Shown here piece by piece: positions 1 to 33,326 of a stretch of 33,326 nt of DNA (position 1 is its first letter; each line of letters opens with the position of its first letter). The notes beneath the pieces are model-generated. The model was given only the letters and a program-made list of their open reading frames with translations. It ran no database searches and had not been told where the DNA came from. The position numbers and the translations under genes are program-made. The DNA is from Atractiella rhizophila (Eukaryota), in assembly GCA_021432655.1 (NCBI GenBank), contig MU271312.1, positions 62,986 to 96,311 on the forward strand, read 5' to 3'.

Positions 1-145
1 GACCTTTGAATACTACTGCCTTTGATACTTAGCACAACCGACACCGTTGAAGAGGTAAGGTTTTTTTCGAAGTAACTAACATCTACTCTCAAATGAAGCC
101 GTTTTTACTTAAGACCAAGGTACAAGGTAGGAAACAAACTAGTGT

Positions 146-1010
146 AGTGTTTGGTCGTCGGGAGTTGGACCTCCATTACTTACATCATGGGTTTCAGACT
201 CACGGTCCTAGACACGGCATTTCGTTTACACCGCGACACTACCGATCTGGTGTTGTGTGGGGTAGTGGATCTGCCACGTAGTCAGATCGCGTAATTGCTT
301 TTTATACCGCTATTTGAATGGCCCCATTGTCTGTAGAGCGTGGAAGGGATTTTTAGTTTCAATTACTTGATTCAGTTCTTACTTTGTTTTTCACTGAATG
401 GCCATAACAGGGTACGAGACCCTTAGCTTCGTCACTACTCCCTTCTATAGGGTATCGTTTCTAGGCATCTCAGGGGACAGGCTTCGGCTTACAGTGCTGA
501 CTAGTGGCCGCATTAACTTCTTTGTCTGGAGGTTCTAACAGCTGTAATCGACATTTAGGTCCAAGAGATACTCCCAACGGTTAGTATTTGTGCCGGCGCT
601 GAAAAACAGGTCGTCGTCTCCATCGGCTCTCAACCAACTCTCGTAAACACCATCGTCGTCGTGGACGTAGTCGTTAAGAGTCCAGAGACGAGGAATACTT
701 CTTCTTTTTGACTGGAACTCTTATCGGGTCGTCTTGCATCTGAACTAGCCCTGTGTTTCTCATAGGCCACAACTAAACTCGCTCCTACAACGCTCAACGG
801 ACTCGTCTTAAAACTAGCTCACGGCGTCCTATATGACACATCATAAGGGATGGTGGTGACTACCGATTCGTCGCACTTGTACTCTGTTCTTTCCACATCT
901 TCTTCCTCCATTTGTTGGTCGCGCTTACAACGCTCTGTACCAGTTCTTAGGGCGTGACCCTGGAACCTAGAGTCAACAGGGAGAGCATAACTAGTAGTGA
1001 TCGAACATTA
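146..1010. other. Cutinase-like (CE5) gene readable only in mirror orientation (+ strand read right-to-left, not complemented); 5' exons unresolved
   Basis: Reversed reading gives MINTRGTTEIQGPSAGFLTMSRNIRA/AISGGREYYTVYPAALDQNSAQATRNILAQINTGYSLCPDQVYVLLGYSQ/GAAATTNALNQLSATSAAGQKVAAVFMIGNPHREPGFTANVDNLG/GDSTDLCYGISSLITASIPRAWDNT/GKVRDVCYP/GDGVCCGLAITAPHLLYGTDPGTQTLGTTFITSRLRAAGL*. GT-AG introns lie at 917-865, 714-664, 528-476, 400-348 and 320-268 (51-53 nt). Stop at 148-146. GYSQG, GDGVC and His motifs match cutinases, and the sequence resembles Cryptococcus cutinase-like enzyme as I recall it. Confidence 0.93.
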
Positions 1011-1326
1011 GTCAAACTTACGGATAGACTCCTTTTTCTTCATGCTGGAGGAGTTTGGCATCTTGAACGAAAATTTTCATCTACTTAGCGGTTCGTGATC
1101 AGGTTCACATGGAGCAGCCATGGTAAGTTAGAGTACAACCTCGCATATTTGCGAGCTTGAAGAAGGGAAAGACCTAGCTACGACTCTCTATGTGGGGAAA
1201 GCTAGATTTGAGACAATCCGACTCAAGACTATATGCCACAGAGTTTAGCGGAGTATTTATTCGTCACGTAGCAAACAGAAATGACGGTTCGGGATGTGTG
1301 GAACCTACAATGCTTATAAAGCTCAT

Positions 1327-2838
1327 CTATATTACAATGATGAAGCGTCTATGAGGATTTTGACCAATGGAAGATAGTGGACCGTTAAGGGAATCCTGCT
1401 TGGTAGCAAGCTCTTCATTCTGCTTGGAGGCCTGGATAGCAAGGAGGAGTCCCTAGACAAAAGCAGCAGTTTACATCAGAGCGCACATTCCCACAATTAA
1501 GGCAAATATACTCCCCCAGATTATGAAATGTTGTCCTCGAATGTTTCGACTGATATCCCGCTTCAAAGATTGATGCCATGACTTGCGGTACTTGATCAGC
1601 CTGTCCAAGTTGTCTATCCTAGTTGCTAGAACCTAGCAGTGAATCAGTTGTGGAGAACGAGTTAAGGTGGACTGTCTCACATTTGGACTCGTGCTCATCA
1701 TTTTGCCATATATTCGCATCGCCCGATTGACAAGCATTTGTTGCCTTTCTGATGTTGGTATTAGGCGATGAGCCTTTGCCAGCTCGAAAGTATGATCCGC
1801 CCCAAAAAGTCCATGAAGTGAGGCCAGAACCTCAGCACCCAAGGACTGAACATCCAATGCACTGATAAGGCCATCAGCTTCATTTGATGACATGACTGGG
1901 CTGGGAATCTTACATGGCAAGCCGATTACAGTCGAAGTGTGTAAGGCTAATGAGATGCTCCTCCTCCTCACAACGCAAAATCCTCACCTCCTCCTTCACG
2001 GTTGTCAAATGGTCCTCGACCTTCGATGTAGTCGCTACTTTTAATCCCGCGGCTAAAATATCTTCAAGGCTGATATTGAACGAGCGAGGTCTAGCCGTGG
2101 TTCTCATAGGCGGAAAGATGGTATGAAATGACTCCTTGAACGTTGAGCATGAAACTGCCTGCATCCGTACACGATAGGATGTTGAAAAACATTCCGCGAG
2201 CATTGGGGCAGCAACCCTGTCAAGCGTTTGTGAGGACACAAATGAATTCAAAGAGCTGGAATGACTGACAGATCCTGATAGTTGAGGACATTATCAGTTC
2301 TATATCCTTCGCGCCATTGGAGTGTGTTCCCAATCAGCTTCGAAAATTCTTGAACACTTCCGTCTCTGTCCTCTTCAATGAATTCCACAAGAGCTTTGTG
2401 AAGTTTGATAACTTCGGCTGGCCCAGCAGAGCTAGCAGAATCGGTAAGCACCCGATGGCTTATTTCGATTGGATGTGGTCGCTTATTGGTGAATCCGAAG
2501 TAGTGAGTAGCATCACGGCGGTATAAGGCGCTGATCAAGTTCTCTCTGTCTCGGGGTGACCATGCACCGGAGGGTGCGAGGATGTCCCATGCGCTTCGCG
2601 GTACGTGATCATTTTCGACGCTGCCCTCAGGACTGGTCTACCAGTTAAGTGTGAATAGACTGAGTCGCTGAGATCTTACGAAGAGCTGTGCCACCGTAAT
2701 TGGGGGACCCATTTCTAAGTATGTTTTCCAGCAACCTGGGGATCTGAAGTGAGAGACCAATGTGACACATCGTGAACAGTCAACTTCCTCTCCTTTATGA
2801 GCGTCAATGAGTGCTAAGAGCCCGCATTTTCGACACAT
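1327..2838 (-). CDS. Multi-exon hypothetical fungal protein, possibly with a C-terminal membrane segment
   Basis: ORF pieces 2638-2838, 2248-2538, 1910-2251 and 1633-1971 are joined by GT-AG introns (e.g. 2679-2638, 1680-1633, 1511-1453, and a ~53-nt GTCAGT...GACAG intron near 2270-2218). The last exon GLLLAIQASKQNEE...RFIIVI* ends at TAG 1327-1329. Splicing around 1990-1850 is not resolved. Confidence 0.6.
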
Positions 2839-3507
2839 TTTCGAGCTCGTACGTGTGTGACGTTTCGTTCTAACGGTTGTAGCCGTTTATGAAGTCTGCT
2901 GAATTGAGAGCGCAACGACGGAAAACAGGAAGACGCTCGAAAAAAAAAGCACAACGGTACTTGTCAAGTCTGTAGTTAAATTCCCTACGGCAATTCCCGT
3001 TATTTAGAAGAAACTGTAACAAGAGTGGTGTAGCATCACGAAGCGGTTGAGGTCAATCTCACGGCCTGATGTTGTAAGCGATGTCCTGTGGGAACGTACT
3101 TTAGCAAGTCTGCTTCTCCGTCGTCCGTTCATCATTCTTTTGTCATCTGTGACTTTGGTCCTGGATCCAACCAGATCCAGATATCCAGCCGCGCTACGGA
3201 TAGACGTCTTTGTATTTTCTCCGTACTACCCTGCTGGAAGTTCATGCACTTCAGGCACTGCCGCAGTTTCACCCGTTGGCAAAGGCGACTCAATTTCGGG
3301 AGATTCCTTCTTGTTGAGTTCAGAATGCTCTGTCTACCATGATATCTAGGTCATTGATGACATGCGCCTACTAATGATTTCAAGCTGACAAGCTCTTTCC
3401 CGTTGCTGCGGAGGATATTGTGCCGCTTTCAATGCCTGACTCCGGTCTCCCGCCATTCGATATGACGGTATAAATCGAGGGCTGCTTGAAAAAATGGTTA
3501 ATACGAA

Positions 3508-5177
3508 ATGTTCACTCCCGCTTCCTGGCCCAATCCTAGTGTTCCCGCTTCCTACTGGCTTACCTTGGACGAGAAGAACCCATTTTCATCCGTCGGTAAA
3601 GATGCTCCATTGCCGCCAAAAGTAGGAACTACAGTCATTGGTAGTGGAATCACAGGCGTATGTTTTGTCTGGGAGTTGGTGAAGATGTTGGAGACTAGAG
3701 AAGACTTGAGGCGTAAAGGACTCAAATTTAAAATCGCCATATTGGAAGCCAGAGACTTTTGTTCAGGTGCCACGGGTCAGTTTGCATCTTTCGGCTTAGA
3801 GGAGACATAACTTTCGATTTAGGTCGTAATGCAGGGAACTTTGTACCAATTGGTTTCATGGGCTTTGCGGAACGTGCTGAAGAATACGCACGTAGGGCTG
3901 CTGAGCTCGAAGATTATGCGACAGGGAAGATCCGGGAGTTTGTGAGTGAAAAGGGGATAGCACATGAAATCGACCTCGCCGATGATGGGGTCGTATTCTT
4001 TTTCGAAACTGAACAGCAGAAAGCTTTGTTTGAGAAAGACATCGAAGGTGCAACCACAGCTGGACGAAAAGATGACAAAAACATCCAATGGCTGAATGAA
4101 GACGACATTGTTAGCGTGAGTACTCTACATATCAAACAAATCTAGTTTTCAAGAGAAGCGTCAGCACACGAACGCAACATCTTTAACAAGTGTTCATTCC
4201 GCGGTCAAGATCAAGAACTGCAGCAATCTCTTTCCGCGAAAACTGGTCACGGCAATTCTTCAAGACGCGCACTCACGCGCTGAAGCCTGTGGCTATGTTG
4301 AGATAGAACTCTTCTGCCAAACACCTGTCACAGCGGTAGAGAAGGCAGATCTGGCGACCGTTGGGAAGCGCTGTCGAGTTCGAACGGAGCGCGGCGACAT
4401 TCTTGCGTTGATTCTCTCCTCCCTCAGAGCGAATCGTTTTATGATAGAGGAGTAGGAATTTTGTGATACACGCAACCAATGGCTACGCTTCTCACATAAT
4501 TCCACATCTGGCACGGAAGATTACGCCTGTCCGAGGACAATATCTCGCCGTGCAGCCTCCCGAGTCGTTTAAGTCTCGAAAGTTGTGGACTCCTTCGATC
4601 GCCAGCCACGGAGCGCTCAACTTTATGTTCCAAAGACCTCTCTCACGCGATGGGTTGCTTATCATCGGTGGAGGCAGACAAGCGGTGAAGGATATGGAGC
4701 GAGGTTTGACGGATGATGGGGCCACAAACGAGGACATCAAGGCTTACCTTCTCTCATACCTGAAAGAGTATTATGGTGGAAAGTGGAAGGATGGAGAAAG
4801 CATCAGAGTGTTGCATGAGTGGTGTGGAATCATGGGTTTCACGGAATCAAAGGAGCCTTTGGTATATACGCGCTTGCCCTTAATTCCTAACTGGTCTGAA
4901 CATTGTGCTTCAGGTTGGTCCCGTACTGGACGAAGATGGAACCATTATCCCAGGACAGTACATTAGGTGCGTGTCTCACCCCTTCATGATGTATCACTTC
5001 CAGTCCTGACGAGTTGTGGACAGCGCTGCTTATTCTGGACACGGAATGACAAAGGCACCAGCCTGTGCGGAAGTCTTAGTGAAGATGATGCTGAGCGAAA
5101 TGGAGCAAAAGTCTTGGGAAATACCGTCATGGTTCCCTTCAGAATGGCTCACAAATAGAATGAACTCAGTTCCATAG
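3508..5177 (+). CDS. FAD-dependent oxidoreductase (DAO / glycine-D-amino acid oxidase-like family)
   Basis: Rossmann motif VIGSGITG; LEARDFCSGATGRNAG across intron 1; VIHATNGY, PVRGQ, LIIGGGR, WCGIMGFT; terminal exon AAYSGHGMTKAPACAE...NSVP* (TAG 5175-5177). TATAAA at 3469. Confidence 0.88.
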
Positions 5178-5289
5178 AAAGTGTCGCCTCTTTGTAATCT
5201 TATTCTGTTGATCATGTTGAAATGGTAACTAGGAGTGTCATAAATTAAGTCACGATATTGCGACGGGATGTAGATGTAAATCGGCAAGC

Positions 5290-7117
5290 CTAGTTCACAG
5301 CTTCTGCTAGACGACTTGGTCGCCATTTCAATCCACTGCTCAAAAGCGCCGCCTTCTCCTTCTCCACCAACGCGTCGAGATCAAGTTCGACAGGTTCTCC
5401 AACCCTCGGAAGGATGCTATCAGCGATCGCGCTAGCCTTCTTCCTAGCCTCCATCCGTCTCGCTCGCCTCGCTACCTTCTCTTCGACCTTTTCCGGTGCT
5501 GGGTTCGGAGCAGGGGTAGCAGCGATCTCCCCCTCTTTGATCTTCTCCAACAATTTCTCTCGTGCTCGTCCTTCATGGAAACCCAGCCGCTCCAAATCTC
5601 CCCACGCCTCTTTCTCCAACTTTCCGGAGCGCTTGAGGAGTTCCATGCGCATTTCTAAACGGGCATGACGATCCCTTGAACGTTCGATAGCCTCAAGGCC
5701 TTGTCTGAGACGCTCTATGCGCTGTGAGTGCGATAGGGACGCGAGGGCGTCGTGAGCTTCTTTTCTACCTTTAGCTGAACTGAGCTCAGAAGCTTTGACG
5801 AGAGGAGGAGGTGGAAGGTCGGTTTGAGAGGACGAGGCGGCTTCGAGACGGTGCTTTTTTTCTTCCAGAGGTTTCAGTCGCTTATCCCGCGGGAGATCCT
5901 GTTGTGTCGTAGGAGCGAGCAGGCCTTCGGATTCGGTGGAGGTGGAGAGGGATGGATCAACGTTTTGGAAGGGTTGAACAGCTGGAGAGCGCAGAGCAAG
6001 AACTTCGCTGGTTGGACGCGAGTCCTTCCATGGCTTCAACTTCCAGAGCCCTTGGTACTTCGTATTCGAATCCAGGATGCCACCCTACGAAGCTGACAAT
6101 CAGTATCTGCCTCTCCGTTGTTTGGTTCCCAGCATCATAACGTTTGTGTAATTACGTGAGGTCTGAACACGCCAAGATCAAAGGAACAAAACCTCCACGG
6201 TTCGAAAAGGACGTTATGAGCGGGAAATCTAATTGCTGTAATGTGGTGCAGCAATTGAGACCCGGTATACAGAGCAAACGATTTGACAAAAGACTGTCGA
6301 AGGAAAGTTCCACATTCAACATAACACGTAGAACATAGTGTTGTTGAACATGGACTCGCCAAGAAATGTCAAAACCCTATTTATGATTGATGATGGCACA
6401 AACATGTTATTATGACAGTTCTGAAGACCTAATGGCGTGTTTCTTCGGGCAATTAAGTGCACTCCAGACGAGAAGAACAGTTTTGGGTATGCAATGTATA
6501 TCCAAGTACGTTTCTAGTTGACCCTCTGAAGTAAAAGAGAAGCGGAGAACACGCATTCATCCGCTATGATTCAATGTATGTTGATAGGACGAGTCCACTG
6601 CGTGAGTAATGTATGCACCTTTCCCTGAATAACGTCCGAATTACGCGCAATACAGCATTCATAACCACAGAGTTAAGGTAACCTGGGGACAGAAAGATAA
6701 AGAACGTCCGTAGCTTCAATTGCTCCCACGACGGTGTTACGAGACACTTCCAAGCAGCACACAGCTGGACGAATATCCATTCCCTGATCTCGAAAACAAG
6801 AAACATACCCTAACGAGCAGCCTAACGACGGTCTGACTAGGCTCCGCTCCCTGCCTCAACCACATCACGATCCTCTCCCTGTTCCAGACCACCCGCTTCT
6901 CCTTCACCTCCAACTGTTTCCTCACCCCAAAGTCGTCCGGTGGAGCCAACATGGGCTGAGGTAGCGGGTCGTATGTCCCAAGAACTTCGATGGGTCGCTT
7001 GTCTCGCGCGGTCGTGGATTGGGTGAGGACGATGTTGTAGAAGGGCCGCCCGTTGTGCGCTATGCTGTCTGGGCGGCGGGAAGGACGTGAAAGGCGTAAG
7101 CGGAGGGGAGCACGCAT
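5290..7117 (-). CDS. MRPS16: Mitochondrial ribosomal protein S16 (bS16m), predicted two-exon form of ~367 aa with a long charged C-terminal extension
   Basis: Exon 7117-6809 has S16 motifs (LRLRLSR, RPFYNIV, ARDKRPIEVLGTYDPLP, ERIVMWLRQGAEPSQTVVRLL). A phase-0 GTATGT donor at 6808 and a phase-0 TAG acceptor at 6085 give RLLVR|GGILDS, matching the usual S16 ending (RLL..AGIL) and continuing in frame into ORF 5290-6039. S16 identity is secure; the join to exon 2 is inferred. Confidence 0.8.
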
Positions 7118-7298
7118 CTTGGATGCTCAAGAGGCACTGAAAGGTGCAAAGAAGAGGCTTTAGTTGTTCAGCCTTTTTGGTTTTGGATGGGACAGGTGGA
7201 CAATTTTTCGTAGTGTTCATAGTCTTTAAACTAAAAGCGTGTCATTTATGTATTTTTCAACTTTCTGAGGCAAAGAACAAAAGGAACAAAAAGTTAGG
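7118..7298. promoter_or_regulatory. Short bidirectional promoter region between MRPS16 and FMC1
   Basis: 181-bp AT-rich spacer between two divergent start codons. Confidence 0.55.
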
Positions 7299-7628
7299 AT
7301 GAGTTCCACTTCTTCCCTTTATCGCAGTCTCCTGCGCTCTGTCCCGCGCACTTCTCCAGTCCGCCCATCCCTACGGTCTTTCGTCGCCTCTGCGCCGCCA
7401 GTCGCAGTGAGGAGTATGGTGTTGTACTTGCAGGCAGAGAAAGAACATGAGGTTCGCATCAGTTTCACCTTGTTTTCGAAATGTTATTGAAATCAAGAAT
7501 AGGAACTCATGCTACGGTATCACCCCGCCTTTAGCTTGACGGAGGAGGAGAGGATAAGGCTTACCGCCAGAAGGGTGGGGTTGGACGTGCCCGAGGAGGT
7601 GAAGCCTGAGGAGAGGAAGGAGGAGTGA
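7299..7628 (+). CDS. FMC1: ATP synthase assembly factor FMC1 (LYR family)
   Basis: MSSTSSLYRSLLR...YLQAEKEHE, intron 7452-7502, then ELMLRYHPAFSLTEEERIRLTARRVGLDVP. The LYR motif and the EERxRLTARRVG motif are characteristic of Fmc1. Confidence 0.85.
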
Positions 7629-8582
7629 TGGTTCCGTCCATTTCGTGTGTCATTCTTCTGACGAGTTCCTCGTTCCTCTGTAACCTCCTTTATTATTACA
7701 CCCTTTAAAATACCACTCCGCGTCACGGCAGCTCGCGCTTTCATTTTTGACTTGCTATATGTCAGTCCCATGCTTTGCGACAGAAAAAGTCTCTGTGGAT
7801 ACTTGCACCTCTGTGACCCGAGAGGGATGCCGTGATCCACTTTATCCCTTGTGTCAATGGCTTCACCATGAAACACACGGAAGAACTGCGAGCTCGTTTA
7901 CCGTCCCGAAATTGACGAATGCTTTGTCTGCGCAAAATCAACAAATCAAAGTGTTGGATCATCCACATTCTTCTAACGTAATGAACTGCGAAACCTCACA
8001 ATGAATAGTGCTGAATCTCCTATCTGTTGCATGATCCATTCATTCATAGAGCTCCTCGAGGAGAGCGAAGTTTGTGTTCATCCTTCCTAGACCGGAGATC
8101 CCTCACCGCTTGACCTTCAACACCAACTTTGCCGGCCAATGAACAGTCTGTATGAGCCTAATCATTTGTAATCTAGCCTCTGAGGCGGGAGGGCCGCCAG
8201 CGATAGAAGAATTCGTGTGATAAGTGTCTATTTCTGCAGCCGCCTGGGATTACTCGATTGCATCTTCAATGCATCCCTTCGCTCACCTGCTCCCCACTTC
8301 CCCGTCTGTAGATTGCACAATCGCGGATTGCAAGGTGGCGGATCCCGTTACTTCGTCCAACAGAATCCCAAAATAGACCAATTCACACATGCCTTCACGA
8401 CAAGAATAGCAACGGCATAATGCTATCACCACAAAGATCGGGAGTCACCTCACTGATAGGTCAGATGCCAATTAGGTGCGGCGGGGGAGTCTGGACCATG
8501 GCTTATGGAGCGTCTGGACTTGCAATCCCACCATTGCAACCAAGGACTTTAGAGCCATTCTCAAAATGGGAGCCGCTCGTCA

Positions 8583-8589
8583 TATAAAA
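8583..8589 (+). promoter_or_regulatory. TATA box of the aspartic protease gene
   Basis: TATAAAA 94 nt upstream of ATG 8677. Confidence 0.6.
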
Positions 8590-8676
8590 GCGAGGGAGAC
8601 TCGCTTTGGATGCTCATCGACTTTCGAGTAACGAGCTCGACTGCTTCTGTTTCGTGTTTCGTCGCCGCTCATCACG

Positions 8677-10322
8677 ATGACCCTCGCTTTACTCTCGCTT
8701 ATCCCCCTTTTGGGACTCGCCTCCGCCGCCGTCGTCCCCTCTGTCGAGGACGGAATCAGGATCCCTCTCACCAAACGCGGCTCTCCCGCCACGAAGCTCA
8801 CTGTCAACGGAGTCTTCAACTCCAACGCTGGCAAGTCTCACCTCGAGCGCGTTGCTGGGTCCGTTCCCTCTCTCTTTACTCCTTCCCATTTTGCTCCCGC
8901 TGACAACCACTTCACATTGATAGAAAATACCAGAGCACCCTCCAGAAGTTCGAGAAGAACACCGGAAAGCCTCACGTCCTCGCTGTTCCCACCAACGGGG
9001 GAATCGTCAAGCGTCAAGCTGAGGCTCTGACCGACGAAGACAGCGAGACGCTCTGGGCGGGAACGATCAGCATCGGTACCCCCGCGCAAAGCTTCCTCAT
9101 CGACTTCGACACCGGATCCTCCGACCTCTGGGTCCCTTCCTCCTCCTGCACCAGCAGCGGTTGCTCCGGACACAAGAAGTACAACCCTAGCTCGTCTTCT
9201 ACCTCTCAGAAGCAGAGCGGAACTTTCGAAGTCGCCTATGGTGACGGCTCCGTCTACGTCTCTGGCAACATCTACACCGATAAGGTACGTGTGCTTTCTT
9301 TTGAGTCGAATTAAAACCTGATGCCCAGTGAAAGGTCACCGTTGGCGGTCTGTCTGCCAGCAACCAATACTTGGGAGCGACCACCGATGAGACCTCCAAC
9401 TTCGCCGACGAAGTCGAGGATGGACTCTTGGGAATGGCCTTCCAGTCTCTTTCCGAAATCGGGCAACCCACTTTCTTCCAGAACGTAGGCTTCTTTTCTA
9501 CCCGTTCTCAGAAATCCACTGACAACCGCCTTTGGCAATAGCTCGTCAGCCAAGGAAAGGTTTCCACTGGATCCTTCGGATTCCGCCTTGCCACGAGCGG
9601 ATCTGAGCTCTACCTTGGTGGAGCTGATACCGCCAAGTACTCTGGATCTATCTCTTACACTCCTCTCACCTCTGCTTCCTACTGGGCCACATCTGGAAGC
9701 GCTCTTGTGTACGTCAACGTCTCTCCTCATTTGATCCATGACTGAAATTTGAGTATAGTAACGGTGCCACTGCGTGAGTTATCTTTCTTCATCTCGTAAT
9801 AACAACAAACCGACATTCTGGTCGAAAGTGTCTCCACCACCATGATCATCGACACCGGAACCACTCTCATCGTCGGAGCCACCGCTACCGTGAAGACTTT
9901 CTGGTCAAAGGTTTCTGGCTCCAAGGCTTGCACTACCGCGACCTGTGGCAGCGGCTCTACTGGATACTACCTCTTCCCTTGGTACGTTGACTGCCCTGTT
10001 CTTGGAATGCTGGCTGATGGTTTTCCTACAGCAACTCTGCTCCTACTGTCTCCTTCTCTTTCTCCGGAAAGGCCTGGGCCATGAGCGCTGATACCTTCAG
10101 TCTCGGTGAGCTTTCTGTCTGCCATTTTACAGTCGAACCCCAGAACTGAACACTGAACATGGAACAGGCCAAGTCTCCTCTGGAAGCTCCTCTTGCGTTG
10201 GCAGCATCGTCGGAGAAGATCTCGGATTGAACGCCTGGATTGTCGGCGACTCCTTCCTGAGGAACGTCTACTCTGTTTACGATTACACTAACGAGCGCGT
10301 CGGATTCGCGACTCCCAAGTAA
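8677..10322 (+). CDS. Secreted pepsin-like aspartic protease (family A1), multi-exon
   Basis: Signal peptide MTLALLSLIPLLGLASA, propeptide RIPLTKR, both catalytic motifs (IDFDTGSSDLWV, IIDTGTT), flap YGDGS, DGLLGMAF, SELYLGG, WIVGDSFLRNVYSVYD; stop TAA 10320-10322. Includes a 15-nt micro-exon at 9759-9773. Confidence 0.95.
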
Positions 10323-10762
10323 ATTGCAACCCAATGTTGTATACTTTACCTTCCTCTCTCTTTCGCAAATACCAAATACCCTTGCTCGGAATGCATGCTC
10401 TTGTTGTTGCAACAACCAATTCTTGAAACCGGGAAAGCATCGTATTTCACAAAAAAAAATGTTGGCAATGGAAACGTATCTGCGACGACCGAAAGAACAA
10501 ACAGCTTGTAAGTATCTTGAATATCGACAGACTCGCATGAAGCTCAGAATTACACTTCATTTCTGTAAGAAAGGTATAAAGCTCTGTGTGTATCCTCCCC
10601 CCCAACGAACTTTGAAACAGACATCAAGCAACGTAACTTTCGTGACTTCGTCGTACAAAACAATTTCGTGCATCCGAACGACAGAAGAAACTCAACGCAT
10701 CATGTGGAAAGTGACGGAGGTATCCTGAGATCCTCCGTTGAATTGATGGGAAACGGATATAC

Positions 10763-13023
10763 CTAGTCCTCACCAGGACTAGCTCTGCCCATGTCCTCCC
10801 AACTCCTTGAACTCGAAGTGTGACTAGCCTGACTCGTAGTTTCGAAATCGCTGAGTCCCTCCTTTTCCCAACTCTGCATCTTCTCCATCCCAACTGCTGT
10901 CACATCACCGTCCTTCTTTTCCGCATAGTCCCTCTTCACCTTCTCGTCCAAAGCCGTATTCGCCGTAGGAAGCTTGACAGAATCCGACGATTCCCCAATC
11001 ATCTCGATTGGACGCATAGCCAATTTGTCACTCGACACTTCACTCTCTTCCTTCTCCTGAGTCGGCGTAGCCTCTGGCAGATCGGGATATGTGGGCAAGA
11101 CGTGCTCCTTATCCTCCGGCAACTCCACCTCCTCTCCCTCCCCGACGCTCTTTGGGGCTTCTCTCGCATCACTCGGCATCTTGGGCAGTATTCCTCCGTC
11201 CTCCGCCTTTTCCTCCTTTGGCACAACTTCTTCCTCTGTTCTCTCTTCTGCAGGACTTTGCACCACCTCTCCACCTCCAACAACCGGAGTACTGCATCCT
11301 TTCTCCCCCTCGTCTTTCGAATGATTTCGCTCCGCACTCAAGCTCTCGAACTCTTTACGAAGTGCAATCAACTCCTTCTCAAACCTCCGACCCCACACCT
11401 CCACGTAGAAAGATGCACCGTTCCATACGGCAACAGAGAACATGGAAGCGACGAAAATGGCGTCAGCTGTCTTGTGGTTGAAATAGAGGATTGATGGAGA
11501 GACAGTGAGGATGGTCTATACTCGATATTAGATAATTGTCTGCTAGAAAAAAACATACGAACGTAGATCATTTGGCCAACCATAAATGACAATTCCTTGT
11601 AGGCGCCGGGAATATAAGTAAGCATCTTGCCAATCGTCCCTTTCTTATCATTCAAGAGGCTAATCAACCATCAAGTTAGGATGGTCTGTATCTATGAAGC
11701 CCAGGGGAGGACGAACTAAGTGAACGAGGTGATCCTGCCCTTCGCAATCTTCTCCCTTCTCTTCTCAATCACAAAATACCAATAACCGCCTTGCCAGATG
11801 ATATCTGCAACGTCGCTTCTCAGTTTCTTTCTCTCCTGGAAATGACAGGAGACCAGGACAGACGCACAAACAACGCTAGTAACCGCGAGGAAGCTCTTCC
11901 AGCCTAACCAACCTCCTTTCAAAGCCGGATATCTGGCTTCTGCGAGACCAGGAGGGTAGAAATGTTTGATAGTCATTAGCACCAGTGGTGGGTAGAGGTG
12001 GATGTAGAGACTGGTCACTGTTACGTACTGTGTCAGTAATCGGCGGGATGAGGAAGGCAGAACAAACCTTTATCAATGCTATGAAACACAAGGGAATTCC
12101 TCCACGTCAAGACCGCCGTTGCGAGTGGTCCTGTGGATTTCATCAGTTGGGCGATATGACATAGTATCCGGAAGGTGTACCGTTGGCTAGTCCCCAGACC
12201 GCAGCGAAAAGCAGGGAAGAGGAAGGGAAGACCCAGAGCCAGAGGAGCAGGAGTCCGTTGATGTAATCTGTGGCAACAGTTGGAACATTACGCGGGAGAC
12301 CTCTAAGGGAACGAGCATACAACAGAGGTCGAACACTATAGCGAGTTCAGTTGTCACTGCGAACAAAAGATTTGAAAACACGCACAAAAGTAGTGCCATG
12401 CTTTCTTCTTGTATGTGTACAGTCGCCAGGGAAGGAGGATGAGCGCTTGTATCGTGTAGAAGAGGGGGATGTAGGTCGGGTAGAAGCCTTCGCCCCGTTG
12501 TTGTCAGTGTTTAGAAGTTAACTATCTAGTAGGAGACAAACCGAGGAGAAGCACCGTAGCTACGATCTGTCCACACAAATACGTCATCGGCTGTCTTGGT
12601 TGGCAGAGTGCATGTTGGCAAAGGACGTACGTTATTGACACCGAAGAAGAAGCTGATCTGTTCCCTCAAGCTTACGATCTTGGTCTCGTTCCACTTCAAG
12701 CTGAGCGCCTTCATCCTCTCCTCCACCCTCAACTTCAGTCTCTCAACCTCCCTCTCAGCCTCACCCCAACCTTCTCTCTTCAGCAACTCTTCCAAGGCTC
12801 TCCTCCGCTTTTCCATGCCCCTCTCCACTCTCTTCCCTTGCTGCCTAATTGCACGAGAGAGTAGCTCGATAGTCGCATCGAAGGAAACCAGGAGATCGAC
12901 AAGAGATAAGTCGCTGAATGGCGAGTCGGGAAGGGAGAAAGAACCAGATGGTGAACCATTAGAAGGTGTAACGCTTCCCGAGTGATTTCGGGAGTGCGTC
13001 AAAGACGAAGAAGCGGTAGACAT
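10763..13023 (-). CDS. GPC1: Glycerophosphocholine acyltransferase (DUF2838 family), multi-exon membrane protein
   Basis: VSLREQISFFFGVNN, FDLC, SLYIHLYPPLV..IKHFYP, WNGASFYVEVWGRRFEKEL motifs recognised from Gpc1/DUF2838; acidic low-complexity C-terminus. Confidence 0.85.
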
Positions 13024-14290
13024 CTTGCTTGCTTTGTCGCCACTGTTGATTATTGTGAAATGAAAATGTCAATGACCCCGGGCAAAGGCCACGATGAAGT
13101 GTTCTTTGAATGAATGTGTCAGTCCTTTTCGTCCGCTGCCAGAGAGACTCACATTATTCCTTGGATTTAAATGGCTTAACTCGTGTAATCTCGTTGTTGA
13201 TTATGCTGAAGCGTTTAGCATGTATAATAAGGCGTAGACTGGGGTCGTCGTCGACGTCGTTGTTTCGTCGTTTTCACAAGTCAGCCAACGGAACCGAATG
13301 GGAAGCGGATGCTCCCCTTTGGGGTTGAGAACTGAGACCTGTTTGTGTTTGTCAGGAGGTTGGGAAATTCAACAAGCAGAGTAAAAGGCCGTACCATAAA
13401 TTACATAGAAAGATCGTCAGTCACATTGAAGTGGAGGATGTTTTGAAGACTTTAGAGCAGCTAAAATGGGACAGGAACACAGCAAGGAGTTTGGAGAACG
13501 ATTCGTGCGAGATATTGTTTTAAACTTTCCTTTAAACTCCAAGGCTTCGAGTTCTACTGCTCCATCCATTCACTGCGTAACCGTGGTTGTTGGATTCACT
13601 GCGATTTTTATTTGCAATTATGCTGAGGGCCAAAGCCATAGCGGCTCCACTACTGGATATCGTAATTCTGAGACGCTGTACATGCAATATAAATTGTGTC
13701 AAGCATCTCGCTCTTCCATCACGAATCTTCACTTTCTATAGCACATGAAGCTATATCGCTTCCTTTGTACAAGTGGAGGCCAACAACTCCTTGAGCTTTG
13801 ATTTGAGTTCTATACCTGTCTCGTCTAAACGTGCAGGTGAACTCCAAATATCATTTTTATCTAGCAAGGCTCAAAAGGCTGGGCTCAGAACAGAAAAAAA
13901 ATTTTTTTTACATCAAATTAGGTTCCGGATTGTGGGCTTGGTCCTTAACAACTTAAAGTTTAGTGCATTTTGAAAAATGCACTTGCACAGCCTCGCATTC
14001 CTGATTGTTGTCGGACGTGATCAACCACCGTTGAAATGCAGTTTCGGAAGCGCGGAGAGCGCGTACTGGTTGAGTTCAGGTCACGTTTGGCTTCCGATCG
14101 CGTTCTGCATAACTCACTTTCGAACTCCGCCAGTTTTGACTCAAACACAGCATGTAAAAGCGTGCTGTGCTCCTGAGCTGACCTCTTGTCATAAAGAACA
14201 AAGGGCTCATTTATGACTCGCTCGCACTGATCTCAGATCGTTGTCTGCCAGTGTCTCAGAAGTAGGTAAGCCCTCCCTTTGTATCCATCA

Positions 14291-15267
14291 ATGTCGTCGC
14301 GGAAACCGTATGGTAATGCGACAGACAATATGTTTTACCCCACCTCGAAGAGGGAGAGGGAAGATTTGGCGCAAAATTATGGAGCGCTCCAATACAAGAT
14401 TGATGATCAAAGGCGTTCTTCTCTGTCGAAGAGAACATCGTCAAGATCGAGCTACTTGAAGAAGAATCCGAACTCTCAAGAGCTCTCTTCTTCTTCTTCT
14501 TACACTTCTGAGACCTCATCGTATTCCCCCACCCTTTCTCAGCGATCTTCAAGCTCCTCTAGAGCTTCATCGTATTCTTCCTCTCCCAGTTCAATATCCA
14601 TTACATCTCCCTTGCACTCACCGCCCCAGCGGAAAGTGCAGCGGAGTGAATATAGGTATCAATCGACAAGATCTTCCCCCCTCTCACTTCCGCGAGATTC
14701 ATTTACGTCGCAGAATCCCTCCGTCTCTCCTCCCAATTTCCAAGGTGGAGCCGCAAGTGTATCTGCTCGACGAGCAACACAATCTCGTCCAGTCGGACAT
14801 CGGTACGCGTCGGAGTACTTGGTATCTCCCTCTTCGACTTCGCAACCATTCCAACCAGAGCGTTTCCAACAACCTTTTTCCCGCCATTGGGTATCCATCC
14901 AGCACCACTACCTCACCCGAAACCGAAGGTCTATGCAACGCAGGACACAGGTCGAATGGGGCTGGAAGGTCGGAGGAATGGAAACAATGAAAAGAAATCG
15001 CGAACAGAGAAACGAACACTATTCCGGCCACAAACATTGAACTTCGAGCAACGGGAAAGGAGAGAAACCTCTAAGCCAAATTCAGTGTCAAGGCAGATGA
15101 CGTTGAAGCAGACGAGCGTTTTACAAAACCCACGAAGTGTGCAGAAACTCCATTCTCAGCAAAGACAACAACGCCTTGGTGAATACTGTGATAAGTGTCC
15201 TGATGGACGTCTGCTCAATGGAAACCGAGTCGTCTGCTCCCATTGTGGAAGAACAGTGTATTTGTAA
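14291..15267 (+). CDS. Ser-rich low-complexity protein with C-terminal CxxC...CxxC (putative Zn ribbon); apparent 1-nt frameshift at 14875-14879
   Basis: ORFs 14279-15040 and 14887-15267 become one 325-aa ORF if one T is added to the T5 run. The paralogous copy reads through here (QHALFPPLGV). Ends EYCDKCPDG...CSHCGRTVYL*. Confidence 0.6.
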
Positions 15268-15457
15268 TGTCGATGGCCACTTCGGGATGTGTACTAGGTA
15301 AAGCTTGTAGTTCTGCTGTTGTTTGTACAAGACCTGGTGTTTGAATTGATTGTGCATATTTATCTCACCACTTGACGCAACATTGTGTGGCAGATGCCGA
15401 GCAAAGCACTTTTCAGCTGAGGGGCATTGGATTAATTGCATAGAGAAATGGTAAAAC

Positions 15458-16897
15458 TCACGGAAAGTCACAGGCAAACTCTGGGACATCTGGTAAACCC
15501 CACTCAGCTCCATAGTCGTAAAATCGCAATCCTTGAGACTGTAGAAAGAACCTCAAATCAAGGATAAGTGCAGGCGGTCGATCTGTCGACGGTGTCCAGG
15601 TCATGATAACGGTACGCAGTCTTGGGAATAATCCTCGAGCTCCTATCATCTGCTTCACAACTTGTAAATCTCCTTTATTTTCCCATCTAAAGCCAAGTTC
15701 CTTCACATTCTGGAAGACTGTCTCAAAAGGGAGCTTATCCAACAAATGTCCAGATAAAGCAAGTTTCTTGAAGGGAAGAGCGCGCAAAATGGTCCGAAAA
15801 AACCGGGTCACGAATGCTGATGGACATGGCGTTTGGAGCGAATCGTCTACAATATTAGGTTGAATGCGCAAAGTACGCAATTGAGGACGATCACAAGAAA
15901 GGATACTCTGTTGCAGGGCCATGAAGGTGGATGTGGTATCGCGTCCTTCAAAATTCAGACTCTGCAAATTTGGGCAGCTTCTGATGAGCACCGCGGATGT
16001 CTTAGCCCCCATCCGCTGTATGATGGTCAATTCTTGTATCGTGGGGCACTGAAAATGATGATGAAAATCCGTTATCAACCCATCGTGACGGAAGATGAGG
16101 TTAAGCCGTCGCAAATTTCGATGTAAGGGCAACTCCCGGTATAAATCAAAAGGAATGGGCTCTCGAGGTCCAGAAGAGAGACTAATAGATAGACCCATCA
16201 AAAATATACTGCGAGTTGCCTGGCAAATCGTCGTTTGACCGTGAGTACCGTAGGATTCCAGGCATGGACACCTTTGGATGATAGCTTCCGCTATCGCAAG
16301 CTCGTCGTCCCTGCCATCCACGGTGTAAATGAAGTGGATGTTTTTCACAAAGGCTCCGACGCCATCTCCAGCCGAAATACGTTCGAGAAATATCGACATC
16401 TCGACGCTCCCAAGCAATCGGGGAAACCTGTAAAGCCTCGGGAGGAGAGCTAGGTATAGTCTAGAGTGGCAAAGTACAACGTGTAAAATATCGCGCGCTG
16501 AAATGATAAACTCGCAGATCCACCATAAAATATCATTAGGGAGCTCCTGGAAGTTGACACGAGGGTGATTTACAACATCAGCAGGACGCACAGAGCGTGG
16601 TCGGGATCGAGAGCGAGAGCGAGAGCGTGACCGTGAGCGAGAGCGAGAGCGTGACCGTGAGCGAGAGCGAGAGCGTGACCGTGAGCGAGAGCGAGAGCGT
16701 GACCGTGAGCGAGAGCGGGGTCGAGGAGTAACAGACGCTCGCCAGCGTTCGACTTAATGAGACACAGTAATGTGAGATTGGCCGGTCAGTAAGCGAAGAA
16801 GGAGGAGATGCTCACTTCTCGATCGAATTGCTCTCGGATCACCGTGTGCGATGTTTGACTCGCTTCTCAATCGCAGCTGCTTAGAGTTTCGATCCAT
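15458..16897 (-). CDS. F-box protein with LRR-like C-terminus and N-terminal (RS)19 repeat, copy 1 (~458 aa)
   Basis: F-box motif FQELPNDILWWICEFI...LHVVLCHSRLYLALLPRLYR; LRR-like CPCLE, LRRLNL, CPNLQSLNF, FPRLRTV. A 63-nt intron at 16815-16753 (GTGAGC...TAAG) removes the TAA at 16754. Confidence 0.8.
16611..16717 (+). repeat. Coding minisatellite, 24-bp unit GAGCGAGAGCGAGAGCGTGACCGT x ~4.4, encoding Arg-Ser dipeptides on the - strand
   Basis: Perfect units start at 16611, 16635, 16659 and 16683, with a partial unit at 16707. Confidence 0.95.
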
Positions 16898-17338
16898 TAT
16901 TTTGCTCCGTCCTGGAACTTGCAAGTAAAGCGCAAGGCGTGGAGGACGTAGAGAGAACAAAGGGAGAGCAGCCCCTTGTTCTGCTCGCAACCTCTTGGCC
17001 ACGTGACCGTGCCACTCAATTCCTTTCCTTGACAAAGCTGAAAGGAGGCTTAAGCGCTTCGAAGAGCCACTATACCCTGAGTGTATGGTAAGCAGTGCGA
17101 GGAGAACTCTGTGAGCCCAATTTTTCTGAGTTTCTCTTGCTCCTGTCCCGATAGAGGCTGCCAAGACATAGAATTAATTATGTGAGTGCCATGCATTTGA
17201 TCCATTGTGCCTTTTCACGCTGAAAGATGGCAACGTTATGACGTAGGATATATGTGCTCTCTTTGTTCAATTGATTTGACTTAGAGTAATCTAGAACATT
17301 TTATCCATGACCTATACTAAATGCAAGAGCAGATAAAG

Positions 17339-18589
17339 ATGGATCCTCCTCTGCCGACATCAGGCACATACGTTTCCTCCATCAGAGAGAGCTGTACGCT
17401 GATCAGAGAGAAGTACAATATCAAAGTGAGTGTCGATTGCTTTTCAAGGCACGAGATTACACAAGTCTTGGTAGATTTCGCAAGACGGCGTTTCCAACTT
17501 TCTCACCAATCTGAAAGCTGAAGATTACGAGCGTCTGAAGTCCTCGCATGGACTTGCCTTTCCTCTCAAATTCGAATCTGCAGTCGATGAGCTCAACGTG
17601 ATCTGCCTGCTCTCCATTCTTAACTTTTTGCATGGTTATCGCCTGGAATTGAAAGCGAGGACGGGACGAGGAGCTTGGGACACTATCACCTTCCTCGTTC
17701 TGTCCCTTTACCTCTCGACGGAAAGCTATCCGCCTCTATCTACTTCCCATCTCGCCAGTTTGACGAAGGAGAAACTTGCCGAGTTCATGGGCTTGAAAAC
17801 CCACGTTGAGAAGCAACATGAGACGCTCCCTATTCAGATCGGGGAAGTCGACCAGGATGTGAAGGAAATTGTCGAGCTGGTATACGGAGTCATCAGCGAA
17901 ACAGCCGATATCCTGCAGAAGCAAAAAGAGAAGAGCTTTGGAAGTTGGATGGAGCGTGCTTTAACAGAATCGAAAGCCGACAATGAGAAGTTGCTGAAGC
18001 TTTTGGTTGTCACTTTCCCAGCATTCCGAGATGTCTATGAAATCGATGGCCAACGTGAGAGTCTTTCCCTCATGGTATTTCAATCCTCTTGACTTGATTT
18101 TAAGCTGTATATCTCTTCAAGAAAGCTCTGTTTCTCTTGAATGGCATCTCGCATGTTTTCTCCCTTCCTGGTCGGCCCACGGCACCGTTTCAGCTTCCTG
18201 ATTCGTCTCGCCTTCCTATTTTTGCAGATAATGTTATCCCTAGTAAGTGACCCTTTGCCTGCCCACCTCTGGCACAAACTTGTGACTCTCCAGCGATGTT
18301 GATGCATCACGGCATTTTCTCCTTTGAAGAGGCTACCGAACCATCTGTCCGATCCTTGGGCCTACAGTATACCACGAACTCTTTCCCATCTCCAGATGTG
18401 CCTCCGAGATTGGAGAAGAAGCACGCTGCGATTTTACGGGCTGCCTCGGTTGATGCTTGCTCTGTAATCGCAAAGGCAGGGAACCTGACAGAGGTCGATG
18501 TTGATGCATATCTGTGGGCTGTCGCTAAGGATACGAAAGAATTGAGAGGCGTGACGAGATGGATTGAAAGGGGCACCATTATGTATTGA
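17339..18589 (+). CDS. Divergent queuosine-salvage (DUF2419 / QNG1-like) family protein, copy 1, four exons
   Basis: Motif order ILNF..G, FPAFRD, VYLFKKA, PIFADNVIP..L...GI, ILRAAS, DAYLW, terminal TIMY* parallels the Q_salvage family (FPxFRD, FYKRAQ, FADYxxP, IRxxS, DxxLW, terminal Y). The ATG shared by both copies was used. Confidence 0.72.
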
Positions 18590-18741
18590 AAAGTGCCCTA
18601 ATATCAACATAAAATATCCAACTGAATACATAGGTCTATTGTTCGCTATTTACTGCCTCTATTATCTGACTGGCGATATTAAATATCTCTGGCGATGCGC
18701 GCGTTTTTCTACAGTGAACATGGATATGTGCCTGCTTTTCC

Positions 18742-18744
<3 letters not shown>

Positions 18745-18776
<32 letters not shown>
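18745..18776 (+). repeat. A32 homopolymer exactly at the duplication junction
   Basis: 32 consecutive A; absent at the equivalent position of unit 2 (CCCTTA|GTGAGG at 22760). Confidence 0.95.
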
Positions 18777-18777
<1 letters not shown>

Positions 18778-18780
<3 letters not shown>

Positions 18781-19377
18781 TCACCTCAACGAACTTCATT
18801 TACCTCGCAAAATCCCTCCATCTCTCCTTCCAATTCTCAAGGTGGAGCCGCAAGTATATCTGCTGCTCGACGAGCAATTCGATCTCGTCCAGTAAGGAAT
18901 CGGTACAGGTCGGAGCCATTGGTACCTCCCTCTTCAACTTCCCAACCGCAGCGTTTCCAACATGCGTTATTCCCACCGTTGGGTGTATCTCCAGCGCCGC
19001 TGCCTCATCGGAAACCGAATATGTCTACACTGCAGCGCATCGGGCGGGAACAGAACCGAATCCACGAATACCCAGCGCAGGACATAAGTCGATTGGGGGT
19101 GGGTGGTCGGAGGGATGGCAATGAGAAGAAATCGCGCGTAGAGAAGTCAACGCTTTCCCAACCACGAACAATGAAGTTTGAGCAACAGGAAAGGGGAGAA
19201 CTCGCCTCTGCCTCAAGACCAATGATAGTAAAGCAGGGGGGCATTAACCTTTCAGGTTTGCAGAAACTGCGGCCTCGGCAAAGACCACAACTCCCCGTTG
19301 AATATTGTGATACTTGTAATAGTGGATATGTGAACGGAGCATTCTGCTCCGAATGCGCAAGAGCGGTGTATTTGTAG
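18778..19377 (+). pseudogene. 5'-truncated copy 2 of the Ser-rich Zn-ribbon gene
   Basis: Open frame from the poly-A edge (LSPQRTSFTSQNPSISP...) to EYCDTCNSG...CSECARAVYL*. It lacks the first ~130 codons of copy 1 and its start codon. Confidence 0.65.
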
Positions 19378-19579
19378 TAACCGACTTAGCGACAGCTTTG
19401 GGATGTGTAGGAAGTAATGCTTGTAGTTCTACTGTTGTTGTGCAAATCCAAACTGATTGTATAGTTAATCTCTTAACCTTGATGTGACATTGCGTAGTAG
19501 ATGCCGGCCAAGGCAGGTTGAGTGAGGTTCACCTAGAAGAAGGGACACTACAGTTATTTGCATGCAGAAATGGTAAAAT

Positions 19580-20938
19580 TCATGGAAAGTCGCAGGCAAA
19601 TTCAGGGACCCCTGGTAAACCCCACTCCGATCCACAGTCGTAGAAACGCAATCCGCGAGAATGTATAAAAAACATCAGATCAGGAATAAGCACAGATTGT
19701 CCATCTGTCGAGGGTATCCACGTCATGAGAACATTATGAAGGTTTGGGAATAATCCCCGAGTCCCTATCATTTGCTTCACAACTTCTACGTTTCCTTTAG
19801 TCTCCCATAAAAAGCCAAGTTCCTTCACGCTCTGGAAAGTCCCCTCAAAGGGGAGTTTATCCAACAAATGCCCCGGCAAAGCAAGTTTCGTTATAGGAGC
19901 AAGGCTCAAAATGGTCGCAAAGAACCGGGTCACAAATGCTGCTGGACACGGTGCATGAGAATCGTCTACAACATTAAGTTGGATGCGTAAAGCACGCAAT
20001 TGACGTCGATCACAAGCAAGGAGACTCTGTTGCAGCGCGATGAAGGTGAAGGTGGTATCTTCTCCTCGAAAATTCAGACTCTGCAAATTTGGGCAGCTCC
20101 TAATGAGCACCGCGGATGTCTTAGCCCCAATTCGCTGTTTGAGAGTCAATTCTTGTATCGTAGGGCACCGAAAATGATGATGAAAAGCCGTTATCATGCC
20201 GTCATGACGGAACATCAAGCGAAGCCGTCGCAAACTTCGATGTAAAGGTAACTCGCGATATAAGTCAAAAGGAATTGGATCCCAAGTTCTAGGAGTGAGA
20301 CTGATAGATAGACCTATTAAAAGGATTTTGCGAGTTGCTTGGCAAATCGTCGTTTGACCGTGAGTACCATAAAATTCTAGGCATGGACACCACTGGATGA
20401 TAGCTTCCGCTATCGTAAGCTCTTCGTCCTTGCGATCCACAGTGTAAATGAAATGGATGTTTTTCACAAATGCTCCGACGCCATCTCCTACCGAAATACG
20501 CTCGAGAAATATAGACATCTCGACAGTCCCAAACAATCTGGGAAACCTGTAAAGCCGAGGAAGGAGAACCAGGTATAGCCTGGAGTGGCAAAGTAGAATG
20601 TGTAAAACATCCCGCGTTGAAATGATAAACTCGCAGATCCACCATAAAATATCATTAGGGAGCTCCTGGAAGTTGGCACGAGGATGATTTAGAACATCAG
20701 CAGGAAGCACAGAGCGTGGTCGGGATCTAGAGCGAGAGCGTGACCGAGAGCGAGAGCGGGGTCGAGGAGTAACAGACGCTCGCCAGCGTTCGACTTCATA
20801 AGACACAGTAATGTGAGATTGGCCTGTCAATAACGGAAGAAAGAGGAGATGCCCACTTCTGGATCGAATCGCTCTCGGATCACCATGTGTGATGTTTGAC
20901 TCGCTTCTTAATCGCAGCTGCTTGGAGTTTCGATCCAT
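19580..20938 (-). CDS. F-box protein with LRR-like C-terminus and (RS)6 repeat, copy 2 (~431 aa after removing a 63-nt intron)
   Basis: 452-codon ORF; FQELPNDILWWICEFI; collinear with copy 1, including an in-frame intron equivalent (GTGGGC...GAAG). Confidence 0.82.
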   Translation of the reverse strand: MDRNSKQLRLRSESNITHGDPRAIRSRSGHLLFLPLLTGQSHITVSYEVERWRASVTPRPRSRSRSRSRSRSRPRSVLPADVLNHPRANFQELPNDILWWICEFIISTRDVLHILLCHSRLYLVLLPRLYRFPRLFGTVEMSIFLERISVGDGVGAFVKNIHFIYTVDRKDEELTIAEAIIQWCPCLEFYGTHGQTTICQATRKILLIGLSISLTPRTWDPIPFDLYRELPLHRSLRRLRLMFRHDGMITAFHHHFRCPTIQELTLKQRIGAKTSAVLIRSCPNLQSLNFRGEDTTFTFIALQQSLLACDRRQLRALRIQLNVVDDSHAPCPAAFVTRFFATILSLAPITKLALPGHLLDKLPFEGTFQSVKELGFLWETKGNVEVVKQMIGTRGLFPNLHNVLMTWIPSTDGQSVLIPDLMFFIHSRGLRFYDCGSEWGLPGVPEFACDFP

Positions 20939-21354
20939 TATTTTTGCTCCATCCTCAAACTTTCAAGCAAAAGGCAGAGCATGGAAATGGAAAGACGCAC
21001 AGAGAACAAAGGAGAGCTACCTCCTTGTTTCAGGCCCTGGTCACGTGACGTAGCACTGATGACAAAGGCTTAAGTGCCGCTCTACCCTGAGTGTATGACA
21101 AGTAGTGCGAGGAGAACTCTGTGAGTCCAATGTTTCTGTACTTCTCTTGCTCTCGTCTTGTGCGCGTCGATAGAGGTTGCCAAGAGATAGAATTCTTATG
21201 TGAGTGTCGTGCATTTGATCCATTGTGCACTGGCACTGAAAGATGGTAACCCTATGATCTAGGATATACCCTCTCTCTTTGGTCAATTGATTTGACCTGG
21301 ATTAAACCAGAACATTTTATCCATGACCTACACTAAGTGCAAGAGCAGATAAAG

Positions 21355-22604
21355 ATGGATCCTCCTCTGCCGACATCAGGCACATACGTTTCCTCCATCA
21401 GAGAGAGCTGTAAGTTGATAAGAGAGAAATACAATATCAAAGTGAGCGTCAATTTCTTTTCAGGGCACGACATTAAGCTAGTCTTGGTAGATTTCTCAAG
21501 AAGGCGTTTCCAGCTTTCTCACGAATCTAAAAGCTGAAGATTACCAGCGTCTCAAGTCCTCGCATGGACTTGCATTTCCTCTCAAATTCGAATCCGCGGT
21601 TGATGAGCTCAACGTGATCTGCCTGCTCTCCATTCTTAACTTTTTGCATGGGTATCGCCTGGAATTGAAAGCGAGGACGGGACGAGGAGCTTGGGACACT
21701 ATCACATACCTCGTTCTGTCCCTTTACCTCTCGACGGAAAGCTATCAGCCTCTATCCACTGCCCATCTCGCCAGTTTGACGAAGGAGAAACTTGCCGAGT
21801 TCATGGGCTTAAAAACCCACGTTGAGAAGCAACATGAGACGCTCCCTATTCAGATCGGGGAAGTCGACCAGGATGTGAAGGAAATTGTCGAGCTGGTATA
21901 CGGAGTCATCAGCGAAACAGCCGATATCCTGCAGAAGCAAAAAGAGAAGAGCTTTGGAAGTTGGATGGAGCGTGCTTTAACAGAATCGAAAGCCGACAAT
22001 GAGAAGTTGCTGAAGCTTTTGGTTGTCAATTTCCCAGCATTCCGAGATGCCTATGAAATCGATGGCCAACGTGAGAGTCTTTCCCTCATGGTATTGCAAT
22101 CCTCTTGACTTGATTTTAAGCTGTATATCTCTTCAAGAAAGCTCTGTTTCTCTTGAATGGCATCTCGCACGTTTTCTCACTTCCAGGTCGACCCACGGCA
22201 CCGTTTCAGCTTCCTGATTCGTCACCCCTTCCTATTTTTGCAGACAATGTTATCCCTAGTAAGTGACTGCTTGCTCCTCAACCTCTTGCACAAACTCACG
22301 CTCTCCAGCGATGTTGATGCATCACAGCATTTTCTCCTTCGAAGAGGCCACCGAACCATCTGTCCGATCCTTGGGTCTGCAGTATACCACGAGCTCTTTC
22401 CCATCTCCAGATGTGCCACCGAGATTGGAGAAGAAGCACGCTGCAATTTTACGGGCTGCCTCGGTTGATGCTTGCTCTGTAATCGCAAAGGCAGGGAACC
22501 TGACAGAGGTCGATGTTGATGCATATCTGTGGGCTGTCGCTAAGGATACGAAAGAATTGAGAGGCGTGACGAGATGGATTGAAAGGGGCACCATTATGTA
22601 TTGA
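21355..22604 (+). CDS. Divergent queuosine-salvage (DUF2419 / QNG1-like) family protein, copy 2
   Basis: Near-identical protein and the same intron positions as copy 1. Confidence 0.72.
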
Positions 22605-22804
22605 AAAGTGCCCTAATATCAACATAAAATATCCAACTGAATACATAGGTCTATTGTTCGCTATTTACTGCCTCTATTATCTGACTGGCGATATTAAATA
22701 TCTCTGGCGATGCGCGCGTTTTTCTACAGTGAACATGGATATGTGCCTGCTTTTCCCTTAGTGAGGAACAGCCCATCTCAACTGCCGTGCCCAGAATCGA
22801 GGCC

Positions 22805-25110
22805 TCATCCGATCGAAATAGAAACGAGGGTAGACTGGAAATCAGCCAAAGTTGGAGACGAAGGTGTCGGAATTGTATTCCCATCTCGTTCGAGTGGGAG
22901 GCTCCGGAAGTCAGGGTGAGGTACCTGTTGGTTCTGCCCCTGAATCTCTCTCAATATGCCAGGAAAATGATCGAGCGTCGTCGTCTCGTCCCTGTTCTTT
23001 TATCCACAAATGTCATCACGAAATGTTGCCAATCAGCAGGCGGATTGAAAGGTACCTGTTTCAAAAAGGCTTCGTACTCGTTCAGCCAGTCTGCCGTCAT
23101 CCTCCCTTTGAACGAACGATGCTTCCATAATTTCACAATCCTACAGCACCGGTTTATCGACCATCAGCTACGTCTCATTCAAAATAGCAAAGGAAGACGG
23201 ACTCATCGAGTGTCTGCCTGCCCTCCGGATGTTTATCCCTCCACCTGGCCAACATCTTCCAACCTTCATGCAAGCCTAGGATCTGGACCTCTCTCACGAA
23301 ATAGCCTCTAAAGAACTCCACTCCACTCCGCCGGTCCTTCTCGGCCAAGAAGGCAGATGTGGCGAGGTATTGTGTAAAGTTGTCATCGCACCATTCTTCC
23401 AGTTTCTCCTGCAACCTTCTCATTGTTTGATTGTTGGGAAAGATGTCGAGCGCGTGGGAGACGAGGTACCATGCTCCATAAGTGTCCTCAATTGCATGCC
23501 TGTCTACTTGGAGGGAGAGTGAAGGATGTTCGGGTCCCCTTTTGGTTTCGTAAAGGACGAGTTTGGGCGAACTGGCGTCCTTAAAGACGGTTGGGGTGAA
23601 ATTCGCCGTCCTGAACTCTCGAAGACACCTTATTATTGTGAAGGTGTGACGGAAGGCTTCCTCTATCTCCCGCTCTCTTGTCGTTGGGTGAGAGAACAGC
23701 ACTTTGCCTATCAGAATGTCAGGAAGAAGCGAACGACGACAGATGTAGCAGAAGGACTTACTGAGAATGGCGACCTGCTTGCGGATCAACCAACAGGCAG
23801 TCCAGTACGCGTCCTCATATTTCGACCCTTCAAAAGAGGTAATGTTTTGAGTCGTCCAATGGAGTGGGTCAACGTAAAATAGTGGAGGGAGTGCTAGGAA
23901 TGCAGCGTATTTGGTTATGTCGGAGAGGGTTCTGTTACCATGATAAACTACTTAAATGAGCCGGCTAAACCAAACGGAAACAAACAGCAAAGATCGTCCC
24001 GATAAAAGATGACTCTCAACATCAGCCATCTTCCTTCCTAACGTCAATAAGTGATCTCAAAAGCAACAAAGGACGGACCCAAAGACTCTCAAAGTACTTT
24101 GTGACCAAAGACCTCCTGCCCTCCGTCGACTCCCGCTCATACAAGTCCTCAAACACCTCCTTTGCAATCCCAAACAGCTCCAAGGTACGCTCAGCGGGGT
24201 GATCGAACCTAGTGATGAGGTCCAGAAGCGCAAATATGATGGACAAGCTCTCCCTCCTCCGCTCCCTCAGCGGTGAGTCTGGCGAGGTCGCGAGCTCGAA
24301 GCAGTTCGCGATCAGCCGTTTGTAAGCCGTGTGACGCGCTCTGCCCTGCGCACGCAGGTCCAGCGGTCCCACAGGAGATGTGAGCGCATCTATGGGCTCA
24401 CGGACCAGTGCCGAGCGTCCCAGGATAGCCTGCACACAACACGTTGGTCAATGAAGGATAAGAAGGGACGGACGAACGGAATGGTTAGAGTACTCCACCC
24501 CTTTGACAAGTGCCAGAGCCATCCAGACCTATAAACTCACGGGCCATCAATTCCATCGCGTGGTATCTCCACTCCTCTGGAAGGAATGAAGGATAACGCT
24601 TACATTCCCGTAAGGTCCTTGCGGCACGCCAAAATACGCCAAATCGTAAAAGACGCCTTTTTCTCCTTTGGAAGCCCCAAAAGAGAGATACTGCAAGTGA
24701 TCGGGGAGATAGCGCATGGAAATGGTGACCAGATGTCTTTTAAGAGAAGACACAAGCTGTGTTTGACCTAGAACGGCGTCCGTCGACGACTCTCCAAGAT
24801 TGTGAGTTAAACCATCAACCGAGTCATGGGAGAAGGCGCCGTGGTGCGTAAAGCTCACGTCTGCTCCCCTCTTTCGAACTGTTCGCGGGTCCTGACTTTG
24901 ATGTAAGACCTGTCGCCCAGCGCGATGTCGTTTCGACCGACCCCTTGTGCTTTCAGTGCGAGCCAACGCTCGTCGGAGCTCGGAAGTGGAGGAGAAAGCG
25001 ACGCTTTTGTCTGGGATCGTTATCCTGGTCCAACACCTTTTCAGTTTCTCTTGTCCTTAGGGGACGGAGGAGGGCAAAAACGTACCCAGTCCCGAAATCA
25101 CCTTTCCTGT
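22805..25110 (-). CDS. Multi-exon protein of unknown family, paralogue A (5' end uncertain)
   Basis: Shares blocks and intron positions with the gene at 31058-33326: RKGDFGTG|intron, TQLxxSLKxHL, GVPQxxYG, LDLRAQGxARH, ALxxFPxN, IVxLWKHR...AxWxxxYEAF, terminal TPxSPxLxDF. Stop TGA 22805-22807. Confidence 0.68.
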
Positions 25111-25878
25111 GCGACGAACGAGCGCTGATGCCTATCCGCACCGTGAATTTACAGCTATCCCTCCATATCAGTCAAGAAAAGTCGAGGAGACAACAATTGG
25201 TTGGTGAGCTTGTCAATTTCCTGTTTTATTTCTATTTTTGTAGACTCTTCTCGCGTTTGCAAGCCTTCTAAGGTTTACTCCAAGGTTATAGCAGAATACG
25301 AATTGAAAGTGCTATAGTGGATAAATTTGGATAAACTCGTTCAGGTTGTGACTTTCACCCGATCGAAGGAAGAAGCAGCAGTAACATTCGGACCTGAGCC
25401 TTCCCGAAAGCATACGCTTTGAATTACACATCACGCCACGCCACAACACCACAACAAGACAATGCAGCGCGAACGAAAGATATCATTTAATAAATTAAAG
25501 AACGGGAAGAGCGTACGCGGAGTTGGTCCTCCTGCACTCCCGACAAACGACCTCTCCGAACCGCTTCACACATCTCGCTCCGACCTCTTGACAACGCGAA
25601 CAGCTCTCCATTCTCCATTCCCTTGGCTCAGCCTTACAATGAGCCCAAACTTACTTCTCCAGCAAGGTAAGAGCTTTGCTCGTCTGTACGAGCGTGTATG
25701 GTCGATGTATCCTTTGGACAGTCTATTTCAAATTGCAGGTTCCCGATTATCACGCAGGAGCAGCGGGAGCGATTATTACAAAGAGAGTTTCCATCTAGAA
25801 GAGAAAAGAAAGGAGTACGAAGGAGAGCGGCTGAGGGTTGCAGAGCAGCAAGGCAAGCCCATACTTTAACTTTGCCTC

Positions 25879-26511
25879 ATGTCATGGAGTAATCCTTACA
25901 GTGGCAGTCAAACATCAGACATCAAATGGACTCTCAAGTTCTGGAATCATCCGATTCGGATGGAGAGGACCAAGTTCAGCAAGAGCGAAGTAGGTCGCCA
26001 CCAATCCACTCCAACAAACGCAGTCACTAACTCGCGGATACTACTAGTAAACCAACTAGAAAAAGAATGGGACGTCCTCAACCAACTGACCGACCAAACG
26101 ATGTTCCATCCCACACTGCTCGACAGGGCCTCGGCCGCACTCGAGGTTCGCAAGTTGTGCTCGATCGCCTGTCAGCTTTGGCTGTGGCGTTCGAAGCAGC
26201 TGAAGAGGGAAATGAAGATGTTGGAGAGGGAGAGGGATCAGTTGTGGGAGGAGTACGAGCTTTTGGACTCTCAACTCGTGCAGAAAGAGGAGGAGGAGGA
26301 GTTGGACGACCCGCGTGAGGATTTTACTGAGGGGGATGAGGACAGATATGAACGCCGCGACATGTTGGCGGGGGTCTTGAAAGAGACCGATGACAAACTA
26401 GTCCGGGTTAAAGCGATGTTGGTTGACTGTGAGGTCCGGTTCGAGAGGGTGAATCAACGGATGGAGTTGTTGGATTCGACTACTAGCATGGCCTACGAAA
26501 ACCTGCTTTAA
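25879..26511 (+). CDS. Hypothetical acidic coiled-coil protein (upstream exons from ~25639 likely but unresolved)
   Basis: 210-codon ORF with E/K/L/R heptad-like composition; upstream ATG at 25639 followed by a GTAAGA donor. Confidence 0.55.
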   Translation: MSWSNPYSGSQTSDIKWTLKFWNHPIRMERTKFSKSEVGRHQSTPTNAVTNSRILLVNQLEKEWDVLNQLTDQTMFHPTLLDRASAALEVRKLCSIACQLWLWRSKQLKREMKMLERERDQLWEEYELLDSQLVQKEEEEELDDPREDFTEGDEDRYERRDMLAGVLKETDDKLVRVKAMLVDCEVRFERVNQRMELLDSTTSMAYENLL

Positions 26512-26666
26512 TGCGCTATTGACGATTTGGCATGTACTGTAAGTTTTGAAATAACAGGTGTAACAATCACGTGAGGAAGGAATGTGACTCCTCATCCCAG
26601 CGCCGCTTTTGTTCTCGTTCACGTGTTTATTTGCAATCCCGAAATAACAAACGCAACGCGAGAAGG

Positions 26667-26673
26667 TATAAAA
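26667..26673 (+). promoter_or_regulatory. TATA box, aminopeptidase copy 1
   Basis: TATAAAA 73 nt upstream of the ATG; the same GTATAAAAG precedes copy 2. Confidence 0.6.
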
Positions 26674-26739
26674 GACCGACGTCCCTCTCATCGCTCATAC
26701 CACTAGTTAACTAGCAACTGTGGTTATTAGGCGTACAGC

Positions 26740-28456
26740 ATGCTCTCACTCCTCCTCCCCCTTCTCACGCCCTCGCTCGCCTCTCCCACTCCGCCAACCC
26801 AACTCCCTCTCTCCCTCTCCGGCACCTCCCACGCAACCCTCCACGCCCTCGGCCACTCTCCTGCCTCCATCCTCTCTTCCCCGGACCTCCTCCACTCCCT
26901 CGCGTCCGATCCGGCCATCGACGTTGTCGACCTCCACGACTTCCTCTTCCCCGAGCAGGCCCATCTCCTCCAGGAGAGCAGGAGGCTCAGGGTGTTGGGT
27001 GCGCCGTTGGACGAGGTCTGGGATGCGACGGAGGGCGAGAAGTGGAGGCTGAACAGGGCTGGAGTCAAGGTGGCCGATGTTACGGGGTTCGAGGGCCTCA
27101 AGTTTAACGGGGCCAGTGCTGGAGATGAGGGTATCTGTCTCCTTTCACCGTCAAATCATAACCAAAATGAGGAGGAGTGCAGGACCAGAACTCCCTCCCA
27201 TCAAGCACGCTTATCAAGTCAGAGGGACGATCGCTACACTCAAGAAGGACAACTTGAACAGCACCCTCACAACTCTCACGTCATTCCACAACCGATACTT
27301 TAACGCTGAGACCGGAAAGCAGAGTGCCCTCTGGATCTACCACCACGTCCTCGACGTTTGTCCCCTCCTCCCTCTTCCTCCAACCCCAAAGCTCTCAACT
27401 CTAACAAGCTGAACAATAGATCGCCTCCCGCGCACCGTACGGCACACCGCTCAGCATTCAGCTCTTCAACCATCCCTTCCGGCAACCCTCAGTCATCGCC
27501 CGCTTCGAAGCCCCCAAAACCCTTCCCTCCACCCAGGACACGGTGGTGATTGGAGCGCACCAGGACAGCATGAACTATCTCTTCCCTCTCCTCCCTGCCC
27601 CGGGTGCGGACGACGACGGATCTGGGACGGTCTCCATCTTGGAGGCTTTCAGGGCGCTCGCAGAGGGTGGGTTCACGCCCGAGAAACCGGTCGAGTTTCA
27701 TTGGTGCGTTTTTCTTCTTTTGCTGTTTGTTTTGAGAAATATTGATGGAATGTGTGGTGTGGGCATAGGTATGCGGCTGAAGAAGGAGGTCTCTTGGGTA
27801 GCAGAGAGATTGTGAAATCCTTCGTCGAAGCCAACCGGTCCATCGCAGGCATGCTCCAATTCGTAAGTCGCCGCATACTCTCTATTTCTTCTGCCTATAA
27901 ATATCTATTTCAACCTTTCGTTACTGATGCTTCGAAACAGGATATGACCGCCTATGTCGGAGCGAACAAGGATTACACGCCAGCAGTAACGCTCATCACG
28001 TCCGATGCCACCAAGGGATTGACAGAGTGGACGATGGAGTTGGCGAGAAGGTATTGCGCTTTGGATGTCCAGGGTGCTATCTTGCCGTACGTTATCGTCC
28101 CTCTCTTTCGAATCCTCATAGTCTGACCGGCTCCTCTTTCCTATCTGTTCGGATATAGACCTGGAGCAGGAAGTGACCACATGTCATGGTACGCAGCAGG
28201 ATACCCAGCCGCCTTCGCATCTGAGGTTCGTTCCTTCCCTCTCCTCCCTCTTCGTCAGCACATTTTGACACTCGCCATGAATTGATGGGAACAGGGAGAT
28301 CCGAACGTTGAAGACGCTTTCGATCCCTACGTCCACACCGTCGACGACAGAATGGACCTTCCTGGAAAGGTTTTCTCCTTCGACCATGCCCTCGAGTTCT
28401 CAAAGCTCGCTGTGGCTTTCGCTATTGAACTGGGGGGCTGGACGCCTTGGAGGTGA
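26740..28456 (+). CDS. Secreted leucine aminopeptidase, peptidase family M28, copy 1
   Basis: Signal peptide; [61 protein letters not shown] (Zn ligands and catalytic Glu present); ends ELGGWTPWR*. Confidence 0.95.
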
Positions 28457-29172
28457 GAGGAGGTGGCTCCTTCCACCAACCGAGTGTAGACAGAACATCT
28501 GGTTTCTAGTTAATGTATGTCAGCTGGTCATTTGCGACAACTGACATGGTCAGTAATCCTAACATGATGGCTCCGTGTTCGTAACGTTCACGTGTTCTGA
28601 TCTAAGAGCACTGGCTAGCTGTCAGTGGACAAATTCCGGCGTCGTTCTACAAGGTCCCTTGAGCTCAACCAACTACGACAGCAAAAGTGAACGGGCAATT
28701 GCGCAACATGTCGTGCTCTCCCTCATGAACTGTGACGGAGAGGTAGTATTCAAATTGGGAGAAACAGAGTGCTATTACAATTTTACCTGATTGATGCATT
28801 TGTCAGGTTGTCGTTTCCTCCCTGACAAACCGCCTTCGCAATTCAGCAATTCACGCCGTCCAGTTCGATGTCAGCCGAATCTAGCGGAGTGACGCCTTGG
28901 TGGATGAAGATGAAGCTTTGGTGGGGGACGGTTTAGTTGAAAGCTCAAAGTTTGGCGGAGGGTCCCGCTAGTTCCCCTCCTTCTCCATCCTACCTTCGGC
29001 CCGCTCGAGTTCGAACCAGGCTTCAAACCTTCGTTAATCCAAGAGCTGCTCTTTAGACCAAGCAGTGGATAGACCCACTTCCTCGACTACCTGTCCCGCC
29101 AGCACCACCCACTCCGCCGTGCCCTTCAGTATTGTGACTCTGCCTTCCCCCGTACCGACAAACATCTGGACG

Positions 29173-29179
29173 TATAAAA
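29173..29179 (+). promoter_or_regulatory. TATA box, aminopeptidase copy 2
   Basis: TATAAAA 55 nt upstream of ATG 29228. Confidence 0.6.
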
Positions 29180-29227
29180 GGTCCACCCATTCACTCGCCT
29201 TCAGCCCCATAGTGTTGTTTTTACAGG

Positions 29228-30941
29228 ATGCTATCCCTCCTACTGCCCTTGCTCGCCTCATCCCTTGCCTCTCCGACTCCACCTGCACAACTCCCCCTCT
29301 CCCTCGACGGCATTTCTCACGCCTCCCTCCAGTCCCTAGGTATATCTCCCTCACTCGTATTCTCCTCGCCGGAGCTCCTCCACACCCTCGCATCGAATCC
29401 AGCGATAGACCCCGTCGACTTGCACGACTTCCTCTTCCCCGAGCGCGCACACGTCTTGCGAGAGAGCAGGAGGCTCAGGGTGTTGGGTGCACCGTTGGAC
29501 GAGGTCTGGGATGCGACTGAGGGAGACAAGTTGAGATTGCGCAGGGCTGGGTGAAAGTGGCGGATGTGACGGGGTACGAGGGATTGAGGTTTCATCGCGA
29601 TGGAGAAGATGGTATTTTGTCTTTCTTGTCACTTCTGGATATTGATGAGACCACTGGCGTTGATTGGCTTTTGGACCAGAGCCGGAACTCCCTCCCATCA
29701 AACATGCCTATCAAGTCAGGGGAACTATCGCCACGCTCAAGAAGGAGAATCTGAATAGCACCCTCGCAACCCTTACGTCCTTCCACAACCGATACTTTAA
29801 CGCGGAAACCGGAAAGCAAAGCGCCTTCTGGATCTACCACCATGTCCTCCAGGTCTGTCTCTCCATCTTCCTCTTCCTCCAACTCCGATATCTTCTAATG
29901 CTGAAAGTCTGGGGAAGATCGCCTCGCGCGCACCGTACGGCACGCCGCTCAGTGTCAGTCTATTCAACCACGGTTTCCGTCAACCATCCGTCATAGCACG
30001 TTTCGAAGCCCACAGTCGCTGCCTTCCACCCAGGAGACGGTTGTGATTGGAGCGCATCAAGACAGTATGAACTACCTCTTTCCTCTGCTCCCCGCCCCGG
30101 GAGCGGACGATGACGGATCGGGGACGGTGTCCATCCTTGAGGCTTTTAGAGCTCTTGCCGACGGTGGATTCACGCCTGAGAAGCCAGTCGAATTTCATTG
30201 GTTAGTCTGTGTTTCCGCGTTTCTGGCCTCCTGGTTGGGAAAGACAGATGAATTCAATTTGACGTGACGTCCTGAACAGGTATGCGGGGGAGGAAGGAGG
30301 GCTTTTGGGTAGTCGAGAGGTAGTCAAGTCCTTCGTGGAGGCGAATCGGTCCATTGCTGGTATGCTACAATTCGTGCGTCTGTGAATCCATAACCTCTGC
30401 TTCTGCATAACCTCGTTCTCGGTAGGACATGACCGCTTACGTTGGAGCGAACAAAGATTATACCCCGGCAGTAACCCTCATCACGTCGGATGCGACAAAG
30501 GGTCTCACCGATTGGACGATGGAGTTGGCGAAGAGGTATTGCTCCTTGGATGTCCAGGCTGCCGTGTTGCCGTGCGTCCTTTCTTTCTCGCTCGGATTCA
30601 CGTTCGAGACGTCGTGACTTGATTTCTTGTTTCTACTGGGAAAATAGGCCCAACTCGGGAAGCGACCACATGTCATGGTATGCAGCAGGGTATCCGGCCG
30701 CGTTCGCGTCAGAAGTTCGTCTCTCTTCCCTCCCAACCAGCTGATTCGAAAACGGATCTTCTGATCATAACGTGAACAGGGAGATCCAAACGTCAAAGAT
30801 GCCTTCGACCCCTATATACACACTGTCAACGACCGCATGGACCTGCCCGGAAAGGTCTTTTCCCTCGATCACGCACTCGAGTTCTCCAAACTGGCAGTAG
30901 CCTTTGCGATCGAACTTGGAGGTTGGACGCCATGGAGATGA
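29228..30941 (+). CDS. Leucine aminopeptidase M28, copy 2, with two apparent 1-nt frameshifts (sequencing errors or very recent pseudogene)
   Basis: Same exon structure and all catalytic motifs as copy 1. A G is missing at 29549-29551 (GCTGGGTGA vs AGV in copy 1) and a C is missing at 30009-30011. Confidence 0.85.
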
Positions 30942-31057
30942 GGCATGGTCCGTAGGTATTCCGCTGTAATAAATATTTTCTGCAACAGGGTGATTGGGAG
31001 CTTTGAGCATGAGGTCTCATTGGGCGCACTGATGTAAGGTACCTCGTCTGAGCAATC

Positions 31058-33326
31058 CTAGTGGTTTGCCGCTGTCTGTGGTCGAAGGAGTGACTGGATA
31101 GTGTGGTTGAAATCTTGAAGTTTGGGAGACGGTGGCGTTAGCTCGTCCGTTTCTCCCTCGATCACTTCAACTTGCTCAAGGTTCGATACAGGCTGCAGAC
31201 GTGTTATTCGTTGAATGATTGTGGAACAAACAAGGGGCAAGAGAGACCCACTTCCTCTACTTCCTGTCCTGCGACAAACGCCTCGTACGCATCCACCCAC
31301 TCCGCCGTGCTCTTTCCAGTGTAAGCTCTGTGCTTCCAAAGTCTCACAATCCTTATCCCTTTTCAATGCCTCGATCACAATCCAAGATGAGGAGATTGAC
31401 AAACCTGCGTAATGCGTCGTTGAGCTCCGGGTGTGCTTTCTTCCATTCAGAGAGAAACCACGCTCCATCTTCCAGAGTGATGATATCGGTGAAGAAGAAG
31501 AATTCTCCATCGAACAGAGCCTTGTTCGACGCTCTATCTCTCGCTGCAAACAACTCTAAATTCTGGACAGATCTCGTTAAAACTTCATAGAAGATTTCTT
31601 CCAGCAGCTGCTTGAGTCGTTGCAAACTCTCATTCTGGGGAAAAAGTTCTAAAGCGCGTAATGATCGGCGATAACCTCGGTAGCATGGCAGGAGGAAGAA
31701 ACATTGAATGTTGAGTGATGTACGATATCGTTCTGGTCCATGTGCGCTGGAGTAGAGGATAAAAGAGGAGCTTGCGAGAGAAGGATCGAAGAGAGAGTAG
31801 GGATGGAAGGTGAAATGGTCTCTGCGGAAGGTACGGAAAGCATTGACGAGCGCATACGCTCGCTTCACATCAGCCACCACGTCAGCTTCCATCATCCCAA
31901 TGTACGTCTTTCTATCTGCGAGTTATCAGCCCGTTAGAAGAATCACACTTGAATTCAAGAGAAGGACGGCGCACCGCACTGGGGAACAAGAGCACGGACA
32001 AGATAAAGATTGGTCCAGTAGGCATCTTCGAAGTCAGCCTTGCTCAGGACTGATGTATCCGCGCTGAAGAGGTGCAAAGGGTCGAAATAGTATTCCAAAT
32101 CGACTGGCAAGTAGGGATGACACTTCCGTATCAACCTCTCTGTCCTGAAAAGATTGTCATTGCGGAGCCTAGGATGCAATGGAAGACAAGTACAGTTGTG
32201 CCTCACGGCCTTGTGAACGCTGTTTGATATCTTCCACCTATTATATAAGCTCATCAGTGTGGGGAAGGGTAAAGAAGAAAGCACGACACCCAAAGAGCTT
32301 CGAAGAACCTATCCACATATTCTCTTCTCATCCCTTCATCCTGCAATAGAGTCTCAAATGCAACGACAGCCAAACTCAACAATTCCTTAGCGTCTTCAGG
32401 GGGATAAACGATATGGGATATCGTGGAAAGAATGGCCAGCGATACTGAAAGGCTCTTCGCCGTCCTCTGCCTTAAAGGAGAGGAGTGAGAGACGGCAAGG
32501 GCAAAACAATCGGCGGTTAGCTGACTACGGACAAAGTGCCGCGCTTTCCCTTGAGCCCGCAGGTCGAGAATCTCTTCGTTCGCGCCAGTAGGGATGGAAG
32601 GGAGGGATTTTGACGCAAGAACTGCCTGTTCCTCGTCGTGTTGGAGAAAGCGCATGAGAACAGAGACAGACGTACGGAGTGCGACGATAATTCACTGCCT
32701 TTTGCCAAAGCCAGAGCCATCCATATCTAATAAAGTGTTAAAACGCTTACCAATGGAGGGAGGAAAACCAAGAACCTCTCCATAATCTGCCTGAGGAACT
32801 CCGTGCTGCACTAACTCATAATAGATATCGTCGCGAGTAGCAGCCGCCCCTCCCGCCAAATGAATGAGCAAGGAAGGCAATGAGGTCACTGAGACACCGA
32901 TGAGATGTATTTTCAAAGAAGTGGCTAGTTGAGTAAGGCTTAATCGAGATGTGAGAGAAAATTCGCCAGGGTATTGATTAGAAGTGACAAGAGCGTTGGT
33001 GTATTCGGAAATAAGTTGAGGGCTTGCTGCTCTGTGATTGACCCGTCTCCTGGTTTGGAAGTGAACATTAGACCGTTTCGAGCCGCGGGACGCTTTCTGG
33101 ATGGCATCCTGAAGCTCGCTCGTGGAAGTGAATGTTTGGTGATCTTCAGGAAGCTGGACACTGAAACAACGCAAGCAGTGAGCTTCGAAACACCTTCGAG
33201 AAAGAGTTCATGTACCCAGTTCCGAAGTCTCCTTTGCGTAAGGAAGGTTTCTTTGACGGAGTTTGACGAACTTTTCGCTTCTGCACGACAAAGTTGCACC
33301 TTCACCCAACGTGGCATCGCTCAGTA
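31058..33326 (-). CDS. Multi-exon protein of unknown family, paralogue B (5' end near or beyond the window edge)
   Basis: ORF pieces 32692-33174, 32254-32655, 31353-31895 and a terminal exon ending TAG 31058; block-wise similarity to paralogue A. Confidence 0.68.

Follow-up and report, generated by a model that had tools for sequence, protein, structure and literature searches.

A cutinase-family gene end in reversed, uncomplemented letter order at the left end of an Atractiella rhizophila sequence

The window (the whole 33,326-nucleotide stretch of Atractiella rhizophila DNA that was analysed) opens with a mirrored block at 1-1046, which as written belongs to neither strand and is delimited by contig ends from public sequencing runs together with a 4-mer mirror score. 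Four public sequencing runs match 1-2640 (X1 to X4, of which X1 and X2 share one sample), and their contigs were aligned to this part of the window; no RNA run is among the runs listed as matching 1-2640, and X1 and X2 contain 0.45 of its sampled words. To the right of the block is an ordinary, un-mirrored spacer (1047-1281) between two convergent genes, covered by an X1 contig that lies on 1047-1956; this is followed by a minus-strand gene at 1282-2640, for which no Pfam family was found. The outline of this neighbouring gene is taken from the other two runs: an X4 contig breaks off at 1282 in a T run that would be the poly(A) of a minus-strand message, and X3 contigs skip 1631-1678 and 2216-2268, segments taken from their CT..AC ends to be introns of a minus-strand gene. 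The gene in the block, once restored to the plus strand, and the minus-strand gene at 1282-2640 converge; the junction 1046|1047 lies in the intergenic spacer between them.

The rest of the window is normal in content, with DAO, ribosomal S16, aspartyl protease and two M28 peptidase exons. For the aspartyl-protease exon (9054-9311), the best match is a protein recorded as 'acid protease [Atractiella rhizophila]', at 99% identity, with the next matches at 80% or less. A tandem duplication with a unit of ~4.0-4.1 kb occupies 14680-18585 and 18777-22600, the copies being 80-97% identical; its large open reading frames are paired (15458-16753 with 19580-20962, and 17475-18092 with 21491-22108) and display no clear family, and no relative of the frame at 15458-16753 was found among 8000 scored candidate proteins. 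Another tandem duplication, with a unit of ~2.49 kb and copies 78-85% identical, lies at 26734-28457 and 29222-30942, each copy containing one M28 peptidase gene. Between 1927 and 2506, X1 and X2 feature paired short unitigs with 0 versus 9-13 differences and roughly split depth; this would be the pattern expected of a heterozygous dikaryon or diploid.

As given, the left end of the window is poor in coding potential and unusual in composition. The first-pass annotation had described 1-1320 as a block lacking any credible open reading frame in six frames and looking rich in TAC/TAG/CTA. The longest open frame in 1-1320 is 76 codons; in none of the six as-given frames of at least 40 aa does a Pfam family reach E<=0.1, the lowest value being 0.11; and the TA/AT counts are 91/67 in 1-1320 versus 1216/1857 in the remaining window. 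The asymmetry was quantified with a mirror score, in which each 4-mer contributes the log ratio of its frequency to that of the reversed 4-mer, f(kmer)/f(reversed kmer); these frequencies are strand-symmetric and come from the remainder of the window. The score of 1-1046 is -61.4; across 157 stretches of equal size elsewhere it has a mean of +55.6, a standard deviation of 20.9 and a minimum of -5.9, with 1 of the 157 at or below 0. The k-mer statistics of 1-1046 are those of reversed DNA, and the asymmetry is limited to the left end; by this score no further convincing mirror block was found in the rest of the window. A local dip at 12200-12600 (-18.6 for 12301-12600) was considered as a second mirror block and rejected, as its mirrored frames are random-looking and the as-given sequence is ordinary; it is probably a compositional fluctuation.

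When the letters of the block are reversed without being complemented, a spliced gene is readable. In this orientation there is an open stretch of 155 codons, and cutinase-like peptides occur in three frames; candidate introns with GT..AG ends and lengths of 48-59 nt were listed, and removal of five of these gives a single open frame that continues to a stop at 148-146. All coordinates of the gene are read from right to left. The block begins with what is probably the 3′ tail of an upstream intron (999-1046), pyrimidine-rich and ending in AG, with its acceptor at 999 or about 1027. Exon a (918-998, coding from 996 or 998 to 918) encodes INTRGTTE, corresponding to the oxyanion-hole region of cutinases, and is followed by a 53-nt intron (865-917) with GT..AG ends and the donor GTTGTT; exon b (715-864) ends with GYSQ and the first base of the Gly codon of the nucleophile motif GYSQG, and is separated by a 51-nt GT..AG intron (664-714, donor GTCAGT) from exon c (529-663), which contains IGNP and is aligned to the profile of natural cutinases. 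A 53-nt GT..AG intron with the donor GTCTGT (476-528) precedes exon d (401-475), and the 53-nt GTAAGT..AG intron at 348-400 precedes the short exon e (321-347), which encodes DVCYP. The final intron (268-320) is again 53 nt with GTAAGT..AG ends and features a branch-like site, CTGAT; the last exon (146-267) encodes GDGVC and APH, which hold the candidate catalytic Asp and His, and ends with the stop at 148-146. The remaining 145 nt (1-145) are a 3′ untranslated or downstream stretch, of which base 1 abuts 1047 in the true genome.

This structure reproduces what had been reported from the letters, namely six in-frame exons, five GT..AG introns of 53, 51, 53, 53 and 53 nt and a stop at 148-146; the peptide landmarks were likewise recovered in place, with INTRGT at 993-976, GYSQ|G at 727-662, and IGNP, DVCYP|GDGVC and APH where they had been located. 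Counted from the M at 996-994, the spliced product has 195 residues. Within the block, neither a start codon nor a signal peptide was found upstream of that M, and the block opens inside an intron; the 5′ part of the gene therefore lies to the left of the window. Of the hidden cutinase gene that had been proposed, the 3′ part (195 residues) stands and its completeness does not, since the 5′ exon or exons are outside the window. The many introns of 51-53 nt, taken with the allele-like unitig pairs, would fit a Pucciniomycotina fungus.

The assignment of the mirrored product to the cutinase family (CE5, PF01083) was approached through natural members of the family. A tblastn search with the lysin B of phage D29 led to a 'cutinase family protein' on a Rhodococcus plasmid, which contains PF01083 at 55.7 bits; the matches listed for its N-terminal 271 residues provided 120 proteins, all with a precomputed PF01083 domain. 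A profile of these 120 proteins matches the spliced mirrored product at E 3.9e-8 (29.4 bits), where the profile represents one divergent actinobacterial subfamily, the confident alignment is confined to residues 44-112 and the Asp region contributes 2 bits. The database for this search held 1762 open reading frames, comprising the as-given and the mirrored six-frame frames of the whole window; the sole other match below E 0.01 is an unspliced mirrored frame, and the profile matches none of the as-given frames of the block. Among 2000 shuffles of the mirrored product the best score is 8.4 bits, versus 29.4 for the product itself. By blastp, 116 of the 120 cutinase-family proteins match the mirrored product at E<=1, compared with 0 of 120 acid proteases. 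The Rhodococcus protein alone aligns with the mirrored product over 163 residues at E 5e-6 (in a two-sequence database), and the alignment runs through Y.YPA, CP, GYSQGA, G.P.R.PG and C.PGD..C. A profile built from 20 of the same proteins gives 20-42 bits for fungal cutinases and acetyl xylan esterases of solved structure, the same range; the mirrored product therefore shows the divergence that a fungal CE5 enzyme would be expected to have.

GYSQG is given as the cutinase motif holding the catalytic Ser in the accessible part of PMC6091245; in the mirrored product it forms residues 73-77, is split by the 51-nt intron and aligns with the GYSQGA of natural members. The same part of PMC6091245 prints a second motif for the Asp and His, C-x(3)-D-x(2)-C-x(2)-[GS]-[GSD]-x(4)-[AP]-H, which it terms 'less precise'. 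A relaxed form of this motif is found as a 17-residue element at residue 153, with C-x3-D-x2-C and A-P-H; relative to the pattern as printed in that part of PMC6091245 the element is one residue shorter and has L at the [GS] position, so that the exact pattern is unmatched. Judged from its residues, the spliced mirrored product appears to be a cutinase-family (CE5) member, new but of an ordinary kind within this known family; the first-pass annotation had named it a CE5 cutinase-like gene, and the local profile of PF01083 proteins (E 3.9e-8) with its shuffled controls bears this out. No cutinase paralogue was found in the as-given window, where tblastn with the mirrored product gives a best E of 2.2.

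The search for relatives by way of the phage also produced observations on other genomes. In the D29 record, lysin B is the only protein in which PF01083 was found (26.8 bits). Relatives of lysin B were found at 2 loci, one of them a contig in a shotgun assembly of Paraburkholderia bengalensis that is identical to D29: NZ_JACFYJ010000065.1, at 48,475 bases about the size of a phage genome, has a lysin B gene with 100% identity to the mycobacteriophage D29 gene, so the contig looks like contamination of that assembly. Of 401 genomes of the phylum of Paraburkholderia, 36 have a PF01083 match at E<=0.001, with 11 over the 25.9-bit cut-off; these loci were considered as a source of natural cutinases and set aside, their matches being marginal ones at the nucleophile elbow and the best tblastn E with the mirrored product being 0.009.

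The contigs of X1 and X2 place the border of the block and indicate what was done to it. A 1250-letter contig of X1 aligns to 1047-1956 over 910 letters with 7 differences, and its other 340 letters diverge from the window; X1 and X2 each have one contig with an unaligned end of at least 255 letters to the left of 1047. The 30 printed letters of this unaligned end repeat window 1-30 exactly in reverse order, and neither strand of the window contains this 30-mer; the true genome therefore joins base 1 to base 1047. When block ends from 1040 to 1052 were tried, 1046 alone yielded the 30-mer of X1 and X2; with the identity of the 30-mer, this sole fit means that the reversal was made in place and from base 1 of the window. 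No contig of X1 to X4 aligns to 1-1046 as written. The block had been drawn previously as 1-1320 with a border at ~1300; the contigs move the right border to 1046 and leave 1047-1320 as ordinary DNA, and the earlier border fell too far to the right because the cumulative mirror score hardly changes from about 1000 to 1320. The contig-level proof spans window 1-30, and the order of 31-1046 is taken from the continuity of the gene (146-998) and from the k-mer score. X1 and X2 may differ from the source isolate of the window, given that 7 of 910 letters differ and that the unitig pairs resemble alleles.

From these results, window 1-1046 is considered to be genuine fungal DNA whose letter order was reversed, in place and uncomplemented, either by software or manually (probability roughly 0.96). 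The reversed block is a data-handling artefact and not biology, and as written nothing in it functions. If restored, the block would carry on the plus strand an intron tail, six exons with five introns of 51-53 nt, a stop, and a trailer of 145 nt that joins 1047; the product is predicted to be the C-terminal 195 residues of a serine esterase in the CE5 cutinase family. Its putative catalytic triad would consist of the nucleophile of GYSQG, the Asp in GDGVC and the His in APH, and the start codon, any signal peptide and the 5′ exon or exons that contain them are predicted to lie to the left of the window start.

How the letters came to be reversed is approached through the position of the block, which starts at base 1 and must therefore relate to where either the record or the window begins. 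An edit or decoy introduced after assembly, on the record or on the window, is marginally favoured, at slightly better than even odds. The public contig of the locus (96,311 bases) is longer than the window, from which a slight lean towards such a post-assembly edit follows; genome segments that are 'reverse but not complementary' are made deliberately as controls in the pipeline described in the accessible part of the RRE preprint, after Dfam practice. A reversal already present in the deposited assembly is a real if tentative possibility, in which a bug in leftward contig extension or gap filling would have prepended bases in the order in which they were walked, and which may recur at other contig starts. 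The layout that such a bug predicts, with the true neighbour of 1047 at base 1, is the one observed; the sequence opens with the block, and the odd window length of 33326 may point to a record end as boundary. However, a near-identical acid protease gene lies on the 96,311-base contig, and the window start may therefore be internal to a longer record; the window displays no second mirror block, and among the papers listed by a literature search on reverse-only errors none deals with assembly errors or describes such an extension bug.

Other accounts of the block itself fare far worse. It had been left open whether the operation was reversal or complementation, and the two give the same mirror reading of the gene and are indistinguishable from the block alone. 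If the block had been complemented and left unreversed, the gene would be on the minus strand with its promoter beside 1047, and the complement of window 1017-1046 would precede 1047; the predicted 30-mer differs from the unaligned end of X1 and X2. Of the two operations proposed, reversal is thus the one that matches the contig letters exactly; complementing without reversal does not match them, and it is held to be extremely improbable.

An ordinary inversion, a normal minus-strand gene that was misread, or a chance resemblance where there is no gene can together be given scarcely any weight. The as-given frames of the block reach at most 76 codons and have no family match; none of them is among the matches of the cutinase profile, the tblastn search of the as-given window stops at E 2.2, and chance as modelled by shuffling attains at most 8.4 bits against 29.4.

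A mirror-order segment physically present in the source isolate, with the gene written backwards by some unknown process or a synthetic insert, is the least probable account of all: its sole opening is that X1 and X2, with their few differences, may not be the source isolate, and against it stand the un-mirrored order of the same-organism contigs at the junction, the antiparallel nature of copying, which allows no such product, and the mirror reading itself, in which splicing at canonical intron ends gives an intact frame, something highly implausible for a sequence that evolved as written. To our knowledge, as template copying is antiparallel, no event of replication, repair, inversion or transposition gives a reverse without a complement; with the normal order seen in the organism's contigs, this makes the change a string operation. 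The first-pass annotation had likewise favoured an in-silico reversal and judged physical existence very unlikely, and the un-mirrored order beside 1047 in X1 and X2 supports that judgement.

With the reversal in place by a string operation as the preferred reading, the restored block is an ordinary basidiomycete cutinase gene among ordinary genes, and it holds no biological novelty. The consequences are for records and annotation. If the reversal is in the public record, a CE5 esterase, a candidate polyester or cutin hydrolase, is lost from the annotation of the species and from its CAZyme counts; if a systematic extension bug is the true origin, genes would be hidden at many contig starts. 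If the block is a deliberate decoy, the analysis demonstrates that such a block can be detected and delimited to the base. The k-mer mirror score flagged the block cleanly and could be used to screen assemblies.

The closest known enzymes are the fungal CE5 cutinases, with solved structures from Fusarium, Aspergillus, Humicola and Trichoderma. The mirrored product has GYSQG in common with them, and also a Cys-x3-Asp-x2-Cys ... Ala-Pro-His element with the candidates for the other two residues of the triad; the core of ~200 residues is alike, and the mirrored product is significantly similar to natural PF01083 proteins. In contrast to those enzymes, the window contains no more than the C-terminal 195 residues, the second motif departs from the printed pattern in its shorter spacing and its L, and the protein is known here from its sequence; the source is also different, being an Atractiellomycete (a Pucciniomycotina basidiomycete) that associates with roots, rather than a classical ascomycete pathogen.

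Public records contain orientation errors, such as reverse-complemented entries. These resemble the block in being data-handling errors that mislead annotation; however, a reverse-complemented entry is valid DNA and is found by a two-strand search, whereas tools that read six frames or two strands miss a block that is only reversed. The reverse-only decoys of the RRE and Dfam type, as presented in the accessible part of the RRE preprint, serve as null models in sequence searching and are made by the same operation, which keeps base composition and length while real signals are lost to standard tools; such decoys are kept in separate, labelled files, whereas the present record has 1046 reversed bases running seamlessly into forward sequence.
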